Part shown: positions 1 to 64,000 of the stretch, piece after piece | How positions within the stretch are numbered: the first letter of the stretch is position 1 | How the letters are laid out: each line of letters starts with the position of its first letter | NCBI GenBank assembly: GCA_965215185.1 | Contig: OZ244034.1 | Coordinates: 1,504,001 to 1,568,000, forward strand | From: Acidimicrobiia bacterium | Lineage (GTDB): Bacteria; Actinomycetota; Acidimicrobiia; Spongiisociales; ZC4RG35 | Length of the DNA stretch: 64,000 bases | Reading direction: 5' to 3' | Notes under the pieces: generated by a model | Told to the model about the DNA's origin: nothing | Databases searched by the model: none | The model's input: only the letters and a program-made list of their open reading frames with translations | Position numbers and translations under genes: made by a program

Positions 1-953
1 CCGGTCATCGAGCCTCCGCCGAGTTCTTTTGAGAGTTTGGCGCAACGCTCCAACAGGCGGCTGTGCAAGTAGAACACGTCTCCCGGATAGGCTTCCCGTC
101 CGGGGGGACGACGTAGCAGCAAGGCAATTTCTCGATAGGCGACCGCCTGCTTGGAAAGGTCGTCGAAGATGACCAGTGCGTGCTCACCGTTGTACATCCA
201 GTGCTGACCGATAGCCGACCCAGCGTAGGCGGCGTACATCTGCAGCGCCGGGGGCGCAGCAGCCGAGGCGTTCACCACAACCGTGTAGTCCATGGCGCCG
301 TGCTTGGCGAGCGAGGCCACTACCTCCGCCACGGTGGAGGCTTTCTGACCTACTGCCACATACACACATTTAACGCCGCTGTTACGCTGGTTGATGATGG
401 TGTCGACCACCAGAGCAGTCTTACCGGTCTGGCGGTCACCGATAATCAACTCCCGCTGCCCCCGGCCCACCGGGGTCATGGCGTCGATCGCCTTGATGCC
501 GGTCTGAAGCGGCTCGTGGACAGGCTGACGTTCCACCACCGTGGGTGCCTGTACTTCAAGGCGACGACGGGCAGTGGTGTTGATCGGTCCCTTGCCGTCG
601 ATCGGATTGCCCAGCGCGTCGATCACCCGCCCCAAAAGCTCGTCACCCACTCCGATCTCCAGCACCTTGCCGGTCTGGCGAACCGGATCGCCCTCCTGGA
701 TATGGTTCGACTCCCCCATCATCACCACGCCGATGGAATCCTCTTCCAAGTCGAGCACCACCCCGAGCAAGCCCCCCTCGAATTCCAATAGCTCCGAGGA
801 CATAGCGAGGGGCAGGCCTTTCACCCTGGCCACTCCATCGGCTATGGATGCCACATACCCCACCGTCTCCCGGGAGATGGAGGGGTGCCAATCTTCGAGG
901 GATTTTCGCAGCGCCTCGGTTATATCGTGGGCGGTGATCGTCATCTCGGCCAT
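1..953 (-). CDS. atpA: F0F1 ATP synthase subunit alpha (5' part; continues beyond window start)
   Basis: Read by hand on the - strand: AAGGAG RBS, ATG at 953 (MAEMTITA...), Walker [32 protein letters not shown]; follows atpH. Confidence 0.97.
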
Positions 954-969
954 TGGCTACTCCTTAGAT

Positions 970-1499
970 TCAAACATCGGCCAGCAAGGAACGTACCTGG
1001 TTCATTCTGGAGCGGACCGTCCCGTCCACTACCAGATCCCCCACCCGGGCCACCAATCCGCCCAAGACCTCTGGGTCAATCACCACCCTGGCCTCCACCG
1101 GGTGACCGACCACCTTCGAGAGGACATCCTCCAAGCGGCTAACCGTCTCCGGCGACAAGGCTACGGCAGACCGCGCTTCGGCTATCTTGCGACCCCGGGA
1201 TGCAGCCGCCTTCTCCGCCAGCCGGTCGGCGATTGGCACCAGATCAGACAGACGGTTCATCTGGATCAGAAGGCCGACCGCCTCTCGGGTTACCGAGGAG
1301 GCCCGATCCGTCAACAGTTCCGACATCAGGTCTGACAGACGGTCGCCAGTCAGCAGCGGGTCGGAGAGGGCGTCGGTCAACTCGGGGGAGCCTTCCACTG
1401 CCCGAGCCAGGGTATAGAGTTCACTCTCCACCCTCTCAAGCTGTGACTCGGCCGAAGCCAATCCGAACAGGGCGTCCGCGTAGCCCTCCGTGACCTCGC

Positions 1500-1503
<4 letters not shown>
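970..1503 (-). CDS. atpH: ATP synthase F1 subunit delta
   Basis: YADALF N-terminus, C-terminal DPEVLGGLVARVGDLVVDGTV; operon position. Confidence 0.95.
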
Positions 1504-2308
<805 letters not shown>

Positions 2309-2314
2309 TCAGGG

Positions 2315-3085
2315 TCAATGATCCACATTTATAGAGCTCTCGATGTAGACAGCAGTCAACAATGTGAAAATAAAAGCTTGCAGTACCCCCACAAAAATCT
2401 CGAATCCGGTGATGGCGATGGCAAAGGCCAAGGGCACGACGAAGGCCACTGCCTTCGGCTCCAGCACGAAATAGGAAGCGGAGGTCAAGAAAAAAACGGT
2501 GAGCATGATGTGTCCGGCGATCATGTTGGCAAACAGCCGGACGGCCAGGCTGATGGGACGAATGAGGAAGGTGGAGATCAACTCGATGGGAATCACGAGA
2601 ATCAACAGGGCCTTGGGCACTCCCGGTGGAACCAGGGAGTTCTTTATGTAGCTCAGGCCGTGCTTTTTCAAACCCACAAACACGAACACAACCCACACCA
2701 GGGCGGCTAGAAAGGCAGGGATGGCCATTCGGGAGGTGACCGGAAAATTGATAAATGGGATTACTTCCAGCAGATTCAAGAAGAGCAGCCAGAAGAACAT
2801 GGGAATCAGCAGCCACTCGTATTGAGCCGACTGTGATCCGATGGTGTCCCGGGCGATGCCGTTGCGCACAAAATCGACCAGGGTCTCCACCAACACACCC
2901 ATCTTGGTGGGGACCACCTGGGGCTTTCGCACCGGCAGATACAAGAAGAGGAAAGTGGCCAAGGTGGCCAGGAACATCAGCAGCACCACCCGGTTGATCC
3001 CAAAGGGCAGCACCACCGGCCAGTCGAACAGGTGGTTTATATCGCTTGGCACCTCCACCACTTGGGCCAGGATTGGAAAGCTCAT
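2315..3085 (-). CDS. atpB: ATP synthase F0 subunit a
   Basis: RPISLAVRLFANMIAGH and LQAFIFTLLTAVYI motifs. Confidence 0.97.
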   Translation of the reverse strand: MSFPILAQVVEVPSDINHLFDWPVVLPFGINRVVLLMFLATLATFLFLYLPVRKPQVVPTKMGVLVETLVDFVRNGIARDTIGSQSAQYEWLLIPMFFWLLFLNLLEVIPFINFPVTSRMAIPAFLAALVWVVFVFVGLKKHGLSYIKNSLVPPGVPKALLILVIPIELISTFLIRPISLAVRLFANMIAGHIMLTVFFLTSASYFVLEPKAVAFVVPLAFAIAITGFEIFVGVLQAFIFTLLTAVYIESSINVDH

Positions 3086-3453
3086 CGGGTTGTCACCTGT
3101 CGGCGGGATTCAGCGGTCAAAGCACCCAACCAGGCCGCTCCCACTCCCACGAATAGCCCGTAGAGATGGGCGTCCCAGATGGCCACCGCCGCCCAAACCA
3201 GGAGGGTGACTATGACCAATCGAACCACAAAGCCTCCGAAGGCCACCACCCCCAGAGTCAGGAAGGAACGGCGGGCTGCCAGAGACAGCGCCCAGCCGGT
3301 GGCTGCGAACGACCCGGCCGCCACCAATGCTCCCGCAACGGCCCAGCCACCGGCCGCTGCCGTCCAAATCGCCCATGACACCACCCCGGCCAGGGGCGCG
3401 ATATAAAGTGCCCGCCCCGCCAGACGGCGGCCCATCGCAGCTTCTAGGTCCAA
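3082..3453 (-). CDS. atpI: ATP synthase accessory membrane protein I
   Basis: Four hydrophobic helices directly upstream of atpB; TTG at 3453 preceded by AGGAG (start uncertain). Confidence 0.7.
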   Translation of the reverse strand: MDLEAAMGRRLAGRALYIAPLAGVVSWAIWTAAAGGWAVAGALVAAGSFAATGWALSLAARRSFLTLGVVAFGGFVVRLVIVTLLVWAAVAIWDAHLYGLFVGVGAAWLGALTAESRRQVTTR

Positions 3454-3487
3454 GATCGCTCCTGTGTGAGAAATACCACGCCAAAGG

Positions 3488-4768
3488 TTATACGGTTTCG
3501 CCGTATCCTCGAAAACCAAGCGGATAGGGTGGAAAAGCCGCTGCCAACTCCGCCACCCGCCCGGCGATATCCGCCAAAACGGACTCGTCGTGGCGCTTGC
3601 GGAGGGCTTTCACGATCAGGGATCCCACTTCTCGGGCCTCCGGTTCGTTCATGCCCTGGGAAGTCATGGCGGGAGTCCCGATACGAAGACCCGAGGCCCG
3701 ATAGGGAGGGCGGGGATCGAAGGGAATGGTGTTGAAATTGAGCGTGATACCCACTCGATCCAACAAACGGGCGGCCGTCCGACCGGTGAGATCTTCGGAC
3801 ACCGAGCGGAGATCGATTAGGAACAGATGGTTATCGGTGCCACCCGACACCACCCGGGCTCCGGTCTCTTGCACCGAAGCGCACATGGCCGCGGCGTTGC
3901 GTACGATTTGGGCAGCGTATGACTGGAAGTCGGGAGTGGAGGCCTCCAGGAAGCAGACCGCCTTGGCCGCCACCTGGTTGATGATCGGCCCACCCTGGGT
4001 ATTGGGGAACACCGCCTTGTTGATAGCGGAAGCGTATTCCTCTCTGGCCAACGCCAAACCGCCACGAGGCCCCCGCAAGGCTTTGTGGGTGGTGCCGGTG
4101 ACGATATCAGCGTACGGGACGGGATTGGGGTAGGCCTTGCCGGCCACCAACCCGATGAAATGGGCAGCGTCCACCATGAGGATGGCGCCGACCTCATCGG
4201 CGATTTCACGGAATCCCTGGTAATCGAGGTGTCGGGAATAGGCAGAATATCCTGCCAGGAGTATTTTCGGACGGTGCTGGTGCGCCAGTGATCTCACCTG
4301 GTCCATATCGATCTGCTCGGTGGCAGGGTCCACCCCGTACGCCGCAAAGTCGTAATACAAGCCCGAGAAGTTGACCGGAGACCCGTGAGTGAGGTGCCCG
4401 CCCTGGTCGAGTCGCATTCCGAGCACCGTATCTGAGGGCTTGAGCAGCGAAAAGTAGACGCTCATGTTGGCCTGTGCTCCCGAATGAGGCTGCACATTGG
4501 CCGAATCCGCCCCGAACAGGGCTTTGGCGCGTTCTATGGCCAATGTCTCGATCTCATCCACCACCTGGCAACCTTCGTAGTAGCGACGGCCGGGATAGCC
4601 TTCCGCATACTTGTTGGTGAACACCGATCCGGAAGCGGACATGACCGCCGGCGAGGCAAAATTCTCGGAAGCGATCAGGTGGATGTGGCTGTTCTGGCGC
4701 TCTACGTCGCGGCGAATCAGATCAGCAGCGCGAGGATCCACCTCAGAGAGGGAACGCATATCAATCAT
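3488..4768 (-). CDS. glyA: Serine hydroxymethyltransferase
   Basis: LIASEN, NKYAEGYPGRRYY, GGHLTHG, TTHK(PLP)ALRGPRGG. Confidence 0.98.
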   Translation of the reverse strand: MIDMRSLSEVDPRAADLIRRDVERQNSHIHLIASENFASPAVMSASGSVFTNKYAEGYPGRRYYEGCQVVDEIETLAIERAKALFGADSANVQPHSGAQANMSVYFSLLKPSDTVLGMRLDQGGHLTHGSPVNFSGLYYDFAAYGVDPATEQIDMDQVRSLAHQHRPKILLAGYSAYSRHLDYQGFREIADEVGAILMVDAAHFIGLVAGKAYPNPVPYADIVTGTTHKALRGPRGGLALAREEYASAINKAVFPNTQGGPIINQVAAKAVCFLEASTPDFQSYAAQIVRNAAAMCASVQETGARVVSGGTDNHLFLIDLRSVSEDLTGRTAARLLDRVGITLNFNTIPFDPRPPYRASGLRIGTPAMTSQGMNEPEAREVGSLIVKALRKRHDESVLADIAGRVAELAAAFPPYPLGFRGYGETV

Positions 4769-4856
4769 GGGGAGTCCTTTTTACCGTTTGCCCACACGGT
4801 GGGGATTAGTAACGGCAGGAATTCTACTCTCTAATCCTATCCTTTTAGTTCTGCCC

Positions 4857-5267
4857 TCAAGGCCCCTCCAAAAGGGTCTCGCCAGAGAACCCGTAGGGCA
4901 GCAACTCGGAAAAGGCGTGGACGCGGAAAGCCCCGGCGCCAGCGGCCACCAGCACCGTTTCCACTCCGAATTCGTTCATAATCTGCCGGCAGCAGCCGCA
5001 CGGGTAGGAATCGTCGATGGAGGGAGCGTCGATGCAAGCCACCGCCACTGTATGAACTCTTCGCACCCCCGCCGCCGCGGCGGTATTGACCGCGGTAGCT
5101 TCCGCGCAAATGGAGACCGAATAGGCGGCGTTTTCGACATTGGCGCCGGTGAAAACGGACCCGTCCTCGGCCACCAGAGCCGCTCCGACCCGAAATCGAG
5201 AATAGGGTGAATAGGAGTTCTCAGCGGCGCGGCGCGCCCTTTCCACTAAAGCCCCATGATCGTTCAT
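4857..5267 (-). CDS. cdd: Cytidine deaminase
   Basis: YSPYSRFRVGAA, NVENAAY, CAE and PCGxCRQ zinc motifs. Confidence 0.95.
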   Translation of the reverse strand: MNDHGALVERARRAAENSYSPYSRFRVGAALVAEDGSVFTGANVENAAYSVSICAEATAVNTAAAAGVRRVHTVAVACIDAPSIDDSYPCGCCRQIMNEFGVETVLVAAGAGAFRVHAFSELLPYGFSGETLLEGP

Positions 5268-6229
5268 GTCGGCTCTTCCTCCAGCAGCGCCCGCACGAAT
5301 GTCTCGGCGGAGAATGGAGCCAGATCCGAGAGTGTCTCGCCGGTCCCCACCAGCTTGACGGGCGTGCCCAGACTGCGTTCCACAGCCACAGCCACCCCAC
5401 CCCGGGCGGTTCCGTCCAACTTGGTCAGGACAACGCCGGTCACCCCAACCCGGTCACAGAACTCCCGGGCCTGAGCCAACCCATTCTGGCCCGTGGAAGC
5501 ATCCAGCACCAAAAGCACCTCGTCCACCTTCCCTGCCGCCTCGGCCAACACCCGCTTGATCTTCTGCAACTGACTCATCAAATGCGTCTTGGAATGCAGC
5601 CGTCCGGCGGTGTCGATCACCACCACCTCATGACCCCGGCTCTTCGCCGCCGACCAGGCGTCGCGGGCCACCGCCGCAGGATCGGCGCCTTCTTTTCCAC
5701 CCACCATCTCCACTCCCATCAACTCCGCCCAAATCTCCAGTTGACGCTGGGCGGCCGGACGGTAGGTGTCCGCCGCGCCCAGCAGGCATTTTTTGTCGCT
5801 GCTGGACAACAGGTGGACGATCTTGGCCGCAGTGGTCGTCTTGCCCGCTCCGTTGACCCCCACCACCATCACCACCCGCGGGGACCCGTTGCCGGACCAC
5901 TCCAAACTGCGATCTCGATCGCCGAATAGCGCCAGCATCTCCTCAGCCAGAATCGCCCGGGCTGCAGCGCGGTCATCGGGCTTTCCTTCGCGGACTGCGG
6001 CGACCAGCTGAGTGGAGATATCCACCCCTATGTCGGCTGCCACCAGCGCCTCCTCCAAACCATTCCAGAAGTTGTCGTCGAGACGCTCGCCGCCCGCCAT
6101 CGACCGAAACATCCCCCACAAGGCATCTCGAGTTTTGGACATGGCGGATACGGTCGGATCCACCGAAGATGGTGATCCTTTCAGAGCAGAGGCGCCACGC
6201 CTCTTCCACCAGCCCGTTAGCCATCCCAC
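5264..6229 (-). CDS. ftsY: Signal recognition particle receptor FtsY
   Basis: GVNGAGKTTT, DTYRPAA, DTAGR, TKLDGTARGG; GTG at 6229 lies 7 nt after a TAAGCT -10-like hexamer (possibly leaderless; start uncertain). Confidence 0.95.
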   Translation of the reverse strand: MGWLTGWWKRRGASALKGSPSSVDPTVSAMSKTRDALWGMFRSMAGGERLDDNFWNGLEEALVAADIGVDISTQLVAAVREGKPDDRAAARAILAEEMLALFGDRDRSLEWSGNGSPRVVMVVGVNGAGKTTTAAKIVHLLSSSDKKCLLGAADTYRPAAQRQLEIWAELMGVEMVGGKEGADPAAVARDAWSAAKSRGHEVVVIDTAGRLHSKTHLMSQLQKIKRVLAEAAGKVDEVLLVLDASTGQNGLAQAREFCDRVGVTGVVLTKLDGTARGGVAVAVERSLGTPVKLVGTGETLSDLAPFSAETFVRALLEEEPT

Positions 6230-6623
6230 TCTCGCCAGCTTAATACGCCCTTCCCCTGCAGACTTCACCCTGCCTTCCCTCTGCTCGCCATCCTCTCAGG
6301 GGATGGCTTGTTCTCCGGCCCACATTGGCGCATTCAAGCGGAATATGCGTGTTCGCCTGCGAATTCTCGCGACGACCGCAGCCAATGCGCGGAAAACAGT
6401 GTCCATTCTTCCCCCTAATCGGGTTCCCCGCCACCGCCAAACCATAGGTCAAGCTGCGCTTCGCCCAGCCTCTTGGAGAGGAGGATTGGCGAAAAGGATC
6501 TCTGGAGCGGCTTGGTCGACGCGTCCTCTCGGGCCGCACGGGTGTTTGATCGGCTGTTGACAGTGTGATGTTGGCGGTGAAACAAATTCAGTCCCATAGC
6601 CGAGTTTTTGCCAATTCCCCGCT

Positions 6624-9600
6624 TTAGGCAGACCTGACCCGGCGCGCCAACACGTTTGAACCGGCCTCGGTGCGGTCGATTCGATGAGATACCATCTGGG
6701 TGGCGCCCCCGGGAGGCATGGTCACCCCATAGAGCACCTCGGCGATCTCCGCGGTCTGTGGTTGGTGGGTGATGATCAGGATCTGTGCCCGGGAGCGCAA
6801 CTCCTTCACCATCTCCAGCACCCGGTGCAGATTGGCCGAATCCAAGGTGGCGTCCATCTCGTCCAACAGATAGAAAGGAGATGGGCGGGTTCTCATCATG
6901 GCGAAAAGAAAAGCCAAAGCCCCCAGAGCCCTCTCTCCTCCGGACAACAAGCTGAGTCGTGACACCCGCTTGCCCAAGGGCCGGGCGTGGATCTCCACTC
7001 CCGATCCGAGTGGATCGGCCGGGTCGACGATGGTAAGCCGGCCCCGCCCACCGGGGAAAACCTGCCCGAAGGTCTGCTCGAAGGCGGTCGCCGTCTCCCG
7101 GAAGGTGGCCAGATACCGCTCGGTGGCCTCCTTCTCCAGCTCCGAGATCACCTTGCGCAACTGCCGACCGGAATCCACGATGTCGTCATACTGATCGGAC
7201 AACTCCGACAATTCAGCCTCCACCTGAGCGAGGTCCGAAGCCGCGTAATGGTTGATGGGTCGCATCCGCTCCAGTTCGGCGGCCAGCGCCGCCAGAGTTC
7301 CGGCCGGGTCATCGATACCCGGAGCCGAAGCGCCCAGCGCCTCTTCAGGATCGGCATTCATCTCCAAGAGGCCTTCGACCGTCGAGTGGCAAACCGCCTC
7401 CAACCGAGAAACCTCGGCGATCAGTTTCTCCAGTTCGGTGGTCGCCCGCCGCCCACTGTCCGCGGCCACCTGCATGGATTCTTTGATCGCTGCGGCTTCG
7501 CTTGCCAAATCCCGGGCTCGTCGCATGGAAGTCCTGTCCAATTCCACCAGCGCCTCACGCCGCAGTGACATCACCTCGAGCGCCGCGGCGGCCAATGCCG
7601 CCACCTCCTCGGAGAGGTCCCCCGACAAGTCCTCGGGCAGAAGACTCACCTCGGCGAGTTCAACCACGACCTGCTCGAATCGGGCACGTTCCAGCCGGCG
7701 GCGCTCGCCGAGACGGGTGACCTCGGAGGTTCGCCGCCGATACTCCTCATCTGCCGCGGTGCGCGCCCGGGATACCTCCTCCAGCTGACGGGAAAGCCGC
7801 TCGGCCTCCATTGCCGAATCCACTCTCCCTTGGCGGAGCCGTCCTATGTGTTCCCCCAATTCGGTCATCCGGACCTCCCGCTGCGCGCTTTCCTCCACAA
7901 GAGAACTGCGCCGCCGGTTCAGACGGTCCTCTTCACGTCCGATCTCCCGGCGCCGGGCCCCCGATCGATCCCAATCCCGCTGCAACTTCAAAAGCGTGAG
8001 GCGACGGAGTTCAAAGCGGGCGGAGACCTTCTCCAAAGACTCCTCCAGCAACCCCACCTGCCGCCGCAACCTTTGGACCTGCTGTTCGCGGGCCTGGCAT
8101 TCTGCTACGGCCGCCTGGGCGCCGGAGGTGACGGCCGCCAGATCAGGAAGACGCTCCCCCCCGCCCAGCGCGACTCCCCTCACCGTTATCAGATCTCCTC
8201 GACGAGTCACCGCTCGAAGACGGGGATGACTTGCCACCACCTCGAATCCGCTCTGCCAATCCTCCACCAGCACCACATCACCCACCAGGCGCAACGCCAA
8301 AGGAGACTGGCGGCTGTCGTCCAGATGGTCGACCAGGGGCGTCACCTTGCTGCCGGAAGCGGCCACGGTCCGGGCAAGACTGTCTGCGCCCCCGGGAAAG
8401 CGGGTGCTCACCATCGACACCGGACCTTCCACTGCGGCCGTGGCTCCCAACCTGTCCACCGCGTTCCCCACCGCCACCGGACCCTCGAACACCGCCGCCT
8501 CGGCCCACTTTCCCAATCCGGCTTCCACCGCCGCGGCCAGTTCCGAAGGAACGTCCAGCACCTGCGCCACCCATCCCACCCATCCGGCCAAGCCCTCCAC
8601 TTGTCTTCGGCGGTTGGGATCGACTCCACGCAGGGCCTCCCGGGCAACTTCCAGTCTGCCCACCGCCTCCGCCATCCCTGTCCGGGCTTCCACCGCCCCG
8701 GCCTCGGCATCACGCAGACGCATTCTCTCCTCTGCAGCCCGTCGCCTCGCCTTCCCCACCTCTTCTTCCTCGGACCGCTGTGATGTTCGATCCTCCACCA
8801 GTTTCCGTTCGATCACCGCCGCCTCGGAGTCCAACAACTCGGCGGCGCATGACAACTCGGCCAGTCGAGCCTCCAGCGCCTCCAGTTCCCTTCGATCCCG
8901 GTCCCCGGCGGCTTCCAGCGCGGCCTTCTCGCTCTGCAATCCCGCGATCTGCGCATCGCCGCCCATTCCTTGGAGGGAAGCCAGCCTCCGTTCCTCCCTG
9001 GCCAACCGCACCCCAGAGATCCGAAACTCCTCCGCGGAGCGGTCGGCAGCCCGCTGCAATTCATCCAGTTCGGAGAGGCTCTTCTCCAATCCGGCACGTT
9101 CCTCCATCAAAGCAAGACGGCGGGACTCGGTGTGCCGCCGCCTTTTCAACGCCTGAGAACGCAGGGTCGCCACTTGCGAGAGCCGCCTCATCCGCTCGGT
9201 CACCATCTCCCAATCACGCAACATGCCGCCGCCTGGATCCGAGCGGAGTTCCTCCTGGGCGATTTCGACCCCGGCCAAAGCGGTCATGCCCCGTTGCTGC
9301 TCGGCCATCGCCTCCGAACGAGCCTCCATCCACTTTGAACGACTGTCCACAGCCGCATTCAGCCGCTCGTCGATTTCCCGAAGTTTTTGGCCCTCCAGAA
9401 AGAGTCGAAGCCTCCTGATCTCTTCAACCAGCCGAGAATAACGCCCGAGCGCCTCGCTTTGGCGGCGAAGCGGACGCAATCTACGGCCCTTTTCCGAGAT
9501 CAGATCTCCAATACGGTCCAAGTCCGACCGGGTGGATTCCAGGCGGCTAACGGCCCTGTCCCGCCGCCAGAGGTGTTTGCCTACCCCAGCCGCTTCCTCA

Positions 9601-10082
9601 AGCACCTTGCGGTGCTCGGAAGCAGAGGCGTTGAGTATCTGATCAACCTGGCCCTGTCCCAACAGCACGTAGCGGCTTTTGCGCATTCCCGCCGCAGCCA
9701 GCAGTTCGGTGATGTCCATAAGCCGGCATGGCTCCCGGTTGATCTCAAACTCCGACTCACCCGATCGGTAGTACCGCCGGGTGATCGACACTTCCGGGCG
9801 ATCAATGGGCAACAGGCCCGAACTGTTGTCAAAGACCAAAGTCACCTCGGCCCGGGAGGCGGCCGCGAGAGTGGCCGTGCCACAAAACAGCAAATCATCG
9901 GAGCGGTCCGCCCTGAGTGCGCGGGTGGATTGGCCCCCCGTAACCCAAGCCACCGCGTCCACGATGTTGGATTTGCCCGACCCATTCGGGCCGACTATCA
10001 CCGTTATTCCCGGATCCAATTCCAGAGTGGCCCGACCGCCGAAAGATTTGAACCCGGCCAAAGAAATTGACTTCAAAAACAT
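6624..10082 (-). CDS. smc: Chromosome segregation protein SMC
   Basis: GFKSF, GPNGSGKSN Walker A, long coiled coils with hinge, LSGGE signature, LDEMDATLD Walker B. Confidence 0.95.
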   Translation of the reverse strand: MFLKSISLAGFKSFGGRATLELDPGITVIVGPNGSGKSNIVDAVAWVTGGQSTRALRADRSDDLLFCGTATLAAASRAEVTLVFDNSSGLLPIDRPEVSITRRYYRSGESEFEINREPCRLMDITELLAAAGMRKSRYVLLGQGQVDQILNASASEHRKVLEEAAGVGKHLWRRDRAVSRLESTRSDLDRIGDLISEKGRRLRPLRRQSEALGRYSRLVEEIRRLRLFLEGQKLREIDERLNAAVDSRSKWMEARSEAMAEQQRGMTALAGVEIAQEELRSDPGGGMLRDWEMVTERMRRLSQVATLRSQALKRRRHTESRRLALMEERAGLEKSLSELDELQRAADRSAEEFRISGVRLAREERRLASLQGMGGDAQIAGLQSEKAALEAAGDRDRRELEALEARLAELSCAAELLDSEAAVIERKLVEDRTSQRSEEEEVGKARRRAAEERMRLRDAEAGAVEARTGMAEAVGRLEVAREALRGVDPNRRRQVEGLAGWVGWVAQVLDVPSELAAAVEAGLGKWAEAAVFEGPVAVGNAVDRLGATAAVEGPVSMVSTRFPGGADSLARTVAASGSKVTPLVDHLDDSRQSPLALRLVGDVVLVEDWQSGFEVVASHPRLRAVTRRGDLITVRGVALGGGERLPDLAAVTSGAQAAVAECQAREQQVQRLRRQVGLLEESLEKVSARFELRRLTLLKLQRDWDRSGARRREIGREEDRLNRRRSSLVEESAQREVRMTELGEHIGRLRQGRVDSAMEAERLSRQLEEVSRARTAADEEYRRRTSEVTRLGERRRLERARFEQVVVELAEVSLLPEDLSGDLSEEVAALAAAALEVMSLRREALVELDRTSMRRARDLASEAAAIKESMQVAADSGRRATTELEKLIAEVSRLEAVCHSTVEGLLEMNADPEEALGASAPGIDDPAGTLAALAAELERMRPINHYAASDLAQVEAELSELSDQYDDIVDSGRQLRKVISELEKEATERYLATFRETATAFEQTFGQVFPGGRGRLTIVDPADPLGSGVEIHARPLGKRVSRLSLLSGGERALGALAFLFAMMRTRPSPFYLLDEMDATLDSANLHRVLEMVKELRSRAQILIITHQPQTAEIAEVLYGVTMPPGGATQMVSHRIDRTEAGSNVLARRVRSA

Positions 10083-10124
10083 CGGAAACTCCCAAGCTAC
10101 CGCACAAGAGGTGCGATCAGTGGT

Positions 10125-10970
10125 TTATCCCCTTTTGCCAGGTTCCTGACAACGCGGGCAGAAGTGTGAAGAGCGGGCGCCGATCACCGTCCGCATGATC
10201 GCAGCGTGGCAGGATCGGCAGGGTTGCCCCTCCCGTCCGTACACCCGCAGATACTCCAAGAAACCTCCCGCCCGACCATCCGGCAACAAGTAGGCAAGAT
10301 CATCGAGGCTGGTGCCTCCCCGGCTGATACCCTCCGACAGCACCGGGCCGACCTGGGAACGAAGCCTTTCCACCTCAATGCCTGACAGGCTCCCCGACCG
10401 GCGGGAGGGGTGGATTCCAGCCCGGTGCAGCACCTCATCTGCATAGATGTTTCCCAAACCAGCCAGGAACCGCTGATCCAGCAACAGGCTTTTGATGGGG
10501 AGGGTCCGCGATCTCATTTTCTCGAAGAGGTGACCGGCGGAAGGCAGGTGCTTCCAAGCGTCGGCGCCCAGCTTGGAGAGGCTGGATTCCCTCATCTCTC
10601 CCGGGGAGAAAACCGCCACAAACCCGAAGGTTCTGGGATCGATAAAGCGCAAAGAAGGGCCCGACTCCATCTCCGCCCAAAACCGGGTGTGCCCCTGCGT
10701 GGGGTCACCGGGTCGGGCCAGATAAATCCGACCAGACATGCCCAGATGGATCACCCAGGTCAGATCGGCGTCCAATTCGATGAGCAGGAACTTTCCGATC
10801 CGATCCAGACCCAGAACGCGCCGACCCTCCAGGCGATCCTGCACATCGGCGATCCGGGCATGACGCCGAGCAGTCCGGGCATGACAGACCCGGGCGGCGG
10901 CTACCCTGCGACCTACCAGTTCTGGCCGGATGGCCCGGCGCACCGTCTCCACTTCCGGCAGTTCAGGCAT
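10125..10970 (-). CDS. mutM: Formamidopyrimidine-DNA glycosylase
   Basis: N-terminal PELPEVE, HLGMSG, GLGNIYADE, C-terminal CxxC...CPRCQ zinc finger. Confidence 0.97.
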   Translation of the reverse strand: MPELPEVETVRRAIRPELVGRRVAAARVCHARTARRHARIADVQDRLEGRRVLGLDRIGKFLLIELDADLTWVIHLGMSGRIYLARPGDPTQGHTRFWAEMESGPSLRFIDPRTFGFVAVFSPGEMRESSLSKLGADAWKHLPSAGHLFEKMRSRTLPIKSLLLDQRFLAGLGNIYADEVLHRAGIHPSRRSGSLSGIEVERLRSQVGPVLSEGISRGGTSLDDLAYLLPDGRAGGFLEYLRVYGREGQPCRSCHAAIMRTVIGARSSHFCPRCQEPGKRG

Positions 10971-10981
10971 AATGCCTCAGA

Positions 10982-11758
10982 TCAGGACTTTCCCTCCGCC
11001 CTTCTTTGACTCCAATACCTCAAGCGGCGCACTATCGGAGACACCGATGCGGGGGGAGCAATGGACACCACCAGCGTGGGCTGGGAGAGAGTGAGCGAAG
11101 CGTCCGGATACAATTCTTTCAAGGCCTCCGCTGCCGCCTGCTGCTCGGCCAACCGCCGAGACGAACCTTTACCCACCCCGTACAACTTCCCCTCAACTCG
11201 GACTTCCACTCGGAACCGGCGGGCATGGCTAAGACCCTCCTCGGTCTTGCGGTAGAGAGGCTCTTTGCCCTCCGCAGCAAGCATTTCCTGTAGATGGGTC
11301 TTAGCGTCGCGGGCATCAGGCGCCGCCGCCTGAGCGGCAATCAAAGCCTTCCAGTGGGTCATGACCAGCTTCTCAGCGACCGGCCACCCACCATCCTCAT
11401 AAACCGCTCCGATCAATGCCTCCATGGCGTCGGCCAGAATGCTGGTCTTGTCACGGCCTCCCGACTGCATCTCTCCCTTGCCCAATCGGAGGGCATCCCC
11501 CAGGTCGAGCGCTTCGGCCACCTGCGCCAGGGTCTCCTTTCTCACCACCGCCGCCCGAACCCGAGTCATCTGGCCCTCTCGGAGGTGGGGATACTCCCGG
11601 AAGGTGTGTCGGGTAACCACCAACTGCAAAACGGCGTCGCCAAGAAACTCCAACCTCTCGTTGTCCGGAATGCTCCTTTCGTTGGCGTAGGAGCGATGGG
11701 TGAGAGCGGTCAGCAGCAGCTCCGAAGAGTTAAAACGATGCCCCACACGTTGCTGCAA
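10982..11758 (-). CDS. rnc: Ribonuclease III
   Basis: ALTHRS, NERLEFLGDAVL signature, C-terminal dsRBD. Confidence 0.97.
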   Translation of the reverse strand: MQQRVGHRFNSSELLLTALTHRSYANERSIPDNERLEFLGDAVLQLVVTRHTFREYPHLREGQMTRVRAAVVRKETLAQVAEALDLGDALRLGKGEMQSGGRDKTSILADAMEALIGAVYEDGGWPVAEKLVMTHWKALIAAQAAAPDARDAKTHLQEMLAAEGKEPLYRKTEEGLSHARRFRVEVRVEGKLYGVGKGSSRRLAEQQAAAEALKELYPDASLTLSQPTLVVSIAPPASVSPIVRRLRYWSQRRAEGKS

Positions 11759-11763
11759 ACCGT

Positions 11764-12738
11764 TTACAGGCAGTTGAACCTCTCCTCAATCCGCTGGGGC
11801 AACCGGCTCTCGGCACCCTCGTGCGCCATATGCAAAGCCTTGACGATGGCTGTACTGCGCGCATGCCCATGGGCTATAACCGCGATGCCTTTAGCACCGA
11901 CCAGATGGGCGCCGGCGTGACGATCGTCCAGGAGTTTTCGGCCCTGTTCGGAGAACTGCGGCAACACCTTTTCACCGGCCTCGGGTTCGTTTTCGGCCAG
12001 CATGGAGAAAAAGGCCTTGGCGACCATCACCACCGACGCCTCGACCGTCTTCAAAAAGACATTCCCCGTGAAACCGTCGGTGACGATGACATCCACCACC
12101 CCAGTGGCGAAATCGGTTCCCTCGACGTTTCCCACGAAATTGACCGAGGATTTCCGCAACAGCGCCAACGCTTCTCTTTCCATCTCCCGTCCCTTGGAAT
12201 CCTCCGACCCGTTGTTCAACAGGCCCACCCGCGGATTCTTGATGCCCGCCGTGGTCTCCGCCACCACCGACCCCATCACCGCAAACTCCACCAACTGGCC
12301 GGGACGCACCACCAGATTGGCGCCGGCGTCACACAGCACGGTCGGGTTCCATGGTATGGGCATCAAACTGGCGACAGCCGGCCTGGACACTCCCGGCAAC
12401 CGACCCATCCCCACGGCTGCCACCGCCAGGGAAGCACCCGTCGAACCCGCCGAAACAAATCCCACTACGTCGCCGGAGGACACCAGTTGCCCGCAGACCA
12501 CCACCGAGGAGTCCCGCACCTCACGGATCGCCCTGATCGGAAAATCTCCCATTCCCACCACGGTCGGAGCATGCACGATTGGCAAATTCGCCCCATGGCG
12601 CTCCAATTCCGTCTCAAGGACGGGCCGATTCCCCACCAGCAGAACATCGATTCCGTCAGCGGCAGCCAATACTGCACCCGCCACTGTCTCCCTGGGAGCC
12701 AAATCGCCCCCACCAGCGTCCAGGGCGATGGTTGGCAC
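11764..12738 (-). CDS. plsX: Phosphate acyltransferase PlsX
   Basis: IALDAGGGDLAP, SAGSTGA, GLLNNGSE, VTDGFTGNVFLKT; GTG start overlaps the rpmF stop. Confidence 0.93.
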   Translation of the reverse strand: MPTIALDAGGGDLAPRETVAGAVLAAADGIDVLLVGNRPVLETELERHGANLPIVHAPTVVGMGDFPIRAIREVRDSSVVVCGQLVSSGDVVGFVSAGSTGASLAVAAVGMGRLPGVSRPAVASLMPIPWNPTVLCDAGANLVVRPGQLVEFAVMGSVVAETTAGIKNPRVGLLNNGSEDSKGREMEREALALLRKSSVNFVGNVEGTDFATGVVDVIVTDGFTGNVFLKTVEASVVMVAKAFFSMLAENEPEAGEKVLPQFSEQGRKLLDDRHAGAHLVGAKGIAVIAHGHARSTAIVKALHMAHEGAESRLPQRIEERFNCL

Positions 12739-12914
12739 TATTCGACTTCTATTACTTCCCGTCCTCGATAGCGACCACACTGCCCACAAGCCCGATGAGG
12801 GAGTATGGGAGCATGGCACTGCGGGCACCGGGAAACGGTAGGGAGCTTGACTTTCCAAGCCGCCTTTCTCTGCCTCGTACGCATCTTGGAACTTTTTTTC
12901 TTGGGAACAGCCAT
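12738..12914 (-). CDS. rpmF: 50S ribosomal protein L32 (zinc-binding form, 58 aa; not in ORF track)
   Basis: Hand translation MAVPKKKSSKMRTRQRKAAWKVKLPTVSRCPQCHAPILPHRACGQCGRYRGREVIEVE; AGGAG RBS. Confidence 0.96.
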   Translation of the reverse strand: MAVPKKKSSKMRTRQRKAAWKVKLPTVSRCPQCHAPILPHRACGQCGRYRGREVIEVE

Positions 12915-12926
12915 CTGGCAACTCTC

Positions 12927-13412
12927 CTATAAGAGGTTGGACAGGACAGAAAACGGCGATTGCACGTCTTCGTTTATACATTTGCAGGCCTCTGCGTTCA
13001 AGTGGATTCCGCATCCGGAGCAAATGCCCCTGCAATCCTCTACGCACAGCGGCGCCGTCGGAAAAGAGAGTACCACCTCATCGATAACAATCCCATCCAA
13101 CAGCAGCCACCCGTCCTTGGGAAGGCAATAGCCATCGGAGTCGGGAAGGCGCCTCACCGTCCTCTCGAAAGAGACAACCGCCTCCTGTTCCCACTCCTCC
13201 AGACACCGATAGCAACGCATCCGCGGATCGGCCACTGCCGTTCCACTGATCCGAATCCCATCCTGGTAGCCCTCCAAGAGGATGTCGACACGAGCCTGCG
13301 CAACTTTTACCAGCGGCATTTCCACCATCAGAGGAACAACCCAGCGGCGGCGTTCCCAGCGGCCGGGGCGGTTCAGAAAGTGACTTACCTCCACCTTCAT
13401 TGGGGAACGCAT
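12927..13412 (-). CDS. DUF177/YceD family protein
   Basis: CYRCL and PLCxxDCxGICxxCG motifs; conserved position upstream of rpmF. Confidence 0.9.
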   Translation of the reverse strand: MRSPMKVEVSHFLNRPGRWERRRWVVPLMVEMPLVKVAQARVDILLEGYQDGIRISGTAVADPRMRCYRCLEEWEQEAVVSFERTVRRLPDSDGYCLPKDGWLLLDGIVIDEVVLSFPTAPLCVEDCRGICSGCGIHLNAEACKCINEDVQSPFSVLSNLL

Positions 13413-13945
13413 CAGATGGGAGGGGCCGGACCCGCCGGCCGGGCGCGATGCAACTGAGCCCGAGTGGAGCTGACCCGCGCCGCCAAATCGCCGATCAGGG
13501 TCTCCAACGCCTCCATGACAGCGTCAGCCATGTCCTCTGCCTCCAAGCGGGTTCGCCGGGCCTCCCCCTCCGCCCGCCTCACCAACGCATTGGCTTCCGC
13601 CACCGCCTCGTCCAAAATGTGGGACTGGCTTACCAGACGCCTTGCCTCCGATCTTGCCCGGCTGACGACCTCGTCCGCCTGCCCCTTTGCACGGCGCATG
13701 AAGTTCTCTCGCTCCCGAACCATCCAGCGAGCGGCTCGCAACTCGTCGGGAAGACCTCGCAGCAGTGCGTCGAGACGAGACAGCATCTTCTCCCGGTCAA
13801 GCAGAGCATTCTGGGAAAGGGGAAGGGACCGGGCATGACGGACCTCGTCCATGAGTTCCTCCACCAGCCCAAGCAGGTGCCCCACCGACGAGCGGACGGG
13901 TACCACCTCCGATTGCTGGAGGTGAGGGATCTGCTCATCGCTCAT
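13412..13945 (-). CDS. DivIVA-like coiled-coil protein (SepIVA-like)
   Basis: ARSLPLS...LPDELRAARW then coiled coil; located between coaD and DUF177 as in actinobacteria. Confidence 0.75.
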   Translation of the reverse strand: MSDEQIPHLQQSEVVPVRSSVGHLLGLVEELMDEVRHARSLPLSQNALLDREKMLSRLDALLRGLPDELRAARWMVRERENFMRRAKGQADEVVSRARSEARRLVSQSHILDEAVAEANALVRRAEGEARRTRLEAEDMADAVMEALETLIGDLAARVSSTRAQLHRARPAGPAPPI

Positions 13946-14415
13946 GAATAACGCTCCTTCATTGCTTCAGCGACACTGTCGGGAACCAGCCCTGCCACTG
14001 ATCCTCCCAACGCGGCAACTTCACGGATCAGCGATGAGGACAGAAAGCTCCAGTCCGGACGGGTGGGCATGAACATGGTCTCTATTCCTCCCACTGTCTG
14101 GTTCATCTGAGCCATCTGCAACTCGCTATCGAAATCGCTCACCGCCCGCAGCCCCTTGACCAGCACCTGCGCTCCCTCTCGGCGGGCGAAGTCCACCAGC
14201 AGTCCCTGATAGTGGCGGACCACCACCTGGGGGAGATCGGAAAGAGCCCCCTGCAGGAAGGCCACCCTTTCCTCCAAGGTAAAGAGGGACTGCTTGGAAG
14301 GGTTGATGACCACTCCCACCACTACTTCATCAAACAGCAGGGCACATCGGCGGATGACATCCAGATGCCCGCTGGTTGGTGGATCGAAACTCCCGGGACA
14401 GAGCGCAATCGTCAT
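13942..14415 (-). CDS. coaD: Phosphopantetheine adenylyltransferase
   Basis: PGSFDPPTSGH, KGLRAVSDFDSELQMA, SSSLIREVA. Confidence 0.97.
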   Translation of the reverse strand: MTIALCPGSFDPPTSGHLDVIRRCALLFDEVVVGVVINPSKQSLFTLEERVAFLQGALSDLPQVVVRHYQGLLVDFARREGAQVLVKGLRAVSDFDSELQMAQMNQTVGGIETMFMPTRPDWSFLSSSLIREVAALGGSVAGLVPDSVAEAMKERYS

Positions 14416-14418
14416 CCT

Positions 14419-14967
14419 TCACTCCTTGAGATATCTGATAATTTGGGCATCACCGTGACGACGTTGGTCAGCGATCTTCAGCCCGTGGACCATCGGAGTA
14501 TCGTCGCCCGCTCGGCGGGTGACGACCGCGACGGCCCCCGGGTTCATCCGACTTGAAACTCTCGCAAGTATTCCGGCCAGTTCCCCCGATGATATATCCC
14601 AAGGCGGGTCAGCAAAGACTATATCGAACCCGGGCCCGGGAAGATCGTCGAGCAGGTACCGCTCCACCCGGGCAGCAACCACCCGGGCCTCATCTGTGAT
14701 TCCCAACGACTCGAGGTTGGAACGCAGCGCCTCCAAGGCCGGACGGGACCTTTCCACGAACACCGCCGATCTGCCTCCTCTACTCAGCGCTTCGATGCCA
14801 AAACTCCCCGAACCGGCGTACAGGTCCAGGACACGAGCTTCTCTTACCCTCATCCCCAGCGTCGAAAACACCGATTCGCGAACCCTACCGGTGGCCGGTC
14901 GGGTACCCGGACCCGGCGGGGTCCTGAGCATGCGTCCCCGGTGTTCTCCGCCGATCACCCTAATCAT
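14419..14967 (-). CDS. rsmD: 16S rRNA m2G966 methyltransferase
   Basis: RVIGGEHRGR, TRP...RESVF, LDLYAGSG, DPPW; ATG overlaps the recG stop. Confidence 0.93.
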   Translation of the reverse strand: MIRVIGGEHRGRMLRTPPGPGTRPATGRVRESVFSTLGMRVREARVLDLYAGSGSFGIEALSRGGRSAVFVERSRPALEALRSNLESLGITDEARVVAARVERYLLDDLPGPGFDIVFADPPWDISSGELAGILARVSSRMNPGAVAVVTRRAGDDTPMVHGLKIADQRRHGDAQIIRYLKE

Positions 14968-17234
14968 GAGTCGAACAACCACTTCACATCCTCGCCCAGG
15001 ATGGTCACCAACTCCTCCTCCAGATCGGGATGTCTTTGCAGACCAGGGTCGGACCGGATCAGATCGTCGGCGGCTTTCTTGGCTCTCTGAAGCGTCCAAC
15101 GGTCCCTGAGAATGTCCGCCAGTTTGAGATCCCCCATACCCGACTGCCGGGCCCCGAACACCGTGCCCTGTCCCCTGATCCTCAGATCTTCCTCGGCCAA
15201 CTCCAAGCCGTTGGTGGTGCGGGCCATGGCCTTCATGCGTCTCTCAGAAGCCGGGGTGGCAGGATCGGCAACCAGCAGACACAGACCGGCATGCTTTCCC
15301 CGACCCACCCGGCCCCGCAACTGGTGGAGCTGAGAGAGCCCGAAACGCTGAGCGTCGGTGATCACCATCACCGTGGCGTTGGGGATGTCGATTCCCACCT
15401 CTATGACGGTGGTGCTGATCAAAATATCGGTTTCCCCGGAACGGAAGCGGGCCATGATCTCTTCCTTCTCAGCGCTCGAAAGCTGTCCATGCATCCGATC
15501 GATCACCAGATCGGGAAGAGTCGACCTCATCTCCTGGTGCTGGGTAGCGACCGACCGCACTTCCAGCTTCTCGCTGTCATCGATAAGTGGACAGATCACA
15601 AAGGCCTGCCTACCTTTGCTCACTTCCTTTCTGATCGCCCGGTAAACGACCTCCAGCCCCTGCGGGTCGTCTTTGACCACCCGGGTCTTGACCGGGGAAC
15701 GCCCGGGGGGCATCTCATCTATTTCGGACAGGACCAGATCCCCGTAGAGAGTCATCGACAGAGTGCGGGGAATGGGGGTGGCGGTCATGATCAGCAGGTC
15801 AGGCTGGCGACCCGCCGCCTTGTGTTTGAGGGTGTTTCTCTGAGAGACTCCGAAACGATGCTGCTCGTCCACCACCGCCACCCCCAGCCGTTGAAAACGG
15901 ACTCCCTCTTGAATCAGAGAATGGGTGCCCACCACGATTTGGGCTTCGCCACTCGCCACATCCTCTTTCACCTGAGCCCGGTGGGGAGTGTCCGAATAGT
16001 TGGCGGACGCTCGAGAAGAGGTGAGCAGCGCCACCCGCACGGTCACATCTGCTGCGGCGTCAAACAACGATCCCATGCGATGACCGCCTGCGTCGGACCG
16101 GGCCACGGGCGGAGACAGACCGGCCTGGCTGAGCATCTCCCGCAGCACCATGTAGAGCTGTTCGGCCAGCACTTCGGTGGGCGCCATTATGGCGGCCTGG
16201 TTGCCTGATCCCACCCCGGCCAGCAAGGTGACCAGCGCCACCACCGTCTTGCCGGATCCCACCTCCCCCTGCAACATCCGGTGCATGGGGCGGGGACCGG
16301 CCATATCCTTCGCTATCTCGTCCAACACCCTCTCCTGGGCGCTGGTCAGATCGTAGGGAAGGCCCCCCAAGAAGGTGTCAACCAGGGGGCAGGCCATTAT
16401 CTGGGGAATTCCCTCCTGCTCCTCCACCAGCCGGTGGCGGGTGAGCGCCAAAGCCAGTTGGATGCGGAACAGTTCATCGAACACCAACCTCCGGCGGCCC
16501 TCGGCGGCCTTCTCCATGCTGTCTGGAAAGTGAATGTTGGCAAAGGCTTGATCCCGGTCGACAAAGCCGTCGCGCTCCAGAACCCACCGGGGCACGGGGT
16601 CGTCTATAGGCCTGGCCCGCTGGAGGGCATTGCGCATCGCCATTCTGATTCGCGCTGGGGTCATCTCCCCTACCGCCGAGTGCACCGGCACTACTTTCCC
16701 CCGGAAGTCCTCTTCCCCGGGTTCCATCACCTCCACATCGGGATTGGTTATTTGCGGCCGGCCCCGAAAGACGGTCACCTTCCCCGAAAAGGCGGCGATG
16801 GTTCCCGGTTGCAGTTGTCGACTGCGATAGGGCTGATTGAAGAAGGTGACTTCCATGCGCCGGATAGGACCAAGCACCATGTCAGGTTTCGATCCCGGGG
16901 GGACGGAGTCTTGGATCGTCACCCTCAGCACCTCCCTTGGGCCCCGTCGGCCAGAACCCTTGGGCCGGTAGACGCTCACCACCTCGGCGATGACCGTGGC
17001 CTCAACGTCGACAGCCAGCCCGGCGATCGGCGCCACCAGAGTGCGATCCTGATATCGGTGAGGAAAGTGCTGAAGCAGGTCGGCAACCGAGCAGATGCCC
17101 CCCTTGGTCAGTATCCCTGCCTGGCGGGATCCGATATACCGGACCCGCTCCACACCCACTCCGTGCAGATAGGCCAGGCTTCGACCCGATCGGGAAGCAG
17201 GTGGGGGCCCTTTGGCGGGTTCGTGGATACTCAC
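14964..17234 (-). CDS. recG: ATP-dependent DNA helicase RecG
   Basis: OB wedge domain, [38 protein letters not shown]. Confidence 0.97.
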
Positions 17235-17262
17235 TGGCCGGCGCGGTTCGTCATGTGCTTAC

Positions 17263-17310
17263 AAGGTTTACTATTCTTTGGCGCAGAAGGTCTACTATTC
17301 TTTGGCGCAG
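17263..17310 (+). repeat. 24-bp tandem duplication in the divergent recG/rpmB promoter region
   Basis: AAGGTTTACTATTCTTTGGCGCAG followed by AAGGTCTACTATTCTTTGGCGCAG (23/24 identical); each copy has a TACTAT -10-like hexamer. Confidence 0.9.
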
Positions 17311-17320
17311 GAGGACATCC

Positions 17321-17509
17321 ATGGCGTACAAATGTGAGGTTTGCGGGCGCAAACCGTCTTTCGGAAAGACCGTGACCTTTTCTCATAAACGAAACAACCG
17401 TCGGTGGCGACCCAACATACAGCGGGTGCGCGTTCGCCGAGGGTCCAATACCCGCCGAGCCCGAGTTTGCACCTCCTGCATCAAAGCAGGAAAGGTGGAA
17501 AAGGTCTGA
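17321..17509 (+). CDS. rpmB: 50S ribosomal protein L28 (zinc-binding form)
   Basis: [15 protein letters not shown]...SH...RRWRPNIQ...CTSCIK; AGGAGG RBS. Confidence 0.97.
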
Positions 17510-17513
17510 GGTC

Positions 17514-17726
17514 GTGCAGGGAGTGGTCAAGACCTACGATCCCGACACAGGGGTCGGAGTGATCATCTGCGATAACGACCGTAGTCCTGTTCTATTGCGA
17601 CCAGGCTCCCTAAATGGCTCCATTTTCCGTTTTCTCCGCCAGGGTCAGCGGATCGTTTTTGAAACGAGTCAGGATGGAGAACACTCATTTGCCCACACCA
17701 TAAGGATGGGGCAAGACGGATACTGA
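17514..17726 (+). CDS. Cold-shock-domain-like small OB-fold protein
   Basis: MQGVVKTYDPDTGVG...LRQGQRIVF, actinobacterial CSD-like pattern. Confidence 0.75.
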   Translation: MQGVVKTYDPDTGVGVIICDNDRSPVLLRPGSLNGSIFRFLRQGQRIVFETSQDGEHSFAHTIRMGQDGY

Positions 17727-17742
17727 TCTACAAGGAGGACAA

Positions 17743-17976
17743 GTGGCAACCGCGTACATACTGATTCAGACCGAGGTAGGAAAAGCCCAGCAGGTGGCGC
17801 GGAATGTGCGTTCCATCACCGGGGTGACCGAGGCCGAGAACGTCACCGGACCTTACGATGTGGTGGTGAGGGTGGAGGCTCCCGATGTGGACGGATTGGG
17901 ACGGCTGGTGGTGTCCGAAATCCAGATGCTGACCGGAATAACCCGCACTCTTACCTGCCCGGTGGTGCACCTCTGA
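17743..17976 (+). CDS. Lrp/AsnC ligand-binding-domain protein
   Basis: AYILIQTEVG...VTGPYDVV...GITRTLTCPV; AAGGAGG RBS. Confidence 0.9.
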   Translation: MATAYILIQTEVGKAQQVARNVRSITGVTEAENVTGPYDVVVRVEAPDVDGLGRLVVSEIQMLTGITRTLTCPVVHL

Positions 17977-18002
17977 ACCAAAACCCCCATTTCTCGCGAA
18001 CT

Positions 18003-20762
18003 GTGACAGATGTGGATCAAGTATCCGGTAACACCGATCTAGACAATCAAGCCAGGATGTTGCGCAACGACATCCGACGACTGGGGAACCAACTGGGGGA
18101 AACCCTGGTCCGCCAACAGGGAGAGGAACTGTTGGAGATGGTGGAGGCAGTGAGGGCGGTGGAGAAGGCCATTCGCTACCGGGAGGAGACCCAGGCGGTA
18201 CAGCAACTCGACGACCTGTTGGCCGGACTCGACCTGCACCAGGCCATGAACCTGGCCCGGGCTTTCAGCACATATTTTTATCTGGCCAACGTAGCCGAGC
18301 AGGTTCATCGCGTCGATTACCTGGCCTCCCAGGGCGATGAGCGGCTGTTGGAAAGAACCATCGACCGCATACTGGATAGTGACTGCGATCCTTCGATCAT
18401 CCAAGAGGTGGCCTCCCGGCTGGAGTGGCGGCCGGTGTTTACCGCTCACCCGACCGAGGCGGCCCGCAGGAGCCTGCTCACCAAGCAGAAGGCTCTGTCA
18501 GAACTGCTGCTGGAGCGAAACGATCCCCGGGCGGGACCTGCCCAGCACGCCCTGGTGGACCGTCGCACCGCAGAGTTGATCGATCAGATGTGGCAGACCG
18601 ACGAATTGCGGGGGGTGAAGCCCCTCCCCAGGGACGAGGCCGCAGCGGTGCTCTACTACCTGAACGATCTTTTCGCCGAAGTGCTTCCCGATCTGGGAGA
18701 CAAGATCCATCAGCAGTTTTCCCGGCTGGGTATCGGACACCGTGATCGCCAACCCATCCGGTTCGGCACCTGGGTGGGAGGAGATCGCGACGGAAATCCC
18801 TACATCACCCCCGAAGTCACCATGGATGTGCTCGAATGGCAACACCGCCAAGGTTTGCGCAACCTGGTGACGGCAGTGGAAAAACTGGCGTCCGAACTCT
18901 CCGTCTCCAGCCTCATCCAGGAGATCTCCGAAGAGTTGGTGGCTGAACTGGAGGGGGACAAGGTCATCCTTCCCGAGGTTTGGAAGCGTTTCCGCCGCCT
19001 CAATGCCACCGAGCCTTACCGTCTCAAGCTCTCCTTTATCCACCAGCGGCTCCACAACACCCTGACACGCTTGCAGGACGGGTCTCGCCATGTTCGGGGC
19101 GCTGATTATGCTCATCCCCGGCAACTCCTGGCCGAGTTGCATGTGATGGAATCCTCATTGCGGGCCAACTCCGGTGAGTTGATCGCCGACGGGGCGCTGG
19201 CTCGGCTGACCCGCAATGTGATGATCTTTGGGTTTTCCCTGGCCGTGATGGACATCCGAGAACACGCCGACCACCATCACATGGCCCTGACCAAGCTGTA
19301 TGAACCGCTGTCCATCGATTACCCCTCCCTGAATCGGGAAGAGCGCACTCGGCTGCTCTCCGAAGAGCTCTCCAACCCACGACCATTGGCCACCGCCGCC
19401 ACCAAACTGGGTGACCAGGCGGATGCGGTCCTCGACACCTTCCACACCGTGCGCAGGGCGCTTGACCGGTTCGGACCGGAAGTGATCGAAAGTTACATCA
19501 TCTCGATGACCCAGGGTCCCGACGATATCCTGGCCGCCGCCGCCCTGGCCCGGGAAGCGGGTCTGATTGATCTTCACCGGGGCGTCGCTCGCCTGGGCTT
19601 TGTGCCTCTTCTGGAGACCATCACCGAATTGCGGTCCGCCCCCGAGATCCTGGACCGGTTGCTCTCCGATAACGCCTATCGCCGGCTGGTCAGTCTGCGT
19701 GGCGATTTGCAGGAGGTGATGCTTGGGTATTCCGATTCCAGCAAACACGGTGGGATCACCACTTCCCAGTGGGAGATATATCAGGCCCAGGAAAAGCTGG
19801 GGGATGTGACGCAGCGGCATGGCGTGCGTCTCCTGCTGTTTCACGGGCGGGGCGGTACTGTCGGCCGGGGTGGGGGGCCCACGCACAGCGCGATACTGGC
19901 CCAACCCGCCGGGATGGTAAACGGATCGGTGAAGGTGACAGAGCAGGGTGAGGTGATCTCCGACAAATACGGGCTCCCCGCCCTGGCGGATCGCAACCTG
20001 GAACTGGCCCTATCTTCAGTCTTGGAGGCGTCCCTGCTCCACACCATCCAACATCACTCTCCGGCCCGACGCCAGATGTGGTACAAAGCTATGGACCTGG
20101 TGTCGGGGGAGAGCTTTGCCCGTTACCGGAATCTGGTGGAGGTCGACGGGCTGGTCGACTATTTCCTGTCCTCCACCCCCGTTGAGGAATTGACTCACCT
20201 CAACATCGGCTCCCGCCCGGCCCGGCGACCCGGTGGGGGGAAGGCGGAACTGGAGAGCATGAGAGCGATTCCCTGGGTGTTCGGATGGACGCAGTCCCGC
20301 CAGAATGTTCCCGGCTGGTACGGCCTGGGATCGGGCCTGGCAGCCGCTCGGCGGGCCGGACTCACCGAGACCCTCCAAGACGCCTACCGAAACTGGTCGT
20401 TCCTGGCCACCTTCATCTCCAATGTGGAAATGACCCTCTTCAAGACCGACCTGGATGTGGCCGGCCGCTACGTATCGGCGCTGGTCGATCCCCGTCATCA
20501 CCACATCTTCGAGGTGATCAAAGAGGAACATCAACGCACCACCGAGGAACTGCGGCTCCTCACCGGTGGGGCGCTTTTGTCTTCGAGCCCCGTGCTGCGC
20601 CGAACGCTGGAAGTACGGGACATCTACTTGGATCCCCTCAGCTTCCTGCAGGTGGCGCTTCTCAAGAGATCCCGCTCCCAAGACTTTGCTGACCCCCTCT
20701 TGCAACGTGCGCTGCTGATTACCGTCAACGGCATCGCAGCCGGAATGCGCAACACCGGATGA
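18003..20762 (+). CDS. ppc: Phosphoenolpyruvate carboxylase
   Basis: VFTAHPTE, WVGGDRDGNP, VMLGYSDSSK, FHGRGGTVGRGGGP, RAIPWVFGW, C-terminal MRNTG. Confidence 0.98.
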   Translation: MTDVDQVSGNTDLDNQARMLRNDIRRLGNQLGETLVRQQGEELLEMVEAVRAVEKAIRYREETQAVQQLDDLLAGLDLHQAMNLARAFSTYFYLANVAEQVHRVDYLASQGDERLLERTIDRILDSDCDPSIIQEVASRLEWRPVFTAHPTEAARRSLLTKQKALSELLLERNDPRAGPAQHALVDRRTAELIDQMWQTDELRGVKPLPRDEAAAVLYYLNDLFAEVLPDLGDKIHQQFSRLGIGHRDRQPIRFGTWVGGDRDGNPYITPEVTMDVLEWQHRQGLRNLVTAVEKLASELSVSSLIQEISEELVAELEGDKVILPEVWKRFRRLNATEPYRLKLSFIHQRLHNTLTRLQDGSRHVRGADYAHPRQLLAELHVMESSLRANSGELIADGALARLTRNVMIFGFSLAVMDIREHADHHHMALTKLYEPLSIDYPSLNREERTRLLSEELSNPRPLATAATKLGDQADAVLDTFHTVRRALDRFGPEVIESYIISMTQGPDDILAAAALAREAGLIDLHRGVARLGFVPLLETITELRSAPEILDRLLSDNAYRRLVSLRGDLQEVMLGYSDSSKHGGITTSQWEIYQAQEKLGDVTQRHGVRLLLFHGRGGTVGRGGGPTHSAILAQPAGMVNGSVKVTEQGEVISDKYGLPALADRNLELALSSVLEASLLHTIQHHSPARRQMWYKAMDLVSGESFARYRNLVEVDGLVDYFLSSTPVEELTHLNIGSRPARRPGGGKAELESMRAIPWVFGWTQSRQNVPGWYGLGSGLAAARRAGLTETLQDAYRNWSFLATFISNVEMTLFKTDLDVAGRYVSALVDPRHHHIFEVIKEEHQRTTEELRLLTGGALLSSSPVLRRTLEVRDIYLDPLSFLQVALLKRSRSQDFADPLLQRALLITVNGIAAGMRNTG

Positions 20763-20784
20763 TCGAGAAAGTAGCAGCCCGAAC

Positions 20785-21420
20785 ATGAAATCTTCCAACC
20801 TCACAGTGGTAAAACACCCTCTGGTTATCCATTATCTGACCGTCCTGCGCGATGTTCGCACTCCCATTCGAGAATATCGGGAGGCGACCCGCAAACTCAC
20901 CTGGCTCCTGGTTGCCGAGGCGGTTGCCGATCTGCCGTTGACCGCCCTGGAGATCGAAACACCCATGGAGAGCGGGTTTGTCGGCGGGCGGCTAGGGAAA
21001 CCAACCGTCCTGGCGGCCGTCCTGCGAGCCGGCCTGGGCATGCTGGAAGGCGCTCTCGACCTCCTGGGAGACTCCACCGTCGGCTACATCGGCCTGCAGC
21101 GGGATGAGCAGACCGTGCGGCCGGTCGGCTATTACACCAAGCTCCCCACCCTCCACGGCGCCCGGACGCTGGTGCTCGAACCCATGCTGGCCACTGGTGG
21201 TTCCCTGGCCAAGGCTGTTGACCTTGTCAAAGCAGAAGGCGCTGACGACGTCGCCGCGGTGTGCATCGTCACCTGCCCCGAAGGGGTGGAGACCATGGCC
21301 AGGCGCCATCCGGACACTACGGTCTTCACCGCGGGTCACGACCGGGAACTGGACCCCAGAAGCTACATCCTTCCCGGACTGGGAGACATGGGAGACCGAC
21401 TATTCGGAACTCCCCACTAG
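20785..21420 (+). CDS. upp: Uracil phosphoribosyltransferase
   Basis: VLRAGLGM, PMLATGGS, YILPGLGDMGDRLFGT. Confidence 0.96.
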   Translation: MKSSNLTVVKHPLVIHYLTVLRDVRTPIREYREATRKLTWLLVAEAVADLPLTALEIETPMESGFVGGRLGKPTVLAAVLRAGLGMLEGALDLLGDSTVGYIGLQRDEQTVRPVGYYTKLPTLHGARTLVLEPMLATGGSLAKAVDLVKAEGADDVAAVCIVTCPEGVETMARRHPDTTVFTAGHDRELDPRSYILPGLGDMGDRLFGTPH

Positions 21421-21425
21421 ATGTG

Positions 21426-21704
21426 ATGTGCCATACGCCGGATTTCGAGCAGGCCGTATTGGGAGTGCTGGCGGACCTGCCCGAGGGGCAGGTGATCAGC
21501 TACGGGGAACTGGCCGCAGCAGCCGCTCATAGCGGCGCGGCCCGGGCAGTGGGAAATCTCTTGAAGACCACCGCCGAAGCGGTCCCATGGTGGAGAGTGA
21601 TAAGAGCCGATGGCCGTCTGGCGGCCCCCGATGTCGGCCGCCAGACGGCGAAACTGCGGGACGAGGGAGTGCTGGTTCGAAATGGTCGACTGGCCCGGCG
21701 ATGA
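21426..21704 (+). CDS. Alkyltransferase-like (ATL/MGMT-family) protein
   Basis: SYGELA, AARAVG, PWWRV (Trp in place of the catalytic Cys). Confidence 0.88.
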   Translation: MCHTPDFEQAVLGVLADLPEGQVISYGELAAAAAHSGAARAVGNLLKTTAEAVPWWRVIRADGRLAAPDVGRQTAKLRDEGVLVRNGRLARR

Positions 21705-21717
21705 GGATTCGACCGTG

Positions 21718-22902
21718 ATGCGCGATTGCCTGGAGCGGGCAGTGGTCGTGGTGCTGGACTCCTGCGGAGCGGGCGAAGCGCCCGACGCCGATCGGTACGG
21801 AGACGCCGGATCGGACACCTTGGGCAATGTGGCCCGGGTGGTGGGGGGACTGCGACTCCCCAATTTCGAGGCGGCGGGACTGGGTGTTCTACACAGCCTG
21901 GAAGGCGTTTCCCCCACGAAACACCCGACCATGGCCTTCGGGCGGATGACCCCCGCCTCGGTGGGAAAAGACTCCACCACCGGGCATTGGGAGATAGCGG
22001 GCCTCACCACAACCCACCCCTTCGGCCTCTTCCCCCAAGGGTTTCCCCCCGCATTAACCGGCATTGTCGAGGCCGAGTTCGGACGCCGGTTTCTGGGCAA
22101 CCTCGCCGCCTCCGGCACGGTCATCATCGAAAAACTAGGATCGGAGCACCTAGCCACCGGACGCCCGATTCTCTACACCTCCGCCGACTCGGTGTTCCAG
22201 ATCGCCTGCCACACCGATGTGCTCGAACTTCCCGAGTTGTACCGCCTTTGTCGAATCGCCCGACGCCACTGCAATGAATACCGGATCGGAAGGGTGATTG
22301 CCCGACCCTTTACCGGCCAACCGGGTAGCTTTCATCGCACTTATGATCGAAAGGACTTCTCGATGCCGCCCCCGGCTCCCACCTTGCTGGACCTGGTGAA
22401 CGACGCCACAATGACCGTGTGGGGAATCGGCAAGACCCACGACCTGTTCCGCGGCAGGGGCCTCACCCGCTCCGAGCACACCGAAGGCGATCTGGACGGG
22501 CTGGCCAAAACGGAGAACGCCATCTCCCAGATGGTCAGCGAAGGCGCCTCCGGGCTGGTCTTCACCAACCTGGTGGACCTGGACATGCGCTACGGGCACC
22601 GCCAGGATCCCCATGGATACGCCTCGGGCCTAGCCGCCATCGATGCCCGGATTCCTGCCCTGGTGAACGCCCTCGGGGAGCGCGATCTGCTGTTCATCAC
22701 TGCCGACCACGGCACCGATCCCACCGATGACACCACCGATCACACCCGCGAGTTCGCACCGTTGCTGGTGGCGGGAAGAAGAGCAGCCGGGGTTGATTTG
22801 GGAATTCGCGGGCAGTTCTGCGATGTGGCGGTCACCATCGCCGAAGGGTTCGGTCTCACCGCCCCTTGGAAGGGGACATCGTTCTGGGCGGAGGTGGCAT
22901 GA
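21718..22902 (+). CDS. deoB: Phosphopentomutase
   Basis: VLDSCGAG, GKDSTTGHWE, YTSADSVFQIA, RVIARPF, TADHG, DHTRE. Confidence 0.96.
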   Translation: MRDCLERAVVVVLDSCGAGEAPDADRYGDAGSDTLGNVARVVGGLRLPNFEAAGLGVLHSLEGVSPTKHPTMAFGRMTPASVGKDSTTGHWEIAGLTTTHPFGLFPQGFPPALTGIVEAEFGRRFLGNLAASGTVIIEKLGSEHLATGRPILYTSADSVFQIACHTDVLELPELYRLCRIARRHCNEYRIGRVIARPFTGQPGSFHRTYDRKDFSMPPPAPTLLDLVNDATMTVWGIGKTHDLFRGRGLTRSEHTEGDLDGLAKTENAISQMVSEGASGLVFTNLVDLDMRYGHRQDPHGYASGLAAIDARIPALVNALGERDLLFITADHGTDPTDDTTDHTREFAPLLVAGRRAAGVDLGIRGQFCDVAVTIAEGFGLTAPWKGTSFWAEVA

Positions 22903-24224
22903 AGTTTTCGGCTGTCGAGCTGATCGAGCGCAAGCGGGACGGCTTCGGCCTGACCACCGCCCAGATCCGCTGGCTGATCTCCGCCTTCACCAGCGGTGAG
23001 GTAACCGACTACCAGATGGCTGCCATGGCCATGGCTGTGTATCTGCGGGGGCTGGATCCCGACGAGTTGGCAACCTGGACCGAGGCCATGCTCCACTCGG
23101 GTGAGACCCTTGACCTATCCGGATTGGACGGTCCCAAGGTGGACAAGCACTCCACCGGCGGGGTGGGCGACAAGACAACCATCCCCCTGCTGCCCATGGT
23201 CCGGGCCTGCGGGGTGCTGGCCCCCACTTTGAGCGGACGAGGATTGGGCCATACGGGGGGAACCCTTGACAAACTGGAGTCCATCCCCGGTCTGAGTACC
23301 TCTTTGGATTCCAACCGATTCATGGAAGTGCTGTCCGCCCACGGAATGGTCTACGGGGGTCAGTCGGAGAATCTCGCCCCTGCCGATCGTAAGCTATACG
23401 CACTGCGGGACGCCACCGGCACCGTACCCTCCCTTCCCCTCATCGCCTCTTCCATAATGTCCAAGAAGTTGGCCGAGGACCTGGACGGCCTGGTGCTGGA
23501 TGTCAAAACCGGATCGGGGGCCTTCATGCCCGACCCGGGGCAGGCGCGGGAGTTGGCCACGGTGATGGTGGGAATCGGGAGGGCGTATGGAGTGACGACC
23601 ACGGCTTTGCTGACCAGCATGGACTCCCCGCTGGGAAGGGAAGTCGGCAACGCTTCGGAGATCAGGGAGTCTCTGCGCATCCTCCGCGGAGAGGGACCCG
23701 ACGATCTATGGGAGATCATCCTGGCGCTGGGTAGCGAGATGCTGATAGTGGGGGGAAGGACAAGTGACGAATCCGCGGCCCGCCGGATGCTGACAGAAGC
23801 GGTTCTATCCGGCCGGGCGATGGAGCTGTTCGGTCGGGTAGTGGAGGCCCAGGGCGGTGACCGCCGGGTCGTGGAGGACGATTCCCTGCTGCCTCTCGCT
23901 CCCCACCAGGCGCAAATCGTCGCCCCTGCCTCGGGCTGGGTGACCGCCTGCAATGCACGGACGGTGGGAACCGCCGCCGCCCGCCTGGGAGCCGGCCGGG
24001 AACGCAAGGAAGACACCATCGACCCCGGAGTGGGAATCACTGTTTTGGCCAAACCGGGTGACAGGGTGGAACCGGGAACGCCCCTCGCGCAGATCGTCTA
24101 TCGAGAAGAAGCCCGCTGGCAGTCGGTCCGCAGTCTGCTGGAAGGAGCATGGTCGATTGGAGACCAACCACCCGAACCCCTTCCCCTCATAGGGGAAAAG
24201 ATCCGAAGCACCGAGATGGGATGA
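22899..24224 (+). CDS. deoA: Thymidine/pyrimidine-nucleoside phosphorylase
   Basis: DKHSTGGVGDK, SGRGLGHTGGTLDKLESIPG, SSIMSKK. Confidence 0.93.
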   Translation: MKFSAVELIERKRDGFGLTTAQIRWLISAFTSGEVTDYQMAAMAMAVYLRGLDPDELATWTEAMLHSGETLDLSGLDGPKVDKHSTGGVGDKTTIPLLPMVRACGVLAPTLSGRGLGHTGGTLDKLESIPGLSTSLDSNRFMEVLSAHGMVYGGQSENLAPADRKLYALRDATGTVPSLPLIASSIMSKKLAEDLDGLVLDVKTGSGAFMPDPGQARELATVMVGIGRAYGVTTTALLTSMDSPLGREVGNASEIRESLRILRGEGPDDLWEIILALGSEMLIVGGRTSDESAARRMLTEAVLSGRAMELFGRVVEAQGGDRRVVEDDSLLPLAPHQAQIVAPASGWVTACNARTVGTAAARLGAGRERKEDTIDPGVGITVLAKPGDRVEPGTPLAQIVYREEARWQSVRSLLEGAWSIGDQPPEPLPLIGEKIRSTEMG

Positions 24225-24228
24225 GCCT

Positions 24229-25053
24229 ATGAACGACCTCTATGACCGACTTCAAGCTGCTGCCCGGGCAATTGCTGAAGCCACCGGCCAACCCCGCCAT
24301 GACGTGGTGGTGGTGCTCGGCTCGGCGTCGGGAGATCTTCCCGAGCATTTGGAAGAAATAACCGCCGTCCCCTATTCGCAGATCCCCGGTTTCCCCGTTC
24401 CGGCCGTGATGGGGCATTCGGGAACGCTCTACTCGGCCCCCTTCGGAGACAACCGGGTCTTGTTGCTGGCCGGAAGAGTCCATGCCTACGAGGGCTATCC
24501 CACCGACGAGCTGACCTTCGCGGTACGCGCCTGCCTGTTGGCCGGATGCCATACCCTGGTGGTGACCAATGCGGCGGGAGGATGCGGTGACGGGATGACA
24601 GCGGGATCGATAGTGGTTATCCGCGACCACATCAATCTGGCCGGGATCAATCCCCTGGTCGGCCCCAACGACCCCCGGATGGGAACCCGGTTTCCCGACA
24701 TGTCGGACACCTATACCCCCCAACTGCGCCAGTTGGCTATGGAAATCGCCGCCCAGGAGAAAATCGCCCTATCCGAGGGGGTTTACGCCTGGTTTCTCGG
24801 TCCCACCTTCGAAACCCCCGCCGAGGTGGAGATGGCGCGTCGGTTGGGCGCTGACCTGGTGGGCATGTCCACCGTGCCCGAAGTGATCTGCGCCCGCCAC
24901 CTGGGAAGAAAGGTGCTGGGCCTGTCGGTGGTAACCAATCTGGCGGCCGGTATCGCCGACCATCCCCTCACCCATGAGGATGTCAATGCCACCGCCGCAC
25001 TGGTGAAGGATGATTTCGCCCGGTTCATCACCGCCCTTCTCCCTCACATTTGA
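24229..25053 (+). CDS. punA: Purine-nucleoside phosphorylase (trimeric type)
   Basis: GRVHAYEG, TNAAGG, GPTFETPAE, GMSTVPE, VTNLAAG. Confidence 0.93.
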   Translation: MNDLYDRLQAAARAIAEATGQPRHDVVVVLGSASGDLPEHLEEITAVPYSQIPGFPVPAVMGHSGTLYSAPFGDNRVLLLAGRVHAYEGYPTDELTFAVRACLLAGCHTLVVTNAAGGCGDGMTAGSIVVIRDHINLAGINPLVGPNDPRMGTRFPDMSDTYTPQLRQLAMEIAAQEKIALSEGVYAWFLGPTFETPAEVEMARRLGADLVGMSTVPEVICARHLGRKVLGLSVVTNLAAGIADHPLTHEDVNATAALVKDDFARFITALLPHI

Positions 25054-25086
25054 GCAGGTCGAGAAGTAGTATCATTCGCTTTTCTC

Positions 25087-25845
25087 ATGCGTATTGTGGT
25101 TTGCGTTAAGCAGATTCCCGACCCGGCCAACCCAGCCCGATTTGATCCGCAGACGCACCGGCTGGTGAGGTCAGACGATCAGATCCTCGACGACACCGAT
25201 CGCTACGGCGTGGAGATGGGGCTTCGTCTGGCTGAGGCCACCGGGGGAACGGTGACCCTGGTTTCGATGGGCCCAGTCGGCCGCGCCCAGGGCATTCGCC
25301 AAGCCTTGGCAATGGGCGCCGACCAGGCGGTGATGATTGAGGACGATTCCCTGACGGGTTCAGATGCCCTCACCACCGCCCGGATTCTGGCGGCTGCCAT
25401 CGAACGCACCGGATTCGACCTGGTGATATGCGGAACTGAATCCACCGACGGGTACTCGGGGGTGGTGCCACAGATGATGGCCGAGCTGTTGGGAGTGGCG
25501 GCGCTCACCTATGCCACCGGGGTGGAGGTGAGCGAACACCAGGTGACCATCCACCGGCAGACCAGCGCCGGCTACGACGTGGTGGTGTCAAATCTTCCCG
25601 CTCTGGTGTCGGTTACGGCCGGGGTGGTGGAACCGCGTTACCCGACCTTCCGAGGCATAATGCAGGCCAAGAAAAAGCCGACCGAAACGTTTGAGGCTTC
25701 CGACTTGGGAGTGGAGGTCCGCATCGGACAAAAAGTGGTGTCGGTTGTTCCTGCGGCCGAACGGCAGGCCGGAGTGATAGCCGAGGATGAGGGAGAAGGG
25801 CATCTGCTCATCTTGGAGAAGCTTCGGGAAGCAAAGGTGATCTGA
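25087..25845 (+). CDS. etfB: Electron transfer flavoprotein beta subunit
   Basis: [23 protein letters not shown]...IMQAKKK. Confidence 0.95.
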
Positions 25846-25847
25846 CC

Positions 25848-26801
25848 ATGGCGCAAGTGTGGGTCTTCTGCGAGGAGGCTGACGGAACGCCGTCCACTCT
25901 GGGATTGGAACTGCTGGCCAAGGCCCGTCAACTGGGCAAGGCGACGGTGCTCTACGTGGGAACCGGATCCCAGCAGTCTTGGGAAACGCTGGGAGACCAC
26001 GGTGCGGCGCGGGTCTTCCACTTCAACCCCGGCGATATGCTGGCCGCGGCGCCGGTGGCGGCGGCTACCGCATCTTTGGCCACCGAACAGCCTCCGCAGA
26101 TGATTCTGTTCGGACAGGCCTACACCGACCGTGACGTCGCCGGTCGGCTGGCGGTCCGGTTGGGTGTTCCGGTCCTCTCCAACGCGGTCGACGTGACTTT
26201 GGAACCGGACGGGAAGGTCACTACCCGTCATGAGATTTCAGGTGGATCAGAGATTGCCGAAGCGGTCTTTCTAACTGGCGGCCCGCGTCTGGTGATCATT
26301 CGGCCCAAGTCTTTCCCGGCCGAGCCGGTGGGCGGAACCCTGCCCGAGGTGATTGCGGTGAAACTGCCCGATGCGGGAAGATCGGCCGCACTGGTGACCC
26401 AACGCCACATGCGGGAACGAAAAGGGCCCGATTTGGAGGGGGCGGCGGTGATCGTCTCGGGAGGACGAGGACTGGGCTCGGCCGAACACTATTCCCTGGT
26501 GGAAGGAGTGGCTGGACCACTGGGAGCAGCCACCGGAGCAACCCGCGCCATTGTCGACGCCGGATGGGTACCCTACGCAAAGCAGGTGGGACAGACCGGC
26601 AAGACCGTCAAACCGGATGTCTACATCGCCTGCGGCATCTCCGGAGCCATGCAGCATCTGGTGGGAATGAAGGACGCCAAAACCATCATCGCCATCAACA
26701 AGGATCCCGATGCGCCCATCTTCACCATCGCCGATCTGGGGATCGTGGGCGACGTTCACAAAGTAATGCCCAAGCTGATTGCGGAGTTGTCCGACAACTG
26801 A
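25848..26801 (+). CDS. etfA: Electron transfer flavoprotein alpha subunit
   Basis: [38 protein letters not shown]. Confidence 0.96.
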
Positions 26802-26973
26802 CCCCCGAAGGAGCAGGCGGAAAGCCCTCACCTTCCGGATTCCTTTCCCAAACGGCCGTTGCCCGCCATGGGTGTGAGCCCAATATGTAACATCTCTACC
26901 GAGGGATATGTGATCGGTAGAACCAACTATCCCTTCCACCGGTCCTATCACCTGTGAGAGAAAGGATTTTGTT

Positions 26974-28164
26974 TTGGGTACTGGAGATATTGCTTGGATG
27001 ATCACCGCCTCCGCCCTGGTGCTGCTCATGGTGCCGGGACTGGCGCTCTTCTATGGCGGAATGGTGAACAGCAAGAACGTAGTCAACATGCTGATGATGA
27101 ACGTCGTCACCATACCCATAGCCACCATCACGTGGGTGATCGTCGGGTTCTCATTGGCGTTTGGCTCCTCGGCCGGTGGACTGGGCTTTATCGGAGACTT
27201 CAGCAAGGTGGGCCTGGAAGGTCTCCCCGACGAGGAAACTCTCTTCTCTGTTTTCCAGATGATGTTCGCCATCATTACTCCCGCCCTGATCGCAGGTGCG
27301 GTGGCCGGGAGGATGAAGTTTTCTTCCTGGGTGATCTTTGCGGCGCTGTGGTCACTTTTGGTCTACCCGGTAGTGGCCCACTGGGGATTCGCCCCTGACG
27401 GGCTGCTGTATGCCTGGGGCGCCCGGGATTTCGCGGGAGGTTTGGTGATCCATATCAACTCGGGGATCGCCGCCCTGGCTCTCATCAGGGTGTTGGGGCC
27501 CCGACGGGACTTCGGAGTCGAACATCCCCCCCATTCTCTCCCCATAACCGTCATCGGGACCGGTCTTCTCTGGTTCGGATGGTTCGGATTCAACGCCGGC
27601 TCGGCCCTGGCCGCCGATGGAGCGGCCATCACCGCCCTACTCAATACCCAAGTGGGCGCGGCCTTGGGGGCATTCGGATGGATGGTCTCCGACTGGATCC
27701 GTCATCGTCGTCCCACCTTGTTGGGCCTGGTGTCCGGCGCGGTGGCGGGACTGGTGGCCATCACTCCGGCGGCAGGGTACGTCAGCCCGTCGGCAGCCAT
27801 CGTGATCGGAGTGGTGGGCGGATACGTTTGCTCGATGGTGGTGGGGCTCAAAGAACAGTTCGGATATGACGACTCTCTGGATGTGGTGGGGATCCACATG
27901 GTGGGGGGAGTGATAGGTTCCATACTCACCGGAGTGTTCTCCTCCACGAACTACGGCGAATTCAACGGCCTCATATACGGTGGAGCATCGTTCTTCGGAA
28001 AGCAGGTAGTGGCGGTTTTGGCGGTTATTGCCTTCAGCTACAGCGCCACCTGGGTGTTGGCCAAAATCCTGGACAAGACCATCGGCCTGCGGGCCAGCGA
28101 GGAAGATGAAATACTCGGTTTGGACATCTCCCAGCACGGCGAAGACGCCTACTGGATCCGCTAG
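26974..28164 (+). CDS. amtB: Ammonium transporter
   Basis: PGLALFYGG, FQMMFA, DFAGG..IH, WFGWFGFNAGS, DDSLDVVGIH. Confidence 0.96.
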   Translation: MGTGDIAWMITASALVLLMVPGLALFYGGMVNSKNVVNMLMMNVVTIPIATITWVIVGFSLAFGSSAGGLGFIGDFSKVGLEGLPDEETLFSVFQMMFAIITPALIAGAVAGRMKFSSWVIFAALWSLLVYPVVAHWGFAPDGLLYAWGARDFAGGLVIHINSGIAALALIRVLGPRRDFGVEHPPHSLPITVIGTGLLWFGWFGFNAGSALAADGAAITALLNTQVGAALGAFGWMVSDWIRHRRPTLLGLVSGAVAGLVAITPAAGYVSPSAAIVIGVVGGYVCSMVVGLKEQFGYDDSLDVVGIHMVGGVIGSILTGVFSSTNYGEFNGLIYGGASFFGKQVVAVLAVIAFSYSATWVLAKILDKTIGLRASEEDEILGLDISQHGEDAYWIR

Positions 28165-28185
28165 GAGTTACCAAAAGAGACGCAC

Positions 28186-28237
28186 TGTGAGCCGGAACTC
28201 TCGCATAAATATGGGAAATTCCGGCTCACACCTTTTT
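28186..28237 (+). terminator. Probable intrinsic terminator after amt
   Basis: 12-bp perfect stem TGTGAGCCGGAA/TTCCGGCTCACA followed by CCTTTTT. Confidence 0.6.
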
Positions 28238-28564
28238 CTCGCGATTGCCACTTGTATCTCGCGAAACCCCAGCTAGTTTTTAGGGCCCCTCCCCCACCAC
28301 CACCGCCATCTGGGTTTTCGCGAAAACCCGCGGCCCGGTGAGGGGCGGTTTTGCGCATGTTATGACCTCTGGGAATTCTGCGATCCGATGAGCTCTGCGG
28401 CCGGACCGGAGGCTTTTGTCGTAACCAGTACAGCATGGATCAAAATGAAACGATCGTGAAGCTGCGAAGGTGGGGTTGATTCGCGGCATTGGGCGGTTTA
28501 TTGCCGGGTCTGATGTTTATCGGCGCCCATGGCGACTCAAAGGTCCGGCGCCACTCAGATCTCT

Positions 28565-29728
28565 CTAATCCTCCAGGAACTCCATCAATCCGCTGGAGAA
28601 ACGTTGGTGACGGATCTTGGAAAGAGCCTTTCGCTCCATCTGACGGATCCTTTCCTTGGTGACCCGGAACCGCTTGGAAAGCTCTCCAAGCGTCCAGACC
28701 CTGCCGTCCTCCAACCCGAACCGAAGTCTCAGGATCTCTTGTTCCCTGGGCCGCAGGTTCTTCAACACAAAGGCCAGACGCTTTTGCAGGAACGCCAGAG
28801 TGGCGGCGTCGAACGGATCCTCGGCGGTCAAGTCTTCAACCAGATCTCCCACTGTGGTGCCGTCCTCCTCCGACCCCACCGGATCCTGCAGCGAAACCGC
28901 CCGCTGTGAAATCCTGAGCATCTGCTCCACCCGGGAGGACGGTATCTCCAAACGGGAGGCCAACTCGCCGGTGGTGGGAGGCCGACCTTGCTGCTGGGTC
29001 ATCTCCCGTCGAGCCTCGTTGAGAACAGGCACCATCGCGGCCAGGTGAGCGGGTAGCCTGATGGCCCGGGATTGTTCAGCGAACATCCGGATCATGGGTA
29101 GCCTTATCCACCAGGCGGCATAGGTGGAGAAACGAAAACCTCGACGGTGATCGAAACGCTCGGCGGCCTTCATCAACCCAAGATTGCCCTCCTGAATCAA
29201 ATCCAGCAGATTCGCCCCATTCATCGATCCGAAGGTCTTGCGGGCGATAGCAACCACCAACCGCAGGTTTGACTCGACCAGGCTGTGGTAAGCCCGCTCG
29301 CCCTTCGCCGCCCTGGCAGCCAGTTCTCGGCGCTGCCCGGCCGACAGCCCTTGTTCTTTCAGCCTCTCCCGAGCCTGGGCGCCGTTTTCGATCTGTACCG
29401 CCAACTCCACTTCCTGTTCAGGCTGGAGTAGGGAGTAACGACCGATCTCTTTCAAATAGAGGCTGACCGGATCAGCGATCTTCGAGGACTTCTCCTCTAG
29501 CGGACGTCCGCGTCTTTCCCCAACCTCCTCCACTTCTTCCACCACCCGGATCCCCTCCTCGACCAGCCGGCTCATCAATTCGTCCCATCTGCGCTCGTCT
29601 TCGGCTTGATCACCATCGAGGCCATCCAGATCCGCCATCAATTCGGAAGCGGTGAGAAAACCGCGCTGGCGTCCGCGGCGAAGGATCATCCCCACCCGCG
29701 CCTCGAAGTCCCCTCCCATCTCGCTCAT
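28565..29728 (-). CDS. Sigma-70 family (group 1/2-like) sigma factor with divergent region 2.4
   Basis: DPVSLYLKEIG (1.2), NLRLVV, DLIQEGNLGLMKA, FSTYAAWWIR, ERIRQME; coupled downstream of dnaG. Confidence 0.92.
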   Translation of the reverse strand: MSEMGGDFEARVGMILRRGRQRGFLTASELMADLDGLDGDQAEDERRWDELMSRLVEEGIRVVEEVEEVGERRGRPLEEKSSKIADPVSLYLKEIGRYSLLQPEQEVELAVQIENGAQARERLKEQGLSAGQRRELAARAAKGERAYHSLVESNLRLVVAIARKTFGSMNGANLLDLIQEGNLGLMKAAERFDHRRGFRFSTYAAWWIRLPMIRMFAEQSRAIRLPAHLAAMVPVLNEARREMTQQQGRPPTTGELASRLEIPSSRVEQMLRISQRAVSLQDPVGSEEDGTTVGDLVEDLTAEDPFDAATLAFLQKRLAFVLKNLRPREQEILRLRFGLEDGRVWTLGELSKRFRVTKERIRQMERKALSKIRHQRFSSGLMEFLED

Positions 29729-31536
29729 GCCAGGTCTCCGGTCAACTCCTGACGACGGCGCTCCAACTGAACGAACCGTTTCAACAGTGGTGGGCGCCGG
29801 GGATCATCAGGGGAAAACGACCTCATCTGCGCTCCGAGAGCGTCCGTCTCCCGACGCAGCGCCTCCCGGCGACACCGGATCACCATCGGCCGGGGGTCGC
29901 CAGGCTCCAACTTATCCAAAGAGATCTCCAACAGCACCCTGCGTATCTGCTCTGAAGCGACTGGCATTTGTTCCTCATCACCTTCCGACAACTCCTCCTG
30001 CCGCCAGGAAATGGGGGTGGGCTGGCCCAGCGGGGTGGCCCTCCAATCGGCTTCTATATCTTCGAATGCCCTCCGGTACAGACCCTCGGCAAAAAGGGTC
30101 CCGTCCACCTCCAACTCCCGAAGATCCGGATGGTTGAACAGCACCGCTTTCAGCAACTCCCGTTCCACCGCCGATCCCCGATCGGTGGGCCTGCTCCGGC
30201 TCGAAGCCGGATCTCGTCGGTCGACAGAACGATCCACCCCTTGTGTCCTGCCGCCCCGACGCACCACCTCTTTGATCTCCGAGATGTCCAAACCCGTACC
30301 CCGCGACAACTCCTGTTCGTATGCGACTCTGGTTGCCGTATCGCTCACATTGGCTACCAGCGCCCCCAACTCGTTCACCGCCCGCGCTCGAGATTCGGGA
30401 TTGGTGGGGTCCACTTGCGCCAATCGTCGCTCAATTCGAAACTGGAGGACCGGGCGGGCGCTTTGCACCGCCGAGCGCAGCTCCTCCAAGCGGTCGTCTT
30501 GGAGCAGGTCGGCCGGATCCTTCCCGTCGGGCAATTCGGCCACCCGCAAATCAAGCCGCCGACCACTTCGGCGACTCACCCGCTCACCTCTCAGCACCGC
30601 ATCGGATCCAGCCCGGTCGGCGTCGAAGGCCAACACGATCCGCCCCCCCAGCCTGCCCAGCACCTCCAGGTGGTCTTCTCCCAGCGCCGTGCCGCAAGTG
30701 GCCACCGCCGACTCCATTCCCGCTTGGTGGAGGGCGATGACATCGGTGTATCCCTCCACCACCACCGCCTGATCGGTGCGGCTTATCTCTCTTCGCGCCA
30801 AATGCTGTCCGTACAAGAGCCGGGACTTGTGATAAAGAGGAGTCTCCGGAGAGTTGAGATACTTGGGCCCCGTCCCACTCATCAGCCGGGCGCCAAATCC
30901 CACCGGATCGCCGCGCAGATCGTAAATGGGGAACATGATGCGACCCCAGAAGCGGTCCCGCAGCTCGCCAGGCCCGCGCCTCACCGTCAGCCCGGCCCGC
31001 TCCATCATCGCATCCGCAACCCCCGCCGACCGCAATTCGGTTCTCAGGGACGGTTCTTCCCATGGCGAAAAACCCAGAGCGAATTTCTCTACCACCGAGC
31101 GATCGTACCCGCGGGATCGAAGGTAGGCCCGGGCCGGTCCGGCATCGGGGCCCGACAACAACCGCTTGGTGTAGAAGTCCACAGCTCGGCGCATCACCCC
31201 CACCAAGCGCTCCCGCTCCTGGGCCGCCCGTCCGTCTCCCGGACGGTTGGTCAAGACAATCCCGGCCTGTCTCGCCAGGGTTTGCAGAGCCTCGGGAAAG
31301 GAAAGACCTTGGGTCTCCTGGACCAGGGTGAACACATCACCGCCCTTATGGCACCCATGGCAGAAAAACAAACCCCGCGCCGGGTCTATCGACAGCGACG
31401 GAGTCTTCTCCTGATGGAAAGGACACAACGCCATGTAGCTGCGTCCCGATCTCTTCACCTTGGTTACAGCCGCGAACTGTTCCACCAGATTGACCCCTGC
31501 CCTAACCCGGTCCCGATCATCTTCCCCCCTTGTCAT
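29725..31536 (-). CDS. dnaG: DNA primase
   Basis: CPFHQEKTPS zinc finger, KYLNSPET, VVEGYTDV and FDADRAG TOPRIM motifs. Confidence 0.97.
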   Translation of the reverse strand: MTRGEDDRDRVRAGVNLVEQFAAVTKVKRSGRSYMALCPFHQEKTPSLSIDPARGLFFCHGCHKGGDVFTLVQETQGLSFPEALQTLARQAGIVLTNRPGDGRAAQERERLVGVMRRAVDFYTKRLLSGPDAGPARAYLRSRGYDRSVVEKFALGFSPWEEPSLRTELRSAGVADAMMERAGLTVRRGPGELRDRFWGRIMFPIYDLRGDPVGFGARLMSGTGPKYLNSPETPLYHKSRLLYGQHLARREISRTDQAVVVEGYTDVIALHQAGMESAVATCGTALGEDHLEVLGRLGGRIVLAFDADRAGSDAVLRGERVSRRSGRRLDLRVAELPDGKDPADLLQDDRLEELRSAVQSARPVLQFRIERRLAQVDPTNPESRARAVNELGALVANVSDTATRVAYEQELSRGTGLDISEIKEVVRRGGRTQGVDRSVDRRDPASSRSRPTDRGSAVERELLKAVLFNHPDLRELEVDGTLFAEGLYRRAFEDIEADWRATPLGQPTPISWRQEELSEGDEEQMPVASEQIRRVLLEISLDKLEPGDPRPMVIRCRREALRRETDALGAQMRSFSPDDPRRPPLLKRFVQLERRRQELTGDLA

Positions 31537-31607
31537 ATCACCACCCCCGACTACCGGTCGTCTCGAGTCCCATGACCGCCATATGTAGACATTAAGTGAC
31601 CAAAATC

Positions 31608-32357
31608 CTAGCCTGACCGCGTCGCCACGAAGCCAAATTCCAGACCAATTTCATCGGCCACGTTAGCCACAAAGGGAACCGAGGGGATCGACAAGTTGAA
31701 ATCAGAGCGCAGCACGGTGGCAGAAGCCTCACCCACCAGTCGACCATCTGCCTCGAAGCGGGCCACCACTGCGAAGGTGACCGGGCGGGTCAGGTCACGT
31801 ACCGTGAGTTCTCCCTCCACCGTAAAGCGCCATTCCCCTCCCGATTCCAAAGCTTCCGGCAGACCGATGACCTCCAGCGGTGAGAAGGTGATGAACTCGT
31901 ATTGCTCGGCGGCGAGAATCGGGCCCCGGATGGCGCGATCGCGGTTGGAGGCGTCGGTTTCGAAGGTGCGAGCGTTGATGAGAATGTCCCCCATCTGCAA
32001 CCCGGCCGGATCCGAAAAGTCCATTCTCACTCTCCCCACCACATACGTGGTGGTTCCCACCACCGTGACCGGGTCACCATACAGCTCCTCTTGGATCAAG
32101 AACCTCGCCTCAGAGCCTTCGGACAACTCCCATTCCACCACCTCCGAGGAGCCGGAAGCCTCGGGCAGCGAAGCCGCAGTGGTGGTCTCCTGGGGCTGCG
32201 CCGGAGTCGAAGGCGAGGTGGTGGAAGCGGCGGAAGTGATGGCAGGCGCGGTGACCTGGGTGGGATCGCCTACGTTTCCGGCCGCGAGGAACCAGACAAT
32301 CGCCGCCGCGGCCGCCCCGACCAGCACCAGGATCGCGATCAGAAGCTTGCGCTTCAT
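31608..32357 (-). CDS. YceI family protein with N-terminal signal/anchor
   Basis: MKRKLLIAILVL hydrophobic N-terminus, Thr/Ser linker, NRD...GELTVRDLTRPVTF YceI motifs. Confidence 0.88.
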   Translation of the reverse strand: MKRKLLIAILVLVGAAAAAIVWFLAAGNVGDPTQVTAPAITSAASTTSPSTPAQPQETTTAASLPEASGSSEVVEWELSEGSEARFLIQEELYGDPVTVVGTTTYVVGRVRMDFSDPAGLQMGDILINARTFETDASNRDRAIRGPILAAEQYEFITFSPLEVIGLPEALESGGEWRFTVEGELTVRDLTRPVTFAVVARFEADGRLVGEASATVLRSDFNLSIPSVPFVANVADEIGLEFGFVATRSG

Positions 32358-33658
32358 ATCTGCAAATGATCTGCCAGGTAGGCGGGTAGCCGGTCCACCC
32401 CGATCCGATCCTGGTGCATGGTGTCCCGATGGCGAACGGTTACCGACTGATCCTCCAGGGAGTCGAAATCGAAGGTGACGCACAGCGGTGTACCGATCTC
32501 ATCCTGGCGACGGTAACGCTTTCCTATGGACTGGGTTTCGTCGTATTCGACCGTCCACCGTTTTCCCAGGTCGTCGGCGATCCGGGAGGCCGGTTCCACC
32601 AACTGTGGTTTCCGGGAAAGCGGCAGAACCGCCACCTTATAGGGCGCCAGGCGCGGGTGAAGCCCGAGAACCACCCGCTCGGCGCCCCTCACCTGCTCGG
32701 TCCGGTAGGCGTCGGTCAAGAACGCGAAAGTGGTGCGGGTGGCGCCTGCCGCCGGTTCGATGACGAAGGGGACCACCCTGACGCCGGTGGTCTGGTCGAA
32801 ATAGCTCAGGTCCTGCCCGGAGTGCTCGGAGTGCCGTTTGAGGTCGAAGTCGGTCCGGTTGGCGATCCCCTCCAACTCATCCCACCCCCACGAGAACCGG
32901 TATTCCACATCCACCGTCTCCTGCGAGTAATGGGACAACTCATCAGCAGCATGCGGCCGGATCCGAAGATTGTCCGGATTCATCCCCAAATCCAAATACC
33001 ACCTACGCCGGACATCCACCCAGTATTCGAACCAATTTGAGGCTTCCGAAGGCAGGCAGAACCACTCCATCTCCATCTGCTCGAACTCCCGGGTTCGGAA
33101 TACGAATTGGCCGGGGGTGATCTCGTTGCGAAAGGATTTTCCGATCTGAGCCACGCCGAAGGGGAGCTTGCACCGGGTCACCCTCAGCACGTTCGCGAAG
33201 TTGATAAAGATTCCCTGAGCTGTCTCGGGGCGCAGATAAACCAGGTTGTCGTCGGTCTCCACCGGTCCCATATGGGTGCTAAGCATCAGGTTGAAGTGCC
33301 GCGGTTCGGTGAAGGTGTCCCGCTTGCCGCACGACGGGCACTGGTCGGCGCGGGCCAGTCGGTCCTGGCGGAAGCGTTGATGACAGTTGCGGCACTCCAC
33401 CAGTGGGTCGGTGAACACCTCCTCATGTCCAGAAGCCTGCCACACCCGCCGGGACTGAATGATGGCCGAGTCGATTCCCACCACGTCGCGGCGGGCGCTG
33501 ACCATCGATCGCCACCACTCGTTCTTCACGTTGCGTAGCAGTTCCACCCCCAATGGCCCGTAGTCGTAGGCGGAGCGCAGGCCACCGTATATCTCCGAAG
33601 AGGGAAAGGCGAACCCGCGGCGACGGGAGAGGTTGACGATGGTTTCCATACTGGTCAT
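32354..33658 (-). CDS. glyQS: Glycine--tRNA ligase (alpha2 type)
   Basis: SEIYGG, YLRPETAQG, GKSFRNEITPG, ELEGIANR, SIGKRYRRQDEIGTP. Confidence 0.97.
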   Translation of the reverse strand: MTSMETIVNLSRRRGFAFPSSEIYGGLRSAYDYGPLGVELLRNVKNEWWRSMVSARRDVVGIDSAIIQSRRVWQASGHEEVFTDPLVECRNCHQRFRQDRLARADQCPSCGKRDTFTEPRHFNLMLSTHMGPVETDDNLVYLRPETAQGIFINFANVLRVTRCKLPFGVAQIGKSFRNEITPGQFVFRTREFEQMEMEWFCLPSEASNWFEYWVDVRRRWYLDLGMNPDNLRIRPHAADELSHYSQETVDVEYRFSWGWDELEGIANRTDFDLKRHSEHSGQDLSYFDQTTGVRVVPFVIEPAAGATRTTFAFLTDAYRTEQVRGAERVVLGLHPRLAPYKVAVLPLSRKPQLVEPASRIADDLGKRWTVEYDETQSIGKRYRRQDEIGTPLCVTFDFDSLEDQSVTVRHRDTMHQDRIGVDRLPAYLADHLQI

Positions 33659-33707
33659 GATGTCAAAGACGAAGGCTACCGGAAACGGGGCCGACGGTGA
33701 CCGTCCT

Positions 33708-34430
33708 TTAGATCGGCTCCTGGATCCGCCCGAATCGCCGTTCCCTGCGGCGGTATTCCTCCAGCGCCTCCTCGAAGTGGCTCCGATTGAAATCGGGCCA
33801 CAGCACCTTGGTGAAGTACAGCTCGGCGTAGGCACCCTGCCACAGAAGAAAATTGGAGAGCCGATTCTCACCGGACGTCCGAATGATCAGGTCAACATCG
33901 GGCATCTGGGGGACGTGCAATCGAGCGGCCAGAGCCTGTTCGTCAACGTCCTCGGGGTGGATTCGTCCCGCCGCGACCTCTTCCGCCAGCCGCCGGGCAG
34001 CTTCTGCTATCTCCCGTCGACCCCCATAGTTGAAGGCCACCACCAGGTTCAAACCGTCATTGCCGGCGGTGAGTTCGCGGGTCTCCTCGATATGGCCGCG
34101 TACCGTGTCGGGTATCCGGGCGTCGGCAATATCGCCCGCGAAGTGCAGTCTCGCTCCCTTCTCCGCCAATTCCCGGCCCCGGCGCAGCAACATGTCGTCG
34201 CAGAATTCCATCAGGAACTCGACCTCGTCGGCTGAGCGCTGCCAATTCTCTGTGGAAAAGACGAACACTGTGAACCACTCGATTCCCGCCTCCAAGGCGC
34301 CTTCCAGCACATCCAGCAGCGCCCCCTCTCCCGCCATGTGCCCGGCCACCCTCGGCAGCCCCCGTTGGCGGGCCCAACGCCCGTTCCCATCCAGGATCAC
34401 CCCGACATGGCGAGGATTGGCGCCGCTCAT
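33708..34430 (-). CDS. uppS: Undecaprenyl/polyprenyl diphosphate synthase
   Basis: ILDGNGRWA, FSTENW, NYGGR, IRTSGE.RLSNFLLWQ. Confidence 0.96.
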   Translation of the reverse strand: MSGANPRHVGVILDGNGRWARQRGLPRVAGHMAGEGALLDVLEGALEAGIEWFTVFVFSTENWQRSADEVEFLMEFCDDMLLRRGRELAEKGARLHFAGDIADARIPDTVRGHIEETRELTAGNDGLNLVVAFNYGGRREIAEAARRLAEEVAAGRIHPEDVDEQALAARLHVPQMPDVDLIIRTSGENRLSNFLLWQGAYAELYFTKVLWPDFNRSHFEEALEEYRRRERRFGRIQEPI

Positions 34431-35146
34431 GAAAACGTGGCCACCGAGCGAAGGCTGCGGTCCAGATGGATTTCCAGAAACCGGGAGGCGACGCTCATGG
34501 CTTGCCGGGAAAGTTCGGCAGTGGTGAGGGGCAGTTCGCGCAGATCCGCCCGGGCCAGTTGGTGCAGATGGCCGGTGACCCCCGCCACCAGCCGGACCGA
34601 ACCTTGCGGGCGGCATCGTTCGCATACCACCCCTCCTCCCTCAAAACTGAACCTGGTGAGATCGTCCTCCCCACCGCAGGAAGCGCACCACGCCAATGCG
34701 GGCCCCACCCCCACCACCTCGGCCAGCCGCAGCAAAAAGGCGGTGATCAAACCCGAGACGTCCCCTGTCCCGCAGAGGGCCCCCAGCCCTTCGTTCAGCA
34801 GATCGAACAGTGACCGGGAACGCTGCTCGGGCTGAGCCGCGGCATCCACCGCGTTCACCATCATGGAGGCGGCGAGGAGACGATCCAGATCGGATCGCAA
34901 TTCCGGATAGGCCGCAATGACGGAAACCGAGGTGATCAGATCCAATTCCCGGCCCCGATACAACACCAATTCCACGTGACAGAACGGTTCCAAACGTCCT
35001 CTAAGCCGACTTTTGACCCGGCGGACCCCGCGAGCCACAGTGCGAAGCATCCCTCTCTCGGGGCTCAGCAAGACCACTACCCGGTCTGCCTCGCCGAAGG
35101 GATAGCTACGAAGCACCACCCCTTCCTGATGACTGATCTTGCTCAT
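34427..35146 (-). CDS. recO: DNA repair protein RecO
   Basis: GEADRVV, ARGVRR, CASCG...CERC zinc finger; recO-uppS synteny. Confidence 0.93.
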   Translation of the reverse strand: MSKISHQEGVVLRSYPFGEADRVVVLLSPERGMLRTVARGVRRVKSRLRGRLEPFCHVELVLYRGRELDLITSVSVIAAYPELRSDLDRLLAASMMVNAVDAAAQPEQRSRSLFDLLNEGLGALCGTGDVSGLITAFLLRLAEVVGVGPALAWCASCGGEDDLTRFSFEGGGVVCERCRPQGSVRLVAGVTGHLHQLARADLRELPLTTAELSRQAMSVASRFLEIHLDRSLRSVATFS

Positions 35147-35204
35147 ATGACAGAGTGGGTTCTGGGGGATGAAACTATCCGCCCAACTACCAGGCAGTGG
35201 GCTC

Positions 35205-36137
35205 TCACACCACCAGGTTAACCCATTTACCCTCTCCGCGGAAGGCTTGCAGGTTGGCGGCGAAGATTTCCGCCAGACGATCGGCGTACTCGGGAGAGAA
35301 CCCGCCCAGGTGGGGGGTGAGCACCACCTTGGGGTGCCGCCACAACAGCGACTCCTGGGGAGGGGGTTCAGGATCGGTGACATCCAACCCGGCGCCGCGC
35401 AGTTCTCCCAAGTCCAACGCGGACAACAGTGCCTCGGTGTCCACTACCGAACCCCGCCCCACATTCACGAACCACCCGTCCCCCAAAGCAGCGAACTCGG
35501 CCGCCCCCGCCTGGGGAGGCGCCCCCCTACCGTCCGGAAGGGCGCATATCACCGCATAGGACCGACGGAAGACTTCGATCGTCTGCTCAGGTCCGTACAC
35601 CTGGGAAGCGCATCCCTGGTAGGAGCTGGGGTCTCGCTTGGAGCCGATCACATTCATCCCCCACGCTTTGGCCCGCCAGGCGATCTCCTCTCCCACACTT
35701 CCCAGCCCCAGCACCCCCAGAGTCTTGCCCGCCAGTTCGTATCCCATCCCCTGCCTCCACAGCCCCCGCTCCGAGAAACGCACCGATTTGCCCACCCTTC
35801 GGGTAATAGCCAACAGCAGAGCAAAGGCGTGCTCCGCCACTGCCGGGGCGTTAGCGCCCCGTCCCGATGTCAAACGAATCCCGGCCGCGGCCAGTTGCTC
35901 GATGGGATAGTGGTCAAGCCCCGAGGAAATCGATTGAATCCAGCGCAGACCCAGGGAGAGGCACTCGTCCGTCCAGATGAAAGACACCAGGATCTCCACT
36001 CGGGGGTCGGTGAGACATTCGCTCAGACTGGCCAGATCAGGGGGTGACATCACCTCCACCCCCGGAACCTTCGCCAAGCTTTCGGGCACTCCCCGTGGGT
36101 GACAGGGATGAACCACCACCCGGTGGGAGGCGGTCAT
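35205..36137 (-). CDS. D-isomer-specific 2-hydroxyacid dehydrogenase
   Basis: VAEHA, GLGSVG Rossmann motif, NVGRG, LDVTDPEP, TPHLGG. Confidence 0.92.
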   Translation of the reverse strand: MTASHRVVVHPCHPRGVPESLAKVPGVEVMSPPDLASLSECLTDPRVEILVSFIWTDECLSLGLRWIQSISSGLDHYPIEQLAAAGIRLTSGRGANAPAVAEHAFALLLAITRRVGKSVRFSERGLWRQGMGYELAGKTLGVLGLGSVGEEIAWRAKAWGMNVIGSKRDPSSYQGCASQVYGPEQTIEVFRRSYAVICALPDGRGAPPQAGAAEFAALGDGWFVNVGRGSVVDTEALLSALDLGELRGAGLDVTDPEPPPQESLLWRHPKVVLTPHLGGFSPEYADRLAEIFAANLQAFRGEGKWVNLVV

Positions 36138-36150
36138 GGCCGGGCGGAGA

Positions 36151-36723
36151 TCATGATCCGAAGACGGCGTTCCACACACTGCCCAGTTCTTCCCACACCC
36201 GGCCCAGCGCCCACATCAGCAGCAGTCCCAACAGCGCCATACCCGCCCCGGTCAACAAGAACCGCATCCGGTACACCCATCGTTCCTCGAGAAGGTTGTA
36301 CCGGTAGGAAACGACTCCCGACGACCCCTCCCGCGAACCCGCCGATCCCATCCAGGACGGCCTCTCCCGCGGCCCCTCGGGCGGAGAGTCAAGAGGGTGT
36401 ACGGGCGGCGCCACCTCGGGTTGGGACAAGGTAGCCAGAGATTGACTTATGGTCATTCTCGGCTCCACCTGAGCCGGCGCCGAAAACCCGGCGGCCCGGG
36501 AAAGCAACCCCTCGGGGATCTCCAGAATCACCTCAAGCGAGCGAAGCAAGCCGGGATGCATGGGTATCTCAACTCCCTGTTCCCAGTCCTTGATCTGCCC
36601 CTGAGTGACCCCCAGTTGACGACCGATCTGCCTTCTCTTCAAACCGCGCCGACGACGAAAACTCTCCAGTATCTCCCCGAAACCGGGGCCCGTACCGGGT
36701 TGACGACTCATGCGTTGACTCAT
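36151..36723 (-). CDS. XRE-family HTH protein with C-terminal TM helix
   Basis: FGEILESFRRRRGL...IKDWEQG HTH; C-terminal hydrophobic helix. Confidence 0.72.
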   Translation of the reverse strand: MSQRMSRQPGTGPGFGEILESFRRRRGLKRRQIGRQLGVTQGQIKDWEQGVEIPMHPGLLRSLEVILEIPEGLLSRAAGFSAPAQVEPRMTISQSLATLSQPEVAPPVHPLDSPPEGPRERPSWMGSAGSREGSSGVVSYRYNLLEERWVYRMRFLLTGAGMALLGLLLMWALGRVWEELGSVWNAVFGS

Positions 36724-36773
36724 TATGGAAAAGAATACGGCACCGCGGGGGTTTGTGCGTACAACCCAGCCGG

Positions 36774-37196
36774 CTAGTGGGGGGGATTGGGGGGAACGCT
36801 GTCGGGCTCCGGTTGGGCGGTCACCCTCATCTCCCCCACCCCTTTCACATTCCAGCAGAGAGTGCGCCCCCCGGGCACCAGCATCCGAAAGGGGCCTCCT
36901 TTTTCCCGAGGAAGGCTCTCCGCGCCCAGTCCGTACACCACTACCCCTTTGGCGGACAGTTCCTCTATGGGTATGGACGCCCGGTACCCGCCGTCGCAGC
37001 TTTCCACCGACACAAAACCACCCCGAGGGCCCGAAGCCTCAAGGAGAGCACCAGCCGAGACGCCGCGACCTTCGGCCCCGGTCACCTGCCCCGATAGCCC
37101 AGCCAAATCGTCCATGCCCCATTCATCTGGTCTTTCCACCAGCCCGGTCACGCGAAGAACCGCCGCTTGGTCAGAATCCTGCTCGTGGCTCTTCAT
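36774..37196 (-). CDS. Small molybdopterin-binding (Oxidored_molyb, sulfite-oxidase-fold) domain protein
   Basis: LRVTGLVERP, GVS, SCDGGY, LPREKGGPFRMLVPG, NVKGV pattern. Confidence 0.72.
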   Translation of the reverse strand: MKSHEQDSDQAAVLRVTGLVERPDEWGMDDLAGLSGQVTGAEGRGVSAGALLEASGPRGGFVSVESCDGGYRASIPIEELSAKGVVVYGLGAESLPREKGGPFRMLVPGGRTLCWNVKGVGEMRVTAQPEPDSVPPNPPH

Positions 37197-37239
37197 GGTC
37201 CCATCACGGTACCAGCCTGACGCAGGTACCCTTGAGCCC

Positions 37240-37331
37240 GGAGGCGAGCGAGCGCCTGGTGGGCTCCCCGGTCTTCAAAACCGGTGGGGGGTCGCACGAC
37301 CCCCGGCGGGTTCGATTCCCGTCCGCCTCCG
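37240..37331 (+). tRNA. selC: tRNA-Sec (UCA)
   Basis: GGAGGCG/CGCCTCC acceptor, anticodon arm CCGGT-CTTCAAA-ACCGG, long variable arm GGGGGTCG/CGACCCCC, T-loop TTCGATT, discriminator G; followed by CTA rather than CCA. Confidence 0.95.
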
Positions 37332-38033
37332 CTAGAACACCGCTATTTCCCCAGGTCAGAGCGTTACCTTGCCGGGTCGTTATCCGTTATGCCATCAACA
37401 CCCGTTTGGAAGAACGGAGGAGGAGCCCAGACCGCCCGGCGCATTGCCTTCTCCCCTACCTTGGGATCTCACAGTGGGAGGGCCTTCCTCTCCCAAGCCT
37501 GAATCCCGTTGTGTTTGTGCGGCCGCAGGGCGAATCGCTTCAATGGATTGGATCGGCAAGCTATATGTTCCCGAGCTGCGAGCGACTCAGCTGTAGCCTT
37601 GCCATGGGTCACTACGGCGGCTGTGCGGCTGAACTCCTGCAAAGCGACACCTGGAACCCTCATGAGTGTCCATGACCTCCGTCTCGTCTTGCCAAACCCG
37701 TCGGGGGGCGGAGCGAGGGAAAGCAGACTATCCGGATTTTGGCCACCTCGAAGTGCGAAGTCAATGATCTCCGTCCATACGATCAGATATATAGCACTAC
37801 TGAAGTATCTCGTGTATGCGGTCATACCCGTATGGCATGGCGGATGCATCGCATGGGGAATAAGCTGCCACATCATGGTTGTCGGTAGAGTACTCAGCAG
37901 TGGGTTCCCAGTCCTGGAAAGCCAAATTGGTCGTCTCCTGCTCGATTCCTAGTCGGAATGGTGTCGCGATGGCTTGTATCAGACATGATCTGCGACCAGC
38001 AATAATGCTCGCCTGTGTTGCGCCTGGCGTAAC

Positions 38034-38255
38034 GTGATATGGATAGTCGTCTCCTTGCTGCTGGCCACCCTCGGGGTGATCGTCCTCATCTATACATGGG
38101 ACGCGATGACTGACCTATTCGAGCATGGCCGCAACCCAAAGAAGCTGGTCAACAGGTTTTCAGTGCGACCGGAGCGGATCGGGCGACCCACCTACCGGTT
38201 GACGTTGGAACTGCCGATAGTGACGCTTGGAAGAGAATCGCGGTGTCGCTGGTAG
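38034..38255 (+). CDS. Hypothetical small membrane protein
   Basis: 73-aa ORF with one strong N-terminal hydrophobic helix; no recognisable family. Confidence 0.35.
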   Translation: MIWIVVSLLLATLGVIVLIYTWDAMTDLFEHGRNPKKLVNRFSVRPERIGRPTYRLTLELPIVTLGRESRCRW

Positions 38256-38761
38256 ACGAGAAAGGCCCCACGCGCCAGGTGATCGAAGAAGGCAAAGGAG
38301 ACGCCAGGGAGTTACTGGCAGACGTACGGAGCAAACGAGCCGGAAAGGCCCGCTTCCCCCTGCTCAGAGGACCGAAGATAGCTCCGATGTGGGTACGGAT
38401 TATGGCCGCTCCGGGCGGAGCGGCCATAAGGTACATGGAAACCATCCCGGTGGCGGTTGATGTGCATGTGCGCAGGGTTACCGAGAACCTGGGAGTCACC
38501 GATACCCGAGGCCTAACCCTAGGGAGAGATGTGAAACGCCGGATTCAGTCAGCATGGCAGGAGGCAGTCTCCGTCGCTGATTTCGGTGGACCACTCCAGA
38601 TTGCCGGTACCTGCGCGGCTCTCGATCCTGCTCTGTGGCTCTTCGGCGCTCGCGGTTGCAGTGTCTGCGAAAAGCAGGACCACCGGATACCGATCAGCAA
38701 GGCTTGTAACAGTTGCCAGTTATTCGACGTTCCGCGAGCAGCGGGTTCTGGTTCTCGTTAG
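38213..38761 (+). pseudogene. Probably 5'-truncated HhH-GPD/EndoIII-like DNA glycosylase-family gene with C-terminal Cys cluster
   Basis: FPLLRGPKIA (HhH-like), PVAVDVHVRRV, LDPALWLFG, CxxC...CxxC; frame is protein-like back to about 38213 (ADSDAWKRI) but has no start codon between TGA 38111 and GTG 38243. Confidence 0.55.
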
Positions 38762-39138
38762 GGGCACCTTGTGGGGCAGCGTCCCAGAAGTCAGTAATGG
38801 ATCGTGGGTCCGGAAGAATAAGGGAATGGCCCTCTCGTCCGGCCATGTGGCAGCGATCCTGGTCGGAGCGGCGCTCTTGAGTCCCTTGTACACAAGAAAG
38901 CCCACCAAGATAGCTCCTCAGGATGAGTCCGACGGCGACGCGCCCGGAGTGGCAACGACCCGATGGGACGGGATCTGAAGCGGGCTTGAGACTGGTTCGC
39001 CCGGGGCGCGCCTTCATTTTCAGCTAAGCGTTCCGGTCACTCCCCTCTCGCTGGGTTGTGTAATGCGGCCGATGGTCCAGACCCAAGGACGAAGGAATAT
39101 TATTGGATCCCTCCAGCACCACGCTGAAAGGATCTTCA

Positions 39139-40209
39139 ATGCCGACATCTGGACTCCCTTCAGGAGAACGGCAAGGAACCGTCATGACAGTGACGGGCCC
39201 GGTAGCCGCCTCCGACATTGGAACAACACTCGTTCACGAACACATCTTCCTCGACATGCGACACGCTTACAAGGAGGACAATCCTGACGCTCAGTACGGC
39301 CCACCGGAGATTCACGTGCTGGGAGAATGGCGCCGCGACTACTCAAAGTTCCCGGACTTCATGGTCCTTGACGAAGTCGATCTAGCCATCTCCGAGATAT
39401 CCGAATTCGCCGAGTACGGCGGGAAGACCATCGTGGATGCAACTCCGATCGGTCCTCGCCCTCGATCCCCGCACCTCTACCCGACCGGCATCAGGGCAGT
39501 GTCTTTAGCTGTAGGTATCAATGTGATCGCTGGATGCGGATACTATATCCAGGCTTCCCATCCGGAGTACGTGAGCACGTCAAGTTCCCGGTCCCTGGCC
39601 GAGGGGATCCTCTCCGAGATAGAGGACGGCATCGAGGGGACCGGCATCAGACCTGGTGTGATCGGCGAGATCGGACTAAGCCAGCCCGTTGAAGAAGACG
39701 AGTGGAAGGTCCTCGAAGCCGCATGCGTGGCGCAGAAACAGACGGGCCTCCCGCTCTACATACACCCCTATTTCGGAGCGAGGAGCAGGATCGCTCCCGA
39801 GGTCGCCCATTTCGTACTTCGTAAAGGTGTGGACCCCCAGAAGATCAACATGTGTCATATGGACGGCTACATGAACCTCGACTACCAAAGACGTGTGGCC
39901 GACCTGGGCGTGTTCATCTCATTTGACAATTTCGGCCTGGAGAACTACTACGACTCCATCGACTTCAGCTACAACAGCCACGACTCCCAGCGTCACGAAC
40001 ACTTGCTCCAGTTGCTGGCTCTCGGGTACGGCGATCAGATACTGATCTCCCAGGACACCTGCTACAAGACTCAGCTCATACGGTACGGAGGTTACGGATA
40101 CGCACACATCCTCCGCAATATCGTGCCTGCCCTACGTCATGCCGGGGTTAACGACACAACGTTGGAACGCATCCTGGTCAAGAACCCGCAACAGCTGCTT
40201 AGCCATTAG
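39139..40209 (+). CDS. Phosphotriesterase-related (PTE/PHP) amidohydrolase
   Basis: VMTVTGPV, TLVHEHIF, IVDATP, GVIGEIG, MCHMD, ISQD, YGGYGY; GAAAGGA RBS. Confidence 0.92.
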   Translation: MPTSGLPSGERQGTVMTVTGPVAASDIGTTLVHEHIFLDMRHAYKEDNPDAQYGPPEIHVLGEWRRDYSKFPDFMVLDEVDLAISEISEFAEYGGKTIVDATPIGPRPRSPHLYPTGIRAVSLAVGINVIAGCGYYIQASHPEYVSTSSSRSLAEGILSEIEDGIEGTGIRPGVIGEIGLSQPVEEDEWKVLEAACVAQKQTGLPLYIHPYFGARSRIAPEVAHFVLRKGVDPQKINMCHMDGYMNLDYQRRVADLGVFISFDNFGLENYYDSIDFSYNSHDSQRHEHLLQLLALGYGDQILISQDTCYKTQLIRYGGYGYAHILRNIVPALRHAGVNDTTLERILVKNPQQLLSH

Positions 40210-40356
40210 CCCCTGATTCTGGCAGCCCTTCCTCGGGAGGCCGGCCTTGCTCCCGTCGGACCGACCTCCGACAGGACATACCAAGCTCATTCTCTTGCCA
40301 TTTGTCGTTGAGAGGTCCAGAGATGAGACTTAGAACGTCACTGAATCACGCCGATG

Positions 40357-41673
40357 TGAATCGCGCCGGGTTTGGTAGAGACTTTGATGGTCCCCCGGTT
40401 TCGTGGAGTCAGCTCACTTGGATCAGTGGTGTGAAGGTTGTGGTGTTGTTGTGGTTTCTTTCGTATTCGATGGGGGTGCGCATTTCCAGTGCGGTGTGGC
40501 GCTGGTGGCGGTTGTGGAAGATCTCTAGGTACTCGAAGATAGCGTTGGCGAGTTCGATACGGGTTCTCCACCTCCTGCGGTCCAACAGCTCGACTTGCAT
40601 ACGAGCCCAAAACGATTCCATGGTGGCGTTGTCGAAACAGTCTCCAACGGTTCCCATGGACGGAACCAGACCGGATTCGAGGGCCCGTTGGGTGAACGCC
40701 CAGGAGGTGAATTGGGTGCCCTGGTCCGAATGTATGACCGTGCCGGGGTCGGGTTGGCGGTTCCCGATTGCCATACCTAACGCGGAGGTGACCAGTCTGG
40801 AGGTGGCCGTGTTGTCGATCGACCAGCCGACGACCCGGCGGCCCGTACACGTCCAGCACCACCGCGCAGTACACCTTGCGCTTGCCTGGTGGGATGCTCT
40901 GTGATATCGGTCACCCACAGTTGGTCCGGTTCGAAACGGGCGAAGTTGCGGTCGACCAGGTCCACTGGCGTGTCTGCGGGGCGGGTCCGCCGTCTGGGAC
41001 TTCGGTCACCTACTAAGACCAGCTAGACCGGCTCTGCGCATCAGCATCACTACTGCGTTGTGTCCGACGGTTATTCCATGACCCAACCGCAGTTCGGCGT
41101 GCACCCGCCGCGCCCCATAGGTGCCGCATGACTGTTGGTGGATGTGGTAGATCATGTCGGTAAGCCAGGCGTGGCGGATGGAACGGGCTGACGGCGGTCG
41201 AGACCTCCAGGCGTAGAACCCGGACTGTGACACTTCGAGCACTCGACACGCCACCTGGGTGGGAAGCCCTTCGGTTCTCATGGTCCGGATCGCCTGGTAG
41301 CGTCTTTTGGGGACACCACCTGGTCTCCCAGCAGTTCAATAGCCCGTTTCGTCACGGCCAGTTCGGTTTCCCCGACGGCGAGCGGCCCACAGTTCGGCCT
41401 GTTCCTCCGAAGTGGCACCCGGTTGTAGACCGCGGTCGATTCGGTCTTGACGCCGCCAGTTGTAGATCGTCTGATCAGACACCCCCAGATCCGCTGACAA
41501 CGACGCTACCGACCTACCAACTGCAATCAGGTCGAGCACCCTGCGACGGAACTCGGGTGGATATCGATAAGGCATGAAGACTCCTTTCGGGTCAGTCACA
41601 CCACCAATTCAAATAACCCGACTCCACCAAAGTGGGGTACCACCAAACCCTCTATGAAACCCGGCACGGTTCA
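40357..41673 (-). mobile_element. Degenerate IS3-family insertion sequence with nested double terminal IRs
   Basis: TG...CA ends; TGAATCGCGCCGGGTTTGGTAGAG matches the reverse complement TGAACCGTGCCGGGTTTCATAGAG; a second inner IR pair; no flanking direct repeat seen. Confidence 0.9.
40409..41575 (-). pseudogene. IS3-family transposase OrfA/OrfB, multiply frameshifted
   Basis: Pieces in different frames: YPPEFRRRVL...TIYNWRRQ (OrfA HTH), YGARRV, LWVTDITE, HSDQG, DNATMESF (DDE). Confidence 0.9.
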
Positions 41674-41694
41674 CACAGCCTTGGACTGGAATGG

Positions 41695-42681
41695 CTACGC
41701 GCAAGCCGGTGCGTCGGATGACCAGCGGTTGTAAGACGGATCGTTTTCCCTGGCTAGACGCTCGCGGGTATCTCTCCATTCCTGTGCCCACACCTGCGCG
41801 TCGCGAAGCTCCGCCTCCGGGTGGGCCCTGCTCCGCGCCACGAATCCGGGAAACGCCGCTCTCCCGGTATGCTGGCCAACAGGGTTGTAGCGCAGGTCAA
41901 GGCTCCACCTGATCCGGTCGCTGTTGTTCGGCAGCGAACCGTGGCAGGTCAGCCGATGCATGAACAGCACGCTCCCTCGCCGCATCGGTATAGGAAGGGC
42001 GTCCCTGATCCGGAACATCTCGTCCGGTATCTGGAGCCCGGACGGCGAGGTCGCTGTGCCTCCCGGACAGTGCTGGTACAGCCCTTCAATGTGGCTTCGC
42101 GGCACCAGATGGAGGCAACCGGCCTCCTCGTCAGCGCCCCAGACCGGAATCCAGACGGTCAGTATGTCCGTGTCGTCCGCCTCCTCCGTCACGACTCCCC
42201 CGTCCTGGTGCCAAGGTGTCGCTCCCAACTGGACGCCGCCCGTTTCTGGATTGACCGGGGTGAGCGCTTCGGGCAGTTTGAGCCGCACGTGCTGCGTCGG
42301 GTTCGAATAGATCTCCGGCCCAATGATCGACTCCACTGCGTCCAACAGCGGCAACGCCGTTAGTACGTCGAACACCGCTGGCCCATGCCACATAGGGGTG
42401 TCATACGTGATGTTCTTTTGTGGAAGCGAGAAGTCGAAGTACTGGGTGTGGACCTTGCCGCTTTTCTGGTAGATCCTGGTCAGACGCTCGCCGAACTCAA
42501 TCCCGTCGTACGTGGATGGGATTGCTCCTTCTTCGTGCAGTTCACGGGCAAGGTTGTCCAGCACCGCGCCGTACTCGGCCTCCAGCGGATCGAGCACCCC
42601 CTCCGGGTCGATCACGTCCTCTACGACGACGTAGCCCTCTTGGTGGAAATGCTCCAGTTGTTCGTCATTGAGCCGTGTCAT
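41695..42681 (-). CDS. Phytanoyl-CoA dioxygenase (PhyH) family Fe(II)/2OG oxygenase
   Basis: FHQEGYVVV, PWHQD (HxD), GCLHLVPRSH, HGSLPN...RWS. Confidence 0.92.
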   Translation of the reverse strand: MTRLNDEQLEHFHQEGYVVVEDVIDPEGVLDPLEAEYGAVLDNLARELHEEGAIPSTYDGIEFGERLTRIYQKSGKVHTQYFDFSLPQKNITYDTPMWHGPAVFDVLTALPLLDAVESIIGPEIYSNPTQHVRLKLPEALTPVNPETGGVQLGATPWHQDGGVVTEEADDTDILTVWIPVWGADEEAGCLHLVPRSHIEGLYQHCPGGTATSPSGLQIPDEMFRIRDALPIPMRRGSVLFMHRLTCHGSLPNNSDRIRWSLDLRYNPVGQHTGRAAFPGFVARSRAHPEAELRDAQVWAQEWRDTRERLARENDPSYNRWSSDAPACA

Positions 42682-43019
42682 ACAACAACGCCCCCGGCGG
42701 GATTCCGAGATGTCGGAATTGTGTCCACTACGACGGTCAAAATCCTAGTGATGCGACTCGGCACATGCCAACGAGGCTAGTGGAAGCGCACCTGGAGACG
42801 TTCGCTGCACACTGGGGCACCCCTCTAGCTTCGTTTATGAAGGCTCTTGTATGTAGGCGTGTGGCGCCCAAATATGGAGAGGGGTGGCAGCCGGTGTGCT
42901 TGCCCATCGCTTGGGACGCAATCGGCACGGGCCAAACGCTCAGGCCCGGGACAGCATATTTGTATAGTGGCGTATAGTTCCGGTGAGGGCTTCAGGACTC
43001 GAGACAGGAAAGGAGCCCC

Positions 43020-44600
43020 TTGCAGTACGGTTTCGTTATCGACCAGACGGCCTGTATCGGCTGTCACGCCTGTACGGTGGCGTGCAAGACCGAGCACGAT
43101 GTTCCGCTCGGCGTGAACCGCACTTGGGTGAAATACATCGAGGCGGGAACCTGGCCCGACACCAAGCGGTCGTTCTCGGTAATGAGGTGCAACCACTGCT
43201 CCGACGCCCCTTGCGTGTCGATCTGCCCTACTGGCGCCCTCTTCCGCCGGCCTGACGGAATCGTCGACTTCGATACCAGCCTGTGTATCGGCTGCAAGAG
43301 TTGCATGCAGGCCTGTCCCTACGACGCGCTGTACATCGATCCCCTGGACCATACCGCCCAGAAGTGCAACTACTGCGTGCACCGCGTCGAGGTGGGACTG
43401 GAACCCGCCTGCGTGGTGGTGTGCCCCGAAGGCGCCATAATTTCGGGCGACGTCGACGATCCGACCACGCCGATCTCGCGCCTCCTGGCCGCCGAGCAAC
43501 TGCTTCAGCGGTCCCCGGAGCAGGGTACGAGGCCCAACCTCTGGTACCGGGGAGTGGAGAAAGCCGCTATCGACCCCTTGGGCGCCGTCGACCCAGGGGA
43601 CGGGGGAATCTGGCGTGACCCGGCCCCGTCGTTCATGACGATCGACCTGACCCCGTCGACAGCGAGGCGGGACAACGGAGGGAGTAGAAAGTTTGTTCCG
43701 TCACATCACGAACGGGCCGATGACCCTCCTCGGGTCGTGTACAACACCGACCACCCGATGCCGTGGGGATGGCGGGTGTCGAGTTACTTCCTCACCAAAG
43801 GGATCTCGGCGGGGATCGTCATGGCGCTGGCGCTGTCACTTCTCTTCGGGGCCGACCCCCAGAGCGCTTTCGCCAGGTGGGGCGCTCCGCTTATAGCCGG
43901 GATCTTCCTCGCCCTCACCGGCGTGCTGCTGGTGGCGGACCTCAAGCGGCCCGACCGCTTCTACTACCTCATGACGAAGGGAAAGACTGGATCATGGCTG
44001 GTGAAGGGTGCCTGGATACTCACCGCCGATGCGGTGATCCTCGGTCTGTGGTTCTTGTTCGGTCTCACCGGCGCCAGTTTCGTCCCGGTGTTCATCTGGG
44101 CGGCGGCGGCGGTCGGCTTGGGGGTAGCCGGCTACACCGCTTTCCTGTTCGGCCAGGCGGAGGGCCGGGATCTCTGGCAGAGTCCGACGCTGTTGTGGCA
44201 CATGCTGGCCGGGGCGCTGGCGGTGGGCGGCGGTGCGGGGCTGCTGGCCGCCGGGATTTTCGATCTCGGGGTTTCGTCCCGGCGGGCTTTCTCCTGGGCT
44301 CTGGTTGTCGGTGCGGCAGCGCTCGCCCTCGTCGCCACAGTCGAGATTGTCTCCAAGCATCCAACCGCCAATCACGCCGCGGGCATGCATCACTTGACAA
44401 AGGGCGCCTATGCAAGGGAGTGGTGGCTCGGAGGACAGGTGATCGGAGTGGTGGCGTCCTTGGGGCTGGGCGTGGCATTCTTGTTCGGCGCGGGCGTCCC
44501 GCTCTGGGTATCTCAACTGGGAGGACTGGCAGCCCTGGTCGGCATCTGGTTCGCCGACGACGCCTTCGTCAAGGCGGGCCAGAGCGTGCCCCTGTCGTGA
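43020..44600 (+). CDS. Fused 4Fe-4S dicluster (NrfC/DmsB-like) and NrfD/PsrC membrane subunit
   Basis: Four Cys clusters (CIGCHAC, CNHC..PC, CIGCKSC, CNYC...PAC), PWGWRV, DLKRPDRF, about 8 TM helices; TTG start after AAAGGAG. Confidence 0.9.
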   Translation: MQYGFVIDQTACIGCHACTVACKTEHDVPLGVNRTWVKYIEAGTWPDTKRSFSVMRCNHCSDAPCVSICPTGALFRRPDGIVDFDTSLCIGCKSCMQACPYDALYIDPLDHTAQKCNYCVHRVEVGLEPACVVVCPEGAIISGDVDDPTTPISRLLAAEQLLQRSPEQGTRPNLWYRGVEKAAIDPLGAVDPGDGGIWRDPAPSFMTIDLTPSTARRDNGGSRKFVPSHHERADDPPRVVYNTDHPMPWGWRVSSYFLTKGISAGIVMALALSLLFGADPQSAFARWGAPLIAGIFLALTGVLLVADLKRPDRFYYLMTKGKTGSWLVKGAWILTADAVILGLWFLFGLTGASFVPVFIWAAAAVGLGVAGYTAFLFGQAEGRDLWQSPTLLWHMLAGALAVGGGAGLLAAGIFDLGVSSRRAFSWALVVGAAALALVATVEIVSKHPTANHAAGMHHLTKGAYAREWWLGGQVIGVVASLGLGVAFLFGAGVPLWVSQLGGLAALVGIWFADDAFVKAGQSVPLS

Positions 44601-44622
44601 ACGAAAAGGAAAGTCACCGAAC

Positions 44623-47367
44623 ATGACCAAACCACCGGAACAGCCCCCTTCGGACCGACTGCCTCGACTGGTTCCCGGGATGGGTCTCGTGTCCTTCCCA
44701 CCCACCAAATCGTGGGATGACTGGGAGGAGTACGACGCCAAGGCGTGGCCCGATCGGGTCAAACGCCGGTACCGCCTGGTGCCGACCACCTGTTTCAACT
44801 GCGAGGCCGGGTGCGGGTTGCTGGCCTACGTTGACAAGGACAGCGGCAAGGTCCGGCGTTTCGAGGGCAACCCCGAGCACCCGGGGTCGAGAGGTCGCAA
44901 TTGCGCGAAGGGTCCGGCGACCCTGAATCAGATGTACGACCCGGAGCGGATTCTTCACCCGCTACGCAGATCCGGGCCGCGAGGCGGGGGCGAATGGGAG
45001 CAGGTCTCCTGGGAGGAGGCGCTCGGGGATATATCGTCGCGAATCCGGAGGGCGCTGATCGAGGACCGTCACGACGAGATCATGTACCACGTGGGACGGC
45101 CAGGAGAGGACGGCTTCATGGAACGGGTCCTGCGGTCCTGGGGGGTGGACGGGCACAATACCCACACCAACATCTGCTCGTCGGGGGCCCGCACCGGCTA
45201 CGCCATGTGGATGGGTTACGACCGCCCCTCCGCCGATTTCGCCAATGCCCGGTTCATCCTTCTTCTTTCCGCCCAGCTCGAGTCCGGTCACTACTTCAAC
45301 CCTCACGCCCAACGGATCATCGAGGCTCGGCAGGCGGGGGCGAAGTTGGCCACCATCGATCCGCGCCTCTCCAACACCGCATCGATGTCCGACTACTGGC
45401 TCTCGCCATGGCCCGGTACCGAAGCGGCGATGTTGCTGGCCATCGCGGCCCGGCTGCTGGAGTGGGACGCCGTCGACCATGACTACGTCCGCAAGTGGGT
45501 CAACTGGGAGGCTTCGCTGCAAGCGCGGGCGCCCGAGCGGCCCCGCACCTACGAGAGCTTTGTCGAGTTGCTGCGGGAAACCTATGCCGCCTACACGATC
45601 GAGTTCGCCGCCGAGGAAAGCGGCGTCGACGCCTGGCGTATCGAAGCCGTGGCCCGGGGTATAGCCGACGCCGGATCCCGTTTCGCCTCCCACACCTGGA
45701 GATCCGCCGGATCGGGCAACCTGGGAGGCTGGCAGGTGGCTCGCTGCCTCTTCTTCCTGCACGTGCTGACCGGGTCGGTCGGAACGGAAGGTGGTACCTC
45801 CCCGAGCGCTTGGGACAAGTTCAAGCCCGACCACTGGAACACGCCGCCCCCGGCCAATCGTTGGAACGAAATGATCTGGCCGGGCGAGTTCCCCCTCAGT
45901 CACTACGAGATGAGTTACCTGCTGCCTCACTTCCTGAAGGAAGGGAGGGGGCGTCTGGATGTCTACTTCACCCGGACCTACAACCCCGTGTGGACCAACC
46001 CCGACGGGTTCACCTGGATCGAGGCCCTCACCGACGAGGACCGGGTCGGCCTTCATGTGGCGCTCACCCCCACCTGGTCGGAGTCAGCGTGGTTCGCCGA
46101 CTACGTACTGCCCATGGGGGTCAGCTCCGAACGGCACGACACCCACTCCTACGAGACCCACGCGGCTCGGTGGCTGGGGTTCCGCCAGCCGGTGCTCCGG
46201 GTGGCCGGAGAGCGGGCCGGGAACCAGTACGAGCGCACCTACGAGGCCAACCCGGGAGAGGTGTGGGAGGAGAACGAATTCTGGATTGACCTGTCGTGGC
46301 GGATCGATCCCGATGGGTCGCTCGGGATCCGCAAGTGGTACGAGTCTCCCAACGACCCGTCCCGCCCCATCAGTGTCGACGAGTACTACGGGTGGATGTT
46401 CGACAACTCGGTTCCCGGACTTCCCGAAACGGCCAACCAGGAAGGCCTCACTCCGCTGCAGTACATGCGCAAGTACGGCGCATACGAGATCGACCGTGAC
46501 CGGTACCTTTTGAATGAAGCGGCGGCAGCCCCCGATGAGCCCGGCGTGGAGGTCGACGGAGAACGCAAAAGCGGCTTCACTTCCCCCTCCCGTCTCCTGG
46601 AATGGCACTCGGAGACGCTCAAGGACTGGAACTGGCCCGATGCGACCATCCCCACCTACCTCAAGTCCCATGTCTACTGGCGGGATCTCGACCTGGAGGG
46701 CAACCAGCGCATCCTGCTTCCAACCTTCCGACTCCCCACCCTGATCCATACCCGATCGGGCAACGCCAAATACCTGTACGAGATCAGTCACGGTCACCCG
46801 CTGTGGATGAACCCGATCGACGCCGACCAACTCGGATTCGACACCGGCGACCTGGTCCGGATCAGCACCGACATCGGCTACTTTATCATGCGGGCCTGGC
46901 GCACCGAGGGCTTGCGACCCGGAGTGGTGGCGGCCTCCCATCACATGGGCCGCTGGCGGCTGGACCCCAAGATAGGCAACGAGCGCTGGTCATCGGCCCT
47001 GGTTGACATCGGACGCAGCGACGGCGGGTGGCTACTGCGGCACAAGTCGGGTATCGAACCCTTCAAGTCGGACGATCCCGACAGCGAGCGCATCTGGTGG
47101 CGGGACCCGGGAGTGCACCAGAACCTGGCCTTCCCCGTACATCCCGACCCGGTGTCGGGCATGCACGCCTGGCACCAGCGGGTCCGCCTCACGGCGGCCG
47201 AAAAAGGGGACCGCTATGGGGATGTCTTTGTCGACACCGAAAGATCCCACCAGATCTACCGCGAGTGGATGGACAATACCCGTCCCGGACCTGGGCCCGG
47301 GGGCCTGCGCCGGCCCCGTTGGCTCGGCAGGCCACTGCCGCCTCTTCCCGACGCCTACCAGACCTGA
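44623..47367 (+). CDS. Molybdopterin-dependent oxidoreductase catalytic subunit (DMSO reductase superfamily)
   Basis: CFNCEAGC...NCAKG Fe-S motif, ERILHPLRR, HTNICSS, ADYVLP, C-terminal molydop-binding domain; no twin-arginine signal seen. Confidence 0.92.
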   Translation: MTKPPEQPPSDRLPRLVPGMGLVSFPPTKSWDDWEEYDAKAWPDRVKRRYRLVPTTCFNCEAGCGLLAYVDKDSGKVRRFEGNPEHPGSRGRNCAKGPATLNQMYDPERILHPLRRSGPRGGGEWEQVSWEEALGDISSRIRRALIEDRHDEIMYHVGRPGEDGFMERVLRSWGVDGHNTHTNICSSGARTGYAMWMGYDRPSADFANARFILLLSAQLESGHYFNPHAQRIIEARQAGAKLATIDPRLSNTASMSDYWLSPWPGTEAAMLLAIAARLLEWDAVDHDYVRKWVNWEASLQARAPERPRTYESFVELLRETYAAYTIEFAAEESGVDAWRIEAVARGIADAGSRFASHTWRSAGSGNLGGWQVARCLFFLHVLTGSVGTEGGTSPSAWDKFKPDHWNTPPPANRWNEMIWPGEFPLSHYEMSYLLPHFLKEGRGRLDVYFTRTYNPVWTNPDGFTWIEALTDEDRVGLHVALTPTWSESAWFADYVLPMGVSSERHDTHSYETHAARWLGFRQPVLRVAGERAGNQYERTYEANPGEVWEENEFWIDLSWRIDPDGSLGIRKWYESPNDPSRPISVDEYYGWMFDNSVPGLPETANQEGLTPLQYMRKYGAYEIDRDRYLLNEAAAAPDEPGVEVDGERKSGFTSPSRLLEWHSETLKDWNWPDATIPTYLKSHVYWRDLDLEGNQRILLPTFRLPTLIHTRSGNAKYLYEISHGHPLWMNPIDADQLGFDTGDLVRISTDIGYFIMRAWRTEGLRPGVVAASHHMGRWRLDPKIGNERWSSALVDIGRSDGGWLLRHKSGIEPFKSDDPDSERIWWRDPGVHQNLAFPVHPDPVSGMHAWHQRVRLTAAEKGDRYGDVFVDTERSHQIYREWMDNTRPGPGPGGLRRPRWLGRPLPPLPDAYQT

Positions 47368-47471
47368 GGGGCCCTACGACACTCGACAAGCCATGCGCAT
47401 GGCCGAGAAGCGACTCACACCCTGTCGAGGCAGGGGTTAACCAACACCCAAGGGTTGTTCCGGTCCCAAAG

Positions 47472-48080
47472 TCACGTCTGGTTTGGTTGCTGGGAGAGCA
47501 TGTTCGCCAGTGCCCGCAGGGCACGTCCCCGATGCGAAATCCGGTTTTTCTCGGTGGCTGTCATCTCGGCCAGAGTCCGCTCCCCCACTTCAAACACCGG
47601 GTCGTATCCGAACCCGCCCTCCCCTCTGGCAACTCGCGTGATCCTGCCTACCAGGACACCCTCGGCCACCAAGAACCGTCCGTTTGGCCACGCCAGCACA
47701 GCGACGGTGCGAAATCGCGCAGACCGATCCAACTTGCCGTCCATCTGCCTGAGCAACTGAGCAGTGTTGTGGTCATAGGTGACGTTCTCTCCGGCATACC
47801 GGGCCGAACGCACCCCCGGAGCTCCTCCCAGAGACTTCACCTCGAGACCGGTGTCGTCCGCTAAGGCTGCAATGCCCGTAGCCTCGACCACCGCCCTGGC
47901 TTTGAGCAGCGCGTTTTCCTCCAGAGTCTCTCCCGTCTCCTCCACGTCGTCCCAGGTGAGGCCGCTGACAATCCGGCCCCCAACCCCAAGTTCCAGCCAG
48001 ATCTTTTCGACCTCAGCGATCTTGTCAGGATTGGCCGACGCTACCACCAGCCGGTCCGGCGCCGAGTTCACTGTATTCAC
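47472..48080 (-). CDS. rdgB: Non-canonical purine NTP pyrophosphatase
   Basis: ASANPDK, ENALLKA, ADDTGL, GFGYDPVF, KNRISHRGRA. Confidence 0.96.
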   Translation of the reverse strand: MNTVNSAPDRLVVASANPDKIAEVEKIWLELGVGGRIVSGLTWDDVEETGETLEENALLKARAVVEATGIAALADDTGLEVKSLGGAPGVRSARYAGENVTYDHNTAQLLRQMDGKLDRSARFRTVAVLAWPNGRFLVAEGVLVGRITRVARGEGGFGYDPVFEVGERTLAEMTATEKNRISHRGRALRALANMLSQQPNQT

Positions 48081-48790
48081 GACAGGGGGAAGTCAACGGC
48101 TTGCCTCTGTACGGATAGCAATTCAGAGATCCCCTCCTGGGCAAGATCCAACATCTGACTGAGGTCGGCACGGTCGAACAGGGCGCCCTCGGCGCTTCCC
48201 TGCACCTCCACCAGCAGTCCCCTGCCCGACATCACCACATTCATATCCACATCAGCGGTACTGTCATCCGCATAATCCAGGTCGAGAACCACCTCTCCCG
48301 CGACGAGCCCCACCGACACTGCCGCCACCTGATCGAAACCCGCCTCGACATGGGCCATACCTTGCCCAGCCGCCCATCGCAGCGCCTCGGTCATAGCTAA
48401 CCACGCGCCGTTGATCGCCGCTGTCCTGGTTCCTCCATCGGCCTGGATCACGTCACAATCCACCCGGATGGCGAACTCCCCCATAGTCTTCAGATTCACC
48501 ACCGACCGAAGCGAGCGACCTACCAGCCGGGAGATTTCGAGGGCCCGTCCCCGCTGATAGTGATCCCGGCGGACTCTCTGGCTGGAGGACCCGGGGAGCA
48601 TCGCGTATTCGGCGGTCACCCACCCATGACCCCGGCCCGTAATCCACGGAGGGCGCCTTTCTTCCACCGTGGCTGTGCACAACACCATTGTGCTACCCAT
48701 TTCGATCAGAACCGACCCGGGGGTGGCGTCGGTGAAGCCCATCTGCAGCCGGACGGGCCGCAGTTCGTCAAACGGTCGTTTTCTTGTCAT
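48077..48790 (-). CDS. rph: Ribonuclease PH
   Basis: GWVTAEYAMLP, EISRLVGRSLR, QADGGTRTA, DVDMNVVM. Confidence 0.96.
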   Translation of the reverse strand: MTRKRPFDELRPVRLQMGFTDATPGSVLIEMGSTMVLCTATVEERRPPWITGRGHGWVTAEYAMLPGSSSQRVRRDHYQRGRALEISRLVGRSLRSVVNLKTMGEFAIRVDCDVIQADGGTRTAAINGAWLAMTEALRWAAGQGMAHVEAGFDQVAAVSVGLVAGEVVLDLDYADDSTADVDMNVVMSGRGLLVEVQGSAEGALFDRADLSQMLDLAQEGISELLSVQRQAVDFPLS

Positions 48791-48813
48791 GTCCCACCAG
48801 GGTGTAGCGAACG

Positions 48814-49563
48814 CTATATACGATAAGCGGCGCCGGGCACCGCCAGTGCCACCGGCCGGTCGAATGTGCGCTCCGCGGCCGATACCGCCCGTGGAGAGTC
48901 GATGTGGGGTGGAATGTGGGTGAGCATCAGCCGCCTAGCCCGTTGCTCTCGGGCAATTTGACCAGCCCTCTCCGCGGATAGGTGATAAGACATTACCCGC
49001 GAGTACGGTTCGGCGCCCATGGAAGCCTCGCACAAGAACAAGTGGGCATCCCGGACAAGTCTGGGCCAGTCGCCCTTGGGACCGGTGTCGGCCGAATAAG
49101 CCATCGCCCGATGGCCATCGCTCCACCGGGAAGCGACAGTGGGAACCGGATGGTCGGCCTTTGCGAAGGAGACCTGCAGACCCCCGATGGTGATCTGTTC
49201 CCCGTCGGCGACGATACGCAGGTCGAACACCTCGGCAAACCGACCGTCGGAGTCCTGGCTTAGAAAGGCCAAGATGGCCGGGAAAACCTCGTCGGGGGCG
49301 TACAGGGGGATAGCCCGACGCGGGTTGGGACCGTAGGCGAAAGCATGATAGGCCGAGATCAGATCCATGCAGTGGTCGGGATGACGGTGGGAAACCACCA
49401 CTGCATCCAAGAGATCAAGGTCAAGACAGCGGGTCAATGCGGCAAAAGTTCCAGGCCCCGCGTCACACCAGACGCGGGTGCTTCCAGCCTCGATCAGATA
49501 CCCGGAAGCAGGATTGGAAGGCGCCGGATAGGTGCCGCTTGATCCGAGGATGGTCAGGCGCAT
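48814..49563 (-). CDS. MBL-fold metallohydrolase (RNase Z/BN-like)
   Basis: MRLTILGSSGTYP, SHRHPDH, YSADTG, LTHIPP; usual neighbour of rph in actinobacteria. Confidence 0.9.
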   Translation of the reverse strand: MRLTILGSSGTYPAPSNPASGYLIEAGSTRVWCDAGPGTFAALTRCLDLDLLDAVVVSHRHPDHCMDLISAYHAFAYGPNPRRAIPLYAPDEVFPAILAFLSQDSDGRFAEVFDLRIVADGEQITIGGLQVSFAKADHPVPTVASRWSDGHRAMAYSADTGPKGDWPRLVRDAHLFLCEASMGAEPYSRVMSYHLSAERAGQIAREQRARRLMLTHIPPHIDSPRAVSAAERTFDRPVALAVPGAAYRI

Positions 49564-49921
49564 TATGGGACAGACTAGGGTGAGTTGCTTCTGAGACGTA
49601 GCGACACATCGGGTTAATACCAAAGTCTGGTGGGATTCGGAGGTGGATCCTGTTGCTTGGTTACCACATCGGGTAGGAGAGGGCGCCATCGTGGATAATT
49701 GTCATGCCTACCGGTGCCGGTTGGAAGTTTTGCCCTTGGCCCAGAGTTGGAAACGTGGGTGCTGCATGTATCGGCGGAAGTACCAACTGGAGCAGTACAG
49801 ATTCGCTTTCCGAAGACAGGGGGCCGCGTTCGGCAGTAGCCCTTCGCTGCACAGTTTCTTTACAGAGTCCCTGTAGAAACAGCCACTAAGGTGAGAGACA
49901 CGAGTCAAGGAGAGTGAGAAA

Positions 49922-50665
49922 ATGAACTTGTCCAGGACCCTCCGTTGCGGGCTGTCAATCGCCGGACTGACGGTGGTTTTCCTCTTCTTTGTCGCCGCTT
50001 GTGGAGGGGAATCCACCCCCGCTCCCGTGCCAGACGTTGATTTGGGCGAATTGCTTTCCAGTGCGGGAGAGAAAATGGCTGCCATGTCGACGGCGAAATT
50101 CAGCATGATCGACGAAAAGGAATCGGGAGCCAAGTTCTTTGGGACAACTTTCAAGAGCATGGAAACAGAAGTAGAGGCTCCCGACAGCTTCAGGATGGTG
50201 GTGGACGTGGAGGCGCCGGGTTTTGGATTTGTGGAGATCGAAATGTTGGCGGTCGGAGACCAGGCCTACATGAAGCTCTCCAAGGACGCGCCGTGGAACC
50301 CCTTGCCCTTGGACCAAGTGCCTTTCAATTTCGCGGGGTTGGGCTTCACCTTGCGCGATCTGCTTACCACGATCAAGGACGGCGCCACCATTACTGGCCG
50401 GGAGTCCGTGCTGGACACCCAGACCATTCGGGTTGAGGCGAACCTTGTTTCTGACCAGTTGTCATCCCTCCTCTCGACCGTGGATTCGGGTCACGCGGTG
50501 GCCTTGACCTTGTGGATTGACGAAACCGAACACGCTTTGCGGCAGATAAAGATCGCGGGCCGCATCTACGACGACGACGCCCCGGAAACCATCCGTATTC
50601 TAACCATTGTTGGTATTGACGTTCCTGTCGACATCCAACTTCCGGATGTCGGATCCGGGTCGTGA
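49922..50665 (+). CDS. LppX/LprAFG-family lipoprotein
   Basis: Lipobox VAAC, LWIDE, C-terminal PVDIQLP; overlaps the MFS start. Confidence 0.75.
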   Translation: MNLSRTLRCGLSIAGLTVVFLFFVAACGGESTPAPVPDVDLGELLSSAGEKMAAMSTAKFSMIDEKESGAKFFGTTFKSMETEVEAPDSFRMVVDVEAPGFGFVEIEMLAVGDQAYMKLSKDAPWNPLPLDQVPFNFAGLGFTLRDLLTTIKDGATITGRESVLDTQTIRVEANLVSDQLSSLLSTVDSGHAVALTLWIDETEHALRQIKIAGRIYDDDAPETIRILTIVGIDVPVDIQLPDVGSGS

Positions 50666-52137
50666 GCGGCGTTAGGAATCGTCTCGCCTCCCTGGGTTCT
50701 TCCGAGTCGGTTGTATTAGGAATTCTTTGCCTGGGAGTATTCTCGACCGCCTTGGATCAGACCGTGGTAGTCGCCGCGTTGCCTGGCGTAATGGTGGATT
50801 TGGAGATCCCCCTCACGGACCTGGACAGGGCGTCTTGGATCGTAACCGGGTATCTGGTGGCCTATACCGTGGCCATGCCATTGGGCGGGCGCCTGTCCGA
50901 TGTCCACGGCCGGGTCAAGATGTTCCAAGTGGCCTTGGTCGTGTTCTCCGTCGGATCGGCGTTCGTGGCGCTGGCGCCGAATTTCGGTTGGATTGTTTCC
51001 GCCAGGGTGGTCCAAGCTATTGGGGGAGGCGCCACGGTCCCCATCGGTCTGGCCATGGCAGTGGCAGCCGTATCGTCGCAGAGAAGGGGAATTGCCATAG
51101 GACTGGTGGCGGCGGCTGCTGAAGCCGGGTCCGTCTTGGGCCCTCTTTATGGAGGCGCCATTATCGAGTTGCTCGGCTGGCGGTGGATATTCTGGCTGGA
51201 CATACCCCAGAGCCTCATTCTTATCGCGCTTCTGGCCATCTTGCCGAACCGCGCCAATCCGAAGGCCAAGATGGACTACTTGGGGGCGTTGGTGATGGGA
51301 GGGGCACTCATCTTTCTAACCGCGGGGCTGTCCCAGAGGGGCCTCTTCTCCGCAACTTCTGTTTTCCCGTATCTGCTGGTGGCCGTGGGAGCACTTCTGG
51401 TCGCCGCATTGGTCGTCCTTGAACGACGCACGGATCAGCCTCTGTTGGCCCCTTTCCTGTACAGGTCCAGGGCGTTCCTGTCCTCCAACTGCACCCAGTT
51501 CCTGGTGGGTGTGGCCTTGATCATTGCTTTGGTATCCGTGCCCCTCATGGCAGGCACCGTCATGGAGAGGACGGGATTGGAGAGTGTCCTCTACTTGCTT
51601 CGCCTTACCGTCGCCATTCCGGTGGGGGCGGTGGTGGGAGGCTACATCCTTCGCTGGGCTGGAGTGCGATCGGTGTGTGTTACGGGCCTGGTGTTGATGG
51701 GAACGGGCCTGTTGTTCATGAGTGGTTGGGAGACGCAGGTGGAGGAACTGAGGCTGACCTTGCCCTTGGTATCGGCGGGTCTGGGATTCGGGCTGGTCAT
51801 CCCTCCTATTGGCGTCAGTGCTCTGAGCGCTTCGCCTAGTAATTATTGGGGCGCGGCGGCCTCTTTGGTCACAGCCTCGCGAATGGTGGGGATGGCGTTG
51901 GGGCTGGCCGCCTTGTCCGCTTGGGGCATAGAGCGCTTCTACAGCCTGACTGGCGACTTCGAGCTTGGACCGTCGTTCGAAGAGACCGAGGCAGTGTTGA
52001 TAGGCGCCGGCGTCACCGTGTTTCAGAACCTCTTCATGATCACGGGGGTTCTTTCCCTATTGGCCATCCTGCCGGCCCTGCTGATAAGAGAAGAACATGT
52101 CGAAGAAGACACATTTACCAACGAAGAGAGCCAGTAA
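50662..52137 (+). CDS. DHA2-type (about 14 TM) MFS transporter, P55/Rv1410c-like
   Basis: ALDQTVVVAALP, WIVTGYL, GRLSDVHGR, ARVVQAIGGG, GPLYG, WRWIFW. Confidence 0.9.
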   Translation: MSGVRNRLASLGSSESVVLGILCLGVFSTALDQTVVVAALPGVMVDLEIPLTDLDRASWIVTGYLVAYTVAMPLGGRLSDVHGRVKMFQVALVVFSVGSAFVALAPNFGWIVSARVVQAIGGGATVPIGLAMAVAAVSSQRRGIAIGLVAAAAEAGSVLGPLYGGAIIELLGWRWIFWLDIPQSLILIALLAILPNRANPKAKMDYLGALVMGGALIFLTAGLSQRGLFSATSVFPYLLVAVGALLVAALVVLERRTDQPLLAPFLYRSRAFLSSNCTQFLVGVALIIALVSVPLMAGTVMERTGLESVLYLLRLTVAIPVGAVVGGYILRWAGVRSVCVTGLVLMGTGLLFMSGWETQVEELRLTLPLVSAGLGFGLVIPPIGVSALSASPSNYWGAAASLVTASRMVGMALGLAALSAWGIERFYSLTGDFELGPSFEETEAVLIGAGVTVFQNLFMITGVLSLLAILPALLIREEHVEEDTFTNEESQ

Positions 52138-52180
52138 TCGAAGGGACTTATATACCTAGGTTGACAACCAGCCACCCCTT

Positions 52181-53533
52181 TTGTCGCAGGGGTGGGATAT
52201 TTTTAGGATCGTGGTTCCTTGGGTGCAGACGATCCGGCTGAAAGGGCATTGTTCCCGCTCGGCGCACCGTCGTTTGGATGACATCTTCGCGCAGTGTTGC
52301 GAGTTGTATAACGCATGCCTGGAATCATGGAAGGGCACATACCGGTGGTGGAAAGAACACCATCCCGACGAACCCCTTCCCCTAGAACTGAATCAGTCTC
52401 ACTATGACCGTCTGCGGATGTTCACCGATGTACGCAAGGACCATCCTGAGTGGCAGCGTTTGAGCCTTCGAGTGGGGCGCGGAACGTTGCGCCGCTTCGA
52501 CCGGTCTATTCAGGCCTTTTATAAGAGATGTAAGGACCCTTCCAAGAAGGCGGGGTTTCCCCGGTTCAAGCCGCGTCACCGGTGGAAGTCGATAGAGATT
52601 GTGAACGCTGACCGCGGGATGCTCAAAGCTCCGGGAGAGAGAAAGAACCACAGCGAGAAGTGGTGGAGACTACAGGTGAAGGGCGTGCCGTAGATACGGT
52701 TTGAGGACAAACACGACCGCCTCACTACCGCGTTGGAGAGCGGCCGGCTGGTGGAACTGCGAGTGGCCCGCACTCCTCTGCGAGTCGAGATACATGCGGT
52801 CATCAAGCACCCTGACCGCCCACCGGTGGCAGATCCGGTCAATCCCGTCGGTTTGGACAAGGGGCTCAAGTCACGCCTGGTCACTTCCGACGGCGAACAC
52901 CTACCACCCACAACCGTGGATCTGCGACAGGTGTTGCGCGCTCAGCGCCGGTTCAGCAGGTCCGTCAAGGGATCACGGTCTCGCATCAAGAAGCGCAACC
53001 ATCTCGCTAAACAGCACCGCCGCCTACAGGAACAGGCCATCCAGTCGGACTTCCGCCTGGCCGACCGCCTGGTCAAGGCCTACGACGGCATAGCTGCCGA
53101 AAAGCTCAATATCGCCCGACTGCTGAAAACCAAGCTGTTCTCCAAACAGATGTCACAGCAACGCTGGGGATCCTTCGATCTCATACTGGAACACAAAGCC
53201 GCGAAAGCTGGTATCCGGTATGCGGGAGTAAACCCCAGCCACACCTCCACCGACTGTTCCCGATGCGGGCATCACCAAAAGATGCCCCTCAACGTGAGAA
53301 CCTTCCGGTGCGAACAGTGTGGACTGACCATGTGCAGAGACCACAATGCTGCAATCAACGTATGCGCCCGAGGCTATCCCACCTGGGATCCTTGGGGTCG
53401 GGTGGGACATGACCTCGTGTTTCCCGACGCGGTGCGCTCTACAAATCTCTGTTGTAAGACATCTTTCGGCTCAGGCCGGAAGATGCTGGCAGACACCGCA
53501 GAACAGTATCACCTAGACGCTCCGTCAACCTAG
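52181..53533 (+). pseudogene. tnpB: TnpB RNA-guided endonuclease, interrupted by one in-frame TAG (52691-52693)
   Basis: ELYNACLE, GFPRFK, RuvC-I VGLDKG, RuvC-II AAEKL, zinc finger CSRC/CEQC, RuvC-III RDHNAAIN; both track ORFs are in one frame; true start may be GTG 52211 or 52223. Confidence 0.9.
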
Positions 53534-53546
53534 GTATATAAGTCCC
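53390..53546 (+). ncRNA. Predicted TnpB omegaRNA scaffold overlapping the tnpB 3' end and right TIR
   Basis: Stems GTCGGG/CCCGAC, GCGGTG/CACCGC, CATCTTTCGGC/GCCGGAAGATG, ACCTAG/CTAGGT; position typical of TnpB reRNAs; boundaries inferred. Confidence 0.6.
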
Positions 53547-53676
53547 TAATCGAAACTGGTCTGTAACGGCGCCCAAGCATACGAAGAAACCTCGTCAATA
53601 GCGGTGTACTGCCACGCCGCACCCTTCCCACCACGGAGGCTTCCCCACTCCCGCCCTCTCCCCTATTCCGACAATA

Positions 53677-54321
53677 TCAAGGAGCGAGCCGTTCCACCAC
53701 CCAGCCACCGTCCAGCAACCGATACTCGAAGCGATCATGGAACCGGTTCGGCCTGCCCTGCCAGAACTCGTAGCAATCCGTCACCATGCGATAGCCGCCC
53801 CACCCGGTAGGGCGAGGAACATCCCCGTCGGGATACTGTCGCCATAGTTCTGCCATCCGTTCCTCCAGCCAGGCCCGGTCGGGCACCGCCTGGCTTTGTG
53901 GAGAGACAACCGCACTCAAACGTGAGCCGGGGGGACGGGACCGGAAATACGCGTCGGACTGCTCGCTGGAGATCTTCTCCACCCGGCCCCCCACCCGCAC
54001 CTGTCGATGAAGCGGCAGCCACAAGAAGACCCCGGCCGCACGAGGGTTCTCGGCCAGTTCCGAACCCTTGCGGCTTTGGTAGTTGGTGTAGAAAACGATC
54101 CCCTGCCGATTGGTTTCCCTCATCAACACCGTCCGCGCCGAGGGTCCGGCATCCCGGCCGGCGGTGGCCAGGATGAAGGCGTGGGGCTCCTGCAATCCCG
54201 CTTCCAACGCCTCTGAGAACCAGCGGGCGAACAACTCGGACGGATCAGCGGGCAGATCAGACCGGGACAGCCCTGCGCTCTCATAGTCGGTGCGAAGGGT
54301 GCGGAGGCGCTCTTGGTCCAT
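53677..54321 (-). CDS. pdxH: Pyridoxamine 5'-phosphate oxidase
   Basis: FYTNYQSRKG, RQVRVGG, YFRSRP, EFWQGRPNRFHDR, C-terminal RLAP. Confidence 0.96.
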   Translation of the reverse strand: MDQERLRTLRTDYESAGLSRSDLPADPSELFARWFSEALEAGLQEPHAFILATAGRDAGPSARTVLMRETNRQGIVFYTNYQSRKGSELAENPRAAGVFLWLPLHRQVRVGGRVEKISSEQSDAYFRSRPPGSRLSAVVSPQSQAVPDRAWLEERMAELWRQYPDGDVPRPTGWGGYRMVTDCYEFWQGRPNRFHDRFEYRLLDGGWVVERLAP

Positions 54322-54343
54322 GTCAATCAGCCGAGCAGCCTGG

Positions 54344-55558
54344 TCACATCTTCTTGGCGACTTCTTCCAGCATCACTTCGGTGGCCCCACCACCGATCGG
54401 ATGCAGGCGGGCGTCCCGGGACATCCTCTCGATGGGCGACTCGCGCATGTAGCCCATACCGCCGTGGAACTGAACGCAACTGTAGAGCACCCGGTTGACC
54501 AACTCGCCCATGAAAGCTTTCACCATGGAAATCTCCCGGACCGCGCCGTGTCCCTGATCCAGCAGCCATGCCGAGTGATAGAGAAGTTGCCCCCCGGCCT
54601 CCACCGACGCCGCCAACTCGGCAAGTTTCAGGCGAATGGCCTGCTTGGCCCACAGCACCTTTCCAAAGGCGCGGCGGCTCTTGACATAGGCAACCGTCAT
54701 CTCCAGAGCCTTCTGGGCCTCTCCCAAAGCCGCCGCGGCCAGGACCAGCCGCTCATTCTGGAAGTTGCGCATGATGGCGTAAAAGCCCCGATTGGGCTCA
54801 CCGATCATGTTCTTCGCCGGTACACGGCAGTCCTCGAAGACCAACTCGGCCGTGTCCGAGGACCGCCACCCGTGCTTGTCCAAAGTGCGACTGACGGTGA
54901 ATCCCGGTGTCTTCTTCTCCACCAGGAACAAACTGATACCCCGATGGGGGGCCACGTCGAGGTCGGTCTTAGCCGAAAGCACCACCACATCACAGCTGGC
55001 CCCGTTGGAAATGAACATCTTCGACCCGTTCACCACGTATTCGTCGCCGTCACGCATCGCCCGGGTCTTCATAGCCGCCACATCGGAACCGGCGTCCGGT
55101 TCGGAAACCCCCAAAGCCCCGATCAATTCCCCGCTCATCATCCCGGGCAGGTATCTGTCCTGCAACTGGGGACTGCCGTAACGGTAGAGGTAGGGCATCG
55201 CCAGTTCACCGTGCACGGCCACACTCGCCATCACCCCACCAAAGGTGCTCTTTCCGAATTCTTCGGCTACGGTCGCCGAGGCCAGATGGCCCAGACCCAC
55301 TCCGCCCCGGGACTCGGGAACCCGTAACCCGAACAACCCGATTTCTCCCAACTTGGTAAAAAGCTCCCGAGGAACCCGCCCGTCCACCTCCCAATCCTCC
55401 CCGTAAGGAACCACCTCATTCTCGACAAATCGCCTGGTTTCGGCCCGGATTGCCGCCAGATCGTCGGTCTCGTAGATACTCGGAGCTTCCAACCGTTTCC
55501 TTCCGTTCACCAATTTCACATTGTACGACCCCATCGCTGTGGAAAGTCGCGCCGTCAC
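54344..55558 (-). CDS. Acyl-CoA dehydrogenase
   Basis: SEPDAGSD, NGSKMFISNG, DTAELVFED, QFHGGMGY, IGGGATE; start may be 55534. Confidence 0.93.
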   Translation of the reverse strand: MTARLSTAMGSYNVKLVNGRKRLEAPSIYETDDLAAIRAETRRFVENEVVPYGEDWEVDGRVPRELFTKLGEIGLFGLRVPESRGGVGLGHLASATVAEEFGKSTFGGVMASVAVHGELAMPYLYRYGSPQLQDRYLPGMMSGELIGALGVSEPDAGSDVAAMKTRAMRDGDEYVVNGSKMFISNGASCDVVVLSAKTDLDVAPHRGISLFLVEKKTPGFTVSRTLDKHGWRSSDTAELVFEDCRVPAKNMIGEPNRGFYAIMRNFQNERLVLAAAALGEAQKALEMTVAYVKSRRAFGKVLWAKQAIRLKLAELAASVEAGGQLLYHSAWLLDQGHGAVREISMVKAFMGELVNRVLYSCVQFHGGMGYMRESPIERMSRDARLHPIGGGATEVMLEEVAKKM

Positions 55559-55580
55559 AACGGTCTGGAACCGTCAATGT

Positions 55581-55609
55581 TTGAGAACCGAACATATGTT
55601 CGATATAGT
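55581..55609 (+). promoter_or_regulatory. Sigma70-type promoter with LexA (SOS) box in the spacer
   Basis: TTGAGA-N17-TATAGT; perfect palindrome CGAACATATGTTCG at 55589-55602 fits the Gram-positive/actinobacterial LexA consensus. Confidence 0.85.
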
Positions 55610-55618
55610 AAAGCCCCC

Positions 55619-56590
55619 ATGAGTTCTTCTAACCTTCGCTGGACCCTTGCCGGAGACAAACCAGCCGGGCTGTTCGAGCAATATCGGCGGGTGGCCGGCA
55701 AGGGCCAGTACCGAGGACTGACTTTTCTGGAGGTGGAAGCCAAGACCATCATCAATCGCATTCCCTACACCAAGTCCATGCCTTTCGAATACACTATCAA
55801 CTGCTACCGGGGATGCTCCCACGCCTGCGTTTACTGCTTCGCGCGTACCTCCCACGACTACCTCGGCCTGAACATCGGAGAGGACTTCGACACCAAGATC
55901 GTGGTCAAAGCCAACGCCGTGGAACTGGTGAAAGCTCAGACCGAGCCAAGGGTGTGGGCGGGACACCCTATCGCCATGGGCACCAACACCGACCCATACC
56001 AGCCCGCCGAGGGCAAGTACCGGCTCACCAGAGGGGTGGTGGAGGTACTCACCGAGCGCGCCAATCCTTTTTCGATGCTCACCAAATCGCCTCTGGTTCT
56101 GCGGGATCGTCACCTCTATGCGAAGGCGGCCAGCCGAGCCGATATAACGGTCAGCTTCTCGGTGGGCACCCTCGACACCGACATCTGGAAACGGACCGAG
56201 CCCGGCACTCCCCATCCTCGCCAACGTCTAGAGGCCGTCCGCAAACTAAGAGCACTCGGAGTTCCCTCCGGGGTACTGGTGGCGCCGCTCCTGCCCGGCA
56301 TCTCCGACTCGCCCCAGCAGGTGGCCAAGGTGATGCGAGCCTGCCGGGAGGTGGGCGCCACCTTCGCCGTCCCCATCCGCCTGCACCTGCGACCCGGCGT
56401 CAAGGAGCATTTTATGGAATGGCTGGGGGAAGAGTTCCCCGACCTGGTTGGCCCCTATCAAAAGCTCTACCAGAACCGCTCCTACCTTCCCCGCAGTACC
56501 CGATCCCGCCGGTATTCGGACCAGGCCCGCCAATCCCCAAAGACGAGGAAGCCCGCGTCAGAGGACTCCCGTCAAGGCCGATTGCTTTAG
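55619..56590 (+). CDS. Rv2578c-family radical SAM protein (spore photoproduct lyase-like)
   Basis: YRGCSHACVYCFAR, GTNTDPYQPAE, LTKS, EPGTP; LexA box upstream. Confidence 0.9.
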   Translation: MSSSNLRWTLAGDKPAGLFEQYRRVAGKGQYRGLTFLEVEAKTIINRIPYTKSMPFEYTINCYRGCSHACVYCFARTSHDYLGLNIGEDFDTKIVVKANAVELVKAQTEPRVWAGHPIAMGTNTDPYQPAEGKYRLTRGVVEVLTERANPFSMLTKSPLVLRDRHLYAKAASRADITVSFSVGTLDTDIWKRTEPGTPHPRQRLEAVRKLRALGVPSGVLVAPLLPGISDSPQQVAKVMRACREVGATFAVPIRLHLRPGVKEHFMEWLGEEFPDLVGPYQKLYQNRSYLPRSTRSRRYSDQARQSPKTRKPASEDSRQGRLL

Positions 56591-56631
56591 CAGCGCCTAG
56601 CCATGTCCTGCCGGCCCCTCCCCCAGGACAG

Positions 56632-57003
56632 CTACGGCGTCTTGCCTTCGTGTTGGGGACAGTAGGCGGAAATGCCCAGCGAGGCGCCGGAGCGCATTCC
56701 GCTTATTTCGAGGGGGCTCAAAGCTCTGCCGCTCTCCTCAATGGCAGCCAACTCCTGATCTTCGAACTCCTGCCAGGCGCCCCCTTCCTGTAGGGCTGCG
56801 CAGGCTCGCCACACCATGTCCTTGCTCTGTTCTCTCTGCGCCTCGCTGATAAAGGGGTTGTCCAAGAACCTGTCGAGAGCCGCTTGGGCTTCCTCAGTAC
56901 CTCGGGGCGTTCTGGAGGCGATAGCATCCGCCTCCTCGGACTCCCCACCACCGCAAGAAACCAGAAGTAAACCCAGTAGCAAGGCTGCGATCTGCCGACT
57001 CAT
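56632..57003 (-). CDS. Hypothetical lipoprotein
   Basis: MSRQIAALLLGLLLVSC lipobox; Cys pair (RAC...AYCP) reminiscent of DUF732-type proteins. Confidence 0.7.
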   Translation of the reverse strand: MSRQIAALLLGLLLVSCGGGESEEADAIASRTPRGTEEAQAALDRFLDNPFISEAQREQSKDMVWRACAALQEGGAWQEFEDQELAAIEESGRALSPLEISGMRSGASLGISAYCPQHEGKTP

Positions 57004-57163
57004 TCTGCGCATCACCGATCACTCCCTTTCCGGACTCTCCAAAGGCTTCGCTTTGATGCCAGTTTACACCTTTGGGCTCAAGGCGGGCTGATATACAACT
57101 GGCTTTAAACGCCCAACCCCCGTCTTTCGTCCTGCTAGGTTCCACAGGAAGGTGGACTTACCA

Positions 57164-57640
57164 ATGGGTGTGACGTGGGCGGACTTCGAAAGATCCGAAC
57201 CCAACCTGGCTTCATCCGTTCGGGACAGATTCGAGAGCCACCGGCACGGGGTGATGGGCACCTTGCGCAGAGATGGGGCCCCGCGGCTGTCGGGCATTGA
57301 GACCCCCATCCAAGATGGGCAACTGTGGCTGGCCATGGAAACCGTGTCGCGAATGGCGCAAGATCTGGGACGTGATCCCCGATTCTCGATACACAGCCAC
57401 CCGGACGAGGAGGAGTTGTCGCAGGGGGATGCACGGATTGAAGGTCGAGCTGTGCCATCTCTCGACAGTGAGATGGTCATATTCGTAAAAGGGCACCGTT
57501 TTCCGATCAAAGACACTTCGACAATGGCGCTGTTCACCACCCGCATCACTCGAGTGCTGCTGGTCCGGGTGGAGGACCGTTCCCTGCTGGTCGCTTCATG
57601 GACACGTGACGGCGGAATGAGCGTCACTCGCAGGCCCTGA
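57164..57640 (+). CDS. Pyridoxamine 5'-phosphate oxidase-like (split-barrel) protein
   Basis: TWADFE, GTLRRDGAPRLSGIE, DLGRDPRFSIH. Confidence 0.85.
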   Translation: MGVTWADFERSEPNLASSVRDRFESHRHGVMGTLRRDGAPRLSGIETPIQDGQLWLAMETVSRMAQDLGRDPRFSIHSHPDEEELSQGDARIEGRAVPSLDSEMVIFVKGHRFPIKDTSTMALFTTRITRVLLVRVEDRSLLVASWTRDGGMSVTRRP

Positions 57641-57993
57641 TTGCCGCCGTCACATCAAGAGTCGGCGGCTGCCTGAAACTGATTCCAATGCTCGGGACGT
57701 TCCAAGGGATCGCCAAAGACGATCTGCGCCCATGGTCGCCGCCGCAAGCCAGCCCTGGCGCCTAGCGCCGGGGCGGCATTACCTTCAAACTTCCCGCAAT
57801 TCCTCGAGATACGGGTATTTGTGGCTGATGGTGCTACCATGGGATTCGCCCAGCCAAAACTGGCTGGTTGTGTTCGCAGCCAAGTTCGGCGCTGATCCTG
57901 TGTAAGCCACCCGAATACCGCGTTGTTGCCTCGCCGACGATTCTTAAGGCATCAACGATTCCTTAGTGCCTTTCTGCACAGGAGAGGAGAACA

Positions 57994-59292
57994 ATGTCAT
58001 CCACTTTCGCCCAACTGGGCGTGCCCGACTACATATGCCAAGCGCTGGAGCGCGACGGTATCCACACCCCCTTCCCGATCCAAGCCGTCACCATCCCCGA
58101 CGCGCTGGAAGGCGCCGACATCTGCGGACGCGCCCCCACCGGGTCTGGTAAGACGCTTGCGTTCGGCATCCCGCTGGTCGCCAATGCCGAGCGGGCCAAG
58201 TCCAGACGGCCCCGCGCCCTGGTCTTGTCCCCAACCCGTGAACTGGCCAGCCAGATCGCCGCGGAGCTTCGCACCTTGTCCGGGCGGGTCCGGATAGGAA
58301 CCATCTACGGCGGCGTCGGCTACGGCCCCCAAAAGAAACAATTGCAACAGGGGATAGAAATTCTCGTGGCCTGCCCCGGCCGGCTCGAAGACCTGATCGA
58401 CCAGAGAGCGGTGAGCCTGCACGAAGTGGATCAGGTGGTCATCGACGAAGCCGACCGTATGGCCGATATGGGGTTCCTCCCCGCCGTTCGGCGTCTTCTC
58501 GACCAGACCTCCTCAAACCGTCAGACCCTCATGTTCTCGGCCACCCTCGACAACGATGTGGCCAAGCTCACTCGCGACTATCAACATCGCCCGGTCACCC
58601 ACCGGGTTGGCGACGCCAAGCCCGACATCAAAACGTCCGATCACCGATTCTGGAAGGTCAGCAAAGCAGGGAGGGTCGCCGCTTGTGTCGACCTGATCAC
58701 CGCCGAAGGATCCACGATCGTGTTCTGTCGGACCCGGCATGGATCGGACCGGCTGGCCCGCCAACTCACCCAACAGGGAGTCAGAGCCGCAGCGATACAC
58801 GGAGGCCACGCCCAGAGCCGACGCACCCGCACGCTCCGCGGATTCGTCGACGGCCACTTTGAGGCTCTCATCGCCACCGATGTCGCCGCCCGCGGAATCC
58901 ATGTGGAAGGCGTGGCGACGGTCATCCACTACGACCCACCGGAGAATGGAAAGGCGTACCTTCACCGTTCAGGCCGCACCGCCCGCGCCGGGCAGAGCGG
59001 GCTGGTCGTGTCGCTGATCCAGCCCGACCAGGTGGCCGGCGCAAAACGGATCCAGCGTCAACTCGACCTGAAGGGGTCCATCATCAACCCCGGCCGATTC
59101 GATACCGTCCCGGCCGCACCGCCCCATTCCCAAACTGAAAGCCGCAATGGTCGGACACCCCAGGGCCAGCCGGAGAGGGGCCGTCGGCAGACCGGCTCCC
59201 CAAGGGTCAATCGCAATGGCCAGCGGGCCCTGCGGAGTGGCCCGCAGCAGCGAAACCGGAGCAGATCAAGAAGCGGCGCCTACTCCCGATAG
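57994..59292 (+). CDS. DEAD-box RNA helicase
   Basis: Q motif PFPIQ, APTGSGKT, PTRELA, DEAD, SAT, HRSGRTAR; basic C-terminal tail. Confidence 0.96.
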   Translation: MSSTFAQLGVPDYICQALERDGIHTPFPIQAVTIPDALEGADICGRAPTGSGKTLAFGIPLVANAERAKSRRPRALVLSPTRELASQIAAELRTLSGRVRIGTIYGGVGYGPQKKQLQQGIEILVACPGRLEDLIDQRAVSLHEVDQVVIDEADRMADMGFLPAVRRLLDQTSSNRQTLMFSATLDNDVAKLTRDYQHRPVTHRVGDAKPDIKTSDHRFWKVSKAGRVAACVDLITAEGSTIVFCRTRHGSDRLARQLTQQGVRAAAIHGGHAQSRRTRTLRGFVDGHFEALIATDVAARGIHVEGVATVIHYDPPENGKAYLHRSGRTARAGQSGLVVSLIQPDQVAGAKRIQRQLDLKGSIINPGRFDTVPAAPPHSQTESRNGRTPQGQPERGRRQTGSPRVNRNGQRALRSGPQQRNRSRSRSGAYSR

Positions 59293-59304
59293 GTCTCACC
59301 CCAA

Positions 59305-59339
59305 GTTAGGCGGGGATTTCGGCGTATTCCCCGCCTAAC
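59305..59339 (+). terminator. Hairpin after the DEAD-box gene
   Basis: 12-bp perfect stem GTTAGGCGGGGA/TCCCCGCCTAAC; weak U-tract. Confidence 0.6.
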
Positions 59340-59380
59340 AACCTTGCTTCGCTGCCTGGTGTTCCTTAGCCTTGCGGACT

Positions 59381-60082
59381 ATGGCCGAGTCCCTCCCGCA
59401 ACGAGCCGAGCCTCCTTCTTCAGAGCGAACGCGGGTACGCCGCGGCGCCGACCGGGCTCGCTACAACCAATCCGATGTGTTGGAAATCCTCGATGCCGGG
59501 CTCATCGCCCACGTCGGAGTATCCACCCCCGACGGGCCGCTGGTGCTGCCCATGGTCTACGGACGCGACGATGATCGGCTCTACCTCCACGGCGCCTTGG
59601 CCAACCATCTGCTCGGCTCGGGTGACGGCCAAGAGGTATGCGTCACCGTCACCCATCTCGATGGGCTGGTGATGGCGCGGACCCCTTTCCATAATTCGAT
59701 GAACTACCGATCGGCGGTGGTGAGGGGCCGGGCCCGGCGCATCGTCGACGATCAGCACAAACTAGCGGCGCTAAAGCTGATCACCGACCACGTGGTCGCC
59801 AATTGGGACACCAGCCGCCCACCATCACAGTCCGACCTTCGCAAGACCTTGGTCTTGGAGTTGCCCTTAGAAGAGGCATCGGCCAAAATCCGCCGGGGCG
59901 ATCCGAAAGACGAACCCGATGACATAGCCGGTCCGTGGTGGGCTGGATTGGTACCCGTCACCACCCGCTTCGAGCCTCCGGTCACCTCTTCCGATTTCGT
60001 CGGCGACACCGGGCCCCCGGCGCCGATTGTGGTTCTGTCGGGCCTCACCCCCGACGAGCGCCTACGCCCCGGGCCCGGGTAG
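59381..60082 (+). CDS. Pyridoxamine 5'-phosphate oxidase-family flavin-binding protein (NimA-like)
   Basis: RARY, ILDAGLIAHVG, LYLHG, DGLVMAR...SMNYRSAVV, SAKIRRG. Confidence 0.9.
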   Translation: MAESLPQRAEPPSSERTRVRRGADRARYNQSDVLEILDAGLIAHVGVSTPDGPLVLPMVYGRDDDRLYLHGALANHLLGSGDGQEVCVTVTHLDGLVMARTPFHNSMNYRSAVVRGRARRIVDDQHKLAALKLITDHVVANWDTSRPPSQSDLRKTLVLELPLEEASAKIRRGDPKDEPDDIAGPWWAGLVPVTTRFEPPVTSSDFVGDTGPPAPIVVLSGLTPDERLRPGPG

Positions 60083-60183
60083 CCAGCGCAGCCCAAAGGG
60101 AACCGGCGCCAAACTTAGGCGACTTGCGGTGTTTAGTGGAGGTGCAGAACAGAAGACCTTGCCGTGAGGTGGGGAAAGCGGTG

Positions 60184-61269
60184 CTATCCGGTGTTGCGCT
60201 GACCGGCGCACCCATCTTGTCTGTGGCGATTAACTTTGTCGCCGATCCAATCCCCAACTCCACCAGAGAACACATTCGCCACAATGACCGTTGTTGCGCC
60301 CGCCAACACCAAAGTTTGGTTGCCAACTTCGATGGTGGTGAAAAGCCATAACCACAACAGCGAGAACAATGTTTGCACGTAGATCAGGTTGTTGACCGAC
60401 AGGCTTTGTGTGAGCAGATTGGCCTTGATGAACAGCATGTTGGAGGGAAACATGACCACCAGGCCGCACAAGACGGCTGTTGTGAAACCCGTTGAAGACA
60501 TCCGCCATCCGCTCATCGCGGCTATGCCCGCGACAAGAGGCAGGGACAGCAGGTTTCCAACTCCATAGGCGACCATCACCAACCCCGACTCTGCTCGCAT
60601 TCCGCTCTCGCCTGCCTCTTTGGCCAGGTCTGCGCCCCACCTGAAGCTCTTTGCCGTCAACACCCCGCCCGTGGTAGTTAAGGCCGCCAAGCAAACACCC
60701 ACCAGTGTCTGCGAAAACGAACCCTGCATATTGACCGCAGTGGCGCCGCCCCATATAGCCGCCCCCATCCCACAAAAGGCCAACGTCAATACGGCTATGT
60801 TCCCCGCGGTTGGCCTCCGATATCGACCCCGGCTTCCGATGGCGCGGTCTTGTCGGCCCATGAGCAACACAAAGAGCGCGGGGAATGCTCCGACAATGAT
60901 CGCAGACACTACGGTGTCTACGAACTGGGTGGACCACACGAAAAACACCAAGCTGACATGGGAGTACGTCGACGCCAATATCAGCAACGCCGATCGCTGC
61001 TGCTTCTTGGTCTCCGTCGGGTCGCCGGCAAATCGCCACCACACAAACCAGCCAAATGCCCGCCTCAGCACTAACGTCACCACACCCCGCTGCCGCAATT
61101 CCGGGTAAAGCAATCCCAGGAAAAGGGTTGTCGACACTACCTTGCCCAACAGCGCGCCGACATGAAACCCCCAAGGGCTATCACCCGCCCCCATGCTCAC
61201 ATCCACCACCAGCGGATAGGTGGAGGCTATGAGCACGCAACCCAGCATCAGTTTTGTCGGACTTGCCAA
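60184..61269 (-). CDS. EamA/DMT-family membrane protein
   Basis: About 10 hydrophobic helices in two repeats; TTG start. Confidence 0.7.
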   Translation of the reverse strand: MASPTKLMLGCVLIASTYPLVVDVSMGAGDSPWGFHVGALLGKVVSTTLFLGLLYPELRQRGVVTLVLRRAFGWFVWWRFAGDPTETKKQQRSALLILASTYSHVSLVFFVWSTQFVDTVVSAIIVGAFPALFVLLMGRQDRAIGSRGRYRRPTAGNIAVLTLAFCGMGAAIWGGATAVNMQGSFSQTLVGVCLAALTTTGGVLTAKSFRWGADLAKEAGESGMRAESGLVMVAYGVGNLLSLPLVAGIAAMSGWRMSSTGFTTAVLCGLVVMFPSNMLFIKANLLTQSLSVNNLIYVQTLFSLLWLWLFTTIEVGNQTLVLAGATTVIVANVFSGGVGDWIGDKVNRHRQDGCAGQRNTG

Positions 61270-61420
61270 GACTCATCGAACACTACTGGGATAATCCAAA
61301 GACTCGCCCAGGCGGAGCCCTGCCGTTAAGTCCTTATATCACCCCCGGCAACCTATTCAATTTCGACGGGAACAAGACAGCAAGCGCCGCTCCGCCCAGA
61401 TAAAACGCGAGATTTGCCGA

Positions 61421-62410
61421 CTAGTTTTCTCCGCTGCTCTGAGTGTGCTGCATAATCACCTTCCTGTGCGGGACGGGTATCTCTATTCCTGCAGCGTCCA
61501 GGGCCTCCTTGATTCGTAGGCGTAGCTCACGTTCGGTTCTCCACTGCAGAGATGGCTTGGTTTTGGCCCTCACTCGTATGAAGATGCCAGATTCCCCCAA
61601 CTCTTGAACGCCTTTGACTTCGGGCGGTTCGGACAGTTCGTCCCCGCCCCATTCGGGGTCTTCCCACATTTCTTTGCCAGCTTGGAGGATTACTGCCATC
61701 GCCTCGCGCAGATCGCAGTTGTATGAGACTTCTATATCCACCTGCGCTCGAGCCCACAACTGGGAATAATTCGCTACAAAATCGATTTTGCCGTTGGGAA
61801 CATTCCAGACGACACCCTGACGGGTGCGGATCGAGGTGGACCTCAACGTTACTTTCTCGACAGTTCCTCGGCCTTTTCCGAAATCTATGTCATCCCCGAC
61901 ACTGTATATGTCCTCAATCATCATGAACACACCGCTCAAAAAGTCTCTAACAGCCGATTGGGCCCCGAAACCTATGGCGACGCCGACGATACCGGCACCG
62001 GCGATAAGTGGACCCAAATTGATGTTGAGTTCGCCTAGAACCAGCAGCCCTGTCAGTACCCAAATGATGATCAGGGCCACGCTGCGAAGCACCACGGCCA
62101 GAGTCTCAGCTCTTCCCTTGGCTCGTAGCTTTACCGCTTCAATCGAGACGGAGGGGTCGCGTCCCACATCCCGAAGCTCCGGCCTGTTTATCCGGTCAGT
62201 GAAATGGCCGATAGCCCGCTTGACGATACGAGAAACCAGCCATCCGCCCAGCAATATCAACAGCACCGTCAACCCGGGTTGTACAAGCCAGGTGGCTATA
62301 TTGGCCAGCATCCTGTTGTCAGACCACTCGTAAACCTTTTCACATACCAGGTTCGCTTGTTCGCCGCACACCGCTGGAACGGTGCTGACTTGCTGGGCTA
62401 AGAGGATCAT
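61421..62410 (-). CDS. Small-conductance mechanosensitive channel (MscS family)
   Basis: AGAGIVGVAIGFGAQ...DFLSG, GTVEKVTLRST, VPNG, GIEIP. Confidence 0.93.
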   Translation of the reverse strand: MILLAQQVSTVPAVCGEQANLVCEKVYEWSDNRMLANIATWLVQPGLTVLLILLGGWLVSRIVKRAIGHFTDRINRPELRDVGRDPSVSIEAVKLRAKGRAETLAVVLRSVALIIIWVLTGLLVLGELNINLGPLIAGAGIVGVAIGFGAQSAVRDFLSGVFMMIEDIYSVGDDIDFGKGRGTVEKVTLRSTSIRTRQGVVWNVPNGKIDFVANYSQLWARAQVDIEVSYNCDLREAMAVILQAGKEMWEDPEWGGDELSEPPEVKGVQELGESGIFIRVRAKTKPSLQWRTERELRLRIKEALDAAGIEIPVPHRKVIMQHTQSSGEN

Positions 62411-62739
62411 CCGGACACACCTGCGCTTGGATCTAGGAAGGAAACCCGGACGGGAGTCTAGTGGTTTGCCTGTTAATAGGGCAGGTAAACAATCGCGCGA
62501 AACCCCTAGTGCACATGCCCTTTCCCTTCTGCGGACCGTATCGATTGTTTAGGCGACACCACTTGTCAACAGCTACCAAGGCATTCCCTACGGCCCTCCT
62601 GTTCTGACGCAACAGGTCCCGCTGACGGCACCGCCTCCTCCGGCAAACGCCGAAAGCGGGTTGACATCGGGTGCCACCTATTTCTTCTGCGACTTTATTG
62701 CGTCCCATACCACGCGGTCAATGTGCCGACCAAGACGGC

Positions 62740-62990
62740 CCGGAAGACGCTCAACGAATCGCAGATTGGGCTTTCACGGGTGGAGGTCTGCGCCAGGTTG
62801 TCCATACCCCACTACCAAGGCAAGGCCGAGGCGCCGGAGGTGACCCACGATCCCATCCCAGACTCGCAGGCGCCGAGAGCGGCGTCGTGATCTTTCAATA
62901 TTCTGAGCAGCGCCGCCGAGGCCTGGACCGGAGTAAGGTAATGCGTTGTGGGTCGCAACCCCAATCCCCTCTGGTTCGACGATTACCGGG
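62740..62990 (+). pseudogene. Possible heavily decayed amidohydrolase 3' remnant
   Basis: Frame-switching fragments EDAQRIAD, IGLSRV, (Y)PHYQGKAE, RSKVMR resemble an Amidohydro_2 C-terminus; by-eye match only. Confidence 0.25.
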
Positions 62991-63087
62991 GCCCCGTTCT
63001 GTTCAATAGAGCGGGCCTCTTCGGCCACCCTCGTGTGAAGAGAGAGCGGTCGGCAGCACCGTCCCCGTACCTGGATAGGCGGGCGGC

Positions 63088-63798
63088 GTGATCGACAAAC
63101 GGGCAGGTAACCCGCGGCAGGCCCTAGCGGGCGTCAGCGACGGTGACACCATCATGATCGGCGGCTTCGGTGAATCCGGCAGCCCGATCGAGCTCATTCA
63201 CGCCTTGATTGATCACGGAGCCACCAACCTCACAGTGGTGAGCAACAACTCCGGCAACGGCGAGGTGGGGATAGCCGCTCTCATTCGAGCCGGTCGGGTC
63301 GCCAAGGTGACCTGCTCGTTTCCGCGCAGTTCGCATTCCACCGTGTTCCCGGACTTTTACCGCTCCGGCCGGATCGAACTCGAACTGGTGCCTCAGGGCA
63401 CGCTTGCCGAGCGGATCAGAGCAGGGGGCGCCGGCATCCCCGCCTTCTACACGCCGACCGCGGCTCGAACCGACCTGGCAGCGGGCAAAGAGAGCCGGGA
63501 GTTCAATGGGCGGCTTTGCCTCCTCGAGCATGGGCTAATTGCAGACTGGACCCTGATCAAGGCCCATACTGCCGACTGGCACGGCAACCTTATCTACAAC
63601 AAGACCGCCAGAAACTTCTCTCCGCTCATGGCCATGGCCGGCAAGACCACGGTTGTGCAGGCAACCTCCGTAGTCGAGCCGGGCATGCTGGACCCCGAGA
63701 CGGTGATCACACCGGGCATCTTCGTCGACCACGTAGTGCATGTGCCGAATCCTCAGCACGAGTCAGAACTGGTCACCCAAGGCGCCTGCTACCCATGA
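63088..63798 (+). CDS. pcaI: 3-oxoacid CoA-transferase subunit A
   Basis: MIGGFG, VSNNSG, CSFPR, PQGTLAERIRAGGAGIPAFYTPT, TPGIFVD. Confidence 0.92.
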   Translation: MIDKRAGNPRQALAGVSDGDTIMIGGFGESGSPIELIHALIDHGATNLTVVSNNSGNGEVGIAALIRAGRVAKVTCSFPRSSHSTVFPDFYRSGRIELELVPQGTLAERIRAGGAGIPAFYTPTAARTDLAAGKESREFNGRLCLLEHGLIADWTLIKAHTADWHGNLIYNKTARNFSPLMAMAGKTTVVQATSVVEPGMLDPETVITPGIFVDHVVHVPNPQHESELVTQGACYP

Positions 63799-64000
63799 GC
63801 GTGACGGTGAAGGGATTGACAAAGGAGCAGATTGCCCGGCGCGCCGCGCTGGACATCGCTGACGGCTCCTACGTCAACCTGGGGATCGGCATGCCCGAGT
63901 TAATCGCCCAGTTCATCCCAGCTGACCGCCAGATCGTGCTGCACACCGAAAACGGGCTGCTAGGAATGGGCCCGGCGCCAGCGCCCGGACACGGTGACCC
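63795..64000 (+). CDS. pcaJ: 3-oxoacid CoA-transferase subunit B (5' part)
   Basis: Hand translation MSVTVKGLTKEQIARRAALDIADGSYVNLGIGMPE...HTENGLLGMGP; ATG overlaps the pcaI stop. Confidence 0.92.
   Translation, partial: MSVTVKGLTKEQIARRAALDIADGSYVNLGIGMPELIAQFIPADRQIVLHTENGLLGMGPAPAPGHGD

Follow-up and report, generated by a model that had tools for sequence, protein, structure and literature searches.

The segment 52143-53546 of the analyzed window, a stretch of 64,000 nucleotides from an Acidimicrobiia genome, is very probably a non-autonomous IS1595 mobile insertion cassette that carries tnpB together with a predicted omega-RNA, was moved in trans, and is represented here by a recent but dead copy. 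Both the IS1595-type identity of its ends and the status of tnpB as cargo of a TIR/DDE family are supported by sequence comparison.

Insertion Site and Ends of the Element

The transposon unit has a length of 1404 bp, and its sole cargo is tnpB. The coordinates of the features at this locus, together with the transposase-bearing elements discussed below, are given in Table 1. The perfect 23-bp terminal inverted repeats (TIRs) and the exact 8-bp target-site duplication (TSD) claimed in a previous sequence-only reading were both recovered. Thus, the two TIR arms have 0 mismatches between them, TAATCGAA is found on both flanks, and the duplication does start on the stop codon (TAA) of the MFS gene. 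The repeat search gives arms of 24 nt because the adjoining TSD bases pair by chance; the parse into a 23-nt TIR and an 8-bp TSD is backed by the family comparison. No TIR matches are expected by chance (100 shuffles), and the TIR pattern read backwards, used as a control, gave 0 matches.

Both filled and empty forms of the site were found in public DNA runs. The empty-site joint (52134>53547), present in 3 of 4 runs, all four belonging to one study, omits 1412 bases, i.e., the 1404 bases of the element plus 8, and its shorter side covers only 22 letters. The 8 letters at the joint fit either side, as expected of an 8-bp TSD. An empty allele with a single TAATCGAA, proposed earlier as a check, is therefore represented in these runs, and since the empty site is exact, the insertion in the window is polymorphic.

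Table 1. Features of the insertion locus in the window and transposase-bearing partner elements.
Feature	Position	Strand	Details
MFS transporter gene, 491 aa, flanking	50662-52137	+	MFS_1, E = 6e-42; left intact by the insertion
Left TSD copy, TAATCGAA, 8 bp	52135-52142	.	The MFS stop codon forms its first three bases
Left TIR, GGGACTTATATACCTAGGTTGAC	52143-52165	+	IS1595-type end; the same end adjoins IS1595 transposase genes in other elements
tnpB pseudogene, ~450 codons	52181-53533	+	In-frame TAG at 52691-52693; ORF reading and Pfam
Predicted omega-RNA-like scaffold	53350-53523	+	Alignment A1, RNAalifold; coordinates mapped from A1 columns
Right TIR, perfect complement of the left TIR	53524-53546	-	Repeat search and family comparison
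Right TSD copy, TAATCGAA, 8 bp	53547-53554	.	Direct repeat; empty-site joint
Pyridoxamine 5'-phosphate oxidase gene, flanking	53677-54321	-	Convergent with the MFS gene
Element L105, 1866 bp			TSD CAAAAAAT; transposase with DDE_Tnp_IS1595 (2e-41) and Zn_ribbon_IS1595
Element L135, genus			TSD ATAACTAA; complete; IS1595-type transposase ORF, Pfam-confirmed
Element L136, genus			TSD TTACGTTT; complete; IS1595-type transposase ORF, Pfam-confirmed
Element L137, genus			TSD CAAACATT; complete; IS1595-type transposase ORF
Element L138, genus			TSD CAACGAAA; complete; IS1595-type transposase ORF

IS1595 Transposase Partners

Within the IS1595 family, whose DDE transposase is ISXO2-like, elements of the ISNwi1 subgroup are characterized by ends of the form ggnnatTAT, 8-bp repeats, and passenger genes. 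The family of the window element, which may belong to this subgroup, shares with IS1595 the ends starting with GGGAMTTAT and the 8-bp TSD, the latter being found at up to 1 mismatch in 33 unique elements among all loci found. Unlike ordinary IS1595 elements, the window element contains no transposase gene, and its passenger is tnpB with a predicted guide RNA.

In sister genomes and elsewhere, transposase-bearing elements were found whose ends are near-identical to those of the window element and whose 8-bp TSDs are exact. Transposases with DDE_Tnp_IS1595 and Zn_ribbon_IS1595 domains are encoded by such partners, and L105, L135, L136, L137, and L138 all have these TIRs. L135 and the sister copy E3 agree at 21 of the 23 positions of their ends. 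As in the ISNwi1 subgroup, the partners also bear passenger genes, in this case methylase-nuclease fusions. Additionally, PF12762 matches were found in 4 of the 5 distant genomes having TIR-bounded TnpBs. The lack of any transposase-bearing element with these TIRs, named in the sequence-only reading as a finding that would speak against it, was thus not encountered. Candidates for the autonomous partner sought there exist in other genomes, but no intact one was found in the genome of the window itself. Only transposase fragments are present in this genome (open frames of 96 aa and 84 aa), so the window copy is stranded.

TnpB elements occur in 7 genomes of the genus, of which only G007 has an intact IS1595 transposase, that of L136. 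Intact transposases also occur in G005, G009 (the genome of L135), G013, and G016, four genomes in which the window TIR found no match with up to 3 mismatches allowed. None of the elements examined contains both a transposase and tnpB inside one TIR pair.

The anatomy of the unit and its partners suggests that an IS1595-family transposase supplied from elsewhere would bind the 23-nt TIRs and insert the unit through an 8-bp staggered cut. That such an insertion is made instead by TnpB itself, through its RNase-H-like RuvC fold, or by some other enzyme could be proposed from the absence of elements co-encoding a transposase and TnpB, from the different insertion sites of tnpB-bearing and transposase-bearing elements, and from G011, in which about ten near-identical copies are present and no transposase was detected by the Pfam model or by the genus's own transposase. 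This proposal is nevertheless improbable: the ends and the TSD length agree with those of true IS1595 elements, derivatives of MITE size that lack tnpB also have TSDs, and the transposase fragments remaining in G000, G002, G003, and G004 suggest that a burst was followed by loss. In the IS605 elements that have been studied, transposition does not require TnpB, which also counts against TnpB as the mover. For G011, which is ~95% complete, a plasmid-borne or unbinned partner is possible.

The tnpB Cargo

As stated in the sequence-only reading, the cargo is a TnpB, and it is the only one. Its RuvC and zinc-finger motifs are readable (GLDKG, AAEKLN, RDHNAAIN, and CxxC...CxxC), but the gene is broken by a stop codon that this reading missed. 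The in-frame TAG at 52691-52693 divides tnpB into pieces of 170 aa and 266 aa, and the window copy is therefore a pseudogene, even though the motifs of the D-E-D triad can be read. At the equivalent codon, Q is found in the sister copies E5 and E6. Both the RuvC domain and the zinc-ribbon TNB domain of a TnpB are present, with OrfB_IS605 (PF01385) and Cas12f1-like_TNB (PF07282) matching the C-terminal piece in the window as well as the intact sister E3. The latter also matches chains in structures of ISDra2 TnpB (E = 3.6e-23).

The other copies differ in their state: E5 and E6 are frameshifted, E4 has a deletion, and the frames of E3 and E7 are uninterrupted. With stop-to-stop frames of 468 and 482, the TnpBs of the intact sisters are compact, not exceeding ~470-480 codons. 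An intact element would yield a TnpB-omegaRNA nuclease. The window copy, with its nonsense codon in a genome that holds transposase fragments only, is probably a recent insertion that is already dead.

Prediction of the Omega-RNA Scaffold

An omega-RNA encoded at the 3' end of tnpB is predicted to be the second part of the cassette cargo. RNAalifold analysis of alignment A1 yielded 33 pairs, of which 17 have double changes, versus 3-8 with the partners slid. The fraction of paired cells in the conserved structure is 89.9%, versus 29-44% with the partners slid, and on 4 of the 5 measures none of 500 shuffles reached the observed value. Six helices occupy 53350-53499 and are followed by a conserved unpaired block, AGAACAGTATCACC, and then by a little variable sequence before the TIR. 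This covarying structure points to an omega-RNA that overlaps the 3' end of the gene and reaches the transposon end. No Rfam family was matched within 52100-53620 (E up to 1). In 13 of the 13 aligned copies (A1), the scaffold continues straight into the TIR, and the right TIR would also be the 3' end of the guide-RNA scaffold.

The same junction bears on the explanation that a classical unit of the IS200/IS605 type landed once in a pre-existing MITE, the TIRs and tnpB being unrelated. MITE-sized relatives without tnpB do exist (114 bp in the own genome and 169-530 bp elsewhere, also with TSDs), but they keep the tnpB-side RNA end and so appear to be deletion derivatives. Moreover, the gap between the left TIR and the tnpB ORF is only ~15 nt, the right TIR contains the stop codon of tnpB (53531-53533), the scaffold enters the TIR directly in every aligned copy, and TnpBs that differ greatly show this junction in other phyla as well, all of which makes such a landing highly unlikely.

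Distribution of the Elements

In total, 22 end-like sites were found in the own genome at up to 5 mismatches, forming 8 pairs and 6 solo ends. An exact 8-bp TSD was found for 4 of the 8 pairs, and one more pair has a match at 7 of 8 positions. The solo ends at 472261, 473159, and 2060219 are adjoined by ordinary host ORFs, with no transposase. The cargo ORFs of the copy E1 (640, 170, and 253 aa) had neither a Pfam match at the curated level nor a PADLOC match.

The TIR was found in 6 of the 16 other genomes of the genus, versus 0 of 24 more distant relatives, and the same ends bound tnpB elements in these 6 genomes as well as in other phyla. The terminal 19-mer matched 54 genome loci and 20 metagenome loci, with TnpB-like ORFs adjoining it at 40 and 4 of them, respectively. 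The hosts of these loci include Caldilineaceae, a Proteobacteria MAG, 'Ca. Foliamicus', and a Nitrosopumilus MAG; the TSD of the Nitrosopumilus element is AATCAATT. Both the own genome and others therefore contain further tnpB copies, as sought by the earlier reading, that share the TIRs but not the 8-bp TSD. In total, 33 distinct 8-bp TSDs were recovered. Relatives with ordinary IS200/IS605 ends beside a one-off insertion had been named there as contrary evidence; instead, the TnpB relatives with the present ends are many and diverse. Chance or an assembly artefact as the source of the paired repeats and the duplication can be dismissed, as shuffles predict zero matches and the reversed pattern has none, the structure recurs in independent assemblies and metagenome contigs, and both filled and empty forms occur in public runs.

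At the Nitrosopumilus locus L149, the transposase and an adjoining TnpB-like ORF were considered as one element of this family. This candidate was rejected; the TnpB there has its own, different 26-nt inverted repeats.

Comparison with Known Systems

Prokaryotic TnpBs in TIR/DDE transposons mobilized in trans have been known since 2023, and conceptually the parallel with Fanzors is not new (Altae-Tran et al., 2023, PNAS; PMC10691335). The main text of that report describes six DDE-linked TnpB branches with inverted repeats, DDE-1 to DDE-6; solo TnpBs that share these ends are regarded there as mobilized in trans, no more than 250 bp separate the 3' end of tnpB from that of the transposon, and IS630 (DDE-6) is the sole family named. 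A passage in a 2026 review lists ISL2, IS630, and IS1031 (PMC13565253). The window element resembles the DDE-1 to DDE-6 branches, as presented in that main text, in being a prokaryotic TnpB within an inverted-repeat transposon and in having its 3' end close to the transposon end. Unlike in those branches, transposase and tnpB were never found in one element in the loci sampled here. Main-text passages of both publications mention neither IS1595 nor an 8-bp TSD. The link of IS1595 to TnpB is absent from the literature searched, as judged by these passages and by titles and abstracts, and no paper among the matches listed treats TnpB together with ISXO2 or DDE_Tnp_IS1595.

In the review's account, IS200/IS605 elements have no TIRs and no TSD, contain subterminal hairpins, and encode a Y1 TnpA (PMC13565253). 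The window element is similar to the IS1341 group of this family in having tnpB as the sole gene with a predicted omega-RNA at its 3' end, and differs from it by the perfect 23-nt TIRs and the 8-bp TSD. As a transposon it does not belong to IS200/IS605, although its cargo is the accessory gene of that family.

Fanzor1 and Fanzor2* were reportedly described by Bao and Jurka in 2013 in eukaryotic and viral transposons with TIRs and TSDs. According to passages in Yoon et al. (2023, NAR; PMC10711439), the scaffold is predicted to include the TSD, and the expressed Fanzor1 RNAs sequenced there extend ~15 nt past the TSD. As far as these passages go, the Fanzor elements share with the window element a TnpB-type nuclease as cut-and-paste cargo, a guide RNA (predicted for the window element) with the TIR at its 3' end, and putative independent captures; they are eukaryotic or viral, whereas the window element is prokaryotic.

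With the association reported here, the widespread DDE family IS1595 would join the short list of prokaryotic transposons carrying TnpB. This family is a prokaryotic relative of the eukaryotic Merlin elements. The case is unusually clean, combining exact ends and many independent TSDs with identified partner elements, a guide-RNA scaffold that shows covariation, and an empty allele. The intact compact sister TnpBs, with their predicted defined RNA ends, could interest genome-editing work.

One-Sided G Beside the Duplication

On the tnpB-upstream side, a G immediately 5' of the TSD was found in 21 of 22 independent insertions, versus 1 of 10 sides in the transposase-bearing relatives. This one-sided G may be a TAM. 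By analogy with TnpB and Fanzor, a guide derived from the sequence immediately beyond the right end would direct cutting of an unoccupied copy of the element's own insertion site. A functional coupling of TnpB with the IS1595 ends, in which the G is the TAM or belongs to a G-WAAA TAM, the guide comes from the TSD plus the right flank, the occupied site is protected by the C that terminates the right end, and the empty site, a G followed by the same sequence, is cut, is conceivable but rather doubtful. Cut-and-paste transposons already leave a double-strand break, and what they gain from an RNA-guided nuclease is posed as an open question in a passage of the review (PMC13565253); the one-sided G provides a testable handle on it. 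If the coupling is true, it would represent a homing or retention mechanism fitted to a TSD-making DDE transposon in prokaryotes and would reach across bacterial phyla as far as archaea, and TnpBs may have been captured repeatedly. A single clade of TIR-bounded TnpBs is not rejected by the AU test (p = 0.052); the best TnpB tree contains two state changes for them.

The element in the window

An element bounded by perfect TIRs and an exact TSD was found just as the sequence-only reading described it (see the table), and this feature is cleanly defined and real. The TIR pattern has two matches in the window against 0 expected (100 dinucleotide-preserving shuffles); automated repeat detection gives 24-nt TIR arms owing to the chance pairing of one flanking base. 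The left TSD copy opens, as had been noted, on the TAA stop codon of the upstream 491-aa ORF, which encodes an MFS transporter. The convergent gene downstream encodes a pyridoxamine-phosphate oxidase. The cargo is TnpB, again as claimed (Pfam matches to both OrfB_IS605 and Cas12f1-like_TNB). Its RuvC and zinc-finger motifs, noted as intact, are still readable, but the frame contains a TAG overlooked by that reading. Since this codon is in frame and corresponds to Q in sister copies, the window tnpB is a pseudogene; the insertion itself is dead and stranded. As a transposon, the element falls outside the definition of IS200/IS605 because it has TIRs and a TSD; its ends and TSD are those of IS1595 elements, and its own transposase is absent.

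Features of the window element and of related loci
Feature	Location	Length	TSD	End or repeat sequence
Left TIR	window 52143-52165			GGGACTTATATACCTAGGTTGAC
Right TIR	window 53524-53546			perfect complement of GGGACTTATATACCTAGGTTGAC
TSD copies, outer side of each TIR	window 52135-52142 and 53547-53554		TAATCGAA	
In-frame TAG of tnpB	window 52691-52693			
Helices of the predicted RNA scaffold	window 53350-53499			
E1, TIR-paired copy	G000:C1:952908-956420 (L016 1001-4513)	3513 bp	ACAGAAAA	
Second copy of the 640-aa gene of E1	G000 1955727-1957697			
E5, TIR-paired copy	G000 1882825-1884228			
L135 element	genome G009	2746 bp	ATAACTAA	GGGAATTACATACTTGGGTAGAC
L136 element	genome G007	2924 bp	TTACGTTT	starts GGGAATTATATACC
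L137 element	genome G009	2908 bp	CAAACATT	starts GGGAATTATATA
L138 element	genome G013	3501 bp	CAACGAAA	starts GAGAATTATATACC
Methylase passenger	L135 2208-3704			
Methylase passenger	L136 1312-2670			
Methylase passenger	L137 1518-2537			
Methylase passenger	L152 2527-3561			
Region of second TnpB-like ORF, Nitrosopumilus MAG	L149 ~4215-5535			GGTTCTGTTGGGTTAACGGGTGTTGA and complement (~26 nt)
Second TnpB-like ORF, minus strand	L149 4243-5361			

Related copies in the genome and genus

The genome carrying the window (G000) consists of a single 3.12-Mb contig (60.7% G+C). In total, 22 sites with at most five mismatches to the TIR were found in it, forming eight pairs (E1-E8, the window copy being one of them) and six solo ends. 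Exact 8-bp TSDs flank four of the eight pairs and are all different (ACAGAAAA, TAATCGAA, ATTGTTTA, and TAAAGGAG); one of the remaining pairs has a 7/8 TSD match and three have none. The tnpB frames are open in E3 and E7 (468 and 482 codons, stop to stop), frameshifted in E5 and E6 (98% and 92% identical to the window copy), and internally deleted in E4, while E8 is a MITE of 114 bp. The TIR was also found in 6 of the 16 other genomes of the genus, including G011 with about ten near-identical copies, and in none of the 24 more distant relatives sampled. G007 has an element of 1902 bp that shares these ends, has TSD TTGCTTTA, and carries a different TnpB-like protein of 627 aa. Other tnpB copies with different 8-bp TSDs, proposed as a check by the sequence-only reading, are present in both G000 and G007.

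The E1 copy lies outside the window and has the same TIRs and an exact TSD, the 5' and 3' ends of its tnpB surviving only as remnants. Its cargo consists of three minus-strand ORFs (640, 170, and 253 aa), for which neither curated-level Pfam matches nor PADLOC matches were found. The 640-aa gene has a second copy with 78% nucleotide identity, and copies of a 1052-bp direct repeat (85% identity) lie on either side of E1. The genome is very repeat-rich: self-comparison gives 171 merged repeat intervals (≥300 bp, ≥80% identity).

Several copies, including E5, have no matching duplications, and two G011 copies (L052 and L089) have identical right flanks; such shared flanks and absent duplications are consistent with inversion or recombination between copies. 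One insertion site is common to loci L062 (G002) and L070 (G004), with TSD AAAGATTA and, on one side in the G004 copy, AAGGATTA. A complete element of 1403 bp occupies it in one of the genomes and a deletion derivative of 530 bp in the other, a pair that shows the origin of the MITEs by deletion.

IS1595 transposase elements with the same ends

In a Bryobacteraceae MAG and matching metagenome contigs, the end motif starts an 1866-bp element with TSD CAAAAAAT, whose ORF matches DDE_Tnp_IS1595 (E = 2e-41) and Zn_ribbon_IS1595. Matches to PF12762 were found in 8 of the 17 genomes of the genus (G000 counted), and four complete elements, L135-L138, were delimited there. The end of L135 equals the right end of E3 at 21 of 23 positions, and the transposases of L135 and L136 were confirmed by Pfam. 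Among distant genomes with TIR-bounded TnpBs, four of five have PF12762 matches. In Caldilineaceae G041, the end sequence is GGGAATTATATACCTGTGTACAC in the transposase-bearing element and GGGACTTATATACCTAAGTACAC in the TnpB elements. Near-identical ends and 8-bp TSDs shared with IS1595 transposase elements show that the IS1595 assignment was right. Candidate autonomous partners with near-identical ends, which were to be looked for, were found outside the window's genome (the 1866-bp element and L135-L138), and the overall interpretation, tnpB carried by an IS1595-type TIR/DDE element, is correct.

By Pfam, L135, L136, and L137 each carry as passenger a DNA methylase fused to a nuclease domain (N6_N4_Mtase with HNH or Mrr_cat); in L152, another transposase-bearing IS1595 element of this end type, only the methylase domain of the passenger was matched.

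No element with both transposase and tnpB inside one pair of ends was present among those found. The G000 transposase is represented by fragments only (open frames of 96 and 84 aa). Seven genomes of the genus have TnpB elements, and an intact transposase gene was found in one of them, G007; fragments are kept in G002, G003, and G004, and no match was found in G011 and G015 with the genus's own transposase as query. G015 has a single weak Pfam match, which scores under the curated cut-off and contains a TGA. Thus, the ten near-identical copies in G011 (genome ~95% complete) have no visible partner, which may reflect a burst followed by transposase loss or a partner on an unbinned replicon.

Distribution and origin

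Public collections were scanned with the terminal 19-mer (two degenerate positions), giving 54 genome and 20 metagenome loci. A TnpB-like ORF adjoins the motif at 40 of the former and 4 of the latter; some loci overlap each other, and some single 19-mer matches are probably due to chance. The hosts, as named in the records, include Acidimicrobiia, several Caldilineaceae, a Proteobacteria MAG, 'Ca. Foliamicus', and a Nitrosopumilus MAG. The second TnpB-like ORF of the latter was placed outside this end family, though it adjoins an IS1595 transposase gene, since the inverted repeats around it differ.

In 300 further genomes of the class, the best relatives of the E3 TnpB are only 29-39% identical, and a convincing end motif was absent from all 17 loci inspected. 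In a phylogeny with 18 TIR-bounded TnpBs and 13 TIR-less ones (pseudogene copies excluded, along with four fragments below 330 aa), six TIR-less Acidimicrobiia TnpBs form the sister group of the E3 clade (SH-aLRT 95), and the group of Caldilineaceae, Foliamicus, and large TnpBs is placed apart from it. Two state changes are needed on this tree and the AU test does not reject a single clade (p = 0.052), so repeated capture of TnpB is suggested, not shown.

Altae-Tran et al. (2023, PMC10691335) described six TnpB branches associated with DDE transposases, each with inverted terminal repeats, as well as solo TnpBs that have the same ends and were taken as mobilised in trans. The DDE families named with TnpB in a 2026 review are ISL2, IS630, and IS1031 (PMC13565253). 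Among the texts searched, no paper linking IS1595, ISXO2, or DDE_Tnp_IS1595 to TnpB was found. The DDE/TIR-borne TnpB is an already published concept, to which the IS1595 link appears to add a new member.

Empty allele

Contigs of four public DNA runs from one study (X1 and X3 being the same sample) were compared with window positions 51400-54300. In three of the four runs (depths 3, 10.6, and 7.7), a joint connects 52134 to 53547, skipping 1412 bases, i.e., 1404 + 8; eight letters fit both sides, the shorter of which has only 22 letters. This joint is the exact unoccupied site with a single TAATCGAA, the empty allele for which a search had been proposed. It follows that the sampled population is polymorphic for the insertion, which is probably recent.

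In run X2, a contig covering 53488-54300 extends from the right flank across to the right TIR and continues as a scaffold unlike that of the window, resembling G011-type copies (loose ends at 53488). This contig suggests a variant or recombinant element at the same site in some cells.

Predicted RNA scaffold

Thirteen diverged copies can be aligned over their final ~200 nt with strong conservation at the nucleotide level, though the frame differs among copies. RNAalifold predicts 33 pairs in six helices, with compensatory double changes in 17 pairs, compared with 3-8 when partners are slid by 1-3 columns; paired cells make up 89.9% on the structure and 29-44% after sliding. The observed value was reached by 0 of 500 shuffles on four of five measures and by 4 of 500 on the fifth, the structure being favoured to some degree by its derivation from the same sequences. 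The helices are followed on the 3' side by a conserved unpaired block, AGAACAGTATCACC, then by ~10 variable bases and the TIR. No Rfam match was found for this scaffold. An analogy to TnpB would place the guide start at the right end or immediately past it. In the Fanzor elements of Yoon et al. (PMC10711439), the TSD is predicted to belong to the scaffold, and the expressed Fanzor1 RNAs that were sequenced extend ~15 nt past the TSD; the window scaffold is predicted from sequence.

One-sided insertion sites

The most interesting loose end is a one-sided G at the insertion sites. The site census included 33 unique elements with 8-bp TSDs at no more than one mismatch. Orientation was assigned to 20 elements by the RNA-end motif (two share one site, leaving 19 independent) and to 3 by the TnpB ORF, giving 22 insertions; five unoriented MITEs were excluded from the base counts. 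Of these 22, 21 have G immediately 5' of the TSD on the tnpB-upstream side, including the window copy (52134), while the mirror C just 3' of the TSD on the opposite side occurs in ~4/22. The first base of the TSD is A or T in 21/22, usually followed by AA (WAA).

The G may be a candidate TAM. The empty site presents G, the duplication, and the right flank, and the occupied right junction presents C before the same sequence, because the element ends ...GTCCC. An asymmetric transpososome would be another reading of this bias. The five transposase-bearing elements have G at the equivalent place on 1 of 10 sides, and short derivatives lacking tnpB show the same G bias as the oriented insertions.

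Follow-up and report, generated by a model that had tools for sequence, protein, structure and literature searches.

We propose, with moderate confidence, that positions 53367–53546 of a 64,000-nucleotide stretch of an Acidimicrobiia genome (herein the window) encode the scaffold of a TnpB omegaRNA (reRNA), built into the right terminus of an IS1595-family transposon and followed by a guide that would start at the target-site duplication (TSD). Cas12 descends from TnpB, for which the end of an IS200/IS605 element normally determines the guide RNA. The region in question has three features expected of an omegaRNA or reRNA: it overlaps the 3' end of tnpB, reaches the right transposon end and carries a structure that is backed by covariation. 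Read 5' to 3', the scaffold would comprise a hairpin directly after the RuvC-III codons, a hairpin with a GGGAC loop, a long-range helix with two more helices inside it, the invariant AGAACAGUAUC, and a terminal hairpin in which the inner half of the right terminal inverted repeat (TIR) provides the 3' strand. This would leave just the 7-nt TIR tip, AAGUCCC, free to pair with the GGGAC loop. A transcript that continues beyond the element would then gain its guide, TAATCGAAACTGGTCTGTAA, from the TSD copy and the host flank.

Element anatomy and carrier family

The element spans 52143–53546 (1404 bp), is bounded by perfect 23-bp TIRs and is flanked by an 8-bp TSD, TAATCGAA (table 1); the first three bases of the left TSD are the stop codon of an upstream 491-aa open reading frame (ORF; 50662–52137). 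Its tnpB frame contains LDKG, AAEKLN and RDHNAA motifs corresponding to D230, E311 and D391, which are invariant among nine relatives, and matches PF07282 (OrfB_IS605, E 1.9e-21) and PF01385 (E 1.9e-08), both passing their cut-offs. By Pfam domains and catalytic residues it belongs with the OrfB_IS605 / Cas12f-like RuvC nucleases, albeit as an interrupted gene: the matches to OrfB_IS605 and to the Cas12f1-like TNB zinc finger fall after an internal stop, and the window copy is a pseudogene unless this TAG is read through. Because of the premature TAG, the RNA could act only with the TnpB of another copy. The two closest copies of the element are likewise damaged, and intact tnpB frames lie elsewhere (G000:1844366–1845769 and G000:1952618–1954063); one intact relative is a 1433-bp element at G000:C1:1844345–1845777. 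No sigma-70-like promoter was found in 52050–53750, which includes the element.

Table 1. Features of the element and its flanks, in window coordinates.
Feature	Position	Strand	Remark
G just 5' of left TSD	52134	+	Candidate last or only TAM base
Left TSD copy, TAATCGAA	52135–52142	+	
Left TIR	52143–52165	+	23 bp, matches right TIR perfectly
Left-end hairpin with T-rich tail	52172–52195	+	Terminator-like; upstream of tnpB start
tnpB frame	52181–53533	+	Single in-frame TAG at 52691–52693; RuvC D/E/D and zinc finger present
Stem 0 hairpin	53367–53396	+	Directly 3' of RuvC-III codons; model helix 1
Stem 1, GTCGGG/CCCGAC	53397–53428	+	Helix 2; conserved loop motif GGGAC at 53404–53408
Stem 2, long-range, GCGGTG/CACCGC	53429–53499	+	Encloses stem 2b and hairpin 3
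Stem 2b	53448–53452/53489–53493	+	
Hairpin 3	53460–53485	+	Within stem 2
Most conserved single-stranded motif, AGAACAGTATC	53500–53510	+	Columns invariant or nearly so
Terminal hairpin, GUAU(C)ACCUAG ... CUAGGUAUAU	53506–53539	+	Inner helix GACG/CGUC
Right TIR	53524–53546	+	
Unpaired tail AAGUCCC (TIR tip)	53540–53546	+	Complementary to stem-1 loop GGGAC; candidate pseudoknot strand adjoining guide
Right TSD copy, TAATCGAA	53547–53554		
Predicted guide	53547–53566	+	Right TSD copy (53547–53554) plus ~12 nt of host flank

IS200/IS605 and IS607 elements have neither TIRs nor TSDs, according to the parts of a 2026 review that we consulted (PMC13565253); the present carrier, unlike them, has both, and 33 relatives have TSDs that agree in at least 7/8 positions. 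Judged by its ends, the carrier is instead a non-autonomous derivative of an IS1595-family cut-and-paste transposon. Sister species hold two elements with a PF12762 transposase, near-identical TIRs and 8-bp TSDs, namely L158 (TIR GGGAATTACATACTTGGGTAGACG, TSD ATAACTAA, transposase of 326 aa) and L159 (TSD TTACGTTT), and TSDs of 8 bp occur throughout the clade. With the ISNwi1-like group of IS1595, as described in ISfinder, the element has in common the 8-bp TSDs and TIR tips of the form GGnnaTTAT. Unlike those IS1595 elements, the window element carries tnpB and the predicted RNA in place of a transposase: neither the ORF list nor Pfam revealed a DDE transposase ORF within it, and the single partial PF12762 match in the genome (29.8 bits) is no more than a remnant of 96 aa from the DDE domain. 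Transposition would hence rely on an IS1595-type DDE enzyme acting in trans. Two other candidate partners were rejected. The PF00872 copies of the genome, which would represent an IS256-type partner, have unrelated ends (GTCTGTGTGAGG), and a 3.5-kb TIR-flanked unit (G000:952908–956420) has three ORFs with no Pfam transposase domain (one weak LRV_2 match lies under the cut-off); both of its ends are of the right-end type, so it is a composite and not a transposase source.

Structure and covariation of the right end

The stems of the original prediction, as well as the tnpB stop codon inside the right TIR (TAG 53531–53533), are all present at the positions it gave. GTCGGG (53397–53402) pairs with CCCGAC (53423–53428), GCGGTG (53429–53434) with CACCGC (53494–53499) and ACCTAG (53511–53516) with CTAGGT (53530–53535), and an 11-bp hairpin with one G-U pair joins 53460–53470 to 53475–53485 around a TCAG loop. 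The predicted folding energy of the 188-nt stretch is -66 kcal/mol, compared with an average of -55.1 +/- 4.1 among shuffled sequences (z -2.66; equalled by 1 of 200 shuffles), and right ends fold more stably than their shuffles in 23 of 28 elements. Covariation of the helices among relatives is, however, far stronger evidence against chance than folding energy. When 35 right ends were aligned with MAFFT, without fitting to a model, the RNAalifold consensus recovered stems 1 and 2, with four pairs of stem 2 each changed on both sides in 10–13 sequences. Run against 88 sources, a right-end covariance model returned 57 matches, every one of them at the 3' end of a tnpB gene of the TIR clade and ending at the TIR tip (53377–53546 in the window), and none in the ~30%-identical TIR-less relatives; the right ends of canonical TIR-less relatives (Blastocatellia and Ktedonobacter copies), when aligned, are unrelated in sequence. 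Rfam (E<=10) returned two matches only, both outside the region and far under the gathering score (E 4.4 and 6.4).

In the alignment fitted to this model (57 matches, 50 of them distinct), in which covariation counts depend on the fitting and on the kinship of the sequences, 88.6% of pair cells are paired, compared with 73.6% after shuffling (a level reached by 0 of 500 shuffles) and 30–44% when partners are slid by 1–3 columns; compensatory cells number 264 against 79.7, and 31 of the 37 pairs have changed on both sides. These changes extend over every helix of the model: helix 1 (stem 0; 94.3% paired, 6/6 pairs changed on both sides), helix 2 (stem 1; 89.7%, 5/7), helices 3 and 4 of the stem-2 region (97.2% and 88.0%; 5/6 and 5/5) and helices 5 and 6 of the terminal hairpin (80.0% and 84.7%; 6/9 and 4/4). 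Hairpin 3, which lies outside the covariance model, was read off the alignment and is formed by differing sequences in every subfamily. The model matches and covarying helices bear out the claim of an omegaRNA-like scaffold that overlaps the 3' end of tnpB and extends into the right TIR, as well as the covariance across copies on which that claim was to be checked. The constraint, moreover, acts on the nucleic acid and not on the protein, since AGAACAGTATC is read in all three frames across subfamilies. The tnpB stop of other copies lies anywhere from 105 nt before the element end to within the TIR, and the long open tail of the window frame is, on this comparison of reading frames, incidental.

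Because the carrier has TIRs, the scaffold must run through the TIR. The right TIR contributes its inner 16 nt as the 3' strand of the terminal hairpin; the hairpin is present in the minimum free energy fold, and its pairing is conserved (10 of 13 pairs in the two terminal helices changed on both sides). One lineage, L026, lacks the ACCTAG/CTAGGT stem, which is backed by the wider alignment and by the covariance model. This hairpin also bears on the alternative that the scaffold ends near GTCAA (53528) and that the TIR itself is the guide, directed against TIR-sharing elements, which we regard as highly improbable. Subfamilies differ in both the sequence and the length of the segment that separates AGAACAGTATC from the TIR, which is the kind of variation seen in guide regions; however, this segment forms the 5' strand of the terminal hairpin and changes together with the TIR, whose inner part is the 3' strand of covarying helices 5 and 6, whereas guides are unpaired. 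A TIR guide would also match the element's own ends, and would leave unexplained the one-sided G in the flank described below. The proposal of a TIR guide in the original prediction therefore fits the data poorly.

A second alternative, that the right-end structure is a transposon-end or mRNA feature unrelated to any guide RNA and that the flanking G reflects target choice by the transposase, is in our estimate distinctly unlikely. Trans-acting transposase binding sites, a fold that stabilises or terminates transcripts, and insulation from outside transcription are the forms that such a feature could take. Mirrored hairpins including the inner TIR do occur at the left end in ~16 of 28 elements (that is, in part of the clade), and the window's own left-end hairpin resembles a terminator. 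Nor is constraint clearly higher on the right TIR: in a 16-nt comparison of 28 elements, mismatches to the consensus number 74 on the right and 84 on the left (the left has more in 13 elements, the right in 8, and 7 are tied), a difference that is not decisive. The suggestion that scaffold and TIR are co-adapted consequently stands as regards their conserved pairing but is weakened by the mirrored left hairpins and by these similar mismatch counts. Against a feature independent of guide RNA, the 3' end of tnpB, the usual place of an omegaRNA, contains four covarying helices upstream of the TIR; the two IS1595 elements that encode a transposase and share these TIRs are devoid of TIR hairpins of this kind; and near-identical TIR tips at both ends offer the transposase no obvious route to a one-sided G. 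Furthermore, deletion derivatives that have lost tnpB retain the entire right-end structure (L106, 563 bp, 146.5 bits; L097, 727 bp, 103.1 bits).

Within the omegaRNA scaffold that we favor, the free AAGUCCC tip probably pairs with the GGGAC loop as a guide-proximal pseudoknot, for which covariation is weak. The loop–tail helix averages 4.68 bp compared with 4.29 bp when tails are permuted (0 of 500 permutations reach the observed value), and the two strands switch jointly between clades (GGGA/UCCC and GGGG/CCCC). Several proteobacterial copies have loop–tail pairing of GGG/CCC only, and in lineages whose stem-1 loop is enlarged, the GGGAC motif could become buried. The loop lies 139–143 nt upstream of the first flank base; similarly, a functional pseudoknot of the ISXfa1 TnpB reRNA joins an upstream loop to bases before the guide (positions -130 and -3) in the consulted portion of PMC10711439.

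Flanking G, predicted guide and empty allele

Among 33 independent insertions with a TSD of at least 7/8 (drawn from relatives down to ~35% protein identity), 31 have a G at position -1, directly 5' of the left TSD. The base that follows the right TSD shows no preference (C 9, A 12, G 8, T 4), and the element's own right junction has a C at the position corresponding to -1. We consider this one-sided G, which is newly described here, a candidate TAM-like signal that lies at the position in which a guide beginning with the TSD would require its TAM. A TAM, the short motif that TnpB needs beside its target, usually measures 4–5 nt, and a single G is far shorter; it may instead stem from the target preference of the transposase. 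The flanks of transposase-bearing IS1595 elements (A/T in four, A/G and G/A in two) come from just six elements, those with a clear TIR and TSD among 21 transposase-bearing loci, and are too few to settle the origin of the G. Comparison of the 33 flanks retains the last base of GCCAG, the TAM first suggested for this element, and discards the remainder.

The most plausible starting point of the guide is the TSD, given its position, the variability of the TSD and the G at -1, as was originally predicted. The TSD differs among all 33 insertions and, being variable, cannot be scaffold. Also in keeping with the prediction, an empty allele that matches the predicted guide (joint 52134->53547) was found in two of four metagenome runs (X1 and X3). 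An unlikely variant keeps the same scaffold and starts the guide after the TSD, as in Fanzor1, so that the TSD would be non-guide RNA and the TAM would lie within the AT-rich TSD. Fanzor1 reRNAs reach ~15 nt beyond the TSD, with TIR and TSD together predicted as scaffold, in the consulted part of PMC10711439, and the A found at TSD positions 2 and 7 (24 of the 33 insertions each) would permit an A-rich TAM at the TSD 3' end. However, a TSD that changes with each insertion allows no conserved pairing with the scaffold, the sole strong positional signal lies 5' of the TSD with none inside or after it, and a TAM within the TSD would leave the element's own right junction with both TAM and target, and hence cut.

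With a guide that starts at the TSD, a G-ending TAM 5' of it would direct TnpB to cut the empty or precisely excised site, which consists of the G, one TSD and the right flank, and the element's own right junction would be spared because of its C. Such cutting of the empty site would favor retention of the element. Element retention through TnpB has been shown for IS200/IS605. As a long shot, the one-sided G may be more than a passive TAM that happens to suit the transposase, and TnpB with its omegaRNA may also influence where, or in which orientation, the IS1595 element becomes established, either because insertions survive selectively when their empty allele can be cleaved or by binding of TnpB to G plus TSD at its own left junction, with the 8-nt TSD as a "seed". 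Either route, if true, would constitute an RNA-guided layer on a bacterial cut-and-paste transposon with an unusually short, single-base TAM.

Relation to known TnpB and Fanzor systems

The element resembles the IS200/IS605 and IS607 TnpB-omegaRNA systems ISDra2 and ISXfa1 in its OrfB_IS605 / Cas12f-like RuvC nuclease, in a predicted structured RNA that runs over the 3' end of the gene to the right end and in a guide drawn, as predicted here, from the flank. It differs from these systems in that the first eight predicted guide bases would be a copy of the target duplication and the TAM-like signal is a single G. Another parallel in organization is with the TnpB branches DDE-1 to DDE-6, which, in the consulted passages of Altae-Tran et al. 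(2023; PMC10691335), likewise lie between the inverted terminal repeats of DDE transposons, have the tnpB 3' end <250 bp from the element end and include solo tnpB copies that share ends with transposase-bearing elements; those passages do not describe a scaffold structure, pseudoknot or TAM for these branches. The DDE partners named are IS630 in the main text of that paper and ISL2, IS630 and IS1031 in the 2026 review (PMC13565253); the term IS1595 is absent from both main texts, and the supplements may list it. Titles and abstracts in the literature yielded no association between IS1595 and TnpB.

Fanzor1 and Fanzor2*, in the part of PMC10711439 consulted, also have a TIR predicted as scaffold and an RNA that exits a non-autonomous cut-and-paste element; there, the TSD is assigned to the scaffold, whereas here it is variable and most likely the guide 5' end, and the present element is prokaryotic, with a small TnpB. 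The finding extends published ideas on TnpB and its eukaryotic relatives and introduces no new principle. What the clade would illustrate is a TnpB guide RNA rebuilt on a DDE carrier that bears TIRs and makes TSDs, in which the inner TIR has turned into a hairpin of the scaffold, the tip of the TIR may contribute the guide-proximal pseudoknot and the TSD would form the first eight guide bases. Since it includes intact copies and many independent insertions, and since its flank signal (the G at -1) is sharp and testable, the clade is a convenient bacterial counterpart to Fanzor for asking how such an RNA-guided nuclease helps a cut-and-paste transposon and whether its TAM can be very short.

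The tnpB element and its carrier transposon

All features listed in the original prediction are present, including its stems, its 11-bp hairpin and a tnpB stop codon lying within the right TIR (see table). The gene is the element's single long frame and is broken in the window copy by an in-frame TAG; the part after this codon matches the Pfam families Cas12f1-like_TNB (1.9e-21) and OrfB_IS605 (1.9e-08), and the 170 residues before it have no Pfam match. Two convergent ORFs, ~130 bp apart before the insertion, flank the element, and neither is disrupted, because the first bases of the left TSD re-create the TAA stop of the upstream ORF. A left-end hairpin with a T-rich tail behind it resembles an intrinsic terminator that would block read-through from that ORF into tnpB.

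Features in the window and in related loci (unprefixed coordinates are window positions; L-numbers are extracted loci, G000 is the source genome, G007 and G009 are related genomes)
Feature	Position	Length	Details
tnpB element	52143-53546	1404 bp	
TIRs	left 52143-52165; right 53524-53546	23 bp	perfect
TSD	52135-52142; 53547-53554	8 bp	TAATCGAA
tnpB	52181-53533		in-frame TAG 52691-52693; stop TAG 53531-53533
Upstream ORF	50662-52137	491 aa	
Downstream ORF	53677-54321		
Left-end hairpin	52172-52195		CCACCCC...GGGGTGG
Stem GTCGGG/CCCGAC	53397/53423		
Stem GCGGTG/CACCGC	53429/53494		
Hairpin	53460-53485	11 bp	
Stem ACCTAG/CTAGGT	53511/53530		
Transposase element L158	L158:740-3485 (G009:C36)	2746 bp	TSD ATAACTAA; 326-aa transposase
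Transposase element L159		2924 bp	TSD TTACGTTT
DDE-domain piece L144	G000:C1:2082791-2083010	96 aa, open	adjoins TIR-like end GGGACCTATATAC
L056 unit, outside window	L056:308-3820 (G000:C1:952908-956420)	3.5 kb	perfect 8-bp TSD ACAGAAAA
Larger TnpB-like element L141	L141:1001-2902 (G007:C17)	1902 bp	TSD TAAAGCAA; G at -1
Deletion derivative L106		563 bp	
Deletion derivative L097		727 bp	
Deletion derivative in L056	L056:3576-3820		

An IS200/IS605 or IS607 identity is ruled out by the TIRs and TSD, since elements of those families have neither (available text of PMC13565253). Two full transposase-bearing elements of the genus, L158 and L159, have TIRs near-identical to those of the tnpB element and are flanked by 8-bp TSDs; on these grounds the tnpB element is classified as a non-autonomous IS1595-family derivative. 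The IS1595 family is characterized by 8-bp repeats and ends of the form GGnnaTTAT. Matches to PF12762 (DDE_Tnp_IS1595) occur in 8 of 17 genomes of the genus, and the sole IS1595-type transposase trace in the source genome is one partial match (29.8 bits) beside a TIR-like end, within the open DDE-domain piece L144; a resident transposase for its tnpB elements is therefore probably absent. Among the passengers of these ends, L158 encodes a 499-aa ORF with, by eye, a DPPF-type DNA methyltransferase-like motif and an HNH-like C-terminus. The L056 unit has inverted right-end-type TIRs on both sides, contains a tnpB-deleted element remnant, and encodes ORFs of 640, 170 and 253 aa that match no Pfam family above the cut-off; it looks like a composite transposon that carries these ORFs as cargo and is moved by the same ends.

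A probable covarying scaffold that includes the TIR

Folding energy by itself is weak evidence of structure beyond chance: the 188-nt right-end stretch folds at -66 kcal/mol versus -55.1 +/- 4.1 for its shuffles (z -2.66; 1 of 200 as good). It is the comparison with related sequences that settles the matter. When 35 non-redundant right ends were aligned with MAFFT, unfitted to any structure, RNAalifold recovered stems 1 and 2, and 10-13 sequences had both sides changed at four stem-2 pairs. A covariance model (16 sequences, hand-set structure, 163 positions, 37 pairs) was searched against 88 sources comprising 538,761 bases and returned 57 matches (50 distinct), each located at the 3' end of a TIR-clade tnpB and ending at the TIR tip, one of them belonging to a 633-aa TnpB-like gene with same-type TIRs. 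In an alignment fitted to the model itself, and among sequences related to each other, 88.6% of 1718 cells are paired, versus 73.6% when shuffled (none of 500 shuffles reaching the observed value) and 30-44% with slid partners, and both sides change at 31 of the 37 pairs. Paired cells amount to 94% in stem 0, 90% in stem 1, 97% in stem 2, 88% in stem 2b, and 80% and 85% in the outer and inner parts of the terminal hairpin. The constraint on the right end is evidently not on the protein: the invariant motif AGAACAGTATC is read as RRTVS, AEQY or QNSI depending on the subfamily, and the tnpB stop ranges from 105 nt before the element end to within the TIR. The stems covary among copies, and the reading of the right end as an omegaRNA scaffold is well supported by comparative evidence.

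In the terminal hairpin the subterminal GUAU(C)ACCUAG, as 5' strand, pairs with the inner TIR, CUAGGUAUAU, as 3' strand; the innermost TIR bases close an inner helix. The predicted ACCTAG/CTAGGT stem is absent from one lineage but forms part of this hairpin in the wider set. The strands change together (GUACGCC with GGCGUAU, GUAUGCC with GGUAUAU, CCUGAGU with ACUCAGG), and CCAC accompanies GUGG where the inner end of the TIR differs. Pairing between scaffold and TIR is conserved, and the right-end fold is more stable than its own shuffles in 23 of 28 elements; the co-adaptation that had been proposed from this pairing is supported by the absence of TIR hairpins from both transposase-bearing elements with the same TIRs, but is weakened because a mirrored left-end hairpin (inner TIR plus subterminal inverted copy) occurs in about 16 of 28 elements and conservation of the right TIR does not clearly exceed that of the left (74 versus 84 mismatches).

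The last 7 nt of the element, AAGUCCC, are unpaired in this fold. The stem-1 loop, with its conserved GGGAC(U), is complementary to them, and a pseudoknot between the loop and the TIR tip is plausible but unproven. On average the best helix between loop and tail has 4.68 bp, versus 4.29 bp with tails permuted (0 of 500 reaching it); GGGA/UCCC becomes GGGG/CCCC between clades and GGGGCC/GGCCCC in one lineage, and the pairing is just GGG/CCC in several proteobacterial copies. The loop lies 139-143 nt upstream of the first flank base; in a TnpB reRNA, positions -130 and -3 are reported to be joined by a functional pseudoknot (available text of PMC10711439).

The flanking G and the proposed start of the guide

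Flanks were compared in the 33 of 57 model matches whose right end could be matched to a left TIR, with a TSD of 7/8 or better, the other 24 having no detectable partner or TSD in the extracted locus. The TSD differs in all 33 insertions and is AT-rich (A/T at position 1 in 31; A in 24 at position 2 and in 24 at position 7). Directly 5' of the left TSD there is a G in 31 of 33 cases, with one A and one T otherwise; positions -2 to -15 show mild skews at most (at -2 to -4, for instance, 11-13 of 33 have G), and no bias is seen at the base 3' of the right TSD (A 12, C 9, G 8, T 4). The candidate TAM originally proposed, GCCAG, thus shrinks to its last base, the sole strong upstream position. This G holds clade-wide, including proteobacterial copies and the 633-aa lineage.

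There is no obvious way in which a transposase acting on two near-identical TIR tips could impose a one-sided preference. IS1595 transposase-bearing elements with clear ends (6 of 21 loci, too small a sample to decide) have flanks of A/T in four cases and A/G and G/A in one each. Four IS1595-type elements with other TIRs (L170, L175, L176 and L177) have A before and T after an 8-bp TSD, a symmetric preference in contrast to the one-sided G of tnpB elements. A TAM ending in G would fit exactly the place that a TSD-starting guide needs, and would leave the element's own right junction uncut, since the TIR there ends in C. We infer, as the best available reading, that the guide begins at the TSD.

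The empty allele, in which a single TSD lies between the left and right flanks (joint 52134 to 53547, 8 shared bases), occurs in one contig each of metagenome runs X1 and X3, with only 22 nt on the shorter side; in contigs of X2 and X4 the TIR continues into the flank. These runs may include the source sample.

Distribution and relation to known systems

In the source genome there are two close copies (98% and 92%) and several more distant ones, at about 65% identity, together with 22 TIR-like ends at no more than 5 mismatches. Searched with an intact 468-aa TnpB copy, 7 of 41 related genomes contain the family, counting the source genome; without it, the family is present in 6 of the 16 remaining genomes of the genus and in none of the 24 from beyond the genus. 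Among species-representative genomes, a scan yielded 245 relatives, the closest in MAGs titled Acidimicrobiia and Candidatus Spongiisociaceae. Relatives at 35-38% identity occur in Paracoccaceae, Boseongicola, Silicimonas, and Gammaproteobacteria and Dehalococcoidia MAGs; most of those examined have TIRs of the GGG(G/A)nTTATATAC type, in several cases between 8-bp flanks that match, and no TIR was found on the ~30%-identity relatives examined, such as that of Ktedonobacter.

L141 has the same TIRs and encodes a 633-aa TnpB-like protein with a zinc finger and a RuvC-III-like motif, both C-terminal (RNA-model match weak, 25 bits); it is a second, larger nuclease lineage on the same transposon ends. 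The three deletion derivatives have lost tnpB but retain both ends and the entire right-end RNA structure (RNA-model score 146.5 bits for L106 and 103.1 bits for L097), and are possible guide-RNA-only satellites.

TnpB within DDE-transposon inverted repeats, together with solo tnpB genes having the same ends, was described in 2023, with the tnpB 3' end at most 250 bp from the element end in DDE-associated cases (available text of PMC10691335), and for Fanzor1 a scaffold spanning TIR and TSD has been predicted (available text of PMC10711439). The term IS1595 is absent from the main text of PMC10691335 and PMC13565253, whose supplements may list it, and a literature search gave no paper on an IS1595-TnpB association, as judged by title or abstract. 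To these systems the present analysis adds an IS1595 carrier for TnpB, an explicit covarying scaffold with the inner TIR folded into a hairpin, a candidate pseudoknot with the TIR tip, and a one-sided G beside the TSD.
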